The notes under the pieces were generated by a model, which worked only from the letters and a program-made list of their open reading frames with translations, was not told where the DNA came from and ran no database searches. Position numbers and translations under genes: made by a program. A stretch of 61,509 nt of DNA from a virus (taxonomy: Duplodnaviria; Caudoviricetes): the IMG/VR virus record IMGVR_UViG_3300050011_000416, positions 1 to 61,509 of that record; one strand, given 5' to 3'. Shown here one piece after another: positions 1 through 61,509 of the stretch; the stretch's first letter is position 1; each line of letters begins with the position of its first letter.

Positions 1-152
1 GACTACCAGTTTGGAAGTCATTGATAGTGCTAAAATTTATGATGGGGGTTGAAATTAGTCTCAAAGTACACCTCTAAGTAGTTCTTACGTTAAGATTGGC
101 AAAAATGCTTGTAAAAGATGAGTTGTATGGTACAGTAGATATGAGGGCCTAT

Positions 153-833
153 ATGATCATTTGTCTATCTGGTTGGAAAAATTCTGGAAAAGATACCTGT
201 GCTAACTACTTGATTGAAAAGCACAATGCCCTTCGTATATCACTTGCGGATCCCCTAAAAGACCAAGTATCCCTAGAATTTAATATAGATAGGGCATCAC
301 TGGATGATCCAAAACTTAAAGAGTCTCCAATACTTACAATGCCAGTTGATCCTAAGGACCGTTTTAGTAGAATGATTGCGGAGTTTATGTTTAAGGAATT
401 TCGAAACGAGAGAGGTGGTCAAGTTTCCGAATTCGATTATTACAATGACTCATTTGTGGGCAAAACGGATGACGGTTATGGCTGGTGCAAGCTATATTGG
501 ACTCCTCGTGCCTTGGCCATCCTCAAAGGGTCAACCAATAGGTCCGTGAGATCTGATTTTTGGATACAAAAAGCCTTCGATAGCATTGACTGGAAATCTA
601 GACAGTTGAACGTTATTACGGACGTAAGGTATCAATCGGAAATTAAGCAAATTAAGGACAAATACGGAGATAGGGCCTTATTTGTTAGAGTTAATAGGTA
701 CGATAAGTCTCCATCCGAGGACCCATCTGAACGAGATTTGGATAACTATAGTTTCGAGTATTCTGCAGACAATACCGGCACTTTAGAAGAAACTTATGCT
801 CAATTAGAAAAGATCTACAATACGGTACTATAA
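153..833 (+). CDS. Deoxynucleoside monophosphate kinase
   Basis: N-terminal P-loop IICLSGWKNSGKDT, SLADPLK, VITDVRY and HxSE-like DPSE motifs of T4 gp1-type dNMP kinases. Start moved to ATG 153 behind GAGGG. Confidence 0.85.
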   Translation: MIICLSGWKNSGKDTCANYLIEKHNALRISLADPLKDQVSLEFNIDRASLDDPKLKESPILTMPVDPKDRFSRMIAEFMFKEFRNERGGQVSEFDYYNDSFVGKTDDGYGWCKLYWTPRALAILKGSTNRSVRSDFWIQKAFDSIDWKSRQLNVITDVRYQSEIKQIKDKYGDRALFVRVNRYDKSPSEDPSERDLDNYSFEYSADNTGTLEETYAQLEKIYNTVL

Positions 834-902
834 CATATTTGTTAAAAATAAAAAAGCGATACGTTATGTTGATATCCAATTTAGGATTGCGTAATTTAAA
901 AT

Positions 903-937
903 AAAAAAGCCCCCGTAAGGTATCACCCTACGGAGAC
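903..937 (-). terminator. Rho-independent terminator after the major capsid gene
   Basis: Minus strand reads GTCTCCGTAGGG-TGATA-CCTTACGGGGGC-TTTTTT, just downstream of the capsid stop. Confidence 0.8.
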
Positions 938-963
938 CTAATTAATCTAACTATTGAAAACTA

Positions 964-2367
964 TTAAGTAAACAGCTGACCCTGAAGGTTTTCAACAATC
1001 GCATTCTTACGAGGAGCTTCCACAGCAAGCGTAGTCCAACGATAGAAGGCATTATTTATAGAAAGCTGGCTGATACCTAACTGAAGCTTCTTGAATCCAG
1101 AGAGTTCTCCAAGATGCATCGTATCACGTTGAATCAAGAAACCCGTCAAAGCACCAGGAGCCCTGTTACCAAGGTCCGTAAACGTAGCGCCAGATGGGGT
1201 AGCCATGATGTTCCCGATGAAGAGGACGCCAGGAGCAACCGTAGCTGCCACACCGGCAGCCGTACGATAAACCCTGTAGTACAGAGCGCCAGCAGCAGGA
1301 CCAATCGTCAGTGTAACCTTGTTACCGACAAGAGCAGGGGTAACAGTGGTGTAAGCCGACAATGGACCTTCGCCGGAGCTGTTAACGGCAGCAGCAGCGT
1401 ACGTATACGCAGCAGCCTGAAGGAGTGAACCAGCAGCGCCGCCGTCAGCAGCAGAAGCGGTGGGCTGAGAAGGGGCGCCCTGAATCTGCTGATTGATTGG
1501 GTTGATCTGCTTACGAAGATACTGTGACATCTCCAAAGTGATCGCGCCGCTCGAAGTCCACTGAGTGCGAAGGTGTGAACCAGTCGCTTCCTGAGGACTA
1601 CCAGCAAGAACAATACGTTCCTTAGCCTGGCTGATCTTGTTGTACGCTGAAAGGGACGAAGGATCAAGCATAAGCTTGTCGGCGCGACCCATGTTAAGAG
1701 CAGAACGAACCGAAATGTCTTCGATCAGGGACTGCGTAAGAGCAGCGCCACCGGCAGAAAACACAACCGTTGCGCTTGAACCGTACGAAGCAAACATGAG
1801 ATCCTGACCATTACGTTCAAAGTCAGAAGCACGGACCTGAAGGTCCACGCCGCGCATGTTAGCAAGAGCAGGAACGAGACCTGGGTTACCATCGAACACG
1901 CCCTGATTTGAGAAGTCGGAATTACCTGCGAACAGGTCAAACTCGATATCCTGAGCCAAGTTAAGGGCAGCGTCCTGAGCCTGGCGCTCTTCGGCAGTGA
2001 CCTTATCAAACGTTTCAACAGCGTTCGCTACGAGCGAATGTTCGCGTGTATCAACGTAGTAAGCCATCGGCACAACGAGACGAGCAGCTTGGCCAGTCTT
2101 TTTTGCCCCGAGCATACCTTCGTAAGCCGCTGACCCGCCGAAACGGCCAACAGACAATTTACGATTGTATTGGTAAAGGTTGCTCTTAGTATTGCGTACA
2201 TCGAGCATCTTCTGCAATTTGATAGTTTCTTCCGCAGCAGTGACGTTAACCATAACCGGAGCTAGATCTTCGATCTGGTACGCGGCACCTTGGACCAGCG
2301 TTGAGGGCGCGGCGTTATAAGAACCTGCCTCCAAAGCTTTCATAAGTGACTGAAGTTGTTCAAGCAT
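964..2367 (-). CDS. Major capsid protein (HK97 fold, Herelleviridae/SPO1-like with Ig-like insertion)
   Basis: 467 aa. N-terminus KALEAGSYNAAPSTLVQGAAYQIEDL, AQDIEFDLFAG motif, and a beta-rich insertion (YTYAAAAVNSSGEG...VTLTI...YRVYR...FTDLG) as in phage K/SPO1-type capsids. Strong SD, high-expression codon usage and a terminator. Confidence 0.85.
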   Translation of the reverse strand: MLEQLQSLMKALEAGSYNAAPSTLVQGAAYQIEDLAPVMVNVTAAEETIKLQKMLDVRNTKSNLYQYNRKLSVGRFGGSAAYEGMLGAKKTGQAARLVVPMAYYVDTREHSLVANAVETFDKVTAEERQAQDAALNLAQDIEFDLFAGNSDFSNQGVFDGNPGLVPALANMRGVDLQVRASDFERNGQDLMFASYGSSATVVFSAGGAALTQSLIEDISVRSALNMGRADKLMLDPSSLSAYNKISQAKERIVLAGSPQEATGSHLRTQWTSSGAITLEMSQYLRKQINPINQQIQGAPSQPTASAADGGAAGSLLQAAAYTYAAAAVNSSGEGPLSAYTTVTPALVGNKVTLTIGPAAGALYYRVYRTAAGVAATVAPGVLFIGNIMATPSGATFTDLGNRAPGALTGFLIQRDTMHLGELSGFKKLQLGISQLSINNAFYRWTTLAVEAPRKNAIVENLQGQLFT

Positions 2368-2401
2368 TTTATATCTCCTTGTTTCCTAAATTTGCCATTG
2401 C

Positions 2402-3313
2402 TTAGCTAAGCAGGTGGCGAACCGTTTCAATGTTTTTGCTAAAGTAATAGCTGTTAATGGCATCCCTATCCGACTTAGAAAGCGACAGATCTCTTGCTTT
2501 AGCCAGAAGCTTCGCATCGATTTCACTCTTTTGAAGAGGCTTTTCTTTGTTGGCACCTTCGGTTTTAGCGATGATATCAAGAGAAACGATAGCCTTACCA
2601 GCAGGAGCAGTCTTTTCAACGAATTTCTTAAGAAATGCCTCCACTGCTTCTAAGTTCTTTTTGCTAGCTTCAAGTTCTGATTTCAGCAAGGTATTCTCAG
2701 AAGTAACTTCAATAACGAAGTCTTTTTCCGATTTTTCCAAAGCTTGAGTGTCTGATTTAGCTGGGCCTTTGCCTTCACCCTTAGCTTCACCATCTTTAGG
2801 ACCACCGTTTGGACGATAGCCTTCAGCGTCTTTAGCAGCATCACCAGTTTCAGCTTTAGCCATAGAGTCTTCGCATTTAGCTAAACCGTGACTATCCATA
2901 CACTTACGGATTACGTCATGATGGGCTTTAAGCTCTGGTTTGGACATAGAGCTATACATAGAATGCATATGCCCCATATCTTCGTCATCGTAACCATGAT
3001 CTTCAGCATCGCCATGAGCATCATCAGAAGGTTTAGCGTTCTCTTCTTTATCTGCCTCTTCACGACCTTCTTTGGATTCCATAGGTTGCCCTTTGTCCTC
3101 TTTAGAAGTATCCTGTTGATGCTGATCCGTAGCGCCCTTATCCTCAGGCTTTTCGGATTCAATTTTGCCTTCAGGCTTTTCCTTAGATTTATCCTTTTTA
3201 TCGGATTCATCTTCAGGCTTAGCCTTGAAATCGTTTTCTGCTTTAGCCAAATGGACGTTGAATTCTTTTTCTACGTCTGCCATTAGACTCTTAAGCTGTT
3301 CTTCGGTATACAT
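2402..3313 (-). CDS. Putative capsid scaffolding protein
   Basis: Highly charged, low-complexity protein directly upstream of the MCP, with many hydrophobic-x-K-[S/A]-[E/D] motifs. Confidence 0.65.
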   Translation of the reverse strand: MYTEEQLKSLMADVEKEFNVHLAKAENDFKAKPEDESDKKDKSKEKPEGKIESEKPEDKGATDQHQQDTSKEDKGQPMESKEGREEADKEENAKPSDDAHGDAEDHGYDDEDMGHMHSMYSSMSKPELKAHHDVIRKCMDSHGLAKCEDSMAKAETGDAAKDAEGYRPNGGPKDGEAKGEGKGPAKSDTQALEKSEKDFVIEVTSENTLLKSELEASKKNLEAVEAFLKKFVEKTAPAGKAIVSLDIIAKTEGANKEKPLQKSEIDAKLLAKARDLSLSKSDRDAINSYYFSKNIETVRHLLS

Positions 3314-3337
3314 AGTCGTATTCTCCTATGTTTCCTA

Positions 3338-3817
3338 TTAAGTGTTACCCGAATTACGCCAGTCAATATCCCTGAGAATCTGAGCAGGCGTTGCAGCGGC
3401 AAGAGCTACGTTCATAGCAGCTTCAGTTACAGCAGTACCGTTAGCAAGAGGTTCTTCCACAATGATCATTCCGGTGCGAGCAACCTGGAAAACTACCGTG
3501 GTATAGTCCGACGTAGTAGGAAATGGAGCAGGAAGAGTGCTAAGTTCGTATGCGATTTCGCACTGACTTGGAGTAAACGGAAGAGTGGCGTTACCAAAAA
3601 TATCTTTAGCTCCAACATCGATATTCATCAAACGAAGAGCGATAACGGGCTGACCAGCAGCTTCATTACCATTGTGACTCAAAAATATCATCGGCCAGGA
3701 ATTTGCATCTTGACTTTGGCGGACAGTATTGATGGTGGCGCTATTGGCCATACGCATTTTAAAATCATCTGCGAGGTCACGCGCTACACCTACGACATGA
3801 TCGATACTATACAACAT
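3338..3817 (-). CDS. Hypothetical protein, probably head-associated
   Basis: 159 aa with a good SD (GGAG), co-oriented in the scaffold-MCP operon. Confidence 0.55.
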   Translation of the reverse strand: MLYSIDHVVGVARDLADDFKMRMANSATINTVRQSQDANSWPMIFLSHNGNEAAGQPVIALRLMNIDVGAKDIFGNATLPFTPSQCEIAYELSTLPAPFPTTSDYTTVVFQVARTGMIIVEEPLANGTAVTEAAMNVALAAATPAQILRDIDWRNSGNT

Positions 3818-4020
3818 ATTGATTCTCCTAAAATTTTTCGGTTTGTACGTACAAAGCCAAATTCAAATGACAGAAAGTGGCTAACCCTATGGGGTCTAAG
3901 ACTAAGTTTAGGACATATAGGATAAAAATAAATAAAATCAAATAGTTAATGAAAACACAATTATATAGTTGCTTTTATTGATATTTTTAGATATTATATC
4001 AAATAAGACAATCTTATAAT

Positions 4021-4554
4021 ATGAAACAATGCAAAAAATGTAAAAAAAGCAAAGAGTTACATGAATTTTATAAGTCAAAAACCAATAAGTATGGAGTCAT
4101 GAATCTTTGTAAAATATGCGATAACTTTAAAAGGGACACTTGGAGAGACGCCAATCGAAATACGGTTAATGTTACGAATCAAATTTATAAGAAGAATAAT
4201 CCCGATAAAGTAAAAAAATGGGAAAAGAACTATTATAACAACAATATAGAAAAAATTAAAATTAAGGCCAAAATACAGAGAAAAGTTGATTCCGGAAAAG
4301 TGAATGCTAAAACCGCCAAACGTCGTGCCCAGAAGCTTCACGCCACCCCTAAATGGCTAACTGCAGAACATCTATTGGAAATACAAAAATTTTATATTAA
4401 AGCGGCAGAATTAACCAAATCAACCGGAATACCTCATGAGGTAGACCATATTGTCCCCTTACAAGGAGAAAACGTATCCGGTCTCCATACCCCATGGAAT
4501 TTGCAAGTATTGACTAAATCTGAAAATAGGGCCAAATGTAATAATATGACATAG
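4021..4554 (+). CDS. HNH homing endonuclease
   Basis: N-terminal CxxC...CxxC zinc finger. C-terminal [11 protein letters not shown]...[18 protein letters not shown] motif. Confidence 0.85.
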
Positions 4555-4591
4555 ATTTCCTAGTCCAATCTTACCCTATTAGGGGACATTA

Positions 4592-6322
4592 ATGAGCACT
4601 TTCATTCACGGAATAGCTTCCGCACAAAGCCTAGACAAATCTGGTGAAATAGTAGACATTAAGGGCTTAGATATCACATCTTTAGCTCGCACAGGAACTA
4701 TTACATGGGAACACAACGCAGGAAAAGACGCTAACGGCAACGCTATTTCGATTAACCTTCCTGCCCAAGTTGTTGGCAAAATCCTAAAAGCTAAGAAAAT
4801 TTTTGATAAAAAAGACTGCGCTGATGACAACGAACTTCTTTTTTGGAATAAGGCCAAAGTTCCTTTCGTGTACATAGCCGCCGAACTTTTGGACGATTAT
4901 TGCGATAGCGCCAGAGAATGCGCTGGCAAATTCAAATATAGCAGCGCCAATCCAAGTCAAGAAGCGATTTTAGGATTTTCCGTAGAAGGATCGGAAATAC
5001 CCGGAACCAGAAAGGGCATGCTGATCACCAGATCCATTGGTCGCAAGGTCACTTTAACGGTCGCACCGTGTAATTCTTTATGCACTGCCGAAATTCTAGA
5101 AAATCAAAAACCTCAAATTAAAGATGATTTTGAAGAGCTATTTAAAAATACCGAAGAAGCTATTACTCTCTTCAAATCTGGCGAAGGTACCAAGATCTAC
5201 GAAACCTACTTAGCCAAAAAAGAGCATGAACCTAAACCTCCTGCTTTTGACCATAAAAAAGCTGCCGAACATCATAGAAAATCTGCTGTGAGCGCCGAAG
5301 ATGCTAAAACTGCCGATCACCATATCGAGAAAATGAAGTTTCACAATAATGCCGCCTTGTCTGAAGTTAAGAAAAGTGAAAAAGGTTTGTGTGAGCTTCA
5401 TAAGGCCAGAGTGGATGAAGGTAAGACTGACCAGGAAAAGATGGCTACTAGAGGAAAACGCAATTTTAGACAAAAAGTGAATGAAGGTCCGATGAATCAG
5501 GGTACTCCCATCGGGGCTCCGAAAAAGATCGTAGGAGTGCCTATCCACAATGAAAAGGGTGTCCATAGGATGGCATTAGGCCAACCTTCTGAAACCAGAT
5601 CTCAAGGCATTAGTAGCATGGGAAGAGCCGTTAGACAAGGAAAGCTATCAAATGCAAAGGATGCTGTTGCCGTAGCACGTTCCGGTATCAACAAAATTAA
5701 GACCAATCTTCCCAAATCCGAGCCAGATGGAAATCTCAAAAAAGCCCTCACTGCTGGTGGTATGAATGCCTCTCCTTCTACATTGGTTAATGGATCTGCC
5801 TACCAAACCGAAAGTCTTGGATCAAAGCAAGCAACCACTGGCGCTGAAAACAATGCCTTTCAGGGAACTAAAAAGAAGGATTGGAATAAACGTGCCAGAG
5901 ATGATTACCAAAACTGGCCACATCGTGAAAAGTTTGAGAAGTTTATGCAAGCAAGAATGCCCCACCTTGCTATGGGCGAAATAAAAGCTATTGGTCGTAC
6001 CTTGGCCCTAAAGAAGTCTATTGATTTTGAAAAATCCCTAGATAGTTTGGTTTCTTTCACTAAATCTGAACTTGACGAAAAGTCACTTAAAGATATTCAA
6101 AAAGAAACCGCTGAAACTTGGGCTAAACGTGCAGAAGAAGCTTACAAAAAGGCTATAGAAGAAAAGTCAGTTAAATGGCTTATGGATGCTACAGAATATG
6201 GACATGAAGCTATTGAGCATTCCAGTCTTTCTGAAGACTTATCTACATTTGAAAAGATAAGGGCGAAACTCATACCTCTCCATAAAAAAGCAATTAAGCT
6301 ATTGATTTCTAACGATAAATAA
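4592..6322 (+). CDS. Prohead (capsid maturation) protease with long C-terminal extension
   Basis: N-terminal IHGIAS...DKSGEIVDIKGLDI, WEH and GFSVEG motifs of HK97/herpes-type prohead proteases (His and Ser catalytic positions). Confidence 0.8.
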   Translation: MSTFIHGIASAQSLDKSGEIVDIKGLDITSLARTGTITWEHNAGKDANGNAISINLPAQVVGKILKAKKIFDKKDCADDNELLFWNKAKVPFVYIAAELLDDYCDSARECAGKFKYSSANPSQEAILGFSVEGSEIPGTRKGMLITRSIGRKVTLTVAPCNSLCTAEILENQKPQIKDDFEELFKNTEEAITLFKSGEGTKIYETYLAKKEHEPKPPAFDHKKAAEHHRKSAVSAEDAKTADHHIEKMKFHNNAALSEVKKSEKGLCELHKARVDEGKTDQEKMATRGKRNFRQKVNEGPMNQGTPIGAPKKIVGVPIHNEKGVHRMALGQPSETRSQGISSMGRAVRQGKLSNAKDAVAVARSGINKIKTNLPKSEPDGNLKKALTAGGMNASPSTLVNGSAYQTESLGSKQATTGAENNAFQGTKKKDWNKRARDDYQNWPHREKFEKFMQARMPHLAMGEIKAIGRTLALKKSIDFEKSLDSLVSFTKSELDEKSLKDIQKETAETWAKRAEEAYKKAIEEKSVKWLMDATEYGHEAIEHSSLSEDLSTFEKIRAKLIPLHKKAIKLLISNDK

Positions 6323-6415
6323 GCTTTATTAGTAAGTCGAATAAGGGGTTCACATAGCTGTTCCAATCTTATACTTATCCACTCCCCAACGGATAGATAA
6401 CTAGGAAAGCTAAAT

Positions 6416-6958
6416 ATGAAAATCTGTATTAATTGCCAAAAAGAATATCAACCATCCGATAATAGACAAAAATATTGTTCTTGCTCATGTGCAAGCACTG
6501 TGAACAATAAACTGTATCCCAAAAAGATCAAAAAAGAAAATAAGTGTGCTTGTGGAGAGAAAAGATACAAATATGCAAAAATGTGTAGAAAATGTGCCGA
6601 TTTTTCTAAAATTAATAGGCGTGGAAATGTTCCAGTAGAACAAGCTAAGACTAGTAAGGGACCATCCATCCATGCTTTTACCAGGGCTCACGCTAAATCT
6701 ATGATGAGTTTTTACGATATCCCCAAAACATGTGTGGTATGTGCCTATGATCGATATGTTGAAATTTGCCATATCAGGCCCATCTCTGATTTTCCGGGAG
6801 AAACCGTACTTTCTGTCGTTAATTCTCTTAATAATTTAGTACATCTTTGCCCAAATCATCATAAAGAATTTGATCGAAACCTTATTGAATCAGAAAAAAG
6901 AGAAGTAATACTAAAAGGTTCAGAACATTTAAAACTAGAACTTAAAACTAGAACTTAA
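6416..6958 (+). CDS. HNH endonuclease with zinc fingers
   Basis: CxxC...QKYCS..C N-terminus; CVVC...EICHIRP...NLVHLCPNHH HNH core. Confidence 0.8.
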   Translation: MKICINCQKEYQPSDNRQKYCSCSCASTVNNKLYPKKIKKENKCACGEKRYKYAKMCRKCADFSKINRRGNVPVEQAKTSKGPSIHAFTRAHAKSMMSFYDIPKTCVVCAYDRYVEICHIRPISDFPGETVLSVVNSLNNLVHLCPNHHKEFDRNLIESEKREVILKGSEHLKLELKTRT

Positions 6959-6972
6959 AGCAATCTTAGTGT

Positions 6973-7047
6973 AGCAGAGTAGTGGAAGGATTACCATTTT
7001 GGCCTCATAAGCCAAAGCACCGAGTTTGAGTCTCGGCTCTGCATCCA
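6973..7047 (+). tRNA. tRNA with CAT anticodon (Met, fMet-like or Ile2)
   Basis: Acceptor stem (A)GCAGAG/CTCTGC(A), anticodon arm TTGGC-CTCATAA-GCCAA, T-arm CCGAG-TTTGAGT-CTCGG, encoded 3' CCA. Confidence 0.85.
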
Positions 7048-7055
7048 AAAATAAC

Positions 7056-7084
7056 TTGCATTCCCAATCCCAATCATACATACT
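7056..7084 (+). promoter_or_regulatory. Sigma70-like promoter for ncRNA copy 1
   Basis: TTGCAT-17 bp-CATACT, ending ~10 nt before the structured RNA. Confidence 0.55.
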
Positions 7085-7093
7085 TTTATTTAA

Positions 7094-7261
7094 GATGGCC
7101 GCGTGGAAAGCGGTGGATACCGTGCCGACTTCGTGGGCGGCATACTGGACCCACTGGAGACATGCACTCGACCGCCCGTAGGTCGGCAGACTTGAGGAAT
7201 GTTCCTTGGGTCACGGGCTCTAAAGATTTATTGCCGAAGTGGGAGTAGCGTCCCACCCATC
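7094..7261 (+). ncRNA. Unidentified tRNA-shaped structured RNA, copy 1
   Basis: GC-rich intergenic tract with closing stem GATGG/CCATC, GCGTGGAAAGC...GGAGACATGCA, and terminal hairpin GTGGG-AGTAGCGT-CCCAC. These motifs are shared with 8224-8455 and 53636-53838. Confidence 0.7.
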
Positions 7262-7277
7262 ATTAATTAGGAGACAT

Positions 7278-7481
7278 ATGATCTCAATTATAGAAGCTTG
7301 GGGATTTGAACCGGACGATTGGGCATGTTCGCCACACAAAATATACAGTTTTACTTCTGAATCTAATACCGATTCAGATAAGATACTGAAACGCATGTTT
7401 ACTGATGAATTGGTCAAGTTTGTAATCATCAATGATGGAACAAACAAGCAAACTTATCGTAAGGGATGGGTACTTGATTAA
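7278..7481 (+). CDS. Hypothetical protein
   Basis: ATG behind an AGGAG SD. The ORF-track start at 7239 lies within the ncRNA. Confidence 0.55.
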   Translation: MISIIEAWGFEPDDWACSPHKIYSFTSESNTDSDKILKRMFTDELVKFVIINDGTNKQTYRKGWVLD

Positions 7482-7612
7482 ATGAAGTTAGCATCTATAA
7501 TATTCTGTATCGCGCTATATCTCGTTTTCTTAGGTTGGGCCTACCACGAAAATATCCTCTGTACTCCTACAGAACATACATCGGGATCCCCCTGTCAAGG
7601 TTTGGAGTAACC

Positions 7613-8191
7613 ATGAAATATCTACCTGAACCAGATAGTTTTTATGAGAACGAGAGATATAGTAACCAAGTATCCATCATGATTACTCCATACCGTAGTC
7701 TAAACTGGAAAGATTTGGTTACAAAATACGGTATTCAAGTTCCCGATATCATAGACCGCACATGCGGTAAATCTAAATGCGATGAGTGTAATGCTATATA
7801 TGTCGGACATCAATCTAAATGCGAGGCTATGGTGGAATTTCATCGAAAACCCGAAGCGTATTATGACACTAGAGGCTATCATTATATGTATCGTAATTTT
7901 GTGCAAAAGTGTGGCGGCTACCTTAGATGGGAACTGCAATCACAATTTAACCTCCAAACAGAGTTCTTTTCGTTACTAGAAATAATTAGTAGTTTGCCAC
8001 CAGTCATATACGATCCATTTATTAAATTTAGCGAACACTTTCCTCCAGGGGTTCCAGAATTACTTAGAACCAGAATACTCTCTCAAGAGATGCAGAATGT
8101 GAAGGCAGAACTGAATCTAATAAAGATGGGCATGCAACAAATTGCTCAAAAAATGAATTCTGCTGGGGCCTGTCTTAGTTTTGGTTTTTAG
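7613..8191 (+). CDS. Hypothetical protein (Cys-containing)
   Basis: ATG behind GGAG; long open frame. Confidence 0.55.
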   Translation: MKYLPEPDSFYENERYSNQVSIMITPYRSLNWKDLVTKYGIQVPDIIDRTCGKSKCDECNAIYVGHQSKCEAMVEFHRKPEAYYDTRGYHYMYRNFVQKCGGYLRWELQSQFNLQTEFFSLLEIISSLPPVIYDPFIKFSEHFPPGVPELLRTRILSQEMQNVKAELNLIKMGMQQIAQKMNSAGACLSFGF

Positions 8192-8219
8192 TTGACTTTT
8201 TAACAAAATAGGATATAGT
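8192..8219 (+). promoter_or_regulatory. Sigma70-like promoter for ncRNA copy 2
   Basis: TTGACT-16 bp-TATAGT, immediately before the RNA. Confidence 0.55.
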
Positions 8220-8223
8220 TAGG

Positions 8224-8455
8224 TTTCTCATGAGGCGTGGAAGCAAGTAGGCGCTAGAAACCCTGGTACGCTGGGGACAATCAGGTAAGCTGGCAAAGGT
8301 GACGATGCCGACCTATTTTAGAGACACGCAACGACCCAAAAAGATCATTCGTAATAGATGTAGAGTTTACGTACCTTTAGGGGGCACACTGGAACTACCT
8401 GGTCAGGACTGGCCATACTTGAGCCGGAGTAGAAGTAGCGATCTACCATGAGAAA
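8224..8455 (+). ncRNA. Unidentified tRNA-shaped structured RNA, copy 2
   Basis: 9-bp closing stem TTTCTCATG/CATGAGAAA, GGCGTGGAAGC...AGAGACACGCA, and terminal hairpin GTAGA-AGTAGCGA-TCTAC. Confidence 0.7.
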
Positions 8456-8457
8456 AT

Positions 8458-8534
8458 AGGCAGTGGGTGCTGTGAGACGTGCAGACTAAATGACTCCTCG
8501 TACGGGATAAATCGGAATAGTCAGCCCACTGTTT
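8458..8534 (+). ncRNA. Candidate companion stem-loop RNA after copy 2
   Basis: AGGCAGTGGG/CCCACTGTTT outer stem and GACTA/TAGTC inner stem; intergenic. Confidence 0.4.
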
Positions 8535-8553
8535 TAATTTTAGGGAAAAATAT

Positions 8554-8712
8554 ATGAAGTGGTTATACAGAATCATTAGATTGTTCAAATGTCCTCACAA
8601 GTATGTCCAAACTAGCGGTCGCCTAAGAATAATTTTTGGCAATTTCTCAAACCACTACGGGTATATGAAGGCGTGTACTCGCTGTGGTAAAAACAAGGGG
8701 TTTAGGTATTAA
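8554..8712 (+). CDS. Small hypothetical zinc-binding protein (52 aa, not in ORF track)
   Basis: Translates to MKWLYRIIRLFKCPHKY...ACTRCGK with CxH and CxxC; AGGG SD. Confidence 0.5.
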   Translation: MKWLYRIIRLFKCPHKYVQTSGRLRIIFGNFSNHYGYMKACTRCGKNKGFRY

Positions 8713-8714
8713 AT

Positions 8715-8948
8715 ATGAAAAAGGAACTTGAAGCATTTGTAGAAGGCCAGCTTTGTTACGTAGTTCTTAGACCCTATCAGGGTGAGGGTGAGCCAGTTCT
8801 TATTCTCCATGAAGCCAATGTGGCCGACTTGGGAGGCGGCTTCTATTATGGCAACGGACGTACATGGGTTTTGCAACCTCATGTTTCTATCTATGACGAG
8901 CAAGCCGCCACCCTATACGAAGGAAATTCCGATGATTCTCCAGTTTAA
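8715..8948 (+). CDS. Hypothetical protein
   Basis: Packed between neighbouring ORFs. Confidence 0.45.
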   Translation: MKKELEAFVEGQLCYVVLRPYQGEGEPVLILHEANVADLGGGFYYGNGRTWVLQPHVSIYDEQAATLYEGNSDDSPV

Positions 8949-9261
8949 ATCCTACATCTATCGCTATACTGGAATCTACCTTGCCCATAAAGAAGAGCTA
9001 GAGTACTTATCGGACGATAAGCTCTGGAACGATATGGAACTAAGGCTTAAGGCTCCAGATAACGATATGTCTCTTGCTAATTGGGTAAGCGTGGAAATTG
9101 GTATGTGGCAGGCATGCCATGGATTCTGTAGACCCATGGTAAGTTGGACTTGGAAGTATCGTAATGTTCTGTTTGGCATACCCGCATCTTTGGTTAATTC
9201 GGCAGTATCTATTTGGTGGGACCTTAAAAGTCTTATAAGTAAGATGTTGTCAATTAAATAA
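8932..9261 (+). CDS. Hypothetical protein
   Basis: ATG 8932 behind AAGGA, overlapping the upstream gene end. Confidence 0.45.
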   Translation: MILQFKSYIYRYTGIYLAHKEELEYLSDDKLWNDMELRLKAPDNDMSLANWVSVEIGMWQACHGFCRPMVSWTWKYRNVLFGIPASLVNSAVSIWWDLKSLISKMLSIK

Positions 9262-9297
9262 GTTTATATACGAATTTTCTTGTTATTTTTAAACATA

Positions 9298-9306
9298 TGA
9301 TATAAT
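9298..9306 (+). promoter_or_regulatory. Extended -10 promoter for the NAD operon
   Basis: TGaTATAAT, 75 nt upstream of the Prs-like gene. Confidence 0.55.
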
Positions 9307-9380
9307 CTTTTATATAAGGCAGGTCTACCACTAAACCCTAGATTGATATGGGCTTACAGTAGGTCTAAGAAAAGGAGCCT

Positions 9381-10145
9381 ATGTTATACTTAAACGGTCA
9401 ACTAGTCAATGTCACCATGTTTCCGGACAACACCTCTCAGGTATGGAAACTTCCCCACCATATATCTAATTCGGATTATGCCTGGGTAGATTGGTCTTTC
9501 TCTAATGAAAGTGAAATTCTTCACTTAGCTCAATTAAAAACCCTCCTTGATCATTATGGAGCCCCCACTTCTCTAAGAATTCGATATTTGCCATATGGTC
9601 GTCAAGACAAAGTAGTGTCCAATCATACTACCTTTGCTCTCATAACATTTTCTCAAATTCTGAACAATATGAGTTTCGATAATATTGAAATTATCGATCC
9701 ACATAGCACTATCGCTACCGATCTAATCAAAAATTCAGTCGCTATTCAATCCACGAAGATTTCAGAACTTTGGAATACCGGAGAGTACGATGTGGTTTGC
9801 TACCCAGACAAAGGGGCTCTTTCTAAGTATACTAAGCTATACGATTACCCTTATATGCATGGGGAAAAGGTTCGTGACCAAATTACCGGGAATATTACAA
9901 GCTATCAAATTGTAGGTGATCCTGCTGGCAAAAATGTCTTGATTGTTGATGACATTTGCGATGGTGGAATGACCTTTAGACTTCTGGCCAAAGACCTACT
10001 GGCTGCGGGTGCAAAGAGCGTGGTGCTTTTCGTGACTCACGGAATCTTCTCAAAGGGAACAAGAATTCTCTTTGAATCAGGGATTCAACGGATTTTTACT
10101 CAGGATGGTGAAGTGAGTAATCGTCATGGCACTTTCTATTTATAG
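9381..10145 (+). CDS. PRPP-synthetase-like protein (probable ADPR-PP synthetase, Adps of NARP1)
   Basis: FPD, YLPYGRQDK, DPHS, PDKGA, VLIVDDICDGGMT and VTHGIFS motifs of the Prs family; adjacent to a NAMPT-like gene. Confidence 0.85.
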   Translation: MLYLNGQLVNVTMFPDNTSQVWKLPHHISNSDYAWVDWSFSNESEILHLAQLKTLLDHYGAPTSLRIRYLPYGRQDKVVSNHTTFALITFSQILNNMSFDNIEIIDPHSTIATDLIKNSVAIQSTKISELWNTGEYDVVCYPDKGALSKYTKLYDYPYMHGEKVRDQITGNITSYQIVGDPAGKNVLIVDDICDGGMTFRLLAKDLLAAGAKSVVLFVTHGIFSKGTRILFESGIQRIFTQDGEVSNRHGTFYL

Positions 10146-10156
10146 GAGATTATAAA

Positions 10157-11656
10157 ATGGAAAACTTTAGCGCAATGTTGTTATGTGATTTTTATAAATT
10201 GTCTCATCGTTTGATGTATCCAGGAAAGACGGAGGTTGTCTATTCTACTTGGACTCATCGAGCCAGTCGAATTAAAGAAGTTGATCACGTCGTAGTAGCT
10301 GGTAATCAAAGGTTTATTAAGAAATTCTTAATTGATTTCTTTTACGAAAACTTCTTTTGTAGGAATAAACAAAATGTGGTGGAAGAATATGCCCGTATCG
10401 TCAAGTATACGCTTGGCGTCGCCAATCCAGACACCTCGCATATCGAGGAACTCCACGATCTTGGATATCTTCCTTTGCTCATCAAAGCGGTTCCAGAAGG
10501 AACTCTTTTACCACTCCGAGTCCCTTCGATGACCATTCAGAACACAGATAAAAGGTTTTTCTGGTTAACCAACTATATTGAGACCCTTGCTTCTTGTGAA
10601 CTCTGGCCCACCTATACTGCGGCTACTATCGCCCATGAGTATCGTAAGTTACTAGATGCTGGAGCTATGAAGACTGTAGGTAATACAGATTTTGTGCCTT
10701 TTCAAGGGCATGATTTCAGCATGAGGGGTATGATGGGCATTGAAGCCGCCTCAAATACTGGATTAGGCCATCTTCTTTCTTTTGTTGGTACTGACACTAT
10801 TCCTGCAATTCTAGCTGCAGAATACTACTATAAGGCCAATGTGGAGAAGGAATTGGTCGGTACTTCCATTCCAGCCACCGAGCATAGCATTCAATGTGCT
10901 TATGGGGACGATCTGGCCTATCTTAAGCGCATGATTACCGAAGTGCATCCAACCGGATTTGTATCTGTTGTTTCTGATGGGTATGACTTCTGGGACGTTA
11001 TTGGTCGAGTTCTTCCCCTTCTTAAGGAAGATATTATGGCTCGTAAGGGTGGTCCTGTAGGAGATCGAGTCGTTATTAGACCCGATTCTGGAGACCCAGT
11101 AAAAATCGTTTGTGGTGATCCTGATGCCCCTAAGGGAAGTTTGGAACACAAAGGGGCAGTCGAAGCTCTCTGGAACATCTTTGGTGGTACGTACACCTTT
11201 ATGGACAATCCCACAAAAACTCAGTATAAGGTTCTAGATTCTCATATTGGCCTAATTTATGGGGACGCTATTACCCTTCGTAGGGCTGAAGAGATTATCA
11301 ATCGGTTGGCCGAAAAGGGATTTGCCTCTATCAATGTCGTATTTGGTATTGGATCTTATACTTACCAATACAATACCCGTGATACATTCGGATTTGCTTT
11401 GAAATCAACTGCATGTGTCATTGATGGTGTAGAAAAGCAAATCTTCAAGGATCCTAAGACAGATGATGGGATCAAGAAGTCACAAAAAGGTAAGGTTCAC
11501 GTCTATAGAGCTAATGGCAAGATCACATTCTCAGATGGGCATAGCCTAGCTTCTGAATTATCTGTGGACTTGTTGCAACCCATCTTCAAAGATGGTAAGA
11601 TGCTTAATGTGCAAACCTTTCAACAAATCAGAACCAGATTATTGGAGAGTAAGTGA
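10157..11656 (+). CDS. Nicotinamide phosphoribosyltransferase-like protein (probable Namat of NARP1)
   Basis: DFYKLSH, HDFSMRG, SIPATEHS, SVVSDGYD, VIRPDSGDP, GLIYGDAI, RDTFGFALK and KKSQKG motifs of the NAMPT/NadV family. Confidence 0.9.
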   Translation: MENFSAMLLCDFYKLSHRLMYPGKTEVVYSTWTHRASRIKEVDHVVVAGNQRFIKKFLIDFFYENFFCRNKQNVVEEYARIVKYTLGVANPDTSHIEELHDLGYLPLLIKAVPEGTLLPLRVPSMTIQNTDKRFFWLTNYIETLASCELWPTYTAATIAHEYRKLLDAGAMKTVGNTDFVPFQGHDFSMRGMMGIEAASNTGLGHLLSFVGTDTIPAILAAEYYYKANVEKELVGTSIPATEHSIQCAYGDDLAYLKRMITEVHPTGFVSVVSDGYDFWDVIGRVLPLLKEDIMARKGGPVGDRVVIRPDSGDPVKIVCGDPDAPKGSLEHKGAVEALWNIFGGTYTFMDNPTKTQYKVLDSHIGLIYGDAITLRRAEEIINRLAEKGFASINVVFGIGSYTYQYNTRDTFGFALKSTACVIDGVEKQIFKDPKTDDGIKKSQKGKVHVYRANGKITFSDGHSLASELSVDLLQPIFKDGKMLNVQTFQQIRTRLLESK

Positions 11657-12102
11657 TTTTTTATAAAAAGGGTGATCTATTTAAAGCACCAGAACAACTG
11701 CTCGCACATGGGGTTAACTGTTCTGGTGCCTTTGGAAGTGGTGTAGCGGCTGGGATGGCTCTTAATCATATTGTAGCTAGAAATTCATATTTTTTCAAAT
11801 ACACAGAGTTTGGGTGGGAGCTAGGCGATGTACAATTCATTGTTTCTAACAATAAATGGATTGCCAATTGCGCAACTCAGCTTAATTATCTTCCTAGAAC
11901 TATGTGCCATGCTGATTATCCAGCAATAGAAGCCGCTATGCTTAAAGTTAAAGAATTTGCTATGAAAGACGGACTCACTGTCGCTATGCCCAAAATTGGA
12001 GCCGGATTGGCTGGGGGTGATTGGAATATAATCAAGGCAATCCTAGAGAAAGTTTTTAATGATTACGATGCTACTGTTTATGAACTTTTAACAGTTAAGT
12101 GA
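11653..12102 (+). CDS. Macrodomain (ADP-ribose binding/hydrolase) protein
   Basis: KGDLF, AHGVNCSGAFGSGVA and MPKIGAGLAGGDW motifs. Start overlaps the NAMPT-like stop. Confidence 0.9.
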   Translation: MIFYKKGDLFKAPEQLLAHGVNCSGAFGSGVAAGMALNHIVARNSYFFKYTEFGWELGDVQFIVSNNKWIANCATQLNYLPRTMCHADYPAIEAAMLKVKEFAMKDGLTVAMPKIGAGLAGGDWNIIKAILEKVFNDYDATVYELLTVK

Positions 12103-12614
12103 AAGCTATCTAATCCGTCAACCATCTTCAAGAATCCGGCAAAAGCTTCTTTGCTACTGGCAACCATAAGATCTGTCTCACTATTTCCCAATAACACGCA
12201 TCCAGCCGAATCGAAGTTATAGTTGCCTGGATGGAATAGGACTCCAGTCACATTTTTTCCTTGAAACTGAGGAATTCCTTTAATTTCAAAAGTATTAATT
12301 TCCTTCAGTTCTGGCCCTAAGTGATGGATACCCCTAACACAAGTATATTCACCATCGGCAAGTTTAGGTTTGTTGTCATAAGAATGCTCCAAAGTATATG
12401 CAACAAATGCACCACCATCTTCACATAACTGACCAAAAATACCAGCAGCACAAAACCTATTATGCGTTAATGTGAAAGACATAGATTTTTCCTTGTCTGC
12501 TATTTTAGGACTATCCACTTTTGGGGAACTTTGACCAACAGGAATACTGACAGATACTTCATTTTTTGCAAAAAGGCCAACTATAATCTCCAACATACTA
12601 TCAAAAAAACTCAT
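12078..12614 (-). CDS. DUF5675-like protein (L,D-transpeptidase-like, putative endolysin/peptidoglycan enzyme)
   Basis: YTLE...GEY...VLFHPGN...DSAGCVLLG pattern; preceded by the CAATCTTA motif. Confidence 0.65.
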   Translation of the reverse strand: MSFFDSMLEIIVGLFAKNEVSVSIPVGQSSPKVDSPKIADKEKSMSFTLTHNRFCAAGIFGQLCEDGGAFVAYTLEHSYDNKPKLADGEYTCVRGIHHLGPELKEINTFEIKGIPQFQGKNVTGVLFHPGNYNFDSAGCVLLGNSETDLMVASSKEAFAGFLKMVDGLDSFHLTVKSS

Positions 12615-12658
12615 AAAAACCTCTTTACATTTGATGCATATACCTTTAAGATTGTCAT

Positions 12659-12976
12659 ATGAGGCTCAGAGTCGAACTTGGCTACGAAGCCATAAAAGAA
12701 GTGACCTGGTATGCTCGATTAGATGATTTCCCCAAATTAATCAAGTACATGGGATTCAATTATGAATGGATTATGTATGACAAAGATCTCACCGGAAAAG
12801 TGGATATAGTCCTATCCTATGCCAGACTTCCAACCTATGACCCTAATTATGGCGTCATATGTACTTTATGGGTAGATATGTATCCAGACATTCCTTCGGA
12901 ATGTGATTGTGGTGCAAAATATACCAGTTTTAGTTGGGACCATATGAGAATGTGTAAACTTTGGAGAAAATGGTGA
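12659..12976 (+). CDS. Hypothetical protein
   Basis: ORF upstream of the ligase with a C-terminal CDCGA...H...C motif. Confidence 0.5.
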   Translation: MRLRVELGYEAIKEVTWYARLDDFPKLIKYMGFNYEWIMYDKDLTGKVDIVLSYARLPTYDPNYGVICTLWVDMYPDIPSECDCGAKYTSFSWDHMRMCKLWRKW

Positions 12977-12979
12977 AAT

Positions 12980-14143
12980 ATGAATTTTCCTAGATTGTTT
13001 AAGAAAACAAGTACTGGAGCTATCCAATTTTGGGATATTGTAGCAAACAATACCCTCGTGGACGATACCGGTGATGATGAGATTGCTTACCTGGCTACGA
13101 TTAAGACTATTTATGGACAGCTTAATACCGATAGCCCTCAAGTTACGTGGGACCATATTAAGATCGGCAAAAACATTGGTAAAAAGAATGAAACTTCGGC
13201 ATTTGACCAAGCAAAATCAGAAGCCAAATCTAGATGGGAAAAGAAGAAAAAGACTGGATATGTAGAAAATCTAGCATCAGCAGAAAACGATGAAACGGAT
13301 GACCTAATTCAGGGTGGCATAGTTCCTATGTTGGCCCATACCTTTGAGAAGCAAGGCCATAAGATCAAGTATCCCTGCTATGTTCAACCCAAATTAGACG
13401 GCATCCGATGTATCGCTATTATGAAGGACGGAAAGTGTACCCTTTGGTCCAGAACCCGTAAGCCCATTACTTCGTGTCCACATATTGTGGAAGAGATTGA
13501 GAATAATTTTAAGAATGTAGATATAGTTCTTGATGGGGAATTATATAATTCAGAATTTAGCAATAACTTTGAACACATTGTTCATTTGGTTCGTCAAGAG
13601 GAGCCAGATCCACAGCATACAGATGTGCAATACCACATTTACGATGTCGTTAACGATCAAACTTTTGATTATAGAATTCTTTCTTTAACTAAAAAGTTTT
13701 CATCTTCAAAAACCCCTAATTTCAAATACTTAAAATTGGTCGATACTTATATGGTGGACGAGGAAGGCATAATACCAAATTGGTTTTTAGAATTTACTAA
13801 TCAAAGTTATGAAGGCGCTATGCTTCGAAATTCCAAAGGTCTCTACGTCAATAAGCGCTCCGCAGACCTAATTAAGGTCAAGGAGATGAAGGAGGAAGAG
13901 TTTAAAATCATAGGTGTAGAAGAAGGTCGCGGAAAACTTTCAGGCCATGTGGGGGCGTTTGTTTGTAAAATAGGCGATCAAGAATTTAAGGCTAAAATGT
14001 CTGGGTCTACAGAGAAACTAAAAGAATATTTTGAAAATAATAGCCTTTGGGAAGGCAAAAAATTAACAGTCCAATTCCAAGATTTTACTTCGTATGGACT
14101 TCCGAGATTTCCTGTAGGAAAAGCTATTCGCGACTATGAGTGA
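12980..14143 (+). CDS. ATP-dependent DNA ligase
   Basis: QPKLDGIRC (motif I), LDGELY, YDV, EGAMLR, LIKVK and PRFP motifs. Confidence 0.92.
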   Translation: MNFPRLFKKTSTGAIQFWDIVANNTLVDDTGDDEIAYLATIKTIYGQLNTDSPQVTWDHIKIGKNIGKKNETSAFDQAKSEAKSRWEKKKKTGYVENLASAENDETDDLIQGGIVPMLAHTFEKQGHKIKYPCYVQPKLDGIRCIAIMKDGKCTLWSRTRKPITSCPHIVEEIENNFKNVDIVLDGELYNSEFSNNFEHIVHLVRQEEPDPQHTDVQYHIYDVVNDQTFDYRILSLTKKFSSSKTPNFKYLKLVDTYMVDEEGIIPNWFLEFTNQSYEGAMLRNSKGLYVNKRSADLIKVKEMKEEEFKIIGVEEGRGKLSGHVGAFVCKIGDQEFKAKMSGSTEKLKEYFENNSLWEGKKLTVQFQDFTSYGLPRFPVGKAIRDYE

Positions 14144-14461
14144 TAATTTCCCCAAATATATGTTGGCGTTTTTAGCACTTATTTACTTATTAAGCTGCTC
14201 TGCAGAAGTTTTGCTAGTTAAAAGTGGAGTAGAGCTGGTATTTGAATCAGTAAAGTCTTTGGTTCCCCATATGACGATGTTCATTTTAGGATTTTATTTT
14301 TCAAGAAAGTAGGGGCTTATGGAAAACGATGTAACGAAAACGTTCCAGCAATATTTAGCGGACGCTCTTGGGCAAGAATTTAATAAATACGATATATGGC
14401 ATATGACCCTCTTTGAATTTTTTGAGGCCGGATATGAAGCGGGGTACAACAGCGGATCAGA

Positions 14462-14740
14462 TTGTGGGATGCTATGATAGCAATTTTTTATGATCGCAAG
14501 AATAAGAGGGAAGTGTCATCGGGCCAGCTGATGGAGGCCAAATTAATGGAAGAAATTCTAACAGTTGACGGGAATGGCTGTAAGGATTTCGCTATTTATC
14601 ATCCGGACAGATACGAAGCCTTTATAACTGAAAGGATGGTAGGAGAGTTGGCCTATAAAAGCCCCAATTGTCCTAAGCATAAGAACTGGGATGTTTGGAC
14701 CAATACAGTAGACCTAGTTTTTCTTAGGATGGAAGAGTAG
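14462..14740 (+). CDS. Hypothetical protein
   Basis: One of a run of small plus-strand ORFs. Confidence 0.4.
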   Translation: MWDAMIAIFYDRKNKREVSSGQLMEAKLMEEILTVDGNGCKDFAIYHPDRYEAFITERMVGELAYKSPNCPKHKNWDVWTNTVDLVFLRMEE

Positions 14741-14741
14741 A

Positions 14742-14963
14742 ATGGACGACCATAAAAGTAGAGATGCTGAATCTAAGAAAAAGCGCCATATAAGTCGTAG
14801 AACGCAATTGCGCAATTTGGACAAAAGTATTAAGATGTTACATAAATTAAATCGATTATTGTGTCATGAGAAAATTCAATGGATTGACAGGTATAGGGAA
14901 TTAGAAAAAAGACTTACCGAGACTCAAAAACTGTTACCTTTTTGGATAAGGAAGGTTCCCTGA
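14742..14963 (+). CDS. Hypothetical protein
   Basis: Abuts the previous ORF. Confidence 0.4.
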   Translation: MDDHKSRDAESKKKRHISRRTQLRNLDKSIKMLHKLNRLLCHEKIQWIDRYRELEKRLTETQKLLPFWIRKVP

Positions 14964-15137
14964 TATGACAGTGCAAGAATTCTTAGATCGCATGAATCAA
15001 CTACCTTCAGAAGTTAAAGCGTTGGAACTAGGATTTTTTGATTTCGGCAACGAAGATTTGGAATGGTTAGATTTCTACCTTGAGAACGAAAATTGGAAGA
15101 ACTGGAGCGGTGAAGGGGACCATACGTTTGTGATTTG

Positions 15138-16991
15138 CTAACTTTCTTCGTGCTGTTCCTTATACTCATCATGATCCAAAGAAACAAAGGATACAAAGCC
15201 ATTCTTAAATCCCCATCCAGTAGGAAGTTCTGCCAAGGAACACCTACAATTGTGGCTCACAATTCCGTTTACTACAAAACTTTCATCGTCTTCTACTGTA
15301 AGATCGTATAGTTTTTGCATAGATGCTTGTCCATACTCTAATTTGTTTATCTTTAATGGTTTGTAAAAATATTGCCCTAGAGAGTTCTTGCTTACCCTTT
15401 CAATATCTTCTACTATTTTATTCATTTCGTATCCAGGGCCATATCTTAGTACATGATATCCGCATTTTTGCAAATAACTATCTCTACCGGCCTGCTTTTT
15501 GAGAAAATTTTCCATAGTCATCTTACCGGATAGAACTGGAAGATAGTGTCCGCCCCCATCATATTCTAGAATAACCTTAAGATCTTCAATTACGCCGTCT
15601 ACGGTCCATTTGTGCATAAGTTGTTGCGGGGCCAACGTTGGATAAAACTCTCTTACTTCATTTATAAAAACGCTCTCTTCTTTAGAAATTCTAGGCATTA
15701 ATGAATTTAGCTTGGCTCTATGCAACGCCAAAAATTCCTTATTTTCTTCTTTTTGAGCCCAAAATTCTCCTTTTTTGATAAGTTCCCTAGTAGCCTCATT
15801 AGCCTTAAACATCAATTCAAGCATTCTCTCTGGATTATTTTTAGCAAATTCAGTCATTTGTTTAGCAGATTTAATAGAAATATTTTTTTTGTGGTCTGGA
15901 TCTTTCCATTGAAAAGAGGCCATACATTTTTTTGAACAAAAAATTCCCTTTAAGTTATTTCTCTTATCGTTACCCCATTTTATGGGCATTTCATAATTGC
16001 AGCTACTACAAGTAGAATAAAGCTGCATAAGTTCATCATTTTCTGTTAAATTTCTGGCCTCTACCCATCCGCGACTAGTCAGAAATTGATGTTCAGGAGT
16101 AACACTAAGACTTTGCTGCTTCTTCCAATGATTTTTCCCATTACTTTTTCTAGTTCCTTCAAAGAAAACCTTAATCATCTTGCCATTATAAGGCTTTGTC
16201 CAATTTTCTAGAGTATCTAAAACAGTCTTAAACTTTCCTGTGTGGGTCAACACTCTATCGCCGATCTTAACCTTATCGATTCTTAAATATCCCGCATGCT
16301 CTGTGTATATGTGAGCATTTCGACTAGTAAAACAATGGGGGTGTTCTCCGCAAGCACTTGGCCTATCTTCTCCGCGCTTATGATATCCCATGGATAGTTC
16401 ACTCATTTTATAAGTTTTTGGTGTTACTCCATCAGGCATCATATGAAGTTTAACACATTCCGAGCATGCTTGTCCATCTCTTACTATAATAAAAAATACT
16501 GTAGGATCCTCAATTCCCTGCGCTTCTGTCCTACCAACTATTTCCATAGTATGACCCATATTGCGAGTTTTGGTAGTTTCCGCTTCTGCAATTAGCCTCA
16601 TATGGCTTCTAGCTTTTTCCATATGTTCTGAGATAATGTCTGTCACCTGATTAGCTGTGACATGTTCTCCTCTAGTTTTAGCTTCTTTCACCAAGGCATC
16701 CACAGCTTCTGTTACATCGGAACTAGTCTTGCCCCTCAATCCTTCAATATATCCATAGGAACTATTCAAGATAGAACGGAGAACGTCACGTTCAAAGATA
16801 TTAGGTTCTTTGTTATTCATGGCCTGTAAGAAGATGTGGGCCAAACTAAATTTGGGTTGGGATCCAAAGAATTCCATCTTTTTATCCCTGAGCTTGGGGA
16901 TATTGCCCAATAGGTGATAGGCTAGACGATCAAACATCTTTTCTACAGCAATCCCGATAGCTTCTTTGCCAGAACTGCTTATCCCGTACAT
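15138..16991 (-). CDS. Head morphogenesis protein (Mu gpF/SPP1 gp7-like) containing an intein
   Basis: RLIAEAETT, D..ACSEC and a split HPH|CRC motif typical of gpF; lies downstream of the portal. Confidence 0.8.
   Translation of the reverse strand: MYGISSSGKEAIGIAVEKMFDRLAYHLLGNIPKLRDKKMEFFGSQPKFSLAHIFLQAMNNKEPNIFERDVLRSILNSSYGYIEGLRGKTSSDVTEAVDALVKEAKTRGEHVTANQVTDIISEHMEKARSHMRLIAEAETTKTRNMGHTMEIVGRTEAQGIEDPTVFFIIVRDGQACSECVKLHMMPDGVTPKTYKMSELSMGYHKRGEDRPSACGEHPHCFTSRNAHIYTEHAGYLRIDKVKIGDRVLTHTGKFKTVLDTLENWTKPYNGKMIKVFFEGTRKSNGKNHWKKQQSLSVTPEHQFLTSRGWVEARNLTENDELMQLYSTCSSCNYEMPIKWGNDKRNNLKGIFCSKKCMASFQWKDPDHKKNISIKSAKQMTEFAKNNPERMLELMFKANEATRELIKKGEFWAQKEENKEFLALHRAKLNSLMPRISKEESVFINEVREFYPTLAPQQLMHKWTVDGVIEDLKVILEYDGGGHYLPVLSGKMTMENFLKKQAGRDSYLQKCGYHVLRYGPGYEMNKIVEDIERVSKNSLGQYFYKPLKINKLEYGQASMQKLYDLTVEDDESFVVNGIVSHNCRCSLAELPTGWGFKNGFVSFVSLDHDEYKEQHEES
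15249..16334 (-). mobile_element. Intein (362 aa) with a DUF559/Vsr-like endonuclease domain
   Basis: Begins CFTSRNAHI, block B VTPEHQFLTSRGW, ends LYDLTVEDDESFVVNGIVSHN followed by Cys+1. Internal VDGVIEDLKVILEYDGGGH...RDSYLQKCGYHVLRY. Confidence 0.9.
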
Positions 16992-16994
16992 TAA

Positions 16995-17600
16995 TTAGCC
17001 TTTGAGAAGTTGCTCGTAATTAAGGGTTTTGGTGATGGTCTCAGTAGCCTTAGCTTTCTCTTCATCAAAACTTTTCATAAAATCTTTGACGATTTCCTCT
17101 TGCATATTGAGGGCCTTTTGGGCAGGCACGCTCATGTTCTTGGTAGCAGACCTACTAAGAGTAAAAGGGGCTTTCATGGCCTTACCAATAGCTGCAATTG
17201 CCTTTTCGGATTTTCGGAGATCGGAGATATCTTTTAAGCTTTTCTGGAATGCTTTAATGCCATTCAAGGACTTTTGAAATTCCGCTTGTTCTGGAGAACC
17301 AGGTTTTGACTGACCAAGCATTCCTTCAAGTTGGCCAATGTGCTGATCAAGTTCCGAACCATCTGGAGATTCCGGAGAGTTCATTTCCTGTCCTGGCTGA
17401 GCATTTGGATCCTGTCCAGGTTGACCTGGCTGCCCCATTTGAGCTTGCTGCGCCTGTTCAGCCGAAGCCTGAGCTTGCTGCGCCTGTTGGACTTGGCCCT
17501 GTCTCATACCTTCTTCTACGCCTAACCGAAAGGCAAGATCGACAGTGTCTTTAAACTTGAGTTTAAGTTCTTTGTATTTATTCTTATAATCAACTTGCAT
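16995..17600 (-). CDS. Hypothetical head-associated protein (Gln-rich)
   Basis: Lies between portal and gpF-like genes; has several K-S/K-A motifs. Confidence 0.55.
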   Translation of the reverse strand: MQVDYKNKYKELKLKFKDTVDLAFRLGVEEGMRQGQVQQAQQAQASAEQAQQAQMGQPGQPGQDPNAQPGQEMNSPESPDGSELDQHIGQLEGMLGQSKPGSPEQAEFQKSLNGIKAFQKSLKDISDLRKSEKAIAAIGKAMKAPFTLSRSATKNMSVPAQKALNMQEEIVKDFMKSFDEEKAKATETITKTLNYEQLLKG

Positions 17601-19416
17601 CGTCGTCTTCCTCTAAAAGGTCGTCAATTTCCATCTCAATGAATTGCATCGTAAGTTCAACAGGACGTGGGGCAAAATAAGCAATAAGGGTATTTGGACT
17701 AACTTGTGCCATCAATTGCATATTTTGTAAGAAAAAGGGATCTCTCTTATAACGAAGCATGGGATCTGAGGTAGCCCCAATTGCACCAGTAAAGAATTCC
17801 TTAATCTCTCCAACATTTTGAAGCTTGTCCCATAATAGCTGAATTCGTTCGTTAAAGGGGATGTCGCCGCCAAGATATTTAGGAATGATATCCTTATCCA
17901 CATGAAGCAATACGTCGTTGTAAGTCATCGACGTTGGCATATCTTGCTGTAATCGTGTGGCTTCTTGTTCTTTAGATTCCGCATCCAGTCCAGCAAACTC
18001 AAGGACAACTATCTTAGCCAGAATGGGGTCAATGATTGGAATCAATCTTTGATTAAAGAAATTCTCAAAATGTTGCAAAAGAGGAACAAGCCCAGAATCT
18101 CTGGCAGCTTCCATCTTGAATTCGTTATTGGACTCAGATAGGGTTTGAGAATTCGAACCCTTAGAAAGATGGCCATATCCAGGAAGCTCATCCGGAGACA
18201 TCTGGAAAGTGGCTAGAATGTTCCTGGCGATCTGGTCATAAATGAACTCAAAACTGTCATCAGCTTTATCGTTGGCAAATGACAGCCACTCGATTTGTTC
18301 TTGGGGAGAAATACCCATCAAAGGAGTTCTGAAAGAATTCTGAACACCATTGATAGATGCCTGAAACTCTTGCCTAAACTTTTCTAGAGTAGGGCTATCG
18401 ACATCATCAGACTTAATAACCAAAGCACCACGAGTAGCGCGACCGTTTTGGAAGTAAAGTCTTTTCCACGTATCGATAGAGATATGTGTAGTTAAAGAAG
18501 AAATTACTGTCTCAATAGGAGGAATTGGATAACCATTTTTCTCAACGTCGGTAGATGGGAAAAAATCATGCATTAACAATTCTTTATGCGTAAAGTATTG
18601 TTTTGCAATGCCTTCTACCTGTTGACACCATGCGTATTTATCTTCTCTAAGCTTATCGTAATCAACTTTGATAGTGTCGCCAGTAATACGCTCAAGCTCT
18701 TTAATGGCCAAGATGCGAGTGTTTATGCCAGCTTGTTCTCCATTGCGAACCGTTTTGTAAATGGTTCCGGCGTCAATTGCCCTAAACCTATTAAATGGAA
18801 ACTCCCCATCTTTATCAGGAGCGGTTTCTCTGTCATAAATAACTTCTGTACCCATCCAGCCAAAGGTCAAAGCATTCTGAACCTGAATACCCAGAAATTG
18901 GCTTAGGGTAGTTTTCTGTTGATTTTCAAGACCTTCGGTGTGACCGCAATTTAATAGGATGGTCTCAAGACGCTTAATACGTTCAGTAACTTTTGCAAAC
19001 TGTTCTGTATTGAGGAGTTTGAGGAATTCAGACTTGATCCTAACCTGCATTCCCTTATCAAAACGATCTTTCCTCTTCTTACCGAACTGACTGAGCTGGC
19101 CGCCACGAGTTCTAAGAATTGCGGCAAGCAAATGGTCCTGAACTCGAACCATCTTAAGAATGCTGTCGGGGATCTCATTACGTTTGGACTTAACTACTCC
19201 AGCATAGGCATCGTTGTAGTTTGGGCTCTCCATGAAGGTAAGAGCTGGGGCACGCTCTGTGGCTTTACCAGTGGCGTCATTAAGGGCTTTCTGGAGAGGA
19301 TGCAAGTCCATTTTTGACTTTTGAAGTTCCTCAGTAGGACTCATATTAGAAGCATCGGGAAGAGTTAGGCTCATCCCCTTCTTAATAGCAGATTTTGGTT
19401 TACTGTCATTGATCAT
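17590..19416 (-). CDS. Portal protein
   Basis: 608 aa. NGYPIPPIE, YFQNGRATRGALVI, ARNILATFQMSPDEL and GLVPLL motifs resemble HK97/SPO1-type portals; lies after TerL. Confidence 0.85.
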   Translation of the reverse strand: MINDSKPKSAIKKGMSLTLPDASNMSPTEELQKSKMDLHPLQKALNDATGKATERAPALTFMESPNYNDAYAGVVKSKRNEIPDSILKMVRVQDHLLAAILRTRGGQLSQFGKKRKDRFDKGMQVRIKSEFLKLLNTEQFAKVTERIKRLETILLNCGHTEGLENQQKTTLSQFLGIQVQNALTFGWMGTEVIYDRETAPDKDGEFPFNRFRAIDAGTIYKTVRNGEQAGINTRILAIKELERITGDTIKVDYDKLREDKYAWCQQVEGIAKQYFTHKELLMHDFFPSTDVEKNGYPIPPIETVISSLTTHISIDTWKRLYFQNGRATRGALVIKSDDVDSPTLEKFRQEFQASINGVQNSFRTPLMGISPQEQIEWLSFANDKADDSFEFIYDQIARNILATFQMSPDELPGYGHLSKGSNSQTLSESNNEFKMEAARDSGLVPLLQHFENFFNQRLIPIIDPILAKIVVLEFAGLDAESKEQEATRLQQDMPTSMTYNDVLLHVDKDIIPKYLGGDIPFNERIQLLWDKLQNVGEIKEFFTGAIGATSDPMLRYKRDPFFLQNMQLMAQVSPNTLIAYFAPRPVELTMQFIEMEIDDLLEEDDDAS

Positions 19417-19419
19417 AGA

Positions 19420-20013
19420 TTAGCCCATTAAAGCAAAGAAAGTATTGGCAGTGAGGGTTCCAGAATTAGTAATAGTCAAGGAAGTCACAGGCCCAGACAT
19501 GAAAAATACTGCTGGCTGAATCGATCCGTTAACTTGGAAAGGCTGTAGAACCATTGCCGTACCCCCATTATATATCACGGAAACTTTCTGATCTGATTCC
19601 AAATAGATAAATGAGGCGGGTACATAGAAGCTAACGGATAGTCCAACGGTGGTCGTAGTGGCAGCATTAGAAAGCGTAACCGTGGACCCTACAATGGTAA
19701 CAACCGTAGTATTTGCTGGGATGCCCGTACCAACGACTAGAAGGCCTGGAATGACACCAGTTGTTGCTCCAGTAAGGGTCAGGGTAGTTGTGGAATTGAT
19801 ATTACCAACAGTGTTGGCGGCCAGTGTCAAAAATGAAGAAGGAATGATATTTGTGGTAGTTGTTGCAATAGGTATTTGAATTTGTTGACTATTTTCAAAA
19901 TTAAAAGGTACACCGTTAATCTCCCTAGACCACTTAAAATTACTCAATGCAGGAGTAGTGTTAGTAAGTAAGTCATTGTAAGCATTAAGGAAAAAAAGAA
20001 AATTGACCTTCAT
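19420..20013 (-). CDS. Putative virion structural protein (Thr-rich, beta-strand)
   Basis: GLLVVGTGIPANTTVVTI..STVTLSNAAT motif common in virion proteins. ATG 20013 with GGGGG SD and CAATCTTA motif upstream. Confidence 0.55.
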   Translation of the reverse strand: MKVNFLFFLNAYNDLLTNTTPALSNFKWSREINGVPFNFENSQQIQIPIATTTTNIIPSSFLTLAANTVGNINSTTTLTLTGATTGVIPGLLVVGTGIPANTTVVTIVGSTVTLSNAATTTTVGLSVSFYVPASFIYLESDQKVSVIYNGGTAMVLQPFQVNGSIQPAVFFMSGPVTSLTITNSGTLTANTFFALMG

Positions 20014-20047
20014 ATGGTATAGCCCCCTATATGATAAGATTGGCGGA

Positions 20048-21913
20048 TTAGATATTCCATGAAAAACCACCACGCTTGCCGGTTCCTCCGGTAGACACAG
20101 AGACTCCCATAGCTTTGGCAAGTTCTTTCTTCATCATTTCATGTTGTTCCTGAGTATGTTTTTGTTCTTCTGGAATTTGTGTTATACTGGGATCTACCAT
20201 AGTAATATTAGGTCTTTGGGGTCCACTAATAGGAAACATGTTCTGGCCAAGATATCTGAGGCTGTCTGCTATATCTGCTACTCCAGGGGTATCGTCCGGG
20301 GTAGACGTAACCTGACCTTGGCCATCCAAAAGAAACCTGTGTTTCATTATAGCGGTTCTTACTTTTTTAGTACTCTCGGTTTCTAGAATCTTGAGCAGTC
20401 TTTGTCCCGTAGCTGTCATTATTTTACTTCTAACAGAACCTATTCCTCCCATAACGTCCTTAACAAATTTTGGACAAGGGCAACCGTTTCTAACAAATGC
20501 TTTAATATAAGCTGGGGCCGATGTGTCACAATACCATTTCATCACATTATATTTTTCTTTAAAGTTTATTGCTACTGGAACTAAATCTTGTATCTCTAAT
20601 CTTGGACTCGCAAAACAATCGATAATCCAAACCTCTCCATTTGGAATTCTGGCCATTGCTAAAATAACTGCATCATGGGTATGGCCCCAATCTACTCCAC
20701 AATATACGGGAATATTTAAAGATTTAAGGATGGAATAAATAGAGTTGACATCGGTAGTGGATGGTGCTGGATTTCCAATAAGAGCTTCATAGGCCTGTTT
20801 TATAGAAATTAAATTACCATCCTTATTTTTATCTACATATCGAGGATATACCAATCCAGCAGAACCAACTTTCCAGCATAAAAGTTCTGATTCGGCAACA
20901 TCGACATCATTGTCTGCAAATTTTTGAAGCACCGAAACAATTGGTTTATAGAATCCGCCAGTAGCTGTTTGTGGTTTTTGAGAAAGTCTAGTTCTGCACA
21001 CAGGGAGTAGCTTGCAACCAACGCAACCTCCATGAACGTTTGGAATCATATCATACTTAGGCTTCTCAATATCCGGTAGACCGTTAAAATCATCTCCTGT
21101 AAGCTGGACAAGAGGAAGATTCCTAGCAACAAACATATCTTGTTTTGGCAATTCCGGTTTATGCCTTGTAATTGGGCACGCCTCGGTCACATCGAGAATA
21201 TTCCACGAAAGAATGGTGGAATTTGTTTCTTCAGCTTTATCTATGGCCTCTTGCATATTTCCGAAGGCGTACTTACGTGTTGAAAGATAAACCCTAATAC
21301 CGTAAAATCCTCTACTAAATCCTGTAATATTTTTACCTTGTTTGATAGCAGTAGGATCAGCTAAATCCAATTCATCCAAAAAAAGAAAATTAGCATGTAA
21401 GGAATTCATTCCTTTTGTAGTACATATTAGAATTTTAATAAATGGGGTTTTGCCTTCAGGAGTTTTATACTTAATAGTTCTCTTATTTTGGGTCATATTT
21501 TCCCATTTACTTATCTCAAGCAATGGGGCTATTTTTGTTATGAAATCTCCTATGTAACCTATGGCGACTGCAGACTGCTCCTCTGTAGCAGCGGCATGTG
21601 CAACTGTTCTAGAAAAATGTAACATAATCAAAAGCTCTAAAATGGCAACACTAACCGTTTTCATCCCTTCTCTGCAAGACATAAGTATAAAATTTGGCGT
21701 AACATCACCAGAATTATTCTTTGCTGCTTCGTAAATTTGCCAAATCGAGTCCAATGGAGAAGAGGAACTGCCAGGATCTGTAATTTCTAATGGAAGTTCA
21801 AGATCCAAAAAAGATAGTGCCCAGTCCTTTATGTCTTCGGCAGATTGCAGATGGTCGAACATGAGTCCTGCATACTCTTTTTTCTGATCATCTGTTAAGT
21901 TTTTAAAATCCAT
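20048..21913 (-). CDS. terL: Terminase large subunit
   Basis: Deviant Walker A MSCREGMKT, Walker B FLFLDELD, nuclease motifs GVDWG and DIADSLRY; upstream of the portal. Confidence 0.8.
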   Translation of the reverse strand: MDFKNLTDDQKKEYAGLMFDHLQSAEDIKDWALSFLDLELPLEITDPGSSSSPLDSIWQIYEAAKNNSGDVTPNFILMSCREGMKTVSVAILELLIMLHFSRTVAHAAATEEQSAVAIGYIGDFITKIAPLLEISKWENMTQNKRTIKYKTPEGKTPFIKILICTTKGMNSLHANFLFLDELDLADPTAIKQGKNITGFSRGFYGIRVYLSTRKYAFGNMQEAIDKAEETNSTILSWNILDVTEACPITRHKPELPKQDMFVARNLPLVQLTGDDFNGLPDIEKPKYDMIPNVHGGCVGCKLLPVCRTRLSQKPQTATGGFYKPIVSVLQKFADNDVDVAESELLCWKVGSAGLVYPRYVDKNKDGNLISIKQAYEALIGNPAPSTTDVNSIYSILKSLNIPVYCGVDWGHTHDAVILAMARIPNGEVWIIDCFASPRLEIQDLVPVAINFKEKYNVMKWYCDTSAPAYIKAFVRNGCPCPKFVKDVMGGIGSVRSKIMTATGQRLLKILETESTKKVRTAIMKHRFLLDGQGQVTSTPDDTPGVADIADSLRYLGQNMFPISGPQRPNITMVDPSITQIPEEQKHTQEQHEMMKKELAKAMGVSVSTGGTGKRGGFSWNI

Positions 21914-22868
21914 GTGAAGTTCCTAAGAAATTGAGGCACCTACTAATGCAAATTTCTTTATCTTTAATCCAATCTTCTTCTTTAATATGCAGAATTTGAA
22001 TGCCTTTTGAGGCAAACCAATCATCTTTGATCTTGTGGTAATTTAAGATGTCTTCATCTGACCATTCAGATTTATGAGAATCTTTTCTCATAAATTCAAA
22101 CGAATGATATCGAGTGCCATCAAATTCTATCCCTTTGTTTAATTCTTGAACAAAGATGTCTATTTCAAATCCTTTAATGTGCGGCCTATCGATGATAGAA
22201 ACTTTCATGTCCCTCATCTTCTTACTCTCTGGATAAATATTTTTTATTATACATAAAAGTTCGTTTTCTGCAATAGAAGAAGATCTAGATAGTTTCATAT
22301 GCTTACAAATTTGATCTATGACCCCTCTTCTAGAAGCCACTAAACTGGCTGAACTATTTTTTTGAAATTCTCCACGCGTTTTATATTGCAATGCTTCTTT
22401 TTGAAGTGTTTCTGGAGTCCAATGAATATAATTCTGCTCCATGTGAGAACAAAATTGATCAAAAAACCCCCTTCTTCTGATCAAATTATATGCGGATTCA
22501 TTACTGTATCTTAGTTCTTTCAGTGTTTTGTATTTTAAGGCTTCCAGTTTAAGCATTTCATCTGTCCAATAAATACATCCATCTACCATATGACTACAAA
22601 CAGAATCAATTATATTCATTCTATGTGCTGCCCGATAAGCTCCACAACTACCTTTTAGAAATTCATTTCTAGTTTTGTATTTTAGGGCTTCTAGTTCTAC
22701 TATATTTTTGGGCCAACTATTTTGAGCCTTGTGCATATGAGTACAAATTTGATCTAAGATATCTTTTGAAATAGCCGATCTATATGCACCACGGCTTCCT
22801 TTTTGAAAACTAAATCGTGTTTCATATTTTAAAGCTTCTGCTTGCAATAAATTTAATGTCCATTTCAT
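21903..22868 (-). CDS. Putative free-standing homing endonuclease (four ~49-aa repeats plus PD-(D/E)xK domain)
   Basis: Repeats W...EAL[KQ]Y[KE]T..., C-terminal FEIDIFV...GIEFDGTRYH...KGIQILHIKE. Start placed at ATG 22868, 4 nt after CAATCTTA. Confidence 0.65.
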   Translation of the reverse strand: MKWTLNLLQAEALKYETRFSFQKGSRGAYRSAISKDILDQICTHMHKAQNSWPKNIVELEALKYKTRNEFLKGSCGAYRAAHRMNIIDSVCSHMVDGCIYWTDEMLKLEALKYKTLKELRYSNESAYNLIRRRGFFDQFCSHMEQNYIHWTPETLQKEALQYKTRGEFQKNSSASLVASRRGVIDQICKHMKLSRSSSIAENELLCIIKNIYPESKKMRDMKVSIIDRPHIKGFEIDIFVQELNKGIEFDGTRYHSFEFMRKDSHKSEWSDEDILNYHKIKDDWFASKGIQILHIKEEDWIKDKEICISRCLNFLGTSHGF

Positions 22869-22907
22869 ATTATAAGATTGCCTTATTAACCTATAAAAGT
22901 CAAGCAC

Positions 22908-24701
22908 TTACTTCCTATTTAATGCTGGATTCTGATAGGCGTCGCTGTTTTCTGAGACTTTAGCCCATTCTTCATCCAATTTGGCCTCACTTCTTTCATA
23001 TGCAGCATCTCTAGGATGACAGACGATGCCTCCCAAAGTACCCAATACACCAGCAATTTCAACACTATTTCTCAATGCTTCACTCACAGCTTTTGTGGCA
23101 TCAAAAATTCCCAAGTCTTCGGCTTTACCGAATAGTTGGTTCTCAATGTCATAGACCTCACCAGGACTTTCAATCAGTCTAGTTAGAACCTCACTTGCCT
23201 CTTCCTCATGATATCCAGCATTATCCAGTAACCTGTTAAAAAGGGCCACCAATGATGGCATCAAGACTTCCCTGGCAGGATCTCCCTTTTCCAATTCTTC
23301 AGAGATTTTAAGAGTCATGTCTAGAACAACTCGACCCCCACCTGGCAAAACTCCGTGAGTAATGCTACTTCTGATAGAGCATACGGCATCTTCCGCGCGA
23401 TCTGCCCTTTCCTTGATGTCTGCGGGACTGGATCCAATAATAGTCAACTTAGCAATTCCAGAAGTAATTTTGGCAATTCTTTCTTCTAACCAACTAGACT
23501 CTGCTTTTGATTCCGCTCTCTTAAGTTGCTTCCTTAGTTCGTCCGCCCTATATTCAATATTGACCGCATCAGGGCTTCCTCCCAAAGTACTCCTGAAACG
23601 AGTAGCTTCAAAATTTTCCATCCCGGTTCCTAGATCTTCGATTGTAGCCGAATTTATTTGGTTCTTAAGTCCAAACACTTTGGCTCCGGTAAAGGCTGCC
23701 AGATCCGTCATCCAATGAGATTGGGCATTCATGAACTGTGCCATAGGAGCTTTAATGGGCACGATTCTTAGAGTTCCAGTTTGCTCAAAATTGAAAGATA
23801 GGGTGGAAATGACCGTCTCAGAGAAACCATTGGCTACAAGAATGATATTTTTAAGTTCTTTAGCAACTTCAGCTTTTTGACTTTCTGGAGCCTGCGTTAT
23901 CCTATCCTCGATGGCATTAAATAGGGGAGTTAGGGAAATAAGATCCATTAGGGCTCCATCGTATAGGATGAACTTTGGATTCTCTAGATAGCACCTTTGA
24001 TTTCCTTGATCGTTAATATAGGAAGGAAAATACTTGCCAGAACTCTCTTCTAGGCCTATAGGGATGGGATAGCCCTCTATCCTCTCCACCTTGTAGCCAC
24101 TTGGCCCTGGAAGCTCTCTAATAGTGACATGTGAGGCCTCGCCATAGCCAACTTCTTCAAAACACTGAAGAACTGCTTCAGCCAAAGCCTTCTCCCCATT
24201 TGCACTGATCGTAGCTACATTTAGGAGAAGATTTTTAGACTCTTCGGTAACCTTAATGCTTCGCTCTGCAATATATGGCAGAAGAGTTTCTTCCATGACC
24301 TTCTTGATACGTCTTACGGTCTTTTGGGGAGATTCTTTTGGATTGTTCTCACAAAAATCAAAGATATTACGGATGAGTTCATTTGCCAGTACAGCGGTAG
24401 TAGTCGTACCATCGCCACACTCATTAGCGGTCCTAAGAGAGCAGGAACGGGCTACCTCAATGATACTGTGCTTATATGGGTTCTGGTGGGCCATTGCCAT
24501 GAATACGGATATTCCGTCCTTACTGATTCTATCTGGTAGGCCCACATGGTCTGATTCAAGAAGCATCACTTTACCACCTGGTCCAAGGGTGCCTCCAACA
24601 AGACGACTAATATCCCCCATAGTTTCTAGAACAACATCTCTTATCTTATTGTTATCACTCAGATATATTTTGGGGGCCGTTTTAGCTTTTCTATAAGACA
24701 T
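22908..24701 (-). CDS. groEL: Phage-encoded GroEL-like chaperonin
   Basis: TLGPGG, SKDGISV, GDGTTT, ATISANG, RAEDA and PGGG motifs; AAAGGAG SD before ATG 24701. Confidence 0.9.
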   Translation of the reverse strand: MSYRKAKTAPKIYLSDNNKIRDVVLETMGDISRLVGGTLGPGGKVMLLESDHVGLPDRISKDGISVFMAMAHQNPYKHSIIEVARSCSLRTANECGDGTTTTAVLANELIRNIFDFCENNPKESPQKTVRRIKKVMEETLLPYIAERSIKVTEESKNLLLNVATISANGEKALAEAVLQCFEEVGYGEASHVTIRELPGPSGYKVERIEGYPIPIGLEESSGKYFPSYINDQGNQRCYLENPKFILYDGALMDLISLTPLFNAIEDRITQAPESQKAEVAKELKNIILVANGFSETVISTLSFNFEQTGTLRIVPIKAPMAQFMNAQSHWMTDLAAFTGAKVFGLKNQINSATIEDLGTGMENFEATRFRSTLGGSPDAVNIEYRADELRKQLKRAESKAESSWLEERIAKITSGIAKLTIIGSSPADIKERADRAEDAVCSIRSSITHGVLPGGGRVVLDMTLKISEELEKGDPAREVLMPSLVALFNRLLDNAGYHEEEASEVLTRLIESPGEVYDIENQLFGKAEDLGIFDATKAVSEALRNSVEIAGVLGTLGGIVCHPRDAAYERSEAKLDEEWAKVSENSDAYQNPALNRK

Positions 24702-24751
24702 AATCTCTCCTTTAGGAATATTCAAGTAACTTATATCATAGAAAAATAAGG

Positions 24752-24780
24752 TTGACTTTGTATTATGTTTGCCCTAAACT
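24752..24780 (+). promoter_or_regulatory. Sigma70-like promoter starting the plus-strand replication region
   Basis: TTGACT-17 bp-TAAACT. Confidence 0.55.
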
Positions 24781-24786
24781 GTACCC

Positions 24787-24984
24787 ATGAAGAAGACATT
24801 AGGATACGGAGTTAAATTTTCGAACGAAGATATGGATACCGCATATAAGGTCTATTGGCTTACGGGCCTTTATGGCTCTAAGAAAGAAGCTAGGGTTCAG
24901 CTTCAAAAGTATAAGAAAGAAGGAAAAGTACTCAAAAACGAAACCGTTTCAATTTTTAAGGTTGTAATGGAAGTACTTTCTTGA
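24787..24984 (+). CDS. Hypothetical protein
   Basis: Follows the promoter and overlaps the helicase start. Confidence 0.45.
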   Translation: MKKTLGYGVKFSNEDMDTAYKVYWLTGLYGSKKEARVQLQKYKKEGKVLKNETVSIFKVVMEVLS

Positions 24985-26489
24985 AATTACTCATTTCTTC
25001 TCCCTCCAAGGCTTTCTTGATTCAATATAGCGATGACGAACTTTATTGTCTAAGAAAGCTTCTTACCTATACCAATACTTCCGTCAAGCATCTTATCAAA
25101 CGCCATTATAGTAATTTCTACTGGAAAGATAAAAACCCATATACCTGGCAGGCACACCTAGAAGGTCTTCAGAAAGAATTAAGGAAGTGTCTGGTATTTG
25201 AAGAAGATGGCAAACCCTACATTCGTCCAGGATCTATTCCCTATTTGTCAGGACTTGAGTTAGAAGTCTTCAACGACGTTAAGTATCCTTCTCTAAGACC
25301 AATTCCTTGGAAACAACCTCTCCCTTTTACCCTACATCCCTATCAAGAAGAGTCCTGCACAAAACTACCAGAAGAGAAACAGGGGAATGTTAGCTTAACC
25401 ACGGGTTCTGGAAAAAGTGCTATTATATTAAAGATTTGCAAAGATATGGGGCTGAATGCTTGTATAGTCGCTCCAGGTAAGAGCGTATTCAATGAACTGA
25501 TAGGAAAATTTGAATTTCACTTTGGTAAAAAGCATGTTGGAATATTCGGAGATAGCAAGAAAAAGCTAGATAAGAAATTCACAATAGCTATTGGAGACTC
25601 TTTAGCTAATATTAAGCCTGATTCCCCAGAGTACGAATTCTTTTCCAACCTAGACGTGCTTATAGTAGATGAGAGCCATACCTTTGCCGCCGAATCGCTA
25701 GAGACGATCTGTCATGGTGTTTTAGCTAATATTCCCTATAGATTTTTTCTATCAGCTACCCAGGATCGTAATGATGGCAGTCTACCCCTTCTTCACTCTA
25801 TTATTGGGCGCACAGTATGTGAATTGGGTACGGCTGAGGCTATAGAAAAAGGTTACATTTGTTACCATGATTTTAGGATTATATCCGTTGATTCCTCAAA
25901 TCCCTTATTTCAAGAATCCGATCCATTAGCTCAAAAAAGAGCCCATTTATTAAACAATAGCAACATCGCAAAGTTCATTGCAAAATTGGCTAATGCAATG
26001 GCTACATCATATGGAAAGCAAACTTTGGTTCTATGTGAGGAACTATCTCAATTGGCAATGCTAGCGCCCCTCTTAACGGTTCCTTATGTTCTAGCCCATA
26101 GCGAAAAAAGAAAAGCGAGACTGATAGAATTAGGATTAGAAAAAGTAGATGTTGAAGAAAGCATTGAAAAGTTTAATAAAAATGAAGCCAAGGTATTAGC
26201 CACAACTAGCTGTTGTCATGTAGGGGTTAATATATTTCCAACCCATTCTACAGCCAATTGGATGGGCGGTGCCAGTTCAATAAAGACCAAACAGGCGGCT
26301 GTGGGCAGAAGCGTTCGTTTTGGTCGATCTAATCCATGGGCTGCAAAGTGTGTTCCCAAAGATAAGGCCACTATTTACGATTTTGACATTGAGAACAACG
26401 AAACAATGCATCGCCATTTGGAGTCTCGCCTGGAATGTTACCGTGAGAGTGGTACAGAGATAAGGCATATCAGATTAAAAAAAGGTTGA
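24981..26489 (+). CDS. Superfamily 2 DEAD/DEAH helicase (UvsW-like)
   Basis: LHPYQ, TTGSGKS, IVDESH, SAT and QAAVGRSVR motifs. Confidence 0.88.
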   Translation: MKLLISSPSKAFLIQYSDDELYCLRKLLTYTNTSVKHLIKRHYSNFYWKDKNPYTWQAHLEGLQKELRKCLVFEEDGKPYIRPGSIPYLSGLELEVFNDVKYPSLRPIPWKQPLPFTLHPYQEESCTKLPEEKQGNVSLTTGSGKSAIILKICKDMGLNACIVAPGKSVFNELIGKFEFHFGKKHVGIFGDSKKKLDKKFTIAIGDSLANIKPDSPEYEFFSNLDVLIVDESHTFAAESLETICHGVLANIPYRFFLSATQDRNDGSLPLLHSIIGRTVCELGTAEAIEKGYICYHDFRIISVDSSNPLFQESDPLAQKRAHLLNNSNIAKFIAKLANAMATSYGKQTLVLCEELSQLAMLAPLLTVPYVLAHSEKRKARLIELGLEKVDVEESIEKFNKNEAKVLATTSCCHVGVNIFPTHSTANWMGGASSIKTKQAAVGRSVRFGRSNPWAAKCVPKDKATIYDFDIENNETMHRHLESRLECYRESGTEIRHIRLKKG

Positions 26490-26554
26490 CGAACCCTTCA
26501 TGGTTTGGTACCTTTATTTAAGGCAAAAATTAATTTGTCTAAAAGGAGAATAAA

Positions 26555-26842
26555 ATGAATCGTGGACGACCAGGTGGAACTTATGACGGAGAGACTGTGG
26601 GCGGTATCGGATATATGCTTGGAGAGGCTCGGGCACAACGAGGGCTCACTTTGAGACAGGTAGCTAAGGCTATCGGCGTATCTCAGAGTTTTGTATCCAA
26701 TATTGAGCACGGAAGGGCACCTCTTCCTGCCAAATATGTATTGGCCATTTCCCGCCTTCTAAATCTGGATCATTCTACGGTTGCGTCCTTTTCTATTCAA
26801 AGGACTCGATCTTTTCAGAACTATAAGAAGGTTGCACTTTAA
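26555..26842 (+). CDS. XRE-family HTH transcription regulator
   Basis: RAQRGLTLRQVAKAIGVSQSFVSNIEHG. Confidence 0.85.
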   Translation: MNRGRPGGTYDGETVGGIGYMLGEARAQRGLTLRQVAKAIGVSQSFVSNIEHGRAPLPAKYVLAISRLLNLDHSTVASFSIQRTRSFQNYKKVAL

Positions 26843-26857
26843 TTTTTAGGAGCAAAA

Positions 26858-27655
26858 ATGGAATTCAAAGAGTTTGAAAGTATTGAGATTCTAGAATCGT
26901 TGGTTATTATAAGTGAAAAGATTCATGGGACTAATGCCCAAATTGCTATCGACGATTCTGGACAAAATATTTATGCAGGCTCTCGGAATCGCTGGATTAC
27001 TCCAGAAGATGACAATTATGGATTCGCTACATGGGTCTATGCCAACAAGACTGAATTGCTTGCCCTTTTAGGTCCAGGCAGACACTTCGGAGAATGGTAC
27101 GGATCGGGAATCGGTCCTGGATATGGTCTTAAAGAGAAAAGATTTGCTTTATTTAATACCTATCGTTGGACCAAGCTCAAACAGGATGGGCTTTTACTCC
27201 CACAAATGGATGTTGTCCCCGTATTGTATAGTGGAACTTTCACGCCAACCATCACTAGAGAAACGATGGACAAGCTCAAGAAAGACGGAAGTTCGTTAGT
27301 ACCAGGATACATGAAACCAGAAGGCGTCGTTATATTCTTTTCACGAACTAAGACCTATCTAAAGCAAGTCTTTGAGAAAGAAGATACTGGATGGGACAAG
27401 AAAGAAAAGAAGGAAAAGGCACCTAACGATCCTGCTCTAGATGCTGAGGTAGCAACATACCTTCAACCCGTAAGATTAGAAAAATTGATTATGAGAGATG
27501 ATCGCTATCTACGGGATTATCCAAAAAGCCTTGGAAACATTGCTAGTGACTATATTGCGGACTTGCTTAAAGAATCTCAACCAATCGAACCAAAGGTATT
27601 GGCTGAGTTGAGAAAGAAAGTCTTTGTTCTTATTAGGGAGAAATACGGAAAATGA
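26858..27655 (+). CDS. RNA ligase (Rnl2-like)
   Basis: SEKIHGTNA (motif I), FGEWYG, FALF, VPVLY and EGVV motifs. Confidence 0.8.
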   Translation: MEFKEFESIEILESLVIISEKIHGTNAQIAIDDSGQNIYAGSRNRWITPEDDNYGFATWVYANKTELLALLGPGRHFGEWYGSGIGPGYGLKEKRFALFNTYRWTKLKQDGLLLPQMDVVPVLYSGTFTPTITRETMDKLKKDGSSLVPGYMKPEGVVIFFSRTKTYLKQVFEKEDTGWDKKEKKEKAPNDPALDAEVATYLQPVRLEKLIMRDDRYLRDYPKSLGNIASDYIADLLKESQPIEPKVLAELRKKVFVLIREKYGK

Positions 27656-27957
27656 CCAGAGAAGACCGTCTAAAAGAAATAAGAGAGAAGGGTCCTCTAT
27701 ATGGGAGCGATGCTGAGTTCTTACTAGATGAGTTGGATGAAATGATAGAACAAAGGGATGCATATGGTGCATCAGTTGATGGTACCCATAAAACCGTCCT
27801 CAAGCTTGTTGCTAAAGTAGCCAAGCTTGAAGTCATTGAGAAGGCCACTAGGCATTTCATGGAGGGTTGTCACAAAGACTGGGATGATACGAGTGCCCGA
27901 ATGACTGCAATGAAAGAAGCCTTGGGCGGCTACAGCATTGAAAGGAAGAAAGAATGA
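27652..27957 (+). CDS. Hypothetical protein
   Basis: ATGA overlap with the upstream stop. Confidence 0.5.
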   Translation: MTREDRLKEIREKGPLYGSDAEFLLDELDEMIEQRDAYGASVDGTHKTVLKLVAKVAKLEVIEKATRHFMEGCHKDWDDTSARMTAMKEALGGYSIERKKE

Positions 27958-28127
27958 CAAAAGAAATTGAAATTCTATTAGATGGCCAAATTCTCACAAT
28001 GAAACTCCTATTTGGACTTACTGTTTGGGTCTTTGTAGATACTGGAATAATCGCTTACCTTCTCTTTCGTTAAAATAAATCAACTCTTATGATATAAGTC
28101 CTTAGAACCTAACAGTTCAGAGGACCT

Positions 28128-29162
28128 ATGTCAAAACAACCTAAAAAGTTTAAAGATTCCCATGATCCTGGATTTGCCCAATTGGCTTTGGAGATCGCAA
28201 GGGCGATAGAACGTAACAAAGATGGTACCACTCAAAAACAACAGTTTGAAGAACTAGTGGCCGCCGAATGTTTGTTTAGAGAAACCATTCTAAGTTATCG
28301 TATAAGTACTGAGATCTACAAACGATTTATCCAACTAATTCGAATCACTAATAATAACATTCTTTCCGCCAGGCCTTATTTTAGAGAAAGTTCAGACACC
28401 TTCAGTTCCAAGATCACCCCTGCTTTGAAAACAAAGGATCCGGAAATTCTCAAACAATTTGGCATTAATTTTCATTTTGTTAAGTTTTGTAAAGATTACT
28501 GGATTGGCCTATGGCCCAAAAAGGTAGAAGCACTCTACAGGCGGGTCGAACGTGCCAGAACCATATTGATAGAAAACAATATGCCGTTAGCTGTTAACAG
28601 AGCTAAGATTTTCTATAGAAAAACCCCCAAAGGACACCTATCATTTTTGGACCTGATCGAGGTCAGTTCTCTTGGCCTATGTGCTGGTATTGATAAGTAT
28701 ACTGGTGAATTTAAGAAAAATTTCATAGGAGTGTGCATAGGTCGTATTGTGGGCAACCTGATCGATGCTTACTCTGAAACAGTAATGCATTTCTATCCAA
28801 GTGATAGACGAGTTCTTTATAGGGCCAATAGCCTTCGTGGTCGCCAGGGAATTACGGATATTACGGAGTTAACTAAAGCGGTTAATGACAGCTTTGCAGC
28901 GGACCTATTGGAAGGAAAGACTGCCCCCAAACCAGTCACTGTAACCGAATTAGCTTACCTGATGGCTGCAGCTTCTTTGGTCTCCGCAGATTCCAATGAT
29001 GGGGAAGAGGGATTTGGAGTATATAGTTATACCCCGGATGGTGCTGAAAACGCAGAAGACGTTTTAGGAAAGAAACAACAGCTATCACAAATGGCCCAAT
29101 TTGCAAGGAAGCTACCCTTAATCAACCAGAAGATATTGAGGCTTAAGGGCATAGAAATTTGA
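28128..29162 (+). CDS. Phage sigma70-family sigma factor
   Basis: Region 2-like ILIENNMPLAVNRAK...FLDLIEVSSLGLCAGIDKY; C-terminal LPLINQKILRL resembles the start of region 4. Confidence 0.7.
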   Translation: MSKQPKKFKDSHDPGFAQLALEIARAIERNKDGTTQKQQFEELVAAECLFRETILSYRISTEIYKRFIQLIRITNNNILSARPYFRESSDTFSSKITPALKTKDPEILKQFGINFHFVKFCKDYWIGLWPKKVEALYRRVERARTILIENNMPLAVNRAKIFYRKTPKGHLSFLDLIEVSSLGLCAGIDKYTGEFKKNFIGVCIGRIVGNLIDAYSETVMHFYPSDRRVLYRANSLRGRQGITDITELTKAVNDSFAADLLEGKTAPKPVTVTELAYLMAAASLVSADSNDGEEGFGVYSYTPDGAENAEDVLGKKQQLSQMAQFARKLPLINQKILRLKGIEI

Positions 29163-29163
29163 G

Positions 29164-29191
29164 TTGACTTTGTTTGATTATTTGCTACAAT
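29164..29191 (+). promoter_or_regulatory. Sigma70-like promoter
   Basis: TTGACT-16 bp-TACAAT with extended TG. Confidence 0.55.
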
Positions 29192-29207
29192 ATGAATTGG
29201 AGAACCT

Positions 29208-29531
29208 ATGACATATTCGTTGAACAACCGTCTAGTCTTGGAACTATACAATAAAGAGGCCCTCAAGCCTAGGATGCATGGCGGGATAGCAACTCCAGGC
29301 CAAAGAGATGGGCTTAAGGGTCTTAAGGTGTTGATAGATGCCCGTCTTCCAGAACCCTATGGCAGAGTTTCTGCTGGATCTGTTGCCTACATAAGAGAGG
29401 AAATCCTACATACTCATGATTGGGCATCTAAACCAATGACTTGTGACTTTCTTTCATCTAAGTTTATAGTTGTAGATATTTGCTACGTAGAATTTATCGA
29501 TGTTGTAAATTATTCAGGAGATTCAGCATGA
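29208..29531 (+). CDS. Possible divergent GroES-like co-chaperonin
   Basis: 107 aa. SLNNRLVLE...MHGGIATP resembles the GroES PLxDRV...xGGIxL mobile loop. Confidence 0.45.
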   Translation: MTYSLNNRLVLELYNKEALKPRMHGGIATPGQRDGLKGLKVLIDARLPEPYGRVSAGSVAYIREEILHTHDWASKPMTCDFLSSKFIVVDICYVEFIDVVNYSGDSA

Positions 29532-29770
29532 AAAAACTTATCTTTTTATTGACATTTCTATCCCTAACTTGTTTGGCAAAAGAACCCAAGTTTCACTATA
29601 AGGACTGCGTTAGGATTAACCACGGTTTTTACTTTGGATGTAGTGGAACAGTAGAGGATTATATGGGAATCGATGCCTATCAGGTCCAATTGTATGGATG
29701 TCAAGGGCATGATCTCCTCACCACTTTCTATGAAAGTGATATGGAGCTTTCAGCAGGATGTAAAAAATGA
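29528..29770 (+). CDS. Small secreted protein
   Basis: Signal peptide MKKLIFLLTFLSLTCLA; AGGAG SD. Confidence 0.5.
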   Translation: MKKLIFLLTFLSLTCLAKEPKFHYKDCVRINHGFYFGCSGTVEDYMGIDAYQVQLYGCQGHDLLTTFYESDMELSAGCKK

Positions 29771-29985
29771 GAATAGGTAGGCTCGAATTCGGATTCAACG
29801 ACGGTCTTTATTGGGGTTATGTTAAAGGTAGCTGTGAATGTCGCATGCTGGAATTAGGTCCGATTTATATTTTATGGTCCGCTAAAGACTGCAAATGTAG
29901 CCTTTGCAATAAATATACTTGCGTCTGTATGTGTTTGCTCTGTAAAAAGAGATATATTACTTGTGATTGCGAGGATTTTAAGTGA
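29767..29985 (+). CDS. Cys-rich hypothetical protein
   Basis: Overlapping start/stop with both neighbours. Confidence 0.45.
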   Translation: MRIGRLEFGFNDGLYWGYVKGSCECRMLELGPIYILWSAKDCKCSLCNKYTCVCMCLLCKKRYITCDCEDFK

Positions 29986-30971
29986 AGGCAATGTACATGG
30001 GAGACCCGCATATCAAGCCTAGCAATATCGATGAATCAGACGCTCTCGTACAATTTGTAATCGATAGGGCTTTAGAACACAAAATAAATATTCTCAACAT
30101 TCTTGGAGATTTATGGGATACCCATTCTGTAGTAAATCTAAGAGTTACCGAATTTTGGGAAGGATGGTTTAACATACTAAGGAATCACCACGAATTTAGG
30201 ACTATCATCCTTGTAGGAAACCACGATTTGACTGGAGATTATTCTAGTAATTATAGTGCTTTACATCCATTCTTACCTCTTGAAAACAAAAACTTTAAAA
30301 TAGTAGCTCATCCACATCTAGAAGGACTTTACGGATATCTCCCATATATCCACGATAATAATAAATTTGTGGAATACGCAAATCATCTTGCAGACAAGGG
30401 AGCTAAAGTTCTCATAAGCCATCCAAACTTTGAAGGTGCAGTATATGACAATGGATCCCCTTTGTCTGGGGGTATTTCTGATAATAGTCTTGATCCTCGT
30501 TTTCTCCATCTAATCGGCGGACATATTCACACAGAGCGATCATATGGTAGGGTTTGGTATACCGGTAACCCTCGTTGGCTAAACAAGTCTTGCTCGAATA
30601 AAGATAAGGGCGTTTGGCTCGTAGATCACGATGATATTACTGGGGCTATCCTATCTAAGAAGTTCATTTCGACAGAATCAGTTTGTCAAAGAATAGTAAG
30701 CCTTACATGGAAGGAAGGCGAAGACAGGCCAATTATTCCTGCTTTTGCCAAAGTAGACGTAGAACTTCATGGATCTTCTGATTGGGTCTCCAAACAAAAA
30801 TTGGAACTTAAGGGTCTAGTTAGCCTTTCTAGCAAAATTACTGATACTAAGAAATCAAAAGAACGCAAGTCTGGAAAATCATTGGTAGAATTTCTTTCCA
30901 AGTACTACCAGGCAGAACCCGAAAAAATACAAAAACTCATAAAATATCTAGGAGAAATGAAACTTGTCTGA
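29982..30971 (+). CDS. SbcD/Mre11-like metallophosphoesterase nuclease
   Basis: GDPH, LGDLWD, VGNHD and GGHIH motifs; an SbcC-like gene lies nearby. Confidence 0.85.
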   Translation: MKAMYMGDPHIKPSNIDESDALVQFVIDRALEHKINILNILGDLWDTHSVVNLRVTEFWEGWFNILRNHHEFRTIILVGNHDLTGDYSSNYSALHPFLPLENKNFKIVAHPHLEGLYGYLPYIHDNNKFVEYANHLADKGAKVLISHPNFEGAVYDNGSPLSGGISDNSLDPRFLHLIGGHIHTERSYGRVWYTGNPRWLNKSCSNKDKGVWLVDHDDITGAILSKKFISTESVCQRIVSLTWKEGEDRPIIPAFAKVDVELHGSSDWVSKQKLELKGLVSLSSKITDTKKSKERKSGKSLVEFLSKYYQAEPEKIQKLIKYLGEMKLV

Positions 30972-31293
30972 CGAAACACCTTCATTAGGAGACTTAACCA
31001 AGCTCATGCTCTTTTTTGGGAGAGTTCCTGAGGTTCATCTAAAAAATCTCAAGAATTTTGCCTTCATATACTTTAATGGCCACAAGGAGAGTCCCAAGTT
31101 GGATTACTCCGTTGCTACCAAAAAGGAAGATGGGGATACGGTATTTTCATACGATCTGACTCTTAATATGGAACTAAACGATCTTATGGACAAAAGATAC
31201 GCAGCCCTAGAAACTGCGGTTCGAACTTTGTTTTGGAAAGAAGCCAAGATAAAAGTAAGCATTAATGGCGAAGAGGTATATAAAAGTGAGTGA
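30964..31293 (+). CDS. Hypothetical protein
   Basis: Coupled ORF. Confidence 0.5.
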   Translation: MSDETPSLGDLTKLMLFFGRVPEVHLKNLKNFAFIYFNGHKESPKLDYSVATKKEDGDTVFSYDLTLNMELNDLMDKRYAALETAVRTLFWKEAKIKVSINGEEVYKSE

Positions 31294-32008
31294 CCAAAAA
31301 GAAGTGGCCCTATTGCCCCAAAATGATTTTACCATGAAAGACCTTGAAACTATTGAGAAGTTTAAGGAAGCCGGAATGCTTGGCCTTCATACGTTGAAAG
31401 ATACAGACGTAGAGAGGTCCATGGCCTTATATATGGACGGCAAGTCTTATCGTCAAATTGCCAGTGTCCTAAAGATCAATAAGGCGGTCATCTTGTTCCT
31501 AGCCCATAAGTTTAAATGGTGGGAGCTTCGTAAAGAATACCTTGATGAATTGGTAGTTACCCTAAAAGACAAGGTAATGGAATCCAAACTACAATCTCAG
31601 GAGTTCCTATTGGAGCTAGTACTAGCTTACCAAAAGAAGATCAGCAGGAACGTACATCAGTATTTGAGGACAGACAATCAAGAATTTGCGGACAATATTG
31701 ATCAAAAGGATATCGGAACTGTACTTAAGGTTATGGAACTCTTACATAGGCTTAGTGCTGAAAATTTTGCTAATCCCAGCGATAAGTCCTTAGTTTCCTT
31801 GAATGGTATGGGCGAAGGCGTTAACATCACCAGAACTGGAAATAACTCGGTTGAGATTACTCCCAAAGGTCCCAGCCCATTTGGTTCTAAACTAAAACAG
31901 TTTGCAGAATTAAAGAGAGAGCAAGAAAGAGCTTCTCAGCCAGCTCCCAAAGTGGTTCATGATATAATTGTTGAAACCGTAACGGAGAAAGAAAAAGAAA
32001 ATGAATAA
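31286..32008 (+). CDS. HTH protein, possible terminase small subunit
   Basis: ALYMDGKSYRQIASVLKI...W HTH followed by a helical region, as in many TerS proteins. Confidence 0.45.
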   Translation: MSDQKEVALLPQNDFTMKDLETIEKFKEAGMLGLHTLKDTDVERSMALYMDGKSYRQIASVLKINKAVILFLAHKFKWWELRKEYLDELVVTLKDKVMESKLQSQEFLLELVLAYQKKISRNVHQYLRTDNQEFADNIDQKDIGTVLKVMELLHRLSAENFANPSDKSLVSLNGMGEGVNITRTGNNSVEITPKGPSPFGSKLKQFAELKREQERASQPAPKVVHDIIVETVTEKEKENE

Positions 32009-32870
32009 AATTGTACTGTCCCTATTGATTATTTTAGCAATGGTCCTTATTCCTAGGACATCGGTTTCAAAAGGCAATGGCCCAGAAACGGTAGTTCTAA
32101 GCAAGACCAATACACTGGTATTGGGTGGTGAAGTTAATGGAGATTCCGTATCAGCGGTTATCTCTAAAGCTAAAGAGCTTGACTATTCTCTAAATTCAGG
32201 AAGAGGTCACATTATTACCAACAAAGAGCCCCTATATCTCTTTCTGAATACCCCAGGAGGGAGTATCCAATCTGGTCTTGAGATGATTGAGGCCCTAAAT
32301 GGTATTGGTCGTCCAGTAAATACGATTACTCTCTTTGCTGCTAGCATGGGTTTTCAGATTGCCCAGAATCTTAATGATCGTCTAGTACTCAAGAATGGTG
32401 TTCTGATGAGCCATAGGGCTGCTGGAGAGTTCCAGGGTTCCTTTGGAGGTATTCAGCCTAGCCAAGTGGACAATAGGTACAAGTTTTGGTTGGATCGAGT
32501 TAAGGAGATGGACGATCAAACCGTTTCCCGTACTATGGGCAAACAAACCTATGAAACCTATACCAAACAGTACCAAAACGAGATGTGGCTCACCGGAACT
32601 AAAGCGGTAGAACAAGGATATGCCGACCGTATCGTGGTAGCAAAATGCGATTCAAGCCTCAATGGTGTTTCTACCAAACACGCTAGCATTTTAGGTTTCG
32701 ACATCGCCTATGACTTGGATAACTGTCCATTGAATTCGAGTCCTATGAATATCCGAATTTCGTCTTTGGACGGTAAGACGCTAACAAGCGAACTTACCAA
32801 TGAAGTTACTGCCAAGTTTTTAGCATCTTTCGAGAACAAGCAAAAACAAGTCGTCCCAATGTATTGGTAA
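32001..32870 (+). CDS. ClpP/crotonase-like serine protease with N-terminal signal/TM segment
   Basis: LFLNTPGGS, AASMG (catalytic Ser), LMSH (His) and GYADRIV motifs; hydrophobic N-terminus. Confidence 0.75.
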   Translation: MNKIVLSLLIILAMVLIPRTSVSKGNGPETVVLSKTNTLVLGGEVNGDSVSAVISKAKELDYSLNSGRGHIITNKEPLYLFLNTPGGSIQSGLEMIEALNGIGRPVNTITLFAASMGFQIAQNLNDRLVLKNGVLMSHRAAGEFQGSFGGIQPSQVDNRYKFWLDRVKEMDDQTVSRTMGKQTYETYTKQYQNEMWLTGTKAVEQGYADRIVVAKCDSSLNGVSTKHASILGFDIAYDLDNCPLNSSPMNIRISSLDGKTLTSELTNEVTAKFLASFENKQKQVVPMYW

Positions 32871-32872
32871 AT

Positions 32873-33121
32873 ATGCCATTAATTAGCTATACTTGCATAT
32901 GTAAACTATCCTTCAGTAAGTACGTAAAGTCTGCTAAAGAAGCTCTCCCAACGGTCAAATGTAAGTGTGGTCTTGAGGCTCAAAAGAGCTTTGGGACCAC
33001 ATCTTCATCCTATAAAGTGACTATAGATAATGGCCTAATGGCTCGTAGCATAGAAGTTGATCCCAATATAGCTGAGATCAATGACGAACGAAGCTCTGTA
33101 GATCGAACAGAAGAAGATTGA
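32873..33121 (+). CDS. FmdB-like zinc-ribbon protein
   Basis: MPLISYTCIC...CKCG pattern. Confidence 0.5.
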   Translation: MPLISYTCICKLSFSKYVKSAKEALPTVKCKCGLEAQKSFGTTSSSYKVTIDNGLMARSIEVDPNIAEINDERSSVDRTEED

Positions 33122-33153
33122 CAAATATTTATAAGTGAGCCATACTATAATCG

Positions 33154-35346
33154 ATGCTAACCGTAAAATCCCTAACCCTACAAAATATCGGCCCTTTTGT
33201 GGACGAACAAACCATCGATTTCACGAAATGCGGCGTTCTCACCCAAATTAATGCGGAGAATAAGAATACTGGTGGGTCTTCTGCTGGTGGAAAAACGACC
33301 ATCGCCAACGCCTTGGATTTCTTACTTGGCCTTAATGACATTTCAAATAGCATTCTACAGTCACGATTTACCAAAGAACCCATGGTAGTAAGTGGCCTAT
33401 TTGAATCAGACGGCGTTCCCCTTAAAATTCAAAGAAATAAGAAATTACTAATAGATCTCAACGGAGAAATTACTACTGGTAGTTCCAAGATTACTGAGGA
33501 ATTACTAGATAGACTTATCGGTATGCCTAGAGACTTGTTCAGAAAAATTCTCCATAAACGTCAAGGAGAAGGTGGGTTCTTCCTAAACATGGGTCCTACT
33601 GATGTCCATAAGTTCCTCACTAGTTGCCTTGGTCTTAAAGACGAACAAGCCAAGATCCCCGTTTTGGACGATAGATTAGGGGTATTGTCAGAAAATAAAC
33701 TCTCTCTAGAATCTACTATAGAATCCAATAAGATGGGTCTGGAAGCCACTCAGAGCGCCATATCTAGCCTTGGACCCATTCCTGCCCAGGACATCGATCC
33801 GGGGATCATTGGGGAGCTTATAGATGGGCGTACCAGGGCCACCGACAACTATAATAGGATAGTAGAAGGCTGTAGGAAAGAAAGGGAAAAACTAGAAGCT
33901 TCTAGACCTCAAATTTCCACAATTCTATACGATAGAAGTAAAATTGAGGAGCTTGATGAGGCTATTTCAAAACTCAAATCTCAGATTGCAGAATTGGACA
34001 AAATTGAACAAAATAGGGTATCTGGACTTAAAATTATAATTTCAGAATTACGGACTAAAATTGATCAATTGAATGCTTCTGAACAAACAAGGCAGTCCGA
34101 GGTTAGGTCAAAGATAGCTAGCAATAAGTTAAAAACCACAGAAACCCTATATCTTGTAAATGGCGGTAAAAAAGCCAAAGAAGAGGCTATAAAGCTAACC
34201 GGAGAGCTTAAATTTATAAGGGCTTCTATCTGTCCCACTTGCGAACAGAGTTGGGCCAATGATGCCTCTAAGCTTAAAGAGTCAAATATCCTTAAAAAAC
34301 TTAAGGAATACAAAGAAAAAGTAATTACTGGCATGGAGGCAGAGAAGCTAATCAATCGACTGGAAATTGAAAAACAGCAGTTAGATTTAGACCATTTTGC
34401 TAGGCCCATACCTGAATTAGTAACCATAAATACCCAAATAGATCAACTTATAGCAATTTGCTATATTCAGGCTATCCCCGAAACCATAGAATTGAAGAAA
34501 GAAGTTGACCTTAAAACTATGGCGGTAGCAGACCTTCGCATGGAAGAAGGGAATCATCAGTTTAAAGAAAATCTTAAAACGAAAGAAATACTTGCTATTT
34601 ACGCACAAAAACAAACCGAACTCCATAAGACCCACGAAACTCTCATCAGTAGATACGCTGGCGAAGATAATAAGGCTTTTGGTGAGTACGAGACTGCTAG
34701 GATTAAGATCAAGAATTTTAATGAAACTAAAGAGAGATTCGATATTTCTTTGGTCAAGCTCCAACTACAAGAGAGTAAGTATCTTAAGCACATCGTCGAG
34801 AAGTATTCGGAATTAGCCTCAATATTGGAAGAGATAGAACTAGCCACGGAATCTAAAAAGTTAATCAAATCATACCTTTCTTGTTCCTTTGAAGACGCAC
34901 TGGATTCCATTGGAGATACGGCCACCGATCTAATTAGGGCCATTCCCAATATGTCCACCGCTACAGTACAGTTTGATGGGCTCAAGGAGTCTAAAGAGGG
35001 AAAAGTCAAAGAAGAAGTAAATGCCGTTATTAGTATGAACGGGGAAATTGGCATTCCCGTTAAGTCTTTGTCAGGTGGAGAGAGGTCCGCAGTAGACCTA
35101 GGGATAGATTTGGCAGTGATCCAATTCATAGAAGAAAGCACTGGCAAGGGAATTGACCTATTCATATTGGACGAACCCTTTACTGGCCTAGACTCTCAAT
35201 GTTGCGAAGACGCCATTGAGATGCTCAAGAATTGTATTACCGGAAAAAGAATTTTTTTAGTTGACCATAACCCACAAGTAGCGCAAGCTATAGAGAGCCA
35301 CATTACAGTGGTCAGAGATGGCCTTACTAGCCGTATTGTGCAGTAA
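33154..35346 (+). CDS. SbcC/Rad50-like ATPase
   Basis: Walker A-like SAGGKTT, coiled coil with zinc hook CPTC, LSGGE signature, ILDEPF and VDH. Confidence 0.9.
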   Translation: MLTVKSLTLQNIGPFVDEQTIDFTKCGVLTQINAENKNTGGSSAGGKTTIANALDFLLGLNDISNSILQSRFTKEPMVVSGLFESDGVPLKIQRNKKLLIDLNGEITTGSSKITEELLDRLIGMPRDLFRKILHKRQGEGGFFLNMGPTDVHKFLTSCLGLKDEQAKIPVLDDRLGVLSENKLSLESTIESNKMGLEATQSAISSLGPIPAQDIDPGIIGELIDGRTRATDNYNRIVEGCRKEREKLEASRPQISTILYDRSKIEELDEAISKLKSQIAELDKIEQNRVSGLKIIISELRTKIDQLNASEQTRQSEVRSKIASNKLKTTETLYLVNGGKKAKEEAIKLTGELKFIRASICPTCEQSWANDASKLKESNILKKLKEYKEKVITGMEAEKLINRLEIEKQQLDLDHFARPIPELVTINTQIDQLIAICYIQAIPETIELKKEVDLKTMAVADLRMEEGNHQFKENLKTKEILAIYAQKQTELHKTHETLISRYAGEDNKAFGEYETARIKIKNFNETKERFDISLVKLQLQESKYLKHIVEKYSELASILEEIELATESKKLIKSYLSCSFEDALDSIGDTATDLIRAIPNMSTATVQFDGLKESKEGKVKEEVNAVISMNGEIGIPVKSLSGGERSAVDLGIDLAVIQFIEESTGKGIDLFILDEPFTGLDSQCCEDAIEMLKNCITGKRIFLVDHNPQVAQAIESHITVVRDGLTSRIVQ

Positions 35347-35357
35347 GCGGAGATAAA

Positions 35358-35771
35358 ATGTTTCTTCTTGAACTGACCGAAAAAGAGCTAGAAGTACTAA
35401 GGGATGGTCTTATCAAGGAGAAGTATTCTTGGGAAGACAAAGATCCATTAGAAGTTAGCAGAACTACTATAGAAAACAAACTAAACTCTTGTCACTCTTC
35501 TTGGTCTAAACTTGACTCTGCCTCTAATTCTCAAAAAGAGGTTCTCATTACCGCAAGAGATCTGATCCACATCGTCTCATTGGCTAAGACTGAATATACC
35601 AAACTTCGTGGGGACTTACACATTTCCGAAAAAAGAGTAGAAGAAAGCGATTTTGTACATATTGCCCTTGCAAACGTTCTTATCATGTGGTTAAATAATA
35701 AAGACTGTTTAAAGAAACTAGCCAAATTTGATTACACGGATCAATCGGCTCAATTTGAAGAAATGGAATAA
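35358..35771 (+). CDS. Hypothetical protein
   Basis: GGAG SD; sits within the operon. Confidence 0.5.
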   Translation: MFLLELTEKELEVLRDGLIKEKYSWEDKDPLEVSRTTIENKLNSCHSSWSKLDSASNSQKEVLITARDLIHIVSLAKTEYTKLRGDLHISEKRVEESDFVHIALANVLIMWLNNKDCLKKLAKFDYTDQSAQFEEME

Positions 35772-35950
35772 TATGACTTTAGAAAAATGGACAGGTTTGT
35801 TAATGAAAGAACAAAGGAAACTTGAAACAGATCTTCCAATCTTTTTCGATCCAAGTAACTGGAAAGAAGCCTCAGAAGCATTAAAAATCTATATTAAGAA
35901 TGTAGATGAAATGACCGAAGTCTACAATATGGAAAATAAAGGAAATTAAT

Positions 35951-36253
35951 ATGGGTCGTCCAAAAAAAGCACCTCTTACTGAAATGCAAAAATTGGCCAA
36001 GAAAATTGGTATCGATGCGGAGGAAGTCCTAAAGGAATTAGAAGCTGCCGATGTTGAAACCTTGAATAAGCGCATTGCTCAGGCCAATCAGGCCATTTCT
36101 GATACTAAATCTGAGTTGAATAAGAATGAGGACTACACGCAAGCCAAAGATGATGTGAAACTTCTCAGTTCTGGATTTCGAGAGGTTAAGGGTCGTCAGA
36201 ATGCCATTATTTCTGTTTGTCTTCAGCTCCGTAAGGATAAGGGGGCCGTATGA
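35951..36253 (+). CDS. Hypothetical coiled-coil protein (AT-hook-like N-terminus)
   Basis: MGRPKK start; AAGGA SD. Confidence 0.55.
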   Translation: MGRPKKAPLTEMQKLAKKIGIDAEEVLKELEAADVETLNKRIAQANQAISDTKSELNKNEDYTQAKDDVKLLSSGFREVKGRQNAIISVCLQLRKDKGAV

Positions 36254-36522
36254 TTATAAGCCCAATTCCTTCGGCTCCTGATGCTGCAAAATTCGCAGAC
36301 CGATTTCACAAAGATATTTATAGCTCGGATCAACTTTTACGCGATATTCGCGACGCAATTATGGATACGGTAGAAAAAGGGTATTATAGTACATGGGTTA
36401 GTATTGAAGGATTTTCGGCATCGGCCATTTCTAGATCTATGCGTGAACTTAAGAGCCTTAAATATAGACTCTCAAAAGAAAAATTTCGACTATATATCAA
36501 ATGGGATAAGGGGGCTGCTTGA
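36250..36522 (+). CDS. Hypothetical protein
   Basis: Coupled ORF. Confidence 0.45.
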   Translation: MIISPIPSAPDAAKFADRFHKDIYSSDQLLRDIRDAIMDTVEKGYYSTWVSIEGFSASAISRSMRELKSLKYRLSKEKFRLYIKWDKGAA

Positions 36523-36702
36523 AATCAATAACATGCCTAAGACTGTCCGGATCTGAAGATGCAACGACTACAGAAGAGATTATCCGAAAACATTTGGAAG
36601 AAATGGATGACTGCGATGCAGAATTAGTCACTCTCCTACAGTGTCCAATAGGAAGGGATGGTTCCGTACTATACTCTTTCATTTGGATAGACAGGCCACT
36701 GC

Positions 36703-37377
36703 TTGAATCCTGAACGTGTCCTAGCTTTAGATGTTTCAACCAAAACAGGGTACGCCTTAGTGGTAAGCTCTGATTCTGGTATGAAATTGGAAAATTATGG
36801 CACTATTTCTCAGATTCATCAACCTGATGGGAACTATCCATCCAATTATGTCATATGGGCTTACGATTGTTTTAATGAAATATTAAAAATAATTAATAGT
36901 TCTAATCCAGATGTTTTGGTGATAGAAGAGACTAGCAAGGGCAGTAAAAATGCTATGTCACAGAAAATATTGGAATTTTTACATTTTTTACTTGCCCAAT
37001 ATATAAAAGATAACCATATTAAGTCTGTATATATAATGACAGAACAATGGCGTAGAGAGATTGGCTGCCAGATGTCCAAAGAAGAAAAACTTAGAAACAA
37101 GGAAGTTCGGACATATAAGAAAAAGAACAAAACCATTATTGCTTACGATATAAACGGTAAAAGAACTGGACTTATTGGTAGGAAGCATGTTAACATACGC
37201 AGGGTAAGTGAGATTTTTGCAGGTCAGTTGAAAGAACCATTGAAGAGAAAATCGGAAGATGAAGCCGATGCTCTTGGATTATCTGCATGTTATCATTTTA
37301 GGAAAACCAGTAAAAACACTAAAATTGAAGAAGTTACACTGGAAGATATGTTAAAATTGGAAATAAATAAGGTATGA
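36703..37377 (+). CDS. RuvC-like Holliday junction resolvase
   Basis: VLALDVSTKTGYA, VLVIEE and DEADALG motifs. Confidence 0.75.
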   Translation: MNPERVLALDVSTKTGYALVVSSDSGMKLENYGTISQIHQPDGNYPSNYVIWAYDCFNEILKIINSSNPDVLVIEETSKGSKNAMSQKILEFLHFLLAQYIKDNHIKSVYIMTEQWRREIGCQMSKEEKLRNKEVRTYKKKNKTIIAYDINGKRTGLIGRKHVNIRRVSEIFAGQLKEPLKRKSEDEADALGLSACYHFRKTSKNTKIEEVTLEDMLKLEINKV

Positions 37378-38018
37378 GGGCTTATGTGGACAAGCCTAAA
37401 AATGATAGAAGCGGGCAAAAGATAGGGTCTTGGACTCTTCTTCATATTTCTGGAGTTAAGAGACTTAAGAATGCTATAAATAACAAGCACACTGTTATTT
37501 GGATGTATAGCTGTCAGTGCGATTGTGGAAACATTTGCGACGTAGGATGGCCCGATATTGCTGCAAAAAGATCCACAAAATGTTTTGATTGCCATTTTAA
37601 AGAATGCGTACTAAACTCACAAAGAGGTATAAGTAATTTTAAAAATAAGAATTCTAATTACAAAGGAACGAACGACATTCCTCATATATTTTTTAGCAGA
37701 GCGAAAAAGGGTGCGGAAAATCGTGATATAGAATTCAATATATCTATCGAAGATATGCAAAATCAATGGGACGTACAAAAAGGATTGTGTTATTATACTG
37801 GAATACCTTTAATATTTTATATGACAAAAAATATAGATAGAAGAGAAAATTTGAGTTTTAAGGCTAGTTTAGATAGAATCGATTCTAATTTGGGATACAC
37901 GAAAGAAAATATTGCTTGGACTACTAAAACTATAAATTGTACTAAATTAGATTTGACAAAAAAGGCCTTTTTAAAAATGTGTGAGTTAGTTTACTTATAC
38001 AATAAGGACAAATTATGA
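37374..38018 (+). CDS. HNH-like homing endonuclease
   Basis: CQCDCGN, CYYTG and SLDRIDSNLGYTKENI motifs. Confidence 0.75.
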   Translation: MRAYVDKPKNDRSGQKIGSWTLLHISGVKRLKNAINNKHTVIWMYSCQCDCGNICDVGWPDIAAKRSTKCFDCHFKECVLNSQRGISNFKNKNSNYKGTNDIPHIFFSRAKKGAENRDIEFNISIEDMQNQWDVQKGLCYYTGIPLIFYMTKNIDRRENLSFKASLDRIDSNLGYTKENIAWTTKTINCTKLDLTKKAFLKMCELVYLYNKDKL

Positions 38019-38890
38019 GTGGATTTTGGGACAAAAAAGGAGTCAAGACACAGGAAGTTGCCTATCAAGAGGCTCAACAAGTTCAGGAGCCATTGCAATT
38101 GGACGAGCAAGCTTTGGCTGAGATTCAAGGTGAGGAATTCGACGTATTCGAGGATGAAGAGGAAGATACCTCCGAAATCATGTTTGATGCCAACCTTCGT
38201 TTGGAACAAGGTCGTCTTTATCAAATGATTATGAGGCACGATCTTTTTGGCGAAACTGATGCTGATCCCAAGGCTATTAGAAACGTACAACGAGAGATTC
38301 GTAAATTTGTTCGTGAGCGTATGGAGACAATGCTTGGTATTCGCCAAGAACAAGCCATTCAAGAAGTGGTAGTTTCTTCGCCCTTTAACGATATGGAGGT
38401 CACCGTTCTTAGGATGTTGGCTTCAAAGATGTCTAAAGGTGCTACAGAGGAACCAATTAAGCCTGAGCCTATTGTTCCAGTCCAACCTAAAAGGGATGGT
38501 ATTACGACAATTAGCGGTAATTTAAGGGCACATCCTTCTCCAATCTCTAAACCAGCATTTGGTACAAAGATGGCAAAATCTAAGGACAGGCCTGTTCCAG
38601 GGGAACCAATAAAGACTAAGGCTAAATCTGTTACAAAATCTGCTATCAATAATGTCGAAGAAGAATCTTTGTTACAGAAATCTATTGACGATATGACTCC
38701 AGAAGAATTGGCAGCACACGATGCAGCAGCTCTAGAACGTCGTTCTAAAAATTATGCTACTATGCCAAACAACCTCACTCCTCATCCAACTGGAGCAGCG
38801 TTAGAAATGCTATACGTTCAACAACTTAGTCAAACGACAGCCCCCGGAACTGCCGTGTCCAAAATGATGGAACTAATAAATGGCCGGTAA
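38015..38890 (+). CDS. Hypothetical protein
   Basis: 291 aa coupled ORF. Confidence 0.55.
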   Translation: MSGFWDKKGVKTQEVAYQEAQQVQEPLQLDEQALAEIQGEEFDVFEDEEEDTSEIMFDANLRLEQGRLYQMIMRHDLFGETDADPKAIRNVQREIRKFVRERMETMLGIRQEQAIQEVVVSSPFNDMEVTVLRMLASKMSKGATEEPIKPEPIVPVQPKRDGITTISGNLRAHPSPISKPAFGTKMAKSKDRPVPGEPIKTKAKSVTKSAINNVEEESLLQKSIDDMTPEELAAHDAAALERRSKNYATMPNNLTPHPTGAALEMLYVQQLSQTTAPGTAVSKMMELINGR

Positions 38891-38907
38891 CAAACAAGGA
38901 GATAGAT

Positions 38908-39648
38908 ATGTCTGAAAATACTGATAAGAGAAATGCTACACAAAAGATTGAAGATCTTGAAAAGGTAGTAACTGTACTATATCAAGCAGTTAGTCAAATG
39001 AAACCCGCTCTTGAGAATCTAATGAGGTCTCAGGGAGATATGGCTTTGGTGAAGGACGCTCTTAAACTTCTGAATAAGAAGACTGAGGCCATCATTCAAG
39101 TTGCTGCTCCTGAAACAGGTATTACTGTTTCTGCTGTTTCTACCCTTGTGGTCAAAATGAATGTTGATGATCTGACTGCTCAGGTTGCTGGATATGTTGC
39201 AAATGGCCATCTTGTTGCCGGTGACGAGGTTGCCGACAACAGTTATCTGGTATGTGAGGAATCAAATGCCGATGGCACTTTGGCCAATCCTCGTATTCAG
39301 TTCCGTCTTGACTCTCAAGACAAGGCTACCGCAGATGCTCTGAGAGGTAAAAAGGCTGGAGACGTGGTTTCATTTGGTGAAAATAGGTTTAATGCCAAGA
39401 TTTTGGAGGTCTATACATTAGCGGAACCTAAGGCTCCAGAGGCCGCTACTGCACCTCAAGAGGCTGCTCCTGCCGCTTTGTCTGACGTATCTGCACCACA
39501 ATCTCCTACAGAGGATGCTCCAGCCGCTCCTCCAGCTAATCAAGTTGCCGATGCTACTCCAGCCTTGGATCCTCTTCCAGCCGAGACCTCAGTTGTAGAA
39601 TTCGTGCCATCCGATAATTCTACGATGACTACGGCTTCTAGTCGATAA
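38908..39648 (+). CDS. Hypothetical protein (coiled coil, FKBP/GreA-C-like segment, Ala/Pro tail)
   Basis: AGGAG SD; ALRGKKAGDVVSF...KILEVY segment. Confidence 0.55.
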   Translation: MSENTDKRNATQKIEDLEKVVTVLYQAVSQMKPALENLMRSQGDMALVKDALKLLNKKTEAIIQVAAPETGITVSAVSTLVVKMNVDDLTAQVAGYVANGHLVAGDEVADNSYLVCEESNADGTLANPRIQFRLDSQDKATADALRGKKAGDVVSFGENRFNAKILEVYTLAEPKAPEAATAPQEAAPAALSDVSAPQSPTEDAPAAPPANQVADATPALDPLPAETSVVEFVPSDNSTMTTASSR

Positions 39649-39687
39649 TGTCTTAAGGGCTACTATCTATATGTCAAAGTATAGGTA

Positions 39688-40527
39688 GTGGCCCTATTTA
39701 ATAAGAAGGTACTAAAAGTGAAAAAACACAAAGGTCCTAAGGTTCTCATATTAGACATCGAAACTGCCCCAATTATTGGATATGTCTGGGGAATTTGGGA
39801 CCAAAATGTTGGGTTGAATCAAATCAAGTCTGATTGGCACTTGCTAAGCTTTAGCGCCAAATGGCTAGGAGATCCTCCTAATAAGACCATCTATATGGAT
39901 CAAAGAAATTCTAAGAACATTGAAGACGATAGGAAACTACTCGATAAGATCTGGGAATTATTGGATTCCTGCGATATCCTTCTAACTCAAAATGGCAAGA
40001 AATTTGACCATAAGAAGATCAATGCCCGTTTTGTTCTAAACGGAATGCAACCCCCAAGTTCCTATAAGCACATAGATACGTTGGTTATTGCCAAGAAGCA
40101 TTTTGGATTTACTTCCAATAAGCTCGAATATATGAGCGATAAGCTTTGTGTTAAGTATAAGAAGCAAACCAAGCGTAAATTTGCTGGGTTTGAACTTTGG
40201 AAAGAGTGTCTCTCTGGCAATAAAGAAGCTTGGAATGAGATGGAAAAGTACAATAAGTACGACGTTCTATCTCTAGAAGAACTTTACCATAAGCTAATTC
40301 CATGGGATAACTCCATTGACTTTAACCTATATACCGATAGCTTAGACATCACATGCAAGTGTGGGGCCACTAACTTTAAAAAGTGTGGATTTGGATATAC
40401 CTCTGTAGGCAAGTTTCAACGATTCAGGTGCAACGATTGTGGAGCAGAAACTCGCAGTAGGGAAAACCTACTATCCAAAGAGAAAAAGCAAACCATTAGG
40501 TCCGGAACCACAAGAAATAGCCCATAA
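39688..40527 (+). CDS. RNase H-fold 3'-5' exonuclease with C-terminal zinc ribbon
   Basis: ILDIET, QNGKKFD, HIDTL, YNKYDV and CKCG...CNDCG motifs. Confidence 0.75.
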   Translation: MALFNKKVLKVKKHKGPKVLILDIETAPIIGYVWGIWDQNVGLNQIKSDWHLLSFSAKWLGDPPNKTIYMDQRNSKNIEDDRKLLDKIWELLDSCDILLTQNGKKFDHKKINARFVLNGMQPPSSYKHIDTLVIAKKHFGFTSNKLEYMSDKLCVKYKKQTKRKFAGFELWKECLSGNKEAWNEMEKYNKYDVLSLEELYHKLIPWDNSIDFNLYTDSLDITCKCGATNFKKCGFGYTSVGKFQRFRCNDCGAETRSRENLLSKEKKQTIRSGTTRNSP

Positions 40528-40567
40528 ATGAAATCCATGATATACTGTGTCTAGGACGGACTAAAAT

Positions 40568-40957
40568 GTGAGCAAAATTGAAGAATTAGATAAATTAGAC
40601 AAAGCTATTAAGGATGCCGAAATTCGTCTAAAATCTGTTCAAGCCAACGTTGAGATGATTGATAAAGAAATCAGTGTCTTAGAACCTCGTCAAAAAGAGC
40701 TAGAACAGAATATCGAGTTTCATAAGAAATCGGGCACTGTACCTATCGCTTACGAATATAAAAAAACTAAAAGTGAGCTTTCCAAGATCAAGGCTAGGTT
40801 AATTCTTATTGTGTTTGATCGCAAAAAATCAATACAAGCTTGTGGAACTATTGAAGACGTTATAAATAAATTTAAAAGAGATCATATGGAATTGCTAAAG
40901 ACTAGTGAAAACAATGTCCTAAGAGTACTTTTCGGTGGTTACCGTGGAAAAAATTGA
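40568..40957 (+). CDS. Hypothetical coiled-coil protein
   Basis: Heptad pattern; follows a TGaTATACT promoter-like site. Confidence 0.5.
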   Translation: MSKIEELDKLDKAIKDAEIRLKSVQANVEMIDKEISVLEPRQKELEQNIEFHKKSGTVPIAYEYKKTKSELSKIKARLILIVFDRKKSIQACGTIEDVINKFKRDHMELLKTSENNVLRVLFGGYRGKN

Positions 40958-41154
40958 CATGCAAAAGAAGATATTAGAGGAAGATGACTTCATACATGCC
41001 CCCAAATATCAAAATAGTCTTAATAAACTTCTTGCAAAAACCGACAAACTGTTAGAAAATGGCGCTATAGGTAGACTTCTACTCCTGAGTGAAAAGGAAG
41101 TTGAAGAGATCTACCAGCAATCGATTCTTGAACTCAAGAAGGAAATGAACCCCG

Positions 41155-41814
41155 ATGATGACGAAGATCGAGGTATTTACTGACGGATCTGCCACCACTG
41201 CTAACAAACCCGGTGGATGGGCCTACGTTCTGTGTGTAGATGGAGAGAAGCATTCCGAAGGATCTGGACATGCTGAGAATGTATCCAACAACGATATGGA
41301 ACTCGAAGCAGCCATTCAAGGTCTTGCCGCTGCATTAAAATACGTATACCCTCCTATCGAGGTTCTAGGAAATTTAGAACCAACTCAAGCTGTTTTGGAC
41401 CATCCAGAAGTTACCCTATGTTCAGATAGCCAAATCGTACTTGGCTGGGCATCTGGATCCTACAGATTCAAACAAGAAAATAAATTACAAAAATACAAAC
41501 AGCTTCAATTCCTAGTTAGACGACTTAGAGTCAAAACTCAATGGATCAAGGGCCATTCCGGAAATGTTCACAACGAGAGGTGCGATAGACTCGCCAATAA
41601 TGCCAGGAAGAACATTTTGGTAGAAAGTGTTGACAAAGTAGTTTCCGAGGTAGATACTAAAATTGGTACAAAGAAGATAGGTGTAGTTAGTCTTTGGTAC
41701 CAAAATGTTTTGAAGATAGTCGATTTTGAAAATGGTATTATTGAGAACTACGATAGAGAAGCCCATGGAAAACGTGGAAGCGTAATTGAGATTAGAGAAG
41801 GAAAAGAGAGATGA
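41155..41814 (+). CDS. rnhA: Ribonuclease HI
   Basis: VFTDGS, NNDMELEA, SDSQ and WIKGHSG..NERCDRLA motifs. Confidence 0.9.
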   Translation: MMTKIEVFTDGSATTANKPGGWAYVLCVDGEKHSEGSGHAENVSNNDMELEAAIQGLAAALKYVYPPIEVLGNLEPTQAVLDHPEVTLCSDSQIVLGWASGSYRFKQENKLQKYKQLQFLVRRLRVKTQWIKGHSGNVHNERCDRLANNARKNILVESVDKVVSEVDTKIGTKKIGVVSLWYQNVLKIVDFENGIIENYDREAHGKRGSVIEIREGKER

Positions 41815-42197
41815 ATAGTCCCAAAGTACAAAAGGCCCTAGACGAAGCATTTATGGAACTTCATGCTATGTCTCATGAGGAATTTCATAAGGAACTTACC
41901 AAGAGAGTTGAGGATCTTAGGGGGTTTATGGACGAAGAAAAAGAATTTAATCACTATCTAGACATCAGCTCTAGACAATTTCTGAGGCAAACATGAAAGA
42001 CTTTAGATGGAATGGCTACAATAAGGCTACATACTGGAATGACCTATTAGGTATAGAGGTTACCGATATAATTTCAGATAAGTCTTTTATCAATAACCCA
42101 GGTTCAGCCAAGATAAATTCCATATTAGACGCTCTATGCCGAGTAGTTTCTGAACTTATGGAAATTGAAGAAAATAGGAACGATTCGTGAATGGGAC

Positions 42198-42908
42198 CTA
42201 ATCAACATATTCAAATCGATATCCTTTAGTATGTCTATATTCTCCCTTTAAAACTCTAGATACAGACCTATCATCTAATTTTAATTCCGTCCACGCCTCT
42301 TTTATTGAATTGTATATTTTCCCACTGTTTAGACAAACTATCTTTCTGGATCTATGCTGGTTACCCATGAGACGAGTTGACATTTTTATTCTTTCTTCAT
42401 CTGACATCTTATTTCCTATACTATTTTTATTTCCTTTCATTTTTATTTTCTGTACTGCGGACATAGTTGGATTCGGTCCAGTCTTCTTTCCTTTATTCCA
42501 AACGGGAATTTTTCTTCTTTTTCTAGTTTCAGATATTCTTCTTCGAATATCTAGATCTTTGGTCTTACCGTGCAATGGATGGAGTTTTCCAGATGGAACC
42601 CACTTTCCTCCTGGTGCTCTATTAAAAAGCTTTACGTGCCTTTTACGTAAAAAGGATACTACCATAGACTCTCGAATGAATGCCATATCTGCGTCTCTAA
42701 AACAATGCATTATCTTTATAATTGGTAATAAACCCAATAATTTCAAACTATTAACCCATTCTTTATGTTTTATGGACCTATTGCTAACATTCCAAGCCCT
42801 TCCCTTGGTTCCCTTTCCCACATAAACTACTTGCTTTGTTCTTGGATCTATGTGAAGGTATACGTAGTGAATGTTTTCGTAGTACTTAATTGGTTTTCTT
42901 TTATTCAT
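42198..42908 (-). CDS. GIY-YIG homing endonuclease with NUMOD repeats
   Basis: YVYLH...YVGKG..R, PVWNKGK and KIVCLNSGKIYNSIKEA motifs; inverted within a plus-strand operon. Confidence 0.8.
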   Translation of the reverse strand: MNKRKPIKYYENIHYVYLHIDPRTKQVVYVGKGTKGRAWNVSNRSIKHKEWVNSLKLLGLLPIIKIMHCFRDADMAFIRESMVVSFLRKRHVKLFNRAPGGKWVPSGKLHPLHGKTKDLDIRRRISETRKRRKIPVWNKGKKTGPNPTMSAVQKIKMKGNKNSIGNKMSDEERIKMSTRLMGNQHRSRKIVCLNSGKIYNSIKEAWTELKLDDRSVSRVLKGEYRHTKGYRFEYVD

Positions 42909-42920
42909 AGAGGTAAGATT

Positions 42921-43562
42921 GTGACAAGTGAGAACCGGATGTTAGCGTTTGACTTAGAAACAGGTGGCCTAGATCCAACCAAAGCAGATCTCCTAACTGG
43001 TTACTTTGCCATGTTAGACCAAGATTTTAAGATCTTAGAAGAGCTTTCTTTGCATCTCAAACCAGAAGGACGTTTACCAATTGTAGAAGCTGCTGCCATG
43101 GCTACCAATGGTATCGACATTCAGAAGCATCTTGAGAGCCCAGACACCATTACCTATGCTGAAGGTGCAAAAAAACTCGTTTCCATGATTAAGAGGCATC
43201 TGAAGAAAAAGGGTCGCTACAGTAACATAATTCCATTTGGTTATAATATTTTAACTTTCGATATTGTCTGGGCACAATACCATTTGATTGACAAAACTAC
43301 TTGGGAATCAATGGTCCATTATAAGGCTCTTGATGTAATGCAACACGTAGACATGCTCAAAAACCATGGTTGGCTTCCTCCAAACGTAGGAAATCTTAAG
43401 TCTATGGTTGACTTCTTTGGCGTTCCCAAGGGTGAGGCCCACGTAGCAAAAGATGATATTTTGATGACTTTGGGAGTCTACAATAAGGTTAGAGAGCTAA
43501 TGGATTCTAAGAAGAGTGGTGGAAACAATCAAGATCTGATTAGTCTTTTGGAGGCTGAATGA
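42921..43562 (+). CDS. DEDDh 3'-5' exonuclease (DnaQ/epsilon-like)
   Basis: FDLETGG, GYN..FD and AH.A.DD motifs; GTG start behind GAGGT; upstream of dnaE. Confidence 0.85.
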   Translation: MTSENRMLAFDLETGGLDPTKADLLTGYFAMLDQDFKILEELSLHLKPEGRLPIVEAAAMATNGIDIQKHLESPDTITYAEGAKKLVSMIKRHLKKKGRYSNIIPFGYNILTFDIVWAQYHLIDKTTWESMVHYKALDVMQHVDMLKNHGWLPPNVGNLKSMVDFFGVPKGEAHVAKDDILMTLGVYNKVRELMDSKKSGGNNQDLISLLEAE

Positions 43563-43789
43563 AACGCTCTCAAATGCTGCAAGTTATCAAAGATGCCCTA
43601 TATCCACATCTACCCATGCACTCATGGGAAGAATGTCCAACTTATATTGCCGAAGCGGTTCTACAATCTATTGAAGGCGGAAATAAACTTGGAGAGGGAA
43701 TGTTGCCCCCAGACTATTTCAATCCCGATAAGGGCGGATTTGTAGGAAGCGCTATGGGAATTTGGGAAAATGAATGGGAGAAAGAATGA
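43559..43789 (+). CDS. Hypothetical protein
   Basis: MKRSQML...GMLPP...W phage small-protein pattern. Confidence 0.5.
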   Translation: MKRSQMLQVIKDALYPHLPMHSWEECPTYIAEAVLQSIEGGNKLGEGMLPPDYFNPDKGGFVGSAMGIWENEWEKE

Positions 43790-44045
43790 GAATATTTTTT
43801 AATCACAATACGTTGGATAGCTACCATAACGACAGCTGCGTAAAATTTGGTATAGGCTGGTATAGACACCACAAAAGCCATAAGTGGTTTGGAATTACTA
43901 TAGAACTCTATCTTCTTTATTGGGTAGTTAGTGGCAACTTTGTTAGTAATTATAAAGAATATCGAAAGAGAATGGACTGGAAACATAGTGACCATCTTAG
44001 GGAAGATTTAGCTGCAAAATTGGCAGCTAGAAAATTGGAGAAAAA

Positions 44046-46163
44046 GTGAATATAAGCATTCATACACACCCTGAATCCAGGCTCAGTGGTTCTCCCCTTC
44101 CTGCTATGATTAAGCGTGCAGTAGACTTGGGTCGTACCCATTTTTCCTATACTGACTTGGGCCACATCTCTAGTTGTTTGAAGACTTACGGTCTTGCCAA
44201 GAAGTCAGGACTCAAATTTGCTCCAGGTATTGAATTCTATTTCAAAGATCCCAAATGTCCATTCGTTACTGGAACTCAGGCAGATCGCTGTAGGTACTTT
44301 AATGCAGCACTTTTTTGTACTAATCAGCTCTCTTTTCAGGAACTCATAAGAACGGTATCTAAAGACGATATGCCCAAAATTGAGGTCCAAGAGGAAGAGC
44401 AATCCTTATGGTCCTGGGATGAACTGGAACGTCTAAGTAAGTTCGATACCCTCCTAGTTCTTGGGGGTGTCCACGATATGGTTGGGAAAGTCCTTCTAGC
44501 TGATGGCCCAGAATTGGCAGAAAAGGTATTACTCAGGGCTAAAGAGTTATTTGGTCCTAGATTATCCATAGCTTTGATCTGTGAACCATGGGATAAGAAA
44601 TACGCTACGGTTATCAAAATCAACTACACAGATGGTACCTATGACTCTTTATTGGCTTCTGACACGGTTACAACCGATAGGGCTAGAAAAATAAAGGTCT
44701 CAGATCTAATTAAAAGAGGTGGTCATACAGAGATTCAATCCAAAATTGTAGGTAATACTTTTTTTGAAGTCTATAAGAAAATAGATAACATTACGGAACA
44801 AAAAGGTTTTCTTCCATTGCCAGGTGGCGACATTACCCTTAGAATCAATAAATTTTTGCTCGAAATGTCCAAAAAATATGGAATTACGGCACTAGTATCT
44901 GACTACGCCTTTTATGCTTCAAAAGAAGATCACGCCGCTCAAACCATGGTTCTTGGCGGTAGTAAGCTAAAATCCGACCTTCATATGAAAACCGATGAAG
45001 AGTTCTATAAGTATCTTTATACCGTAATGAATCTGAGTCAGGACGAAGCCGCTCAACTTATATACAATAATAATGAGTGGGCTAAGAATTTTGATAACTT
45101 TGAATTGAAATACGAATGGCATTTGGCAGATAGTGGTGGAAATGCCGCACAGCAATGCATGGAGATTATTAAGAAAAAGGGACTAATGAAGTGGGATAAT
45201 CCTCTATGGACTGCTCGCCTTAGAGAAGAGTTTTTGGTCATTGCGAAAAACAAGGTCAAGGATCTATCCCCATATTTCTTGCCCATTCACGATGTCATTA
45301 ACTATTATGAGGAAAATGGCAGGCTTACTGGCCCAGGACGAGGAAGTAGTGCTGGAAGCCTAATTGCCTATCTAATGGGTATTACCAAAGTTAACCCATT
45401 TACTTACGACCTTAGTTTTAACCGCTTCTACTCTACAGATCGTATCGAAGCCCTTAAATTGGCCGATATCGATTCTGACTTGGAGTCTAGAGAATTATTG
45501 GTTGGAAGTGATGGTAAAAGCGGATATCTTTATGGTAGGTGGGGCAATAAGGCTGCCCAAATCAGTACCAGGGGCAAGATCAGGCTAAAGAGCGCAATCA
45601 AGGACACTAACCGATATTTTAAGGGATCTGTTGAGAAAGAAATCGAACAAATCTGTAAAAAGCTTCCAGATGCCGGTCAAGGCATTACAGATGAACAATT
45701 TTTGTTTGGTTTTGAGGATGATGATGGCAACCATATTGATGGGTTGATCGAAACTTCCGAAGTCTTACAGAAATACATAGCTGAACGTCCAAAAGAATGG
45801 GCAATCGTACAACAGGCTCTAGGGATTACTAGATCTTTTAGCCGACATGCCTGCTTCCCTTCTAGTGAGGCAATCTTAACTATAGAAGATGAAAAGATAG
45901 TAAAAAGAGGAATTATAGAATGTCACAACAAAATGATTCTAACAGGAACGGGGAGAAAGGCAAATGCGAGACTTCTCCATCAAGGACGGAAGAAGATTTA
46001 CAAGTACACACTCTCGGACGGGACAAGTATAAAGAGCACCTCAGATCACGAATTCTTAACACTAGAAAAAGGCTGGCAGAAAATAAATTTGATCCTGAAG
46101 GAAAACCTTACATTTTTACCTCTATCGATGACTGTAAAAGATTTGCTAAAAATAAAGGACTGA
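44046..46163 (+). CDS. dnaE: DNA polymerase III alpha, N-terminal part (602 aa) fused to split intein N-fragment
   Basis: PHP motifs (HTH..S, TDLG, PGIE), GPGRGSSAGSL and ADIDSD catalytic motifs; ends in an intein N-fragment. Confidence 0.92.
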   Translation: MNISIHTHPESRLSGSPLPAMIKRAVDLGRTHFSYTDLGHISSCLKTYGLAKKSGLKFAPGIEFYFKDPKCPFVTGTQADRCRYFNAALFCTNQLSFQELIRTVSKDDMPKIEVQEEEQSLWSWDELERLSKFDTLLVLGGVHDMVGKVLLADGPELAEKVLLRAKELFGPRLSIALICEPWDKKYATVIKINYTDGTYDSLLASDTVTTDRARKIKVSDLIKRGGHTEIQSKIVGNTFFEVYKKIDNITEQKGFLPLPGGDITLRINKFLLEMSKKYGITALVSDYAFYASKEDHAAQTMVLGGSKLKSDLHMKTDEEFYKYLYTVMNLSQDEAAQLIYNNNEWAKNFDNFELKYEWHLADSGGNAAQQCMEIIKKKGLMKWDNPLWTARLREEFLVIAKNKVKDLSPYFLPIHDVINYYEENGRLTGPGRGSSAGSLIAYLMGITKVNPFTYDLSFNRFYSTDRIEALKLADIDSDLESRELLVGSDGKSGYLYGRWGNKAAQISTRGKIRLKSAIKDTNRYFKGSVEKEIEQICKKLPDAGQGITDEQFLFGFEDDDGNHIDGLIETSEVLQKYIAERPKEWAIVQQALGITRSFSRHACFPSSEAILTIEDEKIVKRGIIECHNKMILTGTGRKANARLLHQGRKKIYKYTLSDGTSIKSTSDHEFLTLEKGWQKINLILKENLTFLPLSMTVKDLLKIKD
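45852..46160 (+). mobile_element. Split intein N-fragment (IntN, 103 aa)
   Basis: CFPSSEAILT (block A) and IYKYTLSDGTSIKSTSDHEFLTLEKGW (block B TxxH), followed by a stop. Confidence 0.88.
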
Positions 46164-47011
46164 AATGTTTAGATAACAAATACGTTAGATGCGATTTTCC
46201 TATGTCTTGGGAATGCAGCAATGGACATATCTTTAAAAGACGCATAACCGATATGGTTAGAGGAACCGCAAAATGCCCTAAATGTGGAGATAGGGGTCGA
46301 GCAGAGCATTCTAGAAAAACATGGGAAGACATAAACAAAGAACTTAAAAGACGAGGACTCATTCCTCTATTTGTTCACGAAGACTATAAGAGCGTGGAAT
46401 CTGTCTTAAGGTTCAAACACACTAAATGCGGTAATGAATTCGAATGTAGGTACAGACAGGCCTTTAAACTTAAAGATGGAAGCGCGTGTCCAAAATGTAA
46501 TCCACTGTGCAAAAGGGGGACTTTGGAAGAATGCGAAAAATTGGCCCAAAAGAAAGGCGGAATTTGCGTAAAATTTTCTGGTAATGTTAAGGATATTTCT
46601 ACTTGGAAATGTAATGCAGAGCACGTTTGGCAAGCCCCACTATTCTTGATGCGCAAGGGAAGTTGGTGTATGATCTGCGAATACGATTCCAGAATAAAAT
46701 ATAAATCTGAAGAAGACTATAAGTTAGCGGGTCGCTTGGCCAGCTATAAACGAAGAGATAAACAAAAAAATAGAGGATTCGATATAGATTTTAACGATAT
46801 GCTTAAGCTCAAAGATTCCAAATGTTTTTACTGTTCAGATGAGGCTAAGGGGTACGATAGAAAAGATAATAGTTTGGGACACTTAAAAACAAATGTGGTT
46901 CCGTGTTGTTTTAGATGCAATAAGATAAAAATGGACAAAATTCCCTTTGACTTAATGATAGAAATAGGTAAAACTATAAATAAGTATTATGCTAAAAATA
47001 ACAAAAGTTGA
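45920..47011 (+). CDS. Free-standing homing endonuclease (zinc-ribbon repeats plus HNH-like domain) between split dnaE halves
   Basis: Three C..GH/CG...CPKC-type repeats; CFYC...DRKDNSLGH...NVVPCCFRCN..K; GAGGA SD and CAATCTTA upstream. Confidence 0.8.
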   Translation: MSQQNDSNRNGEKGKCETSPSRTEEDLQVHTLGRDKYKEHLRSRILNTRKRLAENKFDPEGKPYIFTSIDDCKRFAKNKGLKCLDNKYVRCDFPMSWECSNGHIFKRRITDMVRGTAKCPKCGDRGRAEHSRKTWEDINKELKRRGLIPLFVHEDYKSVESVLRFKHTKCGNEFECRYRQAFKLKDGSACPKCNPLCKRGTLEECEKLAQKKGGICVKFSGNVKDISTWKCNAEHVWQAPLFLMRKGSWCMICEYDSRIKYKSEEDYKLAGRLASYKRRDKQKNRGFDIDFNDMLKLKDSKCFYCSDEAKGYDRKDNSLGHLKTNVVPCCFRCNKIKMDKIPFDLMIEIGKTINKYYAKNNKS

Positions 47012-47102
47012 AGAAATAGGATATGAAGACGTTTACGATCTTTTTGTAGACAATGAAGACCATTCTTTTATATTGGGAAATTCAGGTGTAATTGCGCATA
47101 AT
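46989..47102 (+). mobile_element. Split intein C-fragment (IntC, 38 aa)
   Basis: MLKITKVEEIGYEDVYDLFVDNEDHSFILGNSGVIAHN followed by Cys+1 (blocks F and G). Confidence 0.9.
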
Positions 47103-48899
47103 TGCGCATTTGTCATTGCAGATATGCCCATTTCTGATCTGGTTCCTCTTAAAGAAGGCCATATTACCCAATATGAAGCTGGGGCTTGTGAAGAAGCTGG
47201 TTTGGTTAAATACGACTTTTTGGTTATCAATCAATTGAAAGATATCAGAGTTTGCTTGGACTTGATCAATAAGAAGAATGGCGATGTCAACAGAGTTGGT
47301 TATTTTAACCATAAAGGCCTAAGAACCTACATTTGGGACTTACCAGAAGATCCAGAGGCCTACAAAAGTGTTTGGAATGGAGAGACAGAATCCTGCTTTC
47401 AAATCAATACCACCACCATGACCCCTTTTGTGAAATCCGTCATGCCCCAAAATATGGAAGATCTTTCCATCATTCTATCCCTTGTTCGCCCTGGTCCATT
47501 GGACTATGTTATCGAGGAAACCGGCAGAAATATGGCTAGGGAGTACGTACATCGTCGTGATGGCAATTCATATGAAGATATTGAAATCCTAAAGGAATTG
47601 ATTCCACAGACACATTCGGTTCTTGTTTATCAAGAGCAGGTTACTAAGATCGCAAAGGAACTAGCTGGATTCTCCGGCAGTGCTGCTGAAAATCTCAGAG
47701 AAGCTATTGGTAAAAAGAAGCGCTCTACGATTTTAAAGATTAAGCCTGAGTTTATTAACGGATGTAAGTCTTCAGGCAAGGTTACCGAGGAAGAGGCCCA
47801 ACAGCTATGGGAACGAATCGTGACCTTTGGTAGATATGCGTTTAATAAATCCCACGGAATCTCATATGCCCACATTACCTACGCTTGCATGTTCCTTAAG
47901 CATTACTACAACTTGGAGTTTTGGGCAGCCATTCTCACAAATGCCAAGGAAAAAGAGATCTCAGGCAAGCTCTGGCCTCACGTAAGAGACTTGGTAGCTC
48001 CTCCAGATATCAACCTATCTTCCGATGAAATGGAGATTGACTACGCCAATCACAAGATTCGTGCCAAGTTAGGTGTCATCAGGGGAATGGGTGCTGCTAC
48101 AATCGATCCTATTGTGGCTGGAAGGCCCTACAAAGACATCCAAGACTTCGTCAATAGGGATGTGGCCGGACCAGCTCTTAGCCGTAAGCTAACCCACGTA
48201 GGAGTCTTAGACTCCCTATATCCTCCCAAGTTAGGTTTATTGGAAAAACTTCAATTGTTTGAGAATGCTCTAGAGATCAAGAAACACGATAAAAAAGTAG
48301 AAAAGGCAAGATTAGAGGGTAAAACCATAAAAGCCTCTTTGCCCAAGTTGGGTGAGATTCCAGAAGAATATCTCAGCATTGAAAAAGATCCTATGAAGAA
48401 CGCTGCTATAAAGAAATCGATTCTTCCTAGCCTTTTAGTTGGTTTGAGAGATCTCGGCATGAAGTACTCCAAATGTTTGGAATATAAAGACATTCCTTCT
48501 AAAATGATGGTATCTGCTGAAGGGCGAAGGGGTGTAGAGTTTGATACTAGGTACAAGCCAACCGATAAAGAGAGGATTTTCTTGATTAGCGGGGAGATGC
48601 TCCAACAATTGGACGAGCAAACTGCTGAAGAGGTATCGGAAGATAAGTATGCGGTAGTTACTGCTTTCATTGTTGAAACTAAGGTATTTGACTATAAGAA
48701 AAATACAAAGCAAGCATTGAAGGTTGTAATGGACGTAGATGGGGTAACTAGTGAGAAAGTTCTATGGCCAGACTACTTCACCCAAGAATTGACTTATCCC
48801 AAGGAGCTTAAGAAGGGCAACATTTGTACAATTTTCCTAAAGAAACGTGCAAATAAGGCAGATGTTTGTTCAATTACAGAAATTGTAATAGAGGCTTGA
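46989..48899 (+). CDS. dnaE: Split intein C-fragment fused to DNA polymerase III alpha C-terminal part
   Basis: After the IntC: GLVKYDFL, SLVRPGP, VYQEQV, FGRYAFNKSH, PDINLS and an OB-fold C-terminus. Confidence 0.92.
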   Translation: MLKITKVEEIGYEDVYDLFVDNEDHSFILGNSGVIAHNCAFVIADMPISDLVPLKEGHITQYEAGACEEAGLVKYDFLVINQLKDIRVCLDLINKKNGDVNRVGYFNHKGLRTYIWDLPEDPEAYKSVWNGETESCFQINTTTMTPFVKSVMPQNMEDLSIILSLVRPGPLDYVIEETGRNMAREYVHRRDGNSYEDIEILKELIPQTHSVLVYQEQVTKIAKELAGFSGSAAENLREAIGKKKRSTILKIKPEFINGCKSSGKVTEEEAQQLWERIVTFGRYAFNKSHGISYAHITYACMFLKHYYNLEFWAAILTNAKEKEISGKLWPHVRDLVAPPDINLSSDEMEIDYANHKIRAKLGVIRGMGAATIDPIVAGRPYKDIQDFVNRDVAGPALSRKLTHVGVLDSLYPPKLGLLEKLQLFENALEIKKHDKKVEKARLEGKTIKASLPKLGEIPEEYLSIEKDPMKNAAIKKSILPSLLVGLRDLGMKYSKCLEYKDIPSKMMVSAEGRRGVEFDTRYKPTDKERIFLISGEMLQQLDEQTAEEVSEDKYAVVTAFIVETKVFDYKKNTKQALKVVMDVDGVTSEKVLWPDYFTQELTYPKELKKGNICTIFLKKRANKADVCSITEIVIEA

Positions 48900-48924
48900 C
48901 AGATCGATCTTTGTCAGATATGCT
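48896..48924 (+). promoter_or_regulatory. Sigma70-like promoter
   Basis: TTGACA-17 bp-TATGCT, 6 nt before the S8 ATG (near-leaderless). Confidence 0.55.
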
Positions 48925-48930
48925 TTTAAT

Positions 48931-49674
48931 ATGAAGTTGATACTCTTAATCGCTTTACTAGTATTTCCATCAACAAGTTACGCCGATCATCCTCAGTGTG
49001 GGCAAATTAGGGTAGCCATCGTAGATACAGGCCTGGACTTAAAAGATCCCAGATTTTCTGGACGACTATGCCAAACCGGACACAGGAATTTTGTAGAAGG
49101 TGAGGGTCTGGAAGATAGGCATGGTCATGGCACTCATATTGCTGGACTGGTAGAGAAATATGCTGGATCTGCCGATTACTGTATGCTCATTTATAAATAC
49201 TACGCAGATCTATCTTCAGGATATGTCAATTTAACTAGATATTTGCAAGCCATTAGGGCAGCTAAGGACAACGGAGCGACTATCATAAACTTCTCCGGTG
49301 GTGGCCCAGAGTTTTCGGAAGAGGAATATGTCTTTATTAAAGATAGTCCTCAAATAACTTTTGTAGTGGCTGCTGGAAATGATAATAAGAACCTAGACAT
49401 TCCAGGTAACGGATATTATCCAGCTTCTTATTTCTTACCTAATGAGATTCCCGTGGGCAATATAGATTCAAACGATAACAAAGTTAAGTCTTCAAATTGG
49501 AGTAAAAGAGTAACTGTCAAAGAACATGGCGAAATGGTATTTTCTACCCTTCCATGCACTTTCAATGGTAGGATACTTTGTGACGGTTTCATGACAGGAA
49601 CTTCTCAAGCAACCGCAATTCATACTGGAAAATTAGTTGCAAAATTATCCAAAACATGCAATTATAGGAAATAA
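48931..49674 (+). CDS. Subtilisin-like (S8) serine protease with signal peptide
   Basis: VAIVDTG, HGHGTHIAG, AAGN and GTSQAT motifs; N-terminal signal peptide. Confidence 0.88.
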   Translation: MKLILLIALLVFPSTSYADHPQCGQIRVAIVDTGLDLKDPRFSGRLCQTGHRNFVEGEGLEDRHGHGTHIAGLVEKYAGSADYCMLIYKYYADLSSGYVNLTRYLQAIRAAKDNGATIINFSGGGPEFSEEEYVFIKDSPQITFVVAAGNDNKNLDIPGNGYYPASYFLPNEIPVGNIDSNDNKVKSSNWSKRVTVKEHGEMVFSTLPCTFNGRILCDGFMTGTSQATAIHTGKLVAKLSKTCNYRK

Positions 49675-49676
49675 CA

Positions 49677-49928
49677 ATGGCAGACAATACAGACTTTAAG
49701 GTTATCAAGAAGAAAGAGATCGACAAGGGAACTACTTTAAAGGTGACCAAAAATATCATGAGCGGCAGAATATTTGTAGAGTTTGCTTCTTTGGATCCCA
49801 AAATTATTCTCCAGAAGAACTTCCAGGATACGATAGATGGCAAATTGCAATCTGAGAAGTTTGCTAAGAGCATCACCAGTACGGATCAGTTGATGAAGTA
49901 CTTTGGTATTAAGAAGAAAGTTTTATGA
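49677..49928 (+). CDS. Hypothetical protein
   Basis: Coupled ORF with SD. Confidence 0.5.
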   Translation: MADNTDFKVIKKKEIDKGTTLKVTKNIMSGRIFVEFASLDPKIILQKNFQDTIDGKLQSEKFAKSITSTDQLMKYFGIKKKVL

Positions 49929-50227
49929 TTACCCTACTATTGGTTTTCCTATTTGTCCTCTTCTCTCTTACTTTTATTGCAGCGGCAGGTGGGGGTGGAC
50001 TAGTTAGAGTTCATAAAAATGAAGAGTGGACTAAATTCAAAAATGGCGTTCCTGTGTGCGGTGTTGGCAGACGAGGTTATTGGACCAACAGTCACACTTT
50101 CGGTGGTGATTGGCCATTTAGGGAGCGCCCAGATGGAACTTGGTATGACCCCAAAACTGGTAAGGATTGTGTAACTATGTCCCTTAATGATTTGCTTAAA
50201 AAGCACGAAAAGAAAGATAAATCATGA
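49925..50227 (+). CDS. Hypothetical membrane protein
   Basis: N-terminal hydrophobic segment. Confidence 0.45.
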   Translation: MITLLLVFLFVLFSLTFIAAAGGGGLVRVHKNEEWTKFKNGVPVCGVGRRGYWTNSHTFGGDWPFRERPDGTWYDPKTGKDCVTMSLNDLLKKHEKKDKS

Positions 50228-50493
50228 AGGTAGATCTTGGTAAATTCGACCTTAAGGTTTGGAGAGAAATAGCCGTAAAAGCAACGCCGGGACCATGGGG
50301 TCCGTGGAGTGGAAACTGGCCATTCTATGTCGATGTAAGGAAGCCTTCTCAATCCTTATCAAAACATGACGATACAAGACCAACTTATTGGCGTTACGAA
50401 GATGCTGAGTTTGTTTTGAATTTTGCCCCCGAAGTAGTTATTGCATTGCTGGATCGTATAAAAGAGTTGGAAAATATCGTAAACAAGGAGTAA
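50224..50493 (+). CDS. Ead/Ea22-like small phage protein
   Basis: ATPGPW...DAEF...P.VVIALLDRI pattern. Confidence 0.55.
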   Translation: MKVDLGKFDLKVWREIAVKATPGPWGPWSGNWPFYVDVRKPSQSLSKHDDTRPTYWRYEDAEFVLNFAPEVVIALLDRIKELENIVNKE

Positions 50494-50495
50494 TT

Positions 50496-51269
50496 ATGTC
50501 ACTAAGTACTATTCTAAAAGAGATGGAAACGAATCGCCCAAATGCTGATATGGATGTTCAAATGGGATCCGAGGCTACTTATGGTGGCCGTGTTGGTCTA
50601 AAACGTGCTGCAACAGAGACCCTAAAACGTCTGAAACTTCAATACCGCAATGAATTGATGACCTCTACAGCGTTTATCGTAGTTACCGGAGATGGCAGGG
50701 ACAGTTTCGGCCAACTAGCTTCTGGAGATAATTTTGGATGTTTCTTGGCAGACCCAGAAGAATTCTACAAGGACTTGGCTTCTAGGATCAACCCTACTCT
50801 TTTTGGCAGGGAAGGAGTTAGACAGCTTTTCAATATCGCCGGGAATATCTTGGAGGATAAAGCGTTGGAGCTTGACATCAACTCCTATCCAATGTTAATG
50901 TTTAACGAGAAGTATAACTCAGCGGTTAATAGTGTAGAGGACTTTGTTCCATTGATTAGGAATGCCGTTAATGATCAAGTAGGGTCTGAAATTGTTGGAA
51001 TTAATGCAATTCATTCTATCGTTGATAAGGCCATTGGAAAGAACCATTCGGCATCAGTTACCCCTGTGGTGCTTAATACGGCAGATGAGAAGTTTGCTCT
51101 AGATCTTCAAAATAATCTTAAGAGATTGACCGGTAAGGTATTTTTGGTAGTTGCTGGTAAGGCATCAAAAAATCTTTATAAGACCAAGGAAGTTGTTCTG
51201 GTCAAAACAGTATCAGAGGAGAGTGTTGGGGAAGCATTAGCTACGATTCGCAGTAAGATTCTACAGTAA
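50496..51269 (+). CDS. Hypothetical protein
   Basis: 257 aa with AAGGAG SD. Confidence 0.6.
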   Translation: MSLSTILKEMETNRPNADMDVQMGSEATYGGRVGLKRAATETLKRLKLQYRNELMTSTAFIVVTGDGRDSFGQLASGDNFGCFLADPEEFYKDLASRINPTLFGREGVRQLFNIAGNILEDKALELDINSYPMLMFNEKYNSAVNSVEDFVPLIRNAVNDQVGSEIVGINAIHSIVDKAIGKNHSASVTPVVLNTADEKFALDLQNNLKRLTGKVFLVVAGKASKNLYKTKEVVLVKTVSEESVGEALATIRSKILQ

Positions 51270-51293
51270 AACTAACAATAAAAGGGAGATAAC

Positions 51294-52334
51294 ATGGAAG
51301 ACTGGAAACCAAATTACGACGGTAAGAAGCAATACAAGAAGAAGAATCGCTATAAGCAAGAGGATGGAGATGTTGTTTTTCGCATTCTCCCTCAACCAAA
51401 GGGTAAAAATGCAAAGCGTAGCGGGGACTGGAGCAAATATCATTCGGTTCAGTTTGGCTACAAGAATTCAGAAGGTAAGGCACGTCCTTTTGAGAGCCCC
51501 CAAGTAAAGAAGGATAAGGTTGTCTTAGTTGCAGACGCAGCGTTGGATCGTATTAACGACCTTAAAGCAAAACTTGAGGTTGCTCGTTCCGAGAATAACG
51601 GACCTTTGATTGCCAAGCTTAACACCTTGATTGGCTTTAAGGGAGTTTATAGCGTTGATAATAATCACCACATGAACGTTATTGGTCTAGATAACAATAT
51701 TGGTGGTCTTAAAATTCGCTATAAGGCGAAACTTGCCTTGGACGAGGAAATCAAGAAACTTCGTGCTCAAGGAATTGATCCCCTCTCCCTTGAAGATGGA
51801 CGATTCTTTGTTTTTACTCGCACTGGAACTAGCAATGATACCGCCTTTAAGGTTTCAGTATATACCGAAAGTTTGGACGTTCCTGGTATTGGCAAGGTTG
51901 ACAGGCAAGTAGTTCATAAGGTTACTCCAGAGATCCTCCTTCGTCTTGAGGAAGAGGGGTTTGATTTGGATGACATTGCTCCAAAGCTCACAGCTGAAGA
52001 GGTGGCCAAAATTGTTGCTACTTCTGATTTGTTGACTGGCCGAAGTCCTGCTTGTGATGAGTTCTTCGATGCTCGTTGGAAGGCTCGTCGTGCTCTCGCG
52101 ACAGCTTTAGTAGATGAGACACTTCAGTCAAGTGGAGATGATGAGGAAGAGTATAGGGCTCCAAGTGCTCAACCTACCGGTTTGGCTATGCCCGTAACCG
52201 CACCTGTTACTATCTCAAATCCACCAAGTGCTCAACCTACTGGTTTGACTACGCCTAATGTCAGTCAAATTGGAACAGGTGAAGACATGAGTGACGAGGA
52301 TTTCTTTAAGGAAATCGGAAATACTGGAACTTAA
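51294..52334 (+). CDS. Single-stranded DNA-binding protein (gp32-like)
   Basis: VFRILP motif and acidic C-terminal tail (DEDFFKEI); lies before UvsY and RecA. Confidence 0.7.
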   Translation: MEDWKPNYDGKKQYKKKNRYKQEDGDVVFRILPQPKGKNAKRSGDWSKYHSVQFGYKNSEGKARPFESPQVKKDKVVLVADAALDRINDLKAKLEVARSENNGPLIAKLNTLIGFKGVYSVDNNHHMNVIGLDNNIGGLKIRYKAKLALDEEIKKLRAQGIDPLSLEDGRFFVFTRTGTSNDTAFKVSVYTESLDVPGIGKVDRQVVHKVTPEILLRLEEEGFDLDDIAPKLTAEEVAKIVATSDLLTGRSPACDEFFDARWKARRALATALVDETLQSSGDDEEEYRAPSAQPTGLAMPVTAPVTISNPPSAQPTGLTTPNVSQIGTGEDMSDEDFFKEIGNTGT

Positions 52335-52348
52335 TAGAAAGGGAGCCC

Positions 52349-52726
52349 ATGGAATTGAATCCAGATACTGATTTATCAATCGATATTCATAACTTAACTG
52401 CAGAATTTCGAGGGCTTCCTTCTACTTTATTTAGGTACTATCAGTACAAGGCTAAAGTAGAAGCAAACAGAGATACTTGTAAGGCTAAGCTCAAGGAGAC
52501 TAGAGCTTTGGTCTACAAGAGAATTAAAAGCGATTCGTCAGTTAAGTATACAGAAAAAGGTCTAGAATCAGAAATAGACATTGATCCGGCAGTTATAGAC
52601 GCACAAATGAAGCTTATTAGAGCCGAACATGACGCCTCAACTTGGGGTGGTGCAGTGGACTCTATGAAAGCAAAAAAAGACTGTCTCATCCAACTTGGAA
52701 GTGATCGTAGGAAAGAAATAGCATAA
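52349..52726 (+). CDS. UvsY-like recombination mediator
   Basis: Helical 125 aa protein (DLSID...IDIDP) between SSB and RecA. Confidence 0.6.
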   Translation: MELNPDTDLSIDIHNLTAEFRGLPSTLFRYYQYKAKVEANRDTCKAKLKETRALVYKRIKSDSSVKYTEKGLESEIDIDPAVIDAQMKLIRAEHDASTWGGAVDSMKAKKDCLIQLGSDRRKEIA

Positions 52727-52728
52727 AT

Positions 52729-53631
52729 ATGGCAAAACAAGAAGTATCCCTAATTGAAAAAATTCGTAATCGTTTAAATGAGAATAGTGGTAAGGAATTG
52801 GTTAAAACGTTTGGTCCAGATGACAACCTTCTGCAAGTTAGGTCTTGGATTCTCCTTAAACCCTTCTTTAAGCAAGCTACGGGTGGGGATGGCTTTCCAT
52901 GCGGACACATAACTCAAGTCATAGGTAAGCCAGACAGCGGAAAGACAACTTTGGTTATGGAAGGAATCGTTTCTTGCCAAAAAGCAAGTGGAGTAGTTTT
53001 TCTGATTGATTCAGAGCATAAATTCTCCATGCCAAGGCTTACTCTGATGGGTGGAAATCCTAAAGAAGTCTTGGTCACTCCTACAAATACCCTAGAAGAG
53101 GCTTGGGACGCTATCGAAAAGATCCTTGCTGAGGCCCAAACCCTACGTGAAGAGGGTTTTACGGGGCCAATAATGATCGTTTGGGACTCAGTTGCAGCTT
53201 CAGTTCCAGAAGCAATGATGGAAGGAGAGGCCGGAGACGCCCATTTTGCAGTAGAAGCAAAGCTTAATAACAAGAACGTTCGTAGGCTTCGTCAATCCAT
53301 TGATAAATCTGAAGTTGCTTGCGTATTCATTAATCATTATTATATGACTAATCCCAAGACTAAGTATGAGCAACCAGAGCTTATCATTAAGGGCGGAGAG
53401 GAACTTTCTTTCTTTTCAACCTTGATTATTCGTACCAAACAAGGTGCCAAGATCATGCGAACGGTTCTAGGCGAAGAACAACAAATTGGTAGGACTACTA
53501 GATTTTTTACCCATAAGGGTCATTTCCATGGTAGGACGATTACCAAGGATGTCTCTGTAGTGGATCTGGGCATTTTAGAGACACCTGAAGAGTTACTAGA
53601 ATACAAGAAATCTCTCAGAGGAGAGCTTTAA
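52729..53631 (+). CDS. recA: RecA/UvsX-like recombinase
   Basis: GKPDSGKTT, IDSEH, VWDSVA, FINH and KGG..L.F motifs. Confidence 0.88.
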   Translation: MAKQEVSLIEKIRNRLNENSGKELVKTFGPDDNLLQVRSWILLKPFFKQATGGDGFPCGHITQVIGKPDSGKTTLVMEGIVSCQKASGVVFLIDSEHKFSMPRLTLMGGNPKEVLVTPTNTLEEAWDAIEKILAEAQTLREEGFTGPIMIVWDSVAASVPEAMMEGEAGDAHFAVEAKLNNKNVRRLRQSIDKSEVACVFINHYYMTNPKTKYEQPELIIKGGEELSFFSTLIIRTKQGAKIMRTVLGEEQQIGRTTRFFTHKGHFHGRTITKDVSVVDLGILETPEELLEYKKSLRGEL

Positions 53632-53635
53632 AAGT

Positions 53636-53838
53636 TTGGCGGCGGCGTGGAAAGCTGTGGGAGTAGCTCAGAGGAGAAAGCGGGGTCGAGAGATCTGCTA
53701 TGTGGGTTCGAGTCCCACCACCACTGGAGACACGCATCGGAAGGTGGAATGAGTAGGTACTGCAACGTCGGGCGTAAGTCAGGCGTTAATGCGTCATCTT
53801 TATAGTCCTACTAGTAGGAGTAGCGTCCTACCCGCCAA
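53636..53838 (+). ncRNA. Unidentified tRNA-shaped structured RNA, copy 3 (contains nested tRNA-like domain 53657-53724)
   Basis: Closing stem TTGGCGG/CCGCCAA, GGCGTGGAAAGC...GGAGACACGCA, and terminal hairpin GTAGG-AGTAGCGT-CCTAC. Confidence 0.72.
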
Positions 53839-53842
53839 TAAA

Positions 53843-53916
53843 TTTAACGGGTGCTCATCCTAGGTATTTGGGCCACAGTCAAAAGAATCGGATGAAGTGT
53901 CTGATTGCCCGTTAAA
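53843..53916 (+). ncRNA. Candidate companion stem-loop RNA after copy 3
   Basis: TTTAACGGGT/GCCCGTTAAA outer stem and TCATCC/GGATGA inner stem. Confidence 0.4.
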
Positions 53917-53932
53917 ATTAAGAAAGGTTCCC

Positions 53933-54913
53933 ATGTTACATGATCCTGTCATTCGTCCTGAAGCCTCAGATAAGAAAATAAGAACTTCAGATGATTTTGA
54001 ACTTTGTTACCTTAGACACCAATACTTTCGGCGAGTTAAATACAATCCTACCGTAGAAGAGATGCAACCATACATGAAAATCGTGGAGCATCTTACCAAA
54101 AATACCTTCTTTACCTACTTCAATCTGTTCAAATCGGTAGGCATGTATCACGACGACGTACTAAATATTGGTAGAGTACACCTGGTATCCTTCCTTGGTT
54201 TATACGCTCTGGATAAAGTGAAAGATAAAGAGAAGGAATGGATAGTAAAATTTATCATCAAGAACAAGAAAGATCCTGAAGAAAAGGATTATGATCAAAA
54301 AAATAAAGCAAACTTTACCATGTTCTTCAAACAGCGCATGGAGGATCTGGTAAGGGTATGTCGCCAGAAGGCCAGGAATATAAAGGGTCAGCCATCAGAA
54401 GAGTATGTTATTTTCTGTGGCAAGAATAGGCCCCCTAAGTATCATAAAAAATTGCTAAAAGATTATGAGGAACTAGAGTACAAAAAGATGGATTTTCCTA
54501 CTTTCAAGTCGATTAGGAAGAAGGCTAATGTCAATAGCGATGCCACCATCTTCGAATTTAGCGGTTTTTGGTACGTAGCTATTGCCTTAGAACAAAAGAA
54601 TTTGGACATTGACGACATCATTGGTTCTGACTCCAATCCCTACCATAACGAACACAACATGCAACCAGACGAACTCTACGTTTCTCTGCCAATTAATGGC
54701 CAGAGTTGGACCTCTAATATTGATGGACATCCAATGAATAAGGTGGAAAAAGAATCGGAGCATTTCCAAAAAGTCTTCTATAAGAAATGTGATTATAGAA
54801 AAAGAGTAATTCTGCAAACCTTCATTGCAAAAAACAAAAATATGGTACACTATAAAGAGGAAGTTAAGACCGCCAGAAAGCTCTTAATGTCCCTCGGAGG
54901 CTGGATCAGATGA
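53933..54913 (+). CDS. Hypothetical protein, possible divergent sigma-like factor
   Basis: YMKIVEHLTK...GMYHDDVLNIGRVHL...NFTMFFKQRM loosely follows sigma region 2; ATG behind GAAAGG. Confidence 0.45.
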   Translation: MLHDPVIRPEASDKKIRTSDDFELCYLRHQYFRRVKYNPTVEEMQPYMKIVEHLTKNTFFTYFNLFKSVGMYHDDVLNIGRVHLVSFLGLYALDKVKDKEKEWIVKFIIKNKKDPEEKDYDQKNKANFTMFFKQRMEDLVRVCRQKARNIKGQPSEEYVIFCGKNRPPKYHKKLLKDYEELEYKKMDFPTFKSIRKKANVNSDATIFEFSGFWYVAIALEQKNLDIDDIIGSDSNPYHNEHNMQPDELYVSLPINGQSWTSNIDGHPMNKVEKESEHFQKVFYKKCDYRKRVILQTFIAKNKNMVHYKEEVKTARKLLMSLGGWIR

Positions 54914-55407
54914 GTGAAGATAGGGTTGCCATAGATAAGATCATAAGAGCTTGGAAATCCGAATACGGGGTTAATCGTACTGGTGAAAAGGGAAGTGCTT
55001 ATAAAATTATGTCACCATCTGATTTACAAGAGAATTTTAGGATTCTAGCAAGGACCTTAATGGATGCTGGATATACCTATGAAGAAATAGATGATCCACA
55101 TGTTTCTGTTAAAATAGCAGATATTTGTTGGAGGGAAGACAAGATAATAAAAATGTCAACAGCTGCCGTGAGAGCAGCCAAAATAAGTTTTGCTACTGAT
55201 TGGAATGACGTTATATCCGATAAAGAATTTTCTGGCATCAAAATGTCCAAAGTAGAACGTAAGGCACCTAAAAAGGCCGATGTGAAAGAACACGTACCAA
55301 CAGATCCCAATAACATAATCATCCCAGACCCCGCCTTATACTTCGATACTCCTCAAGATTTAGAGTTTCTGGCCTTAATTGGAGTAGATCCAGAGGGGGA
55401 CAAGTGA
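54910..55407 (+). CDS. Hypothetical protein
   Basis: Coupled ORF before the helicase. Confidence 0.55.
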   Translation: MSEDRVAIDKIIRAWKSEYGVNRTGEKGSAYKIMSPSDLQENFRILARTLMDAGYTYEEIDDPHVSVKIADICWREDKIIKMSTAAVRAAKISFATDWNDVISDKEFSGIKMSKVERKAPKKADVKEHVPTDPNNIIIPDPALYFDTPQDLEFLALIGVDPEGDK

Positions 55408-56585
55408 GTAAGGAACTGGACGAACTCAATGCAAAACTTGGAAAGGACCTAGAACTTCATAAGCGTAAAGAAGTCTTGTCTGAAAAAGAAATAACTCTAA
55501 GGGAACATAAGGTTGAAATAGATCTCAATAACTTGATAAAAAATACCTCCGAAATAGAAATAGCCAAAACTATAGGTTTCGGTAAATTGACAGCGGGAGA
55601 AATAGAACAATTAGTAAGAGAAAATGAAGACTATATGTTGGCCGCTAAACACTCCATGAACTTTATTAATAAGGAGTTTGCTGGCACCGTACCCTATTTT
55701 AGAAAGAATCTCATTGTTGTTTTGGCTGATACCGGACATGGAAAATCAACGGCTGTTGCCAACATAGTCTATGAGACCATAAGCCGTATAAATCCGGCTA
55801 CTGGGAAAATGGGTAGAGTATTGGTGATAACCAATGAAGAGGCTTCTGAGGATTTTTACAACAGAATTACTTGTTTTATTAAGGGTTGGAACTACACCAA
55901 ACACAATGAGTTCTCGGATATACAGAGAAAAATATTTAACGAATACATTCCAATTCTAGCCAAAGGTGGCAGGTTAACTGTAATCGGAGACACTTACCAG
56001 GGGATATCCGGCTGGACACGAACTATTGAGGGAATCAAGACCATTCTGGACAGTCTTATCAGGGATGAAGTCTGGTATGATGCCATCATTATTGATTATT
56101 ATCAAAATGTTACCAGATCTAAGCTAGACTCCAGGCTAGACATAAATAAGTGCCAAGAGAAGTTTGCTGATATGTTAGATGAGTTTAAAACGTCCTATCC
56201 AGCACCAATAGTCGTCTTCGCTCAAATAAATAAGCGTAGAGATGAGGAAGATACGACCCCTTTCAATGTTAGAATCAAAGGTAGAAAAATTATTTGTGAT
56301 AAAGCCACTTTTATCATGGAACTCATACCAGTACATGAACTTCGTTACAGCAGGTGGCTTGTCCATAAGACTCGTTTTACTGGAACCATTAATAAGGAAG
56401 TAGAAACTGGATTTGATAAGGGAAAGTTTGTTCCTTATTCCGTTGATTTTAAAAAAAATGTTGCTACGATGAGAGAGAAGGAACTTACGGAAGATGCAGA
56501 GAAAATCTTAGGTGTGGCTGAGAAGGCCGAAGTAAAAATTGTTGAAGAAAATAAAGGAGATACAGATGAATCGTCAAACTCGTGA
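55404..56585 (+). CDS. DnaB-like replicative helicase
   Basis: ADTGHGKST, ITNE, IIIDYYQ and VFAQ motifs. Confidence 0.8.
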   Translation: MSKELDELNAKLGKDLELHKRKEVLSEKEITLREHKVEIDLNNLIKNTSEIEIAKTIGFGKLTAGEIEQLVRENEDYMLAAKHSMNFINKEFAGTVPYFRKNLIVVLADTGHGKSTAVANIVYETISRINPATGKMGRVLVITNEEASEDFYNRITCFIKGWNYTKHNEFSDIQRKIFNEYIPILAKGGRLTVIGDTYQGISGWTRTIEGIKTILDSLIRDEVWYDAIIIDYYQNVTRSKLDSRLDINKCQEKFADMLDEFKTSYPAPIVVFAQINKRRDEEDTTPFNVRIKGRKIICDKATFIMELIPVHELRYSRWLVHKTRFTGTINKEVETGFDKGKFVPYSVDFKKNVATMREKELTEDAEKILGVAEKAEVKIVEENKGDTDESSNS

Positions 56586-56925
56586 AGAATTGAATCAGTT
56601 GTCAAAAGAGGCATTTGGTACCCGTTCCCGTTGGCAAAAGCTTGTAAATAATGGCTTTGCAGAGCTTCTAGAGCGTGATCGTGAGGTTATGGTTCCTACT
56701 CGCAAGGGGTTGGAGCTTAAGACTTTTACTGACAGGAAGTACGTTTCTCGCCACTATACTGTTGATGAGGTTCGTAAGGTAATGACGGATCTGTTGGCGG
56801 CTAGAAAAGCGGCCATTACTCCCAGTGTCTTGGCTGAAATTGAAGCTGACAAGATAGAAGATGGAACCACTCTTATCCTCAATACAGAAACTTTCAAGGC
56901 CCTAAGCGATACAATTAAGGGGTAA
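56566..56925 (+). CDS. Hypothetical protein
   Basis: AAGGAG SD before ATG 56566. Confidence 0.55.
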   Translation: MNRQTREELNQLSKEAFGTRSRWQKLVNNGFAELLERDREVMVPTRKGLELKTFTDRKYVSRHYTVDEVRKVMTDLLAARKAAITPSVLAEIEADKIEDGTTLILNTETFKALSDTIKG

Positions 56926-56928
56926 GTC

Positions 56929-57798
56929 TTGGATCCAAAAGGTCAATCTATTCTAAAACTTCTTTTTAATGAGGGGGAGACCGTTTGCGTTAGCAATAAC
57001 GAATTTGGTTTCCACTCCATACCCCTAAAAAATGCTTTAGATGGATATGTAGCCCTAACATCTCCCAATGAGTACGTTCCTATTACAGTTTATCCTACTT
57101 CTGAGCTTATAATGGTCGCCATAAACCCAATTAATGGATTCAGGACAGATGCCAATGTTCAGAAGTTCAGATCCTTTCTATGGGAATGTGATATGGGCTC
57201 TATGCAGGAACAACTGGGATACTTTAAGAAAGTCGGCGTTCCACTATCAGCACAGATATTCTCTGGCAATCGATCTATCCATTCAATAACCGTATTGGAT
57301 GAGGACATTACTGACGAGAAGACCTACAGAATGTTATATCAATGGGGCCTAAACATACTCACCTTATGCGACCAAAACTGTAAGAATCCCTCTAGAAGCA
57401 CTAGAATACCGGGTGCCTATAGAGAACCTGGCAAGAAACAAAGGCTTAAGTTTATAGGGAAAAGGGTATCTCATAAAGAGTTTATGGATTGGTTGAATCA
57501 ATACGAGCACTTACGACCAAAAGTTAAACCCAAAAAAGAGGTTCCAGAAGGTGAGGCCGATTTTAGTAGACTTTCCCCATGGGCTCGTATTATGCTTAGT
57601 AAGGGAATCGTTTTTAAGAACGGCAGGAATCAAACCTGGTTCGGACTAGCAGTGGACTGCGCTCTTGCTGGATTTACTGAAGAACTTACGATTGAGACGT
57701 TCATGCAGAGATTTACAGAAGAAAGTGATTTTAAAGAAAAAGAGCTTTTGATTACGATTGCAAGCGCTTTTAAATACGTGAATGAAGGAAAAAGATGA
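56929..57798 (+). CDS. Putative AEP-family primase (RepB-like with PriCT-like C-terminus)
   Basis: WECD, FSGNRSIH, D...NPSRSTRIPG and GRNQTWF motifs; next to DnaB. Confidence 0.7.
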   Translation: MDPKGQSILKLLFNEGETVCVSNNEFGFHSIPLKNALDGYVALTSPNEYVPITVYPTSELIMVAINPINGFRTDANVQKFRSFLWECDMGSMQEQLGYFKKVGVPLSAQIFSGNRSIHSITVLDEDITDEKTYRMLYQWGLNILTLCDQNCKNPSRSTRIPGAYREPGKKQRLKFIGKRVSHKEFMDWLNQYEHLRPKVKPKKEVPEGEADFSRLSPWARIMLSKGIVFKNGRNQTWFGLAVDCALAGFTEELTIETFMQRFTEESDFKEKELLITIASAFKYVNEGKR

Positions 57799-58967
57799 AG
57801 AAAATGTTAACTTTTGATGACGTATTGATTGTTCCAAAGTTTTCAAGTATTTCTAGCAGGAAAGAAGTGGACATTTCTTCAACTACCTCAGGCGGGTGTT
57901 TTGAGGATATTGGAGCAGACTTTCCAGTGATTAGCGCCAATATGGATACCGTAACTGGTCCAGATATGGCTAGAGCTATGCTAACTTATGGGGGTCAGGC
58001 CTGTTTACATAGGTTTTGCTCTATTGAAGAGAATGTCAAGATGTTTGCTGCTTCAGAAATTGACATGGTTAATGGCGTTCCCATTTATGGGGGCGAATAC
58101 TACATTAGGCCCATGGTTTCTATAGGTTTAGGGAAAGAAGAACTGGACAGAGCTTCCGCCCTATATGGAAATAATGCTACCCGCTTCATCATTGACGTAG
58201 CGCATGGCGCTCAACAGGCAGTAGTAGATCAAGTACGGAATCTCAGAGACATTATTGGGAGTTATGGGTCTATCATTGTGGGCAATTTTGCCAGTAAACA
58301 GAGTGTTGCCGACTTCCTACAAAGGGTCTCAGGTAAGGTAGATGGTATCAAAGTAGGTATTGGTCCTGGATCCGCATGTACGACCAGAATTAAAACTGGC
58401 GTAGGATTTCCTCAATTTTCAGCAATTCAAGAAATTTCATTTTTACTCAGACCTCTCGGTATTCCGCTCATAGCTGATGGAGGGATGAGAACTCCTGGAG
58501 ATATCTGTAAGGCTTTAGGTGCAGGTGCTTCTATGGTTATGTTGGGAGGAATGCTTGCCGGTGCAGATGAAACTCCAGGGGAATTGCTATACGTAGATAG
58601 TTTGGGTGAAGCGGTGAAAGCAGAAAATTTCTTAGCTAGAAAAATATTTTTAGATGGTACTTTTGAACTAATTAGAGATGAATATTCTGAAAGTTTTAAG
58701 AAAGTCAAAAAATATCGTGGATCTGCCTCTAAAGAATCTTATGATTTGCAAGGTAAAGTAGGCGACCATCGCACTTCTGAAGGGGAATCCTTCCTAGTCA
58801 GCCATAAGGGTCCGGTAAAATCGATCTTACAGGATATTGAGGGTGGCTTACGTTCTGCTATGACTTATGTAGGAGCTAGGACACTAAAAGAATTTCATGA
58901 CAAGGTGGAGTTTATTAGAGTTAGCAGCTCTACTAATTTAGAAAACAAAGCGCACGGCGATAACTGA
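57795..58967 (+). CDS. IMP dehydrogenase / GMP reductase family enzyme
   Basis: LTFDDVLIVP, SANMDTV, IDVAHG, KVGIGPGSACTTR, ADGG and GGLRSAMTY motifs; no CBS subdomain. Confidence 0.9.
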   Translation: MKKMLTFDDVLIVPKFSSISSRKEVDISSTTSGGCFEDIGADFPVISANMDTVTGPDMARAMLTYGGQACLHRFCSIEENVKMFAASEIDMVNGVPIYGGEYYIRPMVSIGLGKEELDRASALYGNNATRFIIDVAHGAQQAVVDQVRNLRDIIGSYGSIIVGNFASKQSVADFLQRVSGKVDGIKVGIGPGSACTTRIKTGVGFPQFSAIQEISFLLRPLGIPLIADGGMRTPGDICKALGAGASMVMLGGMLAGADETPGELLYVDSLGEAVKAENFLARKIFLDGTFELIRDEYSESFKKVKKYRGSASKESYDLQGKVGDHRTSEGESFLVSHKGPVKSILQDIEGGLRSAMTYVGARTLKEFHDKVEFIRVSSSTNLENKAHGDN

Positions 58968-58975
58968 GGTGATCC

Positions 58976-59500
58976 TTGATTCGTGACCAGGAGATAGAAA
59001 GGCTAGTCAATTATATCAAGGGCATTGGCCTTAAGGTCACCTTTAGCTCTAAGAAGAGCGATATTGCCGCTTCCTGGTATTTGGACAATAGCGGAATCAC
59101 CATCTATAAGGCAAAAAATACTACCAAAATAGATACTGTCCTATCCCTAATCCATGAGATTGGTCACAGCATGCACAATCTGTGGGAAAAAAATCGCGAA
59201 ATAGATTTGAGATTCGAAAGTGCAATAGACCACGTAGAAAAAGCTGGGGAACTGAAAATGGATGCCCAGAAGAAGCAATTAAGGATCATCTTAAATAATG
59301 AGATTGCTGGAACTAAGTATTGGCACCAAATATATAAAGAAACTAACATGAAGTTTCCGATTTGGAGGCTTGAGATAGCGATGGAGTACGATATTTGGCA
59401 ATACGAAGTCGAATACGAGACTGGCTCAAATCCTTCACGAAAAGAGAAAAGGGAAAAAAGAAAACAACTTGTTAAAAAGTATAGGAAAAACAATGAGTAA
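58976..59500 (+). CDS. HExxH metallopeptidase-like protein
   Basis: SLIHEIGH plus a downstream Glu (NNE). Confidence 0.55.
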   Translation: MIRDQEIERLVNYIKGIGLKVTFSSKKSDIAASWYLDNSGITIYKAKNTTKIDTVLSLIHEIGHSMHNLWEKNREIDLRFESAIDHVEKAGELKMDAQKKQLRIILNNEIAGTKYWHQIYKETNMKFPIWRLEIAMEYDIWQYEVEYETGSNPSRKEKREKRKQLVKKYRKNNE

Positions 59501-59655
59501 GACCATAAAAATTGGTATGGATGGATTCGTTCTTATAGAGGAATTTTCAGGATGGATAGACGTTTCTAAAGTAAAATTTTATAGTTTGACCTTCAATGAA
59601 GATAAGTCTATTGTAGTTAAGTTTTATAACAAAAACAAGAAATTGGTAAAACCAT

Positions 59656-60159
59656 ATGGCTCAAAGTAATGACCTTTACGCGATTTCCGGTCGCATCAAG
59701 AACATGTTGGCTAGGGAGGATATAGCTCTATCTCCAGTTGGGAACGTCCTTATCAACTATTTTGCATTAATGCTAAAAGATCTATACGATCTATCGGAAA
59801 AATTCCCAAACGAATACGCATCACAACTCAGCTCAATGCTAGAACAAAAAGAAATCGTTCCCATGCTAATCATAAAGGTGTCTACACCTAAGGAGGAATT
59901 TATGTCCCTATACGATATGGTCAAGGAAGATATGGAAAAGAAGTTATTCAAGACGAATGAAGAACTTTTGAAGAATTTTATGGAAGAATACGAAGCTCTA
60001 GGGGCGGAATACGGTATGACTGGAGAGGAATTTTGGGTCGAGGCCGAAAGTGCTTCAAAACAGATTCCAGATCATTGGATCATAATGAGATTGGCCCGTT
60101 CTATTCATATGTGCAAATATTTAATCGAAAAAGATAAAAATAACCCCAAAGACGATTGA
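59656..60159 (+). CDS. Hypothetical protein
   Basis: 167 aa coupled ORF. Confidence 0.5.
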   Translation: MAQSNDLYAISGRIKNMLAREDIALSPVGNVLINYFALMLKDLYDLSEKFPNEYASQLSSMLEQKEIVPMLIIKVSTPKEEFMSLYDMVKEDMEKKLFKTNEELLKNFMEEYEALGAEYGMTGEEFWVEAESASKQIPDHWIIMRLARSIHMCKYLIEKDKNNPKDD

Positions 60160-60184
60160 CACTAGATTCAGGACATGTTAGTGT
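60156..60184 (+). promoter_or_regulatory. Sigma70-like promoter
   Basis: TTGACA-17 bp-TAGTGT with extended TG. Confidence 0.5.
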
Positions 60185-60205
60185 TGGTTTAGGATGGAAT
60201 TTTAA

Positions 60206-60832
60206 ATGAATTATCCAGAGTTAGATTTAAAACTTGGAATAGATACTAAAGAGAAACAGTATCTGGAAGTAGAATGTAAGTATAACGCAGATGACATAGA
60301 TCGCGTTACATTCAAGGATCTAGCTAATAGCCTTAATCCCAAAAGCTTCATATATGTGGAATCAACCGATATCTATTATTCTTTAAGCGAAAACGAATTT
60401 TTAAGACAAAGACTTCCAGCAGAAAACAAACAAGGATCTGAGGAACATAGATCCGAGCTTACCTTCAAAAAGAAACATATTGAGCAAAATAATTGGACAA
60501 GGACGGAAGTTAATCTCAGAACTGACCTTAACGATCCCGCATTGGTGGGAGCTTTCTGCGAAGGTCTTGGATATAAGAAGAACTTTTCTATAAGAAAGTG
60601 CTGTGATATCTATTTCTTTGATGACGCCGATATTGTCTATTATACAGTTAAAGACGAAGATGGGAAGTATGCCCATTTTATTGAAATTGAGGCGTCAGAA
60701 GACATTGGAATGACCCCAGATCAGTCCTGGGAAGTTGTCTTGAAATACGAAAAGCTTTTAGCGCCTTTAGGAATAACTCCTCAAAAACGTAAGAGATTGT
60801 CATTGTGGGAAATGTATAGGCGGGGATTTTAG
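60206..60832 (+). CDS. CYTH-domain protein (class IV adenylyl cyclase / triphosphate tunnel enzyme)
   Basis: EVECKY (ExExK), DIYY, FLRQR, LTFK, R.E and FIEIE motifs. Confidence 0.8.
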   Translation: MNYPELDLKLGIDTKEKQYLEVECKYNADDIDRVTFKDLANSLNPKSFIYVESTDIYYSLSENEFLRQRLPAENKQGSEEHRSELTFKKKHIEQNNWTRTEVNLRTDLNDPALVGAFCEGLGYKKNFSIRKCCDIYFFDDADIVYYTVKDEDGKYAHFIEIEASEDIGMTPDQSWEVVLKYEKLLAPLGITPQKRKRLSLWEMYRRGF

Positions 60833-60894
60833 CTGAAGTATATTTTAGCGAATTTTCAAAAACCAACAAACTATGAAATACATAGGAGAACAAC

Positions 60895-61161
60895 GTGCCT
60901 TATATTAAACAAATGGATAGATCCAGGTTTGGTGAAACTTTTAGAGAGCTATACAGGGCTGGTAAAATCAATAATCCTGGTGAATTGAACTATCTTTTTA
61001 CAATGATAATTAATCACTACCTGATAGGTAACGGAATGAACTATCAGAGGATCAATGATGTTATTGGAGCCTTGGAGGGTGCCAAACTAGAATTCTACAG
61101 GAAAGATGTAATAGCTTACGAGGATGAAAAGATTAAAGAAAATGGTGATGTGGACGCATGA
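60895..61161 (+). CDS. Conserved phage hypothetical protein
   Basis: MPYIK...GELNY...GALEGAKLEFYR...YED.KI.ENGDV pattern. Confidence 0.65.
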   Translation: MPYIKQMDRSRFGETFRELYRAGKINNPGELNYLFTMIINHYLIGNGMNYQRINDVIGALEGAKLEFYRKDVIAYEDEKIKENGDVDA

Positions 61162-61509
61162 AACCAGAATACAATCTTGGATGGGGCGACCCTTTAATTG
61201 TCAGGCAAGCTCTTGTAGAGACTCTAGGAAGAAACTTTTCCTTTGCTGATAAGCCATTAAGTGATATGGGCTACCCCCCACATCTAGGGAGTCCTAAGCT
61301 CATAGAACAACTTAAGGACTTAGCAGAGAGGCATTCTGACCATAGACCAAAGCATATGATCGTTACTTGCGGTGCAACGGGAGCTATTAATGCAGCTCTG
61401 TATGCCGTAAAGACTCTGAAAACTGATTGGGTGGTTACGGAAAGACGGCACTATCCAATGTATCCTGCCATTATCGGTATGACCGATATGATAATGATTG
61501 ACAGGAACA
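61158..61509 (+). CDS. PLP-dependent aminotransferase class I/II-like protein (partial, runs off window)
   Basis: Translation MKPEYNLGWGDP...MGYPPHLGSPKL...IVTCGATGAINAAL...HYPMY matches the fold-type I PLP enzyme N-terminus. Confidence 0.7.
   Translation, partial: MKPEYNLGWGDPLIVRQALVETLGRNFSFADKPLSDMGYPPHLGSPKLIEQLKDLAERHSDHRPKHMIVTCGATGAINAALYAVKTLKTDWVVTERRHYPMYPAIIGMTDMIMIDRN

What the first reader, a model, noticed from the sequence alone, without database searches (positions are those of the whole stretch)
7094..7261. Three-copy family of an unrecognised tRNA-shaped ncRNA scaffold with swappable internal domains
Seen: 7094-7261, 8224-8455 and 53636-53838 are intergenic and share an ordered architecture. 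It runs: closing stem P1, GCGTGGAA(A)GC, variable domain 1, (G/A)GAGACA(C/T)GCA, variable domain 2, A, a 5-bp hairpin with loop AGTAGCG(T/A), then P1' directly abutting. GCGTG pairs with CA(C/T)GC. P1 differs in each copy yet pairs (GATGG/CCATC, TTTCTCATG/CATGAGAAA, TTGGCGG/CCGCCAA). The hairpin covaries (GTGGG/CCCAC, GTAGA/TCTAC, GTAGG/CCTAC). Domain-closing stems also pair (GGTGG/CCACT, AAGTAGG/CCTATTT, TCGGCA/TGCCGA, AGTAGG/CCTACT). Copies 1 and 2 have their own sigma70-like promoters. Inference: an acceptor/D/T-like elbow scaffold presenting different cargo domains, perhaps decoys for tRNA-targeting defences or guide/sponge RNAs. I cannot assign it to a known family.
Basis: partly seen in the sequence, partly recalled or inferred. 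Interest (0 to 1): 0.85.

Follow-up and report, generated by a model that had tools for sequence, protein, structure and literature searches.

The report
New tRNA-shaped phage RNA family
The three stretches are copies of a real folded RNA that many uncultured bacterial viruses carry and no RNA catalogue lists; it has the branching pattern of a transfer RNA, and what it does is still unknown.

Summary
The three intergenic stretches (7094-7261, 8224-8455, 53636-53838, + strand) share the stated order of motifs. The three-part pattern is expected 0.00 times by chance.

The family is not private to this phage. Exact-core scans found it in dozens of other IMG/VR contigs, 57 metagenome stretches and two MAGs. 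Of 86 distinct hits chosen only on the 5' half, 72 carry the predicted 3' hairpin plus a matching P1 strand. Shuffles give 0.55.

On 38 sequences, 95.5% of cells pair and 17 of 22 pairs show double changes (0 of 500 shuffles).

The fold has tRNA topology: a ~7-bp P1 stacked on a 5-bp hairpin, linkers of 2 nt and about 1 nt, and two variable domains.

Rfam 15, ARAGORN and GenBank phages give no match. There is no conserved neighbouring gene and no reverse transcriptase. A -10 box often sits so that transcription would start at P1.

Function is unproven. My best guess (0.4) is a stable, separately transcribed tRNA-shaped RNA that binds a conserved host factor. A cis-acting leader is the main rival (0.3).

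The parts
7094..7261 (+). Copy 1, whole element (168 nt). P1 is 7094-7098 with 7257-7261; the linker CC is 7099-7100.
   Evidence: R1 covariance model gives 53.8 bits. The MFE fold recovers P1, P2, P2a and P4.
7101..7116 (+). Copy 1, 5' core: P2 5' strand GCGTG (7101-7105), purine loop GAAAG (7106-7110), C7111, P2a 5' strand GGTGG (7112-7116).
   Evidence: Column conservation in A5.
7151..7166 (+). Copy 1, 3' core: P2a 3' strand CCACT (7151-7155), G7156 opposite C7111, loop GAGA (7157-7160), P2 3' strand CATGC (7161-7165, with one G-U pair), A7166.
7239..7256 (+). Copy 1, P4 hairpin GTGGG / AGTAGCGT / CCCAC, directly abutting P1'.
   Evidence: All 5 P4 pairs covary across the family.
8224..8455 (+). 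Copy 2, whole element (232 nt). P1 8224-8232 with 8447-8455; P2 8235-8239 with 8325-8329; P2a 8245-8251 with 8312-8318; P4 8429-8446.
   Evidence: R1 gives 40.4 bits. The MFE fold recovers all four helices.
8192..8219 (+). Sigma-70-like promoter TTGACT-16-TATAGT. Its -10 box ends 4 nt before P1 of copy 2.
   Evidence: 10 of 12 matches. The same placement recurs in the family.
53636..53838 (+). Copy 3, whole element (203 nt). P1 53636-53642 with 53832-53838; P2 53645-53649 with 53731-53735; P2a 53657-53660 with 53721-53724; P4 53814-53831.
   Evidence: R1 gives 72.1 bits.
53661..53720 (+). Copy 3, domain D1: a degenerate nested tRNA-like cloverleaf, with a canonical-looking T arm GTGGGTTCGAGTCCCAC at 53702-53718.
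   Evidence: Rfam tmRNA T-arm fragment match, 10.2 bits, E 0.05. Constrained fold. ARAGORN calls no tRNA here. Similar T-arm hairpins occur in D1 of L093 and L094.
6974..7043 (+). tRNA-Met (CAT) gene, 50 nt upstream of copy 1. This is context and not part of the element.
   Evidence: ARAGORN. Rfam tRNA, 44.2 bits.

Best explanation
WHAT IT IS (shown). The three stretches are genes for one family of structured RNA, about 120-290 nt long, carried by many unrelated uncultured phages of Proteobacteria-type hosts.

The fold has these elements:
- A closing helix P1 of about 7 bp, different in sequence in every copy.
- P1 stacks end-on with P4, a 5-bp hairpin whose 8-nt loop is RRU(A/C)GCGN.
- After P1 comes a 2-nt linker (CG).
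- Then comes the invariant 5-bp P2 (GCGUG/CACGC), an all-purine internal loop (GAAAG/GAGA), P2a and a variable domain D1.
- A second variable domain, D2, follows P2 and usually starts within 0-2 nt of it in constrained folds.

This is the branching pattern of a tRNA: a 7 + 5 bp stack, a 2-nt linker and a short second linker.

HOW IT MOST LIKELY WORKS (inferred).
1. The purine loop in P2 and the P4 loop both lie 5 bp from the junction. They probably dock on each other as the D and T loops of tRNA do, giving a rigid core from which D1 and D2 project.
2. The RNA is usually its own transcription unit. A -10 box sits so that transcription would start at the first bases of P1, and a U-run often follows P1'. 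Both ends would therefore be buried in P1, as in stable RNAs.
3. I think it accumulates as a stable, trans-acting, tRNA-shaped RNA. It would bind a component conserved among its hosts that reads tRNA shape, such as RNase P, the ribosome, tRNA enzymes or a tRNA-directed defence nuclease.
4. D1 and D2 would be lineage-specific peripheral or cargo domains.

Confidence is about 0.9 for the family and fold and about 0.4 for the stable, trans-acting reading. The target is unknown.
For: Family and fold:
- 8, 27, 15 and 5 IMG/VR stretches come from four pattern scans. One metagenome scan gives 57 stretches. Two MAG contigs also carry it.
- A covariance model of the 5' half finds extra, more diverged copies. 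In 9 virus records the counts are 3, 3, 2 and 1 in each of the other six.
- Independent test: of 86 distinct hits chosen only on the two 5'-half cores, 72 have the 5-bp hairpin with an NNNNGCGN loop followed at once by at least 5 bp complementary to that copy's own P1 strand. Shuffled downstream sequence gives a mean of 0.55 (maximum 2). Swapping downstream sequence between hits gives 7.
- Covariation on 38 sequences: 95.5% of cells pair against 75.4% when shuffled. 17 of 22 pairs have changes on both sides, in 179 cells, and 0 of 500 shuffles reach this. Slid registers pair 28-45%. P1 covaries at 7 of 7 pairs, P4 at 5 of 5, and P2a plus the C-G pair at 5 of 5.
- About 19 G-U cells fit an RNA of the + strand.

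tRNA topology:
- P1 length has its mode at 7-8 bp.
- P4 is 5 bp and abuts P1' with no gap in 51 of 52 members. The P1-P2 linker is CG in 48 of 52.
- D2 starts within 0-2 nt of P2 in most constrained folds.

Own transcription unit:
- A TANNNT hexamer ends 2-7 nt before P1 in 30 of 52 members, against 7-14 of 52 in equal windows further upstream.
- Full sigma-70-like sites at a fixed distance occur in 7 of 36 members against 0.35 expected.
- Copy 2 has TTGACT-16-TATAGT.
- A U-run of 4 or more lies within 12 nt after P1' in 21 of 52.
- One copy (G002, L019) is followed by a gene on the other strand, so it is not a leader there.
- Tandem copies 12-90 nt apart occur in G001, L035 and L036.

No protein partner:
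- No neighbouring protein is shared.
- No protein cluster is shared by all 6 carrier genomes.
- No reverse transcriptase is found in 5 carriers.

Phage-borne, not cellular: only 1 of 151 genomes of the Brevundimonas MAG's family matches, and that is the MAG itself.
Against: - There are no expression data of any kind, so ends, stability and abundance are inferred.
- Folding energies of the three copies are not unusual, with z = -1.83, -0.37 and -1.17. The MFE of copy 3 does not contain P2.
- tRNA detectors do not see it. The P4 loop is not a T-loop, there is no CCA, and D2 has no conserved anticodon-like arm. 'tRNA-shaped' therefore rests on topology alone.
- In 21 of 52 members a Shine-Dalgarno sequence and a start codon follow within 25 nt of P1'. 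Many copies lie 5-16 nt behind an upstream gene. That fits a cis-acting leader equally well, or merely compact phage genomes.
- P2 and most core letters were fixed by my search patterns, so their 'invariance' is partly by construction. Only the model-found copies show how they vary.
- I found no Watson-Crick partner for the P4 loop, so the docking is geometric conjecture.
- 22 of 52 members lack a -10-like hexamer at the expected place.
Confidence: 0.4

Rival explanations
1. It is a cis-acting 5' leader. The RNA would be the whole 5' UTR of an operon and would act on its own transcript in one of three ways:
- as a riboswitch whose P1, when formed, together with the following U-run terminates transcription or hinders ribosome access;
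- as a put-like element that binds RNA polymerase and makes it resistant to terminators;
- as a 5'-end stabiliser.
For: - The promoter is placed so that P1 starts the transcript.
- A U-run lies right after P1' in 21 of 52 members, and a Shine-Dalgarno sequence plus start codon lies within 25 nt in 21 of 52.
- The orientation is nearly always that of the flanking genes.
- A deeply conserved core with a variable periphery and a free P1 sequence is the usual look of aptamers.
- Carriers hold 1-3 copies each, as with the two put sites of HK022 (recalled, not tested).
Against: - Downstream genes have nothing in common. They include a NadR-like protein with a Nudix domain, PNKP, ParB, GroEL, an aminotransferase, DnaB, RecA and many small ORFs.
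- At least one copy has no downstream gene on its strand (L019).
- In tandem pairs the first copy cannot abut a start codon.
- No separate expression platform is seen.
- Closeness to start codons is expected for any insert in a compact phage genome.
Confidence: 0.3
2. It is a ribozyme of a new class, for example one that cleaves itself at an edge of P1 to cut operon transcripts or to make its own ends.
For: - About 45 strongly conserved nucleotides lie in loops and junctions rather than in helices.
- Copies are multiple and scattered in phage genomes with no gene association. That is the pattern of hammerhead, twister and related ribozymes in phages (recalled).
- Some copies lie 5-16 nt behind an upstream gene and would need processing to gain a P1-flush 5' end.
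Against: - No Rfam ribozyme family matches, even at E up to 10.
- It is larger than known small self-cleavers.
- Many copies have their own promoter at P1 and so need no 5' cleavage.
- Nothing here tests chemistry.
Confidence: 0.1
3. It is an RNA-only architectural particle. Like GOLLD and ROOL, the RNA would assemble into homo- or hetero-oligomers through its loops, and the several differing copies per phage would be subunits.
For: - It is phage-borne with no protein partner.
- One domain contains a tRNA-like insert, as some GOLLD RNAs do (the GOLLD part is recalled).
- It occurs next to tRNA genes in 2 phages.
- Its conserved loops have no intramolecular Watson-Crick partner.
- GOLLD, ROOL and OLE form homo-oligomers (PMC12286853, abstract only).
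Against: - It is much smaller (120-290 nt, against about 580-800 nt).
- There is no similarity to the Rfam GOLLD or ROOL models.
- There is no evidence of intermolecular pairing.
Confidence: 0.07
4. It is a DNA-level element and not a functional RNA: a repeated promoter/terminator cassette, a recombination site or a MITE-like mobile repeat.
For: - Copies are scattered, multiple and sometimes tandem.
- Promoter-like and U-run flanks are common.
- Thermodynamic z-scores are ordinary.
Against: - Compensatory changes keep four helices while the sequence drifts. G-U pairs would be A-C on the other strand.
- Conservation is concentrated in single-stranded loops.
- All 3 window copies, and nearly all others, lie on the strand of the flanking genes.
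- There are no terminal inverted repeats or target duplications beyond P1.
Confidence: 0.03

Closest known systems
Canonical tRNA
   Same: - The junction has the same branch order.
- A terminal helix of about 7 bp is continuous with a 5-bp hairpin on the 3' side.
- A 2-nt linker follows the 5' strand of the terminal helix, and the second linker is short.
- Two conserved loops sit where they could meet.
- Copy 1 and the tandem copies of G001 lie downstream of a tRNA-Met gene.
   Different: - It is not detected by ARAGORN or the Rfam tRNA model.
- The hairpin loop is 8 nt, RRU(A/C)GCGN, not the 7-nt T-loop.
- The 'D arm' is a 5-bp invariant helix plus a purine internal loop plus a further variable domain.
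- There is no anticodon arm and no CCA.
- It is 120-290 nt long.
Phage T4 stable RNAs species 1 and 2 (rnaC, rnaD)
   Same: - They are phage-encoded, tRNA-like stable RNAs of unknown function (function recalled).
- They lie beside tRNA genes and a homing endonuclease gene. Here the order is HNH endonuclease, tRNA-Met, copy 1.
- In Enterobacter phage IME523 the rnaC homologue follows a tRNA-Met by 10 nt.
- rnaC contains GAGTAGCGT twice.
   Different: - The covariance model R1 gives no hit in the T4 tRNA region; its best score is 9 bits, elsewhere in the region.
- In rnaC the shared 9-mer lies in covarying stems around a CGUCAA loop, not in an 8-nt loop.
- rnaC has a canonical T arm and lacks both cores.
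- rnaC homologues are confined to T4-like phages of enterobacteria.
GOLLD and ROOL (large ornate phage and prophage RNAs)
   Same: - They are phage-borne.
- They have no consistent protein partner.
- They are sometimes next to tRNA genes or contain them.
- Their function is unknown.
   Different: - No Rfam match.
- The present RNA is three to five times smaller.
- It is a single multi-way junction rather than many domains.
- Oligomer formation is untested.
put RNA of phage HK022 (processive antitermination; recalled, no sequence tested)
   Same: - It is a promoter-proximal structured RNA.
- Each phage has a few copies.
- It acts without a phage protein.
- A U-rich pause or termination signal lies just downstream.
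   Different: - put is about 70 nt and consists of two stem-loops.
- The present RNA is a multi-way junction that also occurs without downstream genes and in tandem.
UG27 reverse-transcriptase ncRNA arrays of phages (bioRxiv 10.64898/2026.09.22.753630; passages read)
   Same: - They are phage-encoded.
- The structured units are sequence-diverse and about 150 nt long.
- Only short conserved motifs are kept.
- Units are gained and lost.
   Different: - Those units are a primary hairpin with or without a pseudoknot, arrayed next to an RT and two accessory genes.
- Here no RT is found in 5 carriers, 4 of them complete.
- Here copies are scattered.
- Here the fold is a multi-way junction.

Membership tests
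tRNA (Rfam RF00005 / ARAGORN) | Recognised by the tRNA covariance model or by ARAGORN (cloverleaf with anticodon arm and T-loop) | tested here: not met
   ARAGORN finds only tRNA-Met at 6974-7043. Rfam in E-value mode gives no tRNA hit on any copy, only a 17-nt T-arm fragment inside D1 of copy 3.
tRNA (Rfam RF00005 / ARAGORN) | 7-bp terminal helix continuous with a 5-bp arm; 2-nt and 1-nt linkers | tested here: met
   P1 length has its mode at 7-8 bp. P4 is 5 bp and abuts P1' in 51 of 52 members, and the first linker is CG in 48 of 52. The second linker is 0-2 nt in constrained folds.
tRNA (Rfam RF00005 / ARAGORN) | 3' discriminator base plus CCA, encoded or added | tested here: not met
   No CCA and no conserved base follows P1' in the 52 members. 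Post-transcriptional addition cannot be tested here.
T4 rnaC / rnaD stable RNAs | Sequence and structure homology to T4 species 1 or 2 RNA | tested here: not met
   R1 with filters off over the T4 tRNA region gives a best score of 9 bits, and not at rnaC or rnaD. The rnaC alignment shows a different fold.
GOLLD, ROOL, raiA, OLE, pRNA, Y RNA, tmRNA, 6S and all other Rfam 15 families | Match to the family's covariance model | tested here: not met
   There are 0 matches at gathering score in the window. At E up to 10 on both regions only noise appears.
Known self-cleaving ribozymes (hammerhead, twister, twister-sister, pistol, hatchet, HDV-like, glmS) | Match to the Rfam model; self-cleavage | tested here: not met
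   No Rfam match. Cleavage chemistry cannot be tested with these tools.
Riboswitch (generic) | Consistent association with genes of one pathway and an expression platform | tested here: not met
   Downstream genes are unrelated. One copy has no downstream gene on its strand. A U-run after P1' in 21 of 52 members could serve as a platform, so the mechanism itself is not excluded.
Riboswitch (generic) | Specific ligand binding | not testable with these tools
   This needs in-line probing or ITC.
UG27 / retron-type RT template RNAs | Encoded next to a reverse transcriptase | tested here: not met
   PF00078 is found in 0 of 5 carrier records, of which 4 are at least 90% complete. The search's control genomes do respond.
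yybP-ykoY Mn2+ riboswitch (shares GAGUAGCG; sequence recalled) | Match to Rfam RF00080; two docked internal loops in a four-way junction | tested here: not met
   No hit at E up to 10. Here the 8-mer is a hairpin loop next to the 3' strand of P1, not an internal loop after the 5' strand.
put RNA (HK022) | Two stem-loops of about 70 nt that make RNA polymerase terminator-resistant in cis | not tested
   No reference sequence was fetched, so the resemblance is positional only.

The most novel reading that the evidence does not exclude
Phages of many lineages carry a previously undescribed class of tRNA-mimicking scaffold RNA. Its invariant 'elbow' core engages a host machine or a defence nuclease that reads tRNA shape. 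Its two swappable domains are cargo, which in copy 3 and in L093 and L094 is a tRNA-derived T arm. The RNA would then be an RNA-only counter-defence or hijacking device, made in several versions per phage.
Probability: 0.15. Interest if true: 0.85.

Novelty: new variant of a known kind. Interest (0 to 1): 0.7.

Why it matters
Very few structured RNA families of phages are known beyond tRNAs, introns and a handful of ornate RNAs. Most of those have no assigned function.

This one has several useful properties:
- It is compact; the smallest members are about 120 nt.
- It is widespread, occurring in carriers with genomes of 41-157 kb and 32-45% G+C. One prophage copy has a 5' half of 73% G+C.
- About 45 core nucleotides are almost unchanged across these carriers, and four helices are backed by strong covariation.
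- It has no protein partner.

Conservation of that kind across unrelated phages usually means that the RNA touches something universal in the host, or has chemistry of its own. Its size and modular build make it a good subject for structure determination and for simple tests such as Northern blots, RNase P cleavage, in-line probing and pull-downs.

If it proves to be a tRNA mimic, a riboswitch or a ribozyme, each outcome would add a new class. If it proves to be a leader that modifies RNA polymerase, it would widen the very small put/EAR group.

Tried and rejected
- RNA-seq evidence: the look-up of sequencing runs on 6400-8800 listed no RNA holder. This is no evidence either way.
I built a model of the 5' half instead (R1) and checked the 3' half with a script descriptor.
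- GenBank phages: blastn of 6900-8600 gave no match. A 30-nt core query at E up to 10 gave 21 records, all partial or inside coding genes and judged noise.
- Pseudoknot partner for the P4 loop: no consistently placed complement in 37 members.
- Shared proteins: blastp of flanking ORFs of 14 copies found only RecA/UvsX twice, once upstream and once downstream. All-against-all comparison of 6 carrier genomes found no cluster in all six; the best clusters covered 4 of 6 and had no Pfam match.
- tRNA linkage: 3 of 32 loci hold any tRNA, and only one lies within 400 nt. With the window that makes 2 close cases, too few to count as a rule.
- T4 rnaC as a relative: rejected.
- UG27 or retron type: rejected because no RT is present.
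- K-turn reading of the GAAAG/GAGA loop: I compared it by eye with the consensus from memory. The bulged strand has AG where GA is needed, so I dropped it.
- Hammerhead-like CUGGAGA...GAAA: the order of the elements is reversed, so I dropped it.
- Earlier findings of this scan: 5 look-ups returned nothing relevant.
- Literature:\n - PMC10690425 (passages) lists phage candidate RNAs of 29-151 nt. Its supplementary tables, which could hold a fragment of this family, are closed.\n - A full-text search for the 10-12-nt core words found nothing relevant.\n - Searches for tRNA-like phage RNAs found nothing that fits.\n - PMC11662646 proved irrelevant.
Full report
THE WINDOW

The window is a 61,509-base IMG/VR virus record, 40% G+C, estimated to be 37% complete. 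It encodes a UvsX-like recombinase, a DnaB-like helicase, SbcCD-like proteins, a dNMP kinase, ClpP and an HNH endonuclease. It is therefore a fragment of a large tailed phage.

THE OBSERVATION

The three stretches 7094-7261, 8224-8455 and 53636-53838 lie between genes on the + strand. Each has the following order of elements:
- P1 5' strand;
- a 2-nt linker;
- GCGTGGAA(A)GC;
- a helix (P2a) that closes a variable domain D1;
- (G/A)GAGACA(C/T)GCA;
- a variable domain D2;
- a 5-bp hairpin with loop AGTAGCG(T/A);
- directly after it, the P1 3' strand.

GAGACAYGCA and AGTAGCG[TA] occur three times each in the window. All occurrences are in the copies and all are on the + strand. The gapped three-part pattern has a chance expectation of 0.00 in 100 shuffles.

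Energy alone is not persuasive. The z-scores against shuffles are -1.83, -0.37 and -1.17. The MFE folds of copies 1 and 2 do contain P1, P2, P2a and P4.

Only copy 2 has a promoter-like site that passes the scan: TTGACT-16-TATAGT at 8192-8219. Copy 3 has a 9-of-12 site that ends 34 nt upstream.

IT IS A LARGE FAMILY

The strict three-motif pattern found 8 other IMG/VR contigs. Patterns that ask only for the two 5'-half cores (GGCGTGGAAAGC ... TGGAGACACGC) gave the following:
- 27 IMG/VR stretches with a gap of 43-73, seven of them already known;
- 15 with a gap of 12-42;
- 5 with a gap of 74-104;
- 57 stretches in JGI metagenomes with a gap of 20-50;
- 3 stretches in the species-representative genome set.

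The three genome-set stretches are these:
- a Cellvibrionaceae MAG contig with two copies;
- a Brevundimonas MAG whose copy is identical to a 41-kb viral contig;
- one false positive in an Acetobacteraceae MAG, which has no hairpin and no P1.

A covariance model of the 5' half (R1, 91 positions) recovered all known copies. It also found more diverged ones that the patterns had missed. In 9 virus records the copy numbers were 3 (this window), 3, 2 and 1 in each of the other six. Second copies also appeared in L031, L035 and L036. Three phages have tandem pairs; in G001 the two copies are about 16 nt apart.

Carrier genomes range from 41 to 157 kb and from 32 to 45% G+C. The 5' half of the prophage copy is 73% G+C.

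In 151 genomes of the Brevundimonas MAG's family only that MAG matched. The RNA is therefore phage cargo, not a cellular RNA. The Cellvibrionaceae MAG has 5 matches on 4 contigs.

IS THE FOLD REAL?

Two tests bear on this.

Test 1 is a prediction test that is not circular.
- I took the 86 distinct hits chosen only on the two 5'-half cores and having at least 150 nt downstream.
- I asked whether a 5-bp hairpin (at least 4 of 5 pairs) with an 8-nt loop NNNNGCGN follows within 280 nt.
- That hairpin also had to be followed at once by 5 bases complementary to the 5 bases before that copy's own CG linker.
- 72 of 86 passed.
- With shuffled downstream sequence the mean was 0.55 and the maximum was 2, over 20 rounds.
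- With downstream sequences swapped between hits, which keeps the hairpin but gives the wrong P1 partner, 7 passed.
- Most of the failures in the metagenome set are members with a 7- or 9-nt loop, a GCA or GCU loop, or a bulge in P1. Two lack a clear hairpin.

Test 2 is covariation on a MAFFT alignment of 38 full-length members (A5).
- 95.5% of 836 cells form standard pairs, against 75.4% in shuffles.
- 17 of 22 pairs have changes on both sides, in 179 cells.
- 0 of 500 shuffles reach any of the five measures.
- Slid registers pair 28-45%.
- P1 covaries at 7 of 7 pairs, P4 at 5 of 5, and P2a with the flanking C-G pair at 5 of 5.
- P2 (GCGUG/CACGC) never shows a double change: 3 pairs never vary and 2 vary on one side only. 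It is therefore merely compatible with pairing.

Two caveats apply. The 38 rows were picked from R1 hits that also had a recognisable hairpin and P1 (37 by script, plus L011, which has a bulge). Most rows also come from pattern scans that fixed the core letters. An earlier count on 11 sequences gave the same picture.

ANATOMY

Figures below are from 52 distinct members that pass a strict script descriptor, unless another call is named.
- Length is 121-274 nt, with a median of 194. Metagenome members reach 291 nt.
- P1 is most often 7-8 bp.
- The linker after P1 is CG in 48 of 52.
- P4 starts with G-C in 50 of 52 and closes with G-C in 44 of 52.
- The commonest loops are AGUAGCGN (29 members) and AGUCGCGN (15 members).
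- P4 abuts P1' with no gap in 51 of 52.
- Between P2 and P2a lies an all-purine internal loop, GAAAG opposite GAGA. It is flanked by G-C and C-G pairs.
- D1 can be a plain hairpin, as in L086 and L078. It can also be two or three hairpins. In copy 3, L093 and L094 it carries a T-arm-like GGGUUCGAnUCCC hairpin.
- Copy 3's D1 as a whole looks like a decayed tRNA cloverleaf. ARAGORN does not call it a tRNA.
- D2 runs from 28 to 151 nt and has one to four hairpins.

The branch order, the 7 + 5 bp continuous stack and the short linkers match tRNA. The purine loop and the P4 loop both lie 5 bp from the junction, which is why I think they dock. That is inference. I found no Watson-Crick partner for the P4 loop.

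CONTEXT

No protein travels with the RNA.
- Flanking ORFs of 14 copies share nothing except a RecA/UvsX homologue, once upstream and once downstream.
- Larger downstream genes are a NadR-like protein with a Nudix domain, PNKP, ParB, GroEL, a class IV aminotransferase and DnaB. Upstream genes include a PA14 protein, GMP reductase and an SPFH protein.
- Six carrier genomes have no protein cluster in common at E 1e-5.
- None of 5 carriers has a reverse transcriptase.

The flanks show some regularities.
- A TANNNT hexamer ends 2-7 nt before P1 in 30 of 52 members, against 7-14 of 52 in equal windows further upstream. The peak is at 5 nt.
- Full sigma-70-like sites at that distance occur in 7 of 36 members, against 0.35 expected.
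- A run of four or more U lies within 12 nt after P1' in 21 of 52. In an earlier set it was 17 of 37 after P1', against 6 of 37 before P1.
- A Shine-Dalgarno sequence with a start codon follows within 25 nt in 21 of 52.
- In several copies the upstream gene ends 5-16 nt before P1.
- One copy (G002, L019) faces a gene on the other strand.

tRNA genes are near in only two phages, and in both the gene is tRNA-Met: this window, at 50 nt, and G001, at about 340 nt.

WHAT IT MOST LIKELY DOES

Nothing here measures function. I weigh the readings as follows.

Stable, separately made RNA acting in trans (0.4). Four observations favour this:
- the fixed distance between the promoter and P1, with both ends buried in P1;
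- the tandem pairs with tRNA-like spacing;
- a copy with no downstream gene on its strand;
- the lack of any gene association.

The near-invariant core in unrelated phages argues for a partner that is conserved among the hosts. The tRNA topology makes tRNA-reading machinery the first candidate.

Cis-acting leader (0.3). The frequent U-run and nearby start codons keep this reading alive. The leader could be a riboswitch using P1 plus the U-run, a put-like modifier of RNA polymerase, or a 5' stabiliser.

Other readings. A new ribozyme (0.1) and an RNA-only assembly like ROOL or GOLLD (0.07) are not excluded. A DNA-level repeat (0.03) is unlikely, given the covariation and the G-U pairs.

COMPARISON WITH WHAT IS KNOWN

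- Rfam 15 gives no match at gathering score. At E up to 10 it gives only noise on either region.
- ARAGORN sees only the neighbouring tRNA-Met.
- GenBank phages gave nothing credible.
- T4 rnaC and rnaD are the nearest known kind. They are tRNA-like stable RNAs of unknown function beside tRNA genes and a homing endonuclease gene. rnaC even holds GAGTAGCGT twice. R1 does not hit them, and in rnaC that word lies in covarying stems around a CGUCAA loop. They are therefore not homologues by any test I could make.
- The UG27 ncRNA arrays recently described in phages need a reverse transcriptase (passages read). None is present here.
- Full-text searches for the core words and for tRNA-like phage RNAs found no description.

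VERDICT

This is a real and widespread structured RNA family of phages. As far as these searches reach, it is undescribed. It has a tRNA-like branching pattern, a very conserved core and two swappable domains. Its functional ideas remain open. I score interest at 0.7. I rate novelty as a new variant of a known kind, namely phage-borne tRNA-like or ornate RNAs of unknown function. There is a 0.15 chance that it is a new class of tRNA-mimicking device.

Noticed in passing
window 8456-8548 and 53839-53928: Copies 2 and 3 are each followed at once by a second long irregular hairpin. The two share GGGTGCT, AATCGGA and a G+C-rich closing stem (CAGTGGG/CCCACTG and AACGGG/CCCGTT). The first is followed by TTTTAATTTT and may be the terminator of copy 2. 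Their z-scores are -1.09 and -2.30, and Rfam gives no hit.
   Followed up: partly
window 6416-7043: An HNH endonuclease gene (6416-6958, PF13391) is followed 15 nt later by tRNA-Met (6974-7043), and copy 1 comes 50 nt after that. This is the same order as segB, tRNA-Arg, rnaD and rnaC in phage T4 (L074).
   Followed up: partly
L074 4909-5047 (phage T4 rnaC): T4 species 1 RNA contains the 9-mer GAGTAGCGT twice within 139 nt. The same word forms the family's most conserved loop. In rnaC it lies in stems, and the second site's TAGCGTCAACT is invariant in 4 homologues. Whether one factor reads this word in both RNAs is open.
   Followed up: partly
window 53661-53720; L093 and L094 D1: Domain D1 of copy 3 is a decayed tRNA cloverleaf with an intact-looking T arm. 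Two other members carry a GGGTTCGAnTCCC hairpin at the same place. The domain therefore seems to accept tRNA-derived inserts.
   Followed up: partly
window 6973-7044: The whole-window Rfam scan at gathering score listed nothing. Yet the tRNA-Met scores 44.2 bits against a gathering score of 29 when the region is scanned alone. The fast filters of the large scan evidently dropped it, so a blank in that mode is weaker than it looks.
   Followed up: no
L006, L018 (1246-1487), L036 (6003-6198); L037, L044, L089: Subsets of members from different contigs share long stretches of D2. One group shares AGAGAGAAGACAATACTCGG...GAGGGTAATC. Another shares GGGAAGYRCGGGAACAAGCGYRCAT. D2 thus comes in recurring types rather than being free sequence.
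   Followed up: no
window 18432: This is the only other GAGTAGCG in the window, outside the three copies. I did not examine it.
   Followed up: no
window 60206-60832 and 96-833: A CYTH-domain protein and a dNMP kinase are among the few proteins shared with two other carrier phages (G001, G007).
   Followed up: no

Follow-up and report, generated by a model that had tools for sequence, protein, structure and literature searches.

The locus and its gene context

The window, by which we mean the whole 61,509-nt stretch of DNA analyzed here, is a 61.5-kb fragment of an uncultured virus record (completeness 37% by CheckV) with a G+C content of 40%. Its genes include those for a major head protein, portal, terminase, GroEL, NAMPT with PRPP synthetase, a split DNA polymerase, a UvsX-like recombinase, and a primase/helicase. 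Three copies of a structured element that we term the scaffold RNA lie among these genes, so that the label "copy 3" used in a first-pass annotation of this DNA is borne out, and the third copy encloses a 68-base tRNA-like cloverleaf that has no anticodon loop (Table 1). Copy 3 begins 4 nt past the uvsX stop codon, and no promoter-like site was found in the approximately 30 nt upstream of it. Copies 2 and 3 are each followed by an extra hairpin before the next gene (8454-8540 and 53846-53920, respectively); the one after copy 2 resembles an intrinsic terminator, with CAGTGGG...CCCACTG followed by the T-run TTTTAATTTT.

Window DNA is also found in contigs of several peat metagenome runs. Among four further peat runs, from different studies, three have contigs identical over part or all of the arm that carries the cloverleaf, with zero differences among them, and the contig of the fourth stops short. 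This identity across runs establishes that the arm DNA is real and says nothing on expression. Several other features of the window deserve mention in their own right. The DNA polymerase is encoded by two ORFs (44046-46163 and 46989-48899) with an HNH endonuclease ORF (45920-47011) between them, either a split gene or an intein/intron-type interruption. Between the terminase large subunit gene and a GroEL-like gene is an HNH/homing-endonuclease ORF (21903-24725 and 22296-22843) that contains internally repeated units of about 147 nt. PRPP synthetase stands beside nicotinamide phosphoribosyltransferase in a NAD salvage module (9381-11656), and the scaffold RNA of a related contig (L023) is followed by a NadR-like gene.

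Table 1. Features of the scaffold RNA, its nested tRNA-like module and related elements in the window
Feature	Position	Strand	Basis or remark
Scaffold RNA copy 3, whole element, 203 nt	53636-53838	+	Parse; family covariation
P0 closing helix, 5' strand TTGGCGG (pairs with 53832-53838)	53636-53642	+	Parse; all 7 P0 pairs change on both sides among 30 members
P1a 5' strand GCGTG and conserved loop strand GAAAGCT	53645-53656	+	Columns invariant in the alignment
Nested tRNA-like cloverleaf without anticodon loop, 68 bases	53657-53724	+	Rfam tRNA model, 21 bits over 53657-53725; manual numbering; ARAGORN at -ps80 only
D-arm analogue GCTC-AGAGGAGA-AAGC, 3 bp and a C/A mismatch	53666-53681	+	Rfam tRNA alignment; weak in the energy model
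5-bp stem with GAGA tetraloop cap, anticodon-arm position	53683-53696	+	Pair C31-G36 probability 0.98, G27-U40 0.24
T-arm GTGGG-TTCGAGT-CCCAC	53702-53718	+	Rfam tRNA alignment; motif enrichment
Conserved loop strand TGGAGA and P1a 3' strand CACGC	53725-53735	+	Alignment of members
Variable middle domain, 78 nt	53736-53813	+	Parse; 30-116 nt in armed members
Conserved 3' hairpin GTAGGA-GTAGCG-TCCTAC, contiguous with the P0 3' strand	53814-53831	+	Parse; covariation
P0 closing helix, 3' strand CCGCCAA	53832-53838	+	Parse; covariation
Ordinary tRNA-Met (CAT) gene	6974-7043	+	ARAGORN; Rfam tRNA 44.2 bits; contrast to the tRNA-like module
Scaffold RNA copy 1, 44-nt plain hairpin arm, no tRNA features	7092-7263	+	Parse; 48 nt downstream of tRNA-Met
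Scaffold RNA copy 2, 75-nt branched arm, GGAAGC variant	8226-8453	+	Parse; 7 nt after a TTGACT-16-TATAGT promoter-like site

A conserved scaffold RNA with an optional arm

Pattern scans of IMG/VR with two conserved core words returned 41 loci, giving 45 elements together with the copies in the window; all family counts reported here rest on fixed-word patterns and are thus lower bounds, biased towards the consensus. Identical geometry could be parsed in 43 of the 45 armed elements: a closing helix of 7 bp (P0), then two linker nucleotides (CG in 37 of 43), the helix P1a (GCGUG/CACGC), the loop strands GAAAGCU and UGGAGA, a further helix P1b (mostly GUGG/CCAC) that bears the variable arm, a middle domain of 30-116 nt, and a 3' hairpin of 5-6 bp with a GU(A/C)GCG loop that directly abuts the P0 3' strand. 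The arms themselves are hypervariable, ranging from 28 to 89 nt with unrelated folds. Copy 3 has every one of the family features, from P0, linker, and P1a to the loop strands and the GU(A/C)GCG hairpin.

This scaffold is a real structured RNA. In a MAFFT alignment of 30 members, 97.3% of the cells in the four helices are paired, and 14 of 21 pairs have changes on both sides; none of 500 shuffles reached the observed values, partners slid out of register were at most 45% paired, and the G-U pairs fit the given strand only. The invariance of P1a in the same alignment is partly due to our search patterns, which fix the P1a words.

The commonest form of the element has no arm at all. An armless core, GCGUGGAAAGCAGACACGC, in which P1a is simply a hairpin with the loop GAAAGCAGA, accounts for 110 of 122 elements among the matches listed in IMG/VR, and 103 of the 122 among the matches listed parse with P0 and the 3' hairpin, which is why we regard the arm as an insertion into the P1a loop. 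Armless cores with P0 and a GUAGCG hairpin (L306-L425) occur at a minimum of 120 IMG/VR loci, with total lengths of 97-323 nt and a median of 147 nt. The element also occurs in bacterial genomes and MAGs, where 10 of 11 loci show the hairpin and closing helix by eye and where the carriers include Phenylobacterium, Brevundimonas, Thalassospira, and Cellvibrionaceae records. Among cultured phages it is present in the Pseudomonas syringae phages Orimi01 and Orisa01-03. The Orimi01 element is armless (L305 1304-1543, corresponding to about 39145-39384 on the minus strand of PP179326.1) and heads a leftward early operon (ERF, endonuclease, methyltransferase) that diverges from a Cro-like gene; it overlaps an annotated hypothetical-protein CDS, Orimi01_00061, and this CDS call may be spurious. 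Upstream of this element, at a distance of about 60 nt, is a fragment (GGTTCGAATCCC) that resembles a tRNA 3' end. Each of the five complete genomes examined has one strict scaffold copy.

The genes downstream of armed members are unrelated to one another, encoding GroEL, PNKP, UvsX, a Cas4-like nuclease, a NadR-like protein, an MT-A70 methyltransferase, ParB, an aminotransferase, and small proteins of no assigned function. A riboswitch was therefore dropped as the leading idea for the scaffold. Readings as a retron, omega-RNA, pRNA, or RNase P RNA were likewise set aside, there being neither a matching gene nor a model match for any of them. Eleven armless loci were scanned together with their neighboring ORFs, and 10 of these have annotated neighbors. 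Four of them have recombination genes (Erf/SSB/Gam, exonuclease VIII, RecE-like, Sak4-like) on the same strand and no more than about 2 kb away, and an integrase or sigma factor adjoins three others. Several members sit 7-14 nt after a -10-like box, and about 20 of 43 have a Shine-Dalgarno site and start codon 9-32 nt downstream. In our reading the scaffold is an RNA of early transcripts, placed in their leaders or between cistrons, and its partner may be RNA polymerase, the ribosome, an RNase, or a phage protein.

Rfam 15 holds no family that matches any form of the scaffold, whether the window is searched at gathering score or the three copies and the armless Orimi01 element are searched at E<=10; the latter search returned sub-threshold matches of tRNA type only. 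An open full-text search for the core words of the scaffold also retrieved nothing relevant, and the element may stand unnamed among the 10,006 candidate viral RNAs of PMC10690425. The scaffold family is common in phages and prophages and apparently undescribed.

Anatomy and folding of the tRNA-like module

In tRNA numbering, the module at 53657-53724 has a 7-nt 5' acceptor strand (G1-G7) followed by U8 and A9. Its D-stem is formed by G10-C25, C11-G24, and U12-A23, with C13 and A22 mismatched, and encloses an 8-nt D-loop, AGAGGAGA, that includes A14, the GG pair, and A21; G26 follows. The position of the anticodon arm is taken by a 5-bp stem (G27-U40 to C31-G36) with a 4-nt GAGA cap instead of the canonical 7-nt anticodon loop. 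A 5-nt variable loop, GCUAU, leads to the T-stem GUGGG/CCCAC with its T-loop UUCGAGU, and CACCAC completes the 3' side. The module thus has the canonical GTTCRA T-loop, the A14/GG/A21 set of the D-loop, U8, and the 5-nt variable loop, and all of its stem and loop lengths are canonical save the GAGA cap. Five of the seven acceptor layers are paired, four of them as GUGG/CCAC and the fifth as G7-C63. As GUGG/CCAC is the conserved scaffold helix P1b, the "acceptor" continues into the scaffold without a CCA end: in place of a free 7-bp acceptor with discriminator and CCA, both strands of the module run into the conserved loop of the scaffold.

The first-pass annotation had described these same letters and this parse, and they are present in the window as it gave them. 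It had pointed to a canonical T-arm and the start of a D-arm, and the T-arm consensus, the D-loop A14/GG/A21 and the canonical spacing can all be read from the sequence; its statements that a GNRA tetraloop replaces the anticodon loop and that the acceptor runs on with no free CCA agree with the GAGA-capped 5-bp stem and with the identity of P1b set out above. It had further expected a tRNA finder to return a pseudogene or undetermined call. ARAGORN reported no tRNA here at its default setting or with -ps, and produced a forced "tRNA-Ser(aga)" at 53655-53727 under the relaxed -ps80 setting, in keeping with that expectation.

The Rfam tRNA model (RF00005) aligns end to end (positions 1-71 of 71) to 53657-53725 with 21.0 bits, below its gathering score of 29 bits, at E=0.1 for a search of 701 nt on both strands with 4227 families. 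Nearest-neighbor energies favor another fold, with the cloverleaf at -15.6 kcal/mol versus -21.3 kcal/mol for the minimum free energy (MFE) structure (5.7 kcal/mol worse). The MFE fold of the arm lengthens the GAGA hairpin and loses the D-stem, and in the ensemble the three D-stem pairs tested have probabilities of 0.001 each and the T-arm one of about 0.3. The cloverleaf is confirmed as sequence anatomy; that it forms in vivo we infer.

Searching for relatives of the arm gave little. The region had no blastn match among 50,697 phage records, an 83-nt query of the arm region gave only short T-arm matches to phage tRNA genes (E>=3) in the phage records, and no close homologues of the tRNA-like arm of the window were found in these searches. 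The T-arm word is nonetheless far from random in the family: GGTTCRANTCC occurs in three of the 45 arms (2437 nt) versus 0.014 expected from the same loci, which is a more than 100-fold enrichment, and leaving out the arm of the window itself still gives two versus about 0.014 expected (Poisson P ~9e-5). The other 42 of the 45 arms in this unbiased sample do not have the T-arm consensus.

tRNA-like arms in other members of the family

tRNA-like arms are rare, being found in six elements (the window and five other loci), four of which have covariance-model support, versus at least 150 parsed members. Within the unbiased set the T-arm word is carried by copy 3 of the window, L019, and L033; the remaining three loci, L060, L073, and L096, came from targeted scans outside that set. 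L019 shares the order of the window, a 5-bp stem with a GAAA cap standing in for the anticodon arm and a GAGA hairpin preceding the T-arm, and scores 20.6 bits with the tRNA-Sec model. L060 has two tandem tRNA-like units, the first of which scores 28.7 bits with the tRNA-Sec model and has its anticodon arm cut to 7 nt. The P1 region of L060, on the minus strand, is 173 nt long, and its T-arms read AGAGG-TTCGATT-CCTCT and AATGG-TTCAATT-CCATT. L033 is permuted, with a T-arm, a UUCG-capped 7-bp acceptor, the dinucleotide UA, and a D-arm in that order, and its link to the scaffold is the anticodon stem. The P1 domain of L033 as a whole gives a full-length alignment to the Rfam YrlA model with 23.2 bits. 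In L096 and L073 a T-arm is accompanied, by eye, by a capped acceptor and a D-like loop, with no support from a model. The tRNA-like arms therefore come in two connectivities, one via the acceptor stem, as in the window, and the other via the anticodon stem with the acceptor capped. Every one of the covariance-model scores lies below its curated cut-off (21 versus 29 for the window, 23.2 versus 69 for L033), and YrlA-model matches of the size seen in L033 occur in 13 of 14 control genomes as well, so these scores are to be taken as "tRNA-shaped" and not as family membership.

Additional scans extended this set no further. Searching metagenomes for the 5' core with a T-loop yielded no element with both family cores among the 117 loci listed, many of which are tRNA-Sec genes, and a viral scan for permuted arms found no family members among 68 new loci. 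A single syntenic relative was found, L179, in a 162-kb relative whose neighboring protein is 66% identical. At the orthologous site downstream of uvsX (1292-1417) it has the identical P0 strands TTGGCGG/CCGCCAA and a similar hairpin with a GGUAACGG loop; its interior is unrelated and shows neither the P1 core nor a tRNA-like arm. Set beside the window, L179 has kept the frame and swapped the inside. The first-pass annotation's own test, whether homologues carry the tRNA-like features, thus finds support in a minority of unrelated members (L019, L060, L033, L096, L073); most members do not have them, and neither does the syntenic L179.

Comparison with known systems

The closest parallel to the module is YrlA, a tRNA-like Y RNA of bacteria and mycobacteriophages. 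Chen et al. 2014 (PMC4201824) describe a GNCGAAN0-1G motif at its 5' side, stem-loops designated T, acceptor-like, D, and V, a tRNA-like domain that is modified by DusA and TruB, and a gene that lies no more than about 4 kb from that for Ro60 and on its strand. They also describe cleavage by RNase P when a 7-bp acceptor is provided, this acceptor being the major determinant, and in Mycobacterium smegmatis an RNase P cut followed by CCA addition. The module resembles YrlA in that a tRNA-shaped domain that is not decoded, with a T-arm, a D-arm, an acceptor-like stem, and a hairpin of GAGA type ahead of the T-arm, lies inside a stem of a modular noncoding RNA, and L033 has the exact YrlA order of T-arm, capped acceptor, and D-arm. 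The two differ in how the domain is attached, since the module of the window is joined via its acceptor end whereas YrlA is joined via its anticodon stem, and the RNA that hosts the module has in addition the P0 helix, the middle domain, and the 3' hairpin that is conserved in the family, where the arm is optional.

Membership in the YrlA family is a separate matter. The P1 word of our family, GUGGAAAG, departs from GNCGAAN0-1G at one position, with G for C in every member examined, and members with this word were found by patterns that fix it. The YrlA model (RF02553, cut-off 69 bits) has no match in the window. No TROVE (Ro60/Rsr) gene is present in the window, which is a 37% complete record, or in any of five phage records (two of them at least 90% complete), and four of the five bacterial genomes with the element have none. 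The sole TROVE-bearing genome has YrlA-like matches beside its TROVE genes and none at the coordinates of its scaffold loci, L163 and L164 (contig numbering not cross-checked). From the absence of TROVE and the G in place of C in the motif it follows that membership fails, and "works like YrlA" stands as the best analogy. In a Cellvibrionaceae MAG, arrays of YrlA-like permuted mimics (L180, G010:C17:33434-36563, and L174-L178; 25-42 bits, below the cut-off) lie directly upstream of three TROVE/Ro60 genes.

GOLLD offers a second comparison. According to Kretsch et al. (bioRxiv 10.1101/2024.12.08.627333), it is a phage structured RNA of more than 800 nt that sometimes has a covalently linked tRNA in a variable linker, and GOLLD and ROOL are often found near tRNA genes. 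Copy 1 in the window, with its tRNA-Met 48 nt away, is similar in this last respect. The linked tRNAs of GOLLD appear to be ordinary and decodable, unlike the module here, which has no anticodon loop and sits in a scaffold of 100-230 nt. The Rfam models of GOLLD and ROOL have no match in the whole window at gathering score or in the three copies at E<=10.

In tmRNA, an acceptor/T-arm stack closes a large RNA with an interior that is not tRNA-like. The geometry of the scaffold itself is tRNA-like in a comparable way: the 7-bp helix P0 leads through a 2-nt linker into a first hairpin, which a long insert separates from the 5-bp hairpin that stacks on P0. The likeness to tmRNA lies in the 7-bp P0, the linker, and the hairpin that abuts the P0 3' strand. 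It differs in having no CCA end, no T-loop consensus in the 3' hairpin, and no tag reading frame; tRNA consensus is absent from the scaffold's own loops, and ARAGORN finds no tmRNA in the window. Leader elements found in lambdoid early operons, such as the lambda nut sites and the HK022 put RNAs, would resemble the scaffold in position only: the armless element of Orimi01 heads an early operon, several members come shortly after a promoter-like -10 box, and we claim no likeness of sequence or structure. Copy 3 differs in following uvsX closely and having no nearby promoter-like site.

What the module may be doing

The module at 53657-53724 is probably a tRNA look-alike and not a decoder. To the first-pass proposal, a captured tRNA used as a structural module, we can say that the arm is tRNA-shaped, non-decodable, and nested in a larger RNA, as the 21-bit tRNA match, the GAGA cap, and the missing free 3' end attest; that it functions as a tRNA mimic is plausible, and we grade it at that level because the syntenic relative does not have the arm and the D-stem is thermodynamically weak. 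Capture from a tRNA gene, binding of T-loop readers or RNase P, and protection against tRNA-targeting defenses are conjectures. The reading that we favor, to which we give about an even chance, is that the arm is a tRNA mimic serving as an optional functional or structural plug-in. The mimic would be an L-shaped module, tRNA-derived or tRNA-convergent, made up of a D-arm, a T-arm, an acceptor-like stem, and a GAGA-capped stem for the anticodon arm, and set into the optional hypervariable arm. The scaffold (P0, P1 with its GAAAGC/AGA loop, and the GU(A/C)GCG hairpin) would be the conserved working part, located at the 5' end of early-region transcripts or close to it, and the arm a plug-in position that happens in the window to be occupied by a non-decoding tRNA mimic. 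Having no free 3' end and no anticodon, the mimic would be neither aminoacylated nor read, and would instead show a tRNA elbow (D-loop/T-loop) to whatever reads tRNA shape, in an arrangement like that of YrlA, whose domain is modified by tRNA enzymes. Recognition by tRNA-binding factors, like the role assigned to the scaffold, is what we would expect if this reading is right. A bolder form of it, which we think unlikely, makes the scaffold a general display chassis of phage early transcripts with exchangeable decoy or recruiting modules in its optional arm, among which the tRNA-shaped arms, having arisen at least twice and in two connectivities, would act as anticodon-less decoys or tethers for readers of tRNA shape such as modifying enzymes, RNase P, elbow-binding factors, and tRNA-targeting defense nucleases.

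The alternative that we take most seriously, a possible one though on balance doubtful, is that the module is a neutral leftover, in which case part of a tRNA gene, or a tRNA copy in decay, would have recombined into a tolerant arm and persisted, unrecognized, as a stable and harmless fold. Much in the family speaks for this, as the arm is dispensable (110 of 122 armless among the matches listed), hypervariable, and missing from the syntenic relative L179, the C/A mismatch of the D-stem and the two unpaired acceptor layers are what a decaying copy would have, and tRNA material lies near other elements, namely the tRNA-Met 48 nt upstream of copy 1 and the tRNA 3' fragment upstream of the Orimi01 element. 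Decay would not readily leave the T-arm and the positions of tertiary contact (U8, A14, GG, A21, T-loop) intact with the anticodon loop specifically swapped for a tetraloop, however, and random capture does not lead one to expect that an elbow kept and an anticodon lost would recur in L019, L060, and L033, in different sequences and in two connectivities. The consensus T-arm and an acceptor-plus-T stack of about the right length could make the cloverleaf a processing signal, a substrate for RNase P and 3' tRNA processing with cuts at 53656/53657 and after 53724, for which M. smegmatis YrlA (PMC4201824) offers a precedent. We find this quite improbable: only five of the seven acceptor layers pair, against a 7-bp determinant for RNase P as described in that source, and four of the five paired layers are the scaffold's own helix, which is present in members without tRNA features.

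It is less probable still that the element is a true Y RNA in which the P1 helix with GUGGAAAG would be the binding site for Ro60/Rsr and the arm an effector module. The alignment of the L033 P1 domain to Rfam YrlA and the single-position departure from GNCGAAN0-1G would fit, but the TROVE gene is absent from the window, from five of five phage records, and from four of five bacterial genomes, every member examined has G for the conserved C of the motif, and most members have no arm. Least credible to us is coincidence, an ordinary four-way junction that happens to hold tRNA-like words. Scores below curated thresholds and an energy model that prefers another fold are what such a junction would give, yet a chance origin sits poorly with a match at E=0.1 over 4227 families that runs end to end along the tRNA model with canonical lengths save the GAGA cap, and with a T-arm word that is more than 100-fold enriched in the arms.

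tmRNA and the Ro60-bound Y RNA YrlA are known cases of tRNA mimicry by noncoding RNAs. Here a tRNA body of that kind, devoid of an anticodon, is carried as an optional plug-in by another RNA chassis, one that is itself very common in phages and apparently undescribed. The family is a large RNA group that heads early operons of phages and is represented in culture by Orimi01, and its armless, armed, and tRNA-armed members amount to a natural experiment on the contribution of a tRNA elbow to a phage RNA. Were the arm to recruit or distract host factors that recognize tRNA, the principle of the Y RNAs would extend beyond Ro60; were the scaffold a display chassis in the sense given above, it would be a Ro60-independent phage counterpart of the Y RNAs.

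One further member is of note for its position. In a complete 164,830-bp IMG/VR genome with direct terminal repeats, the element (L031 146-364) lies about 150 nt from the left end, and it may be the first sequence transcribed after injection.
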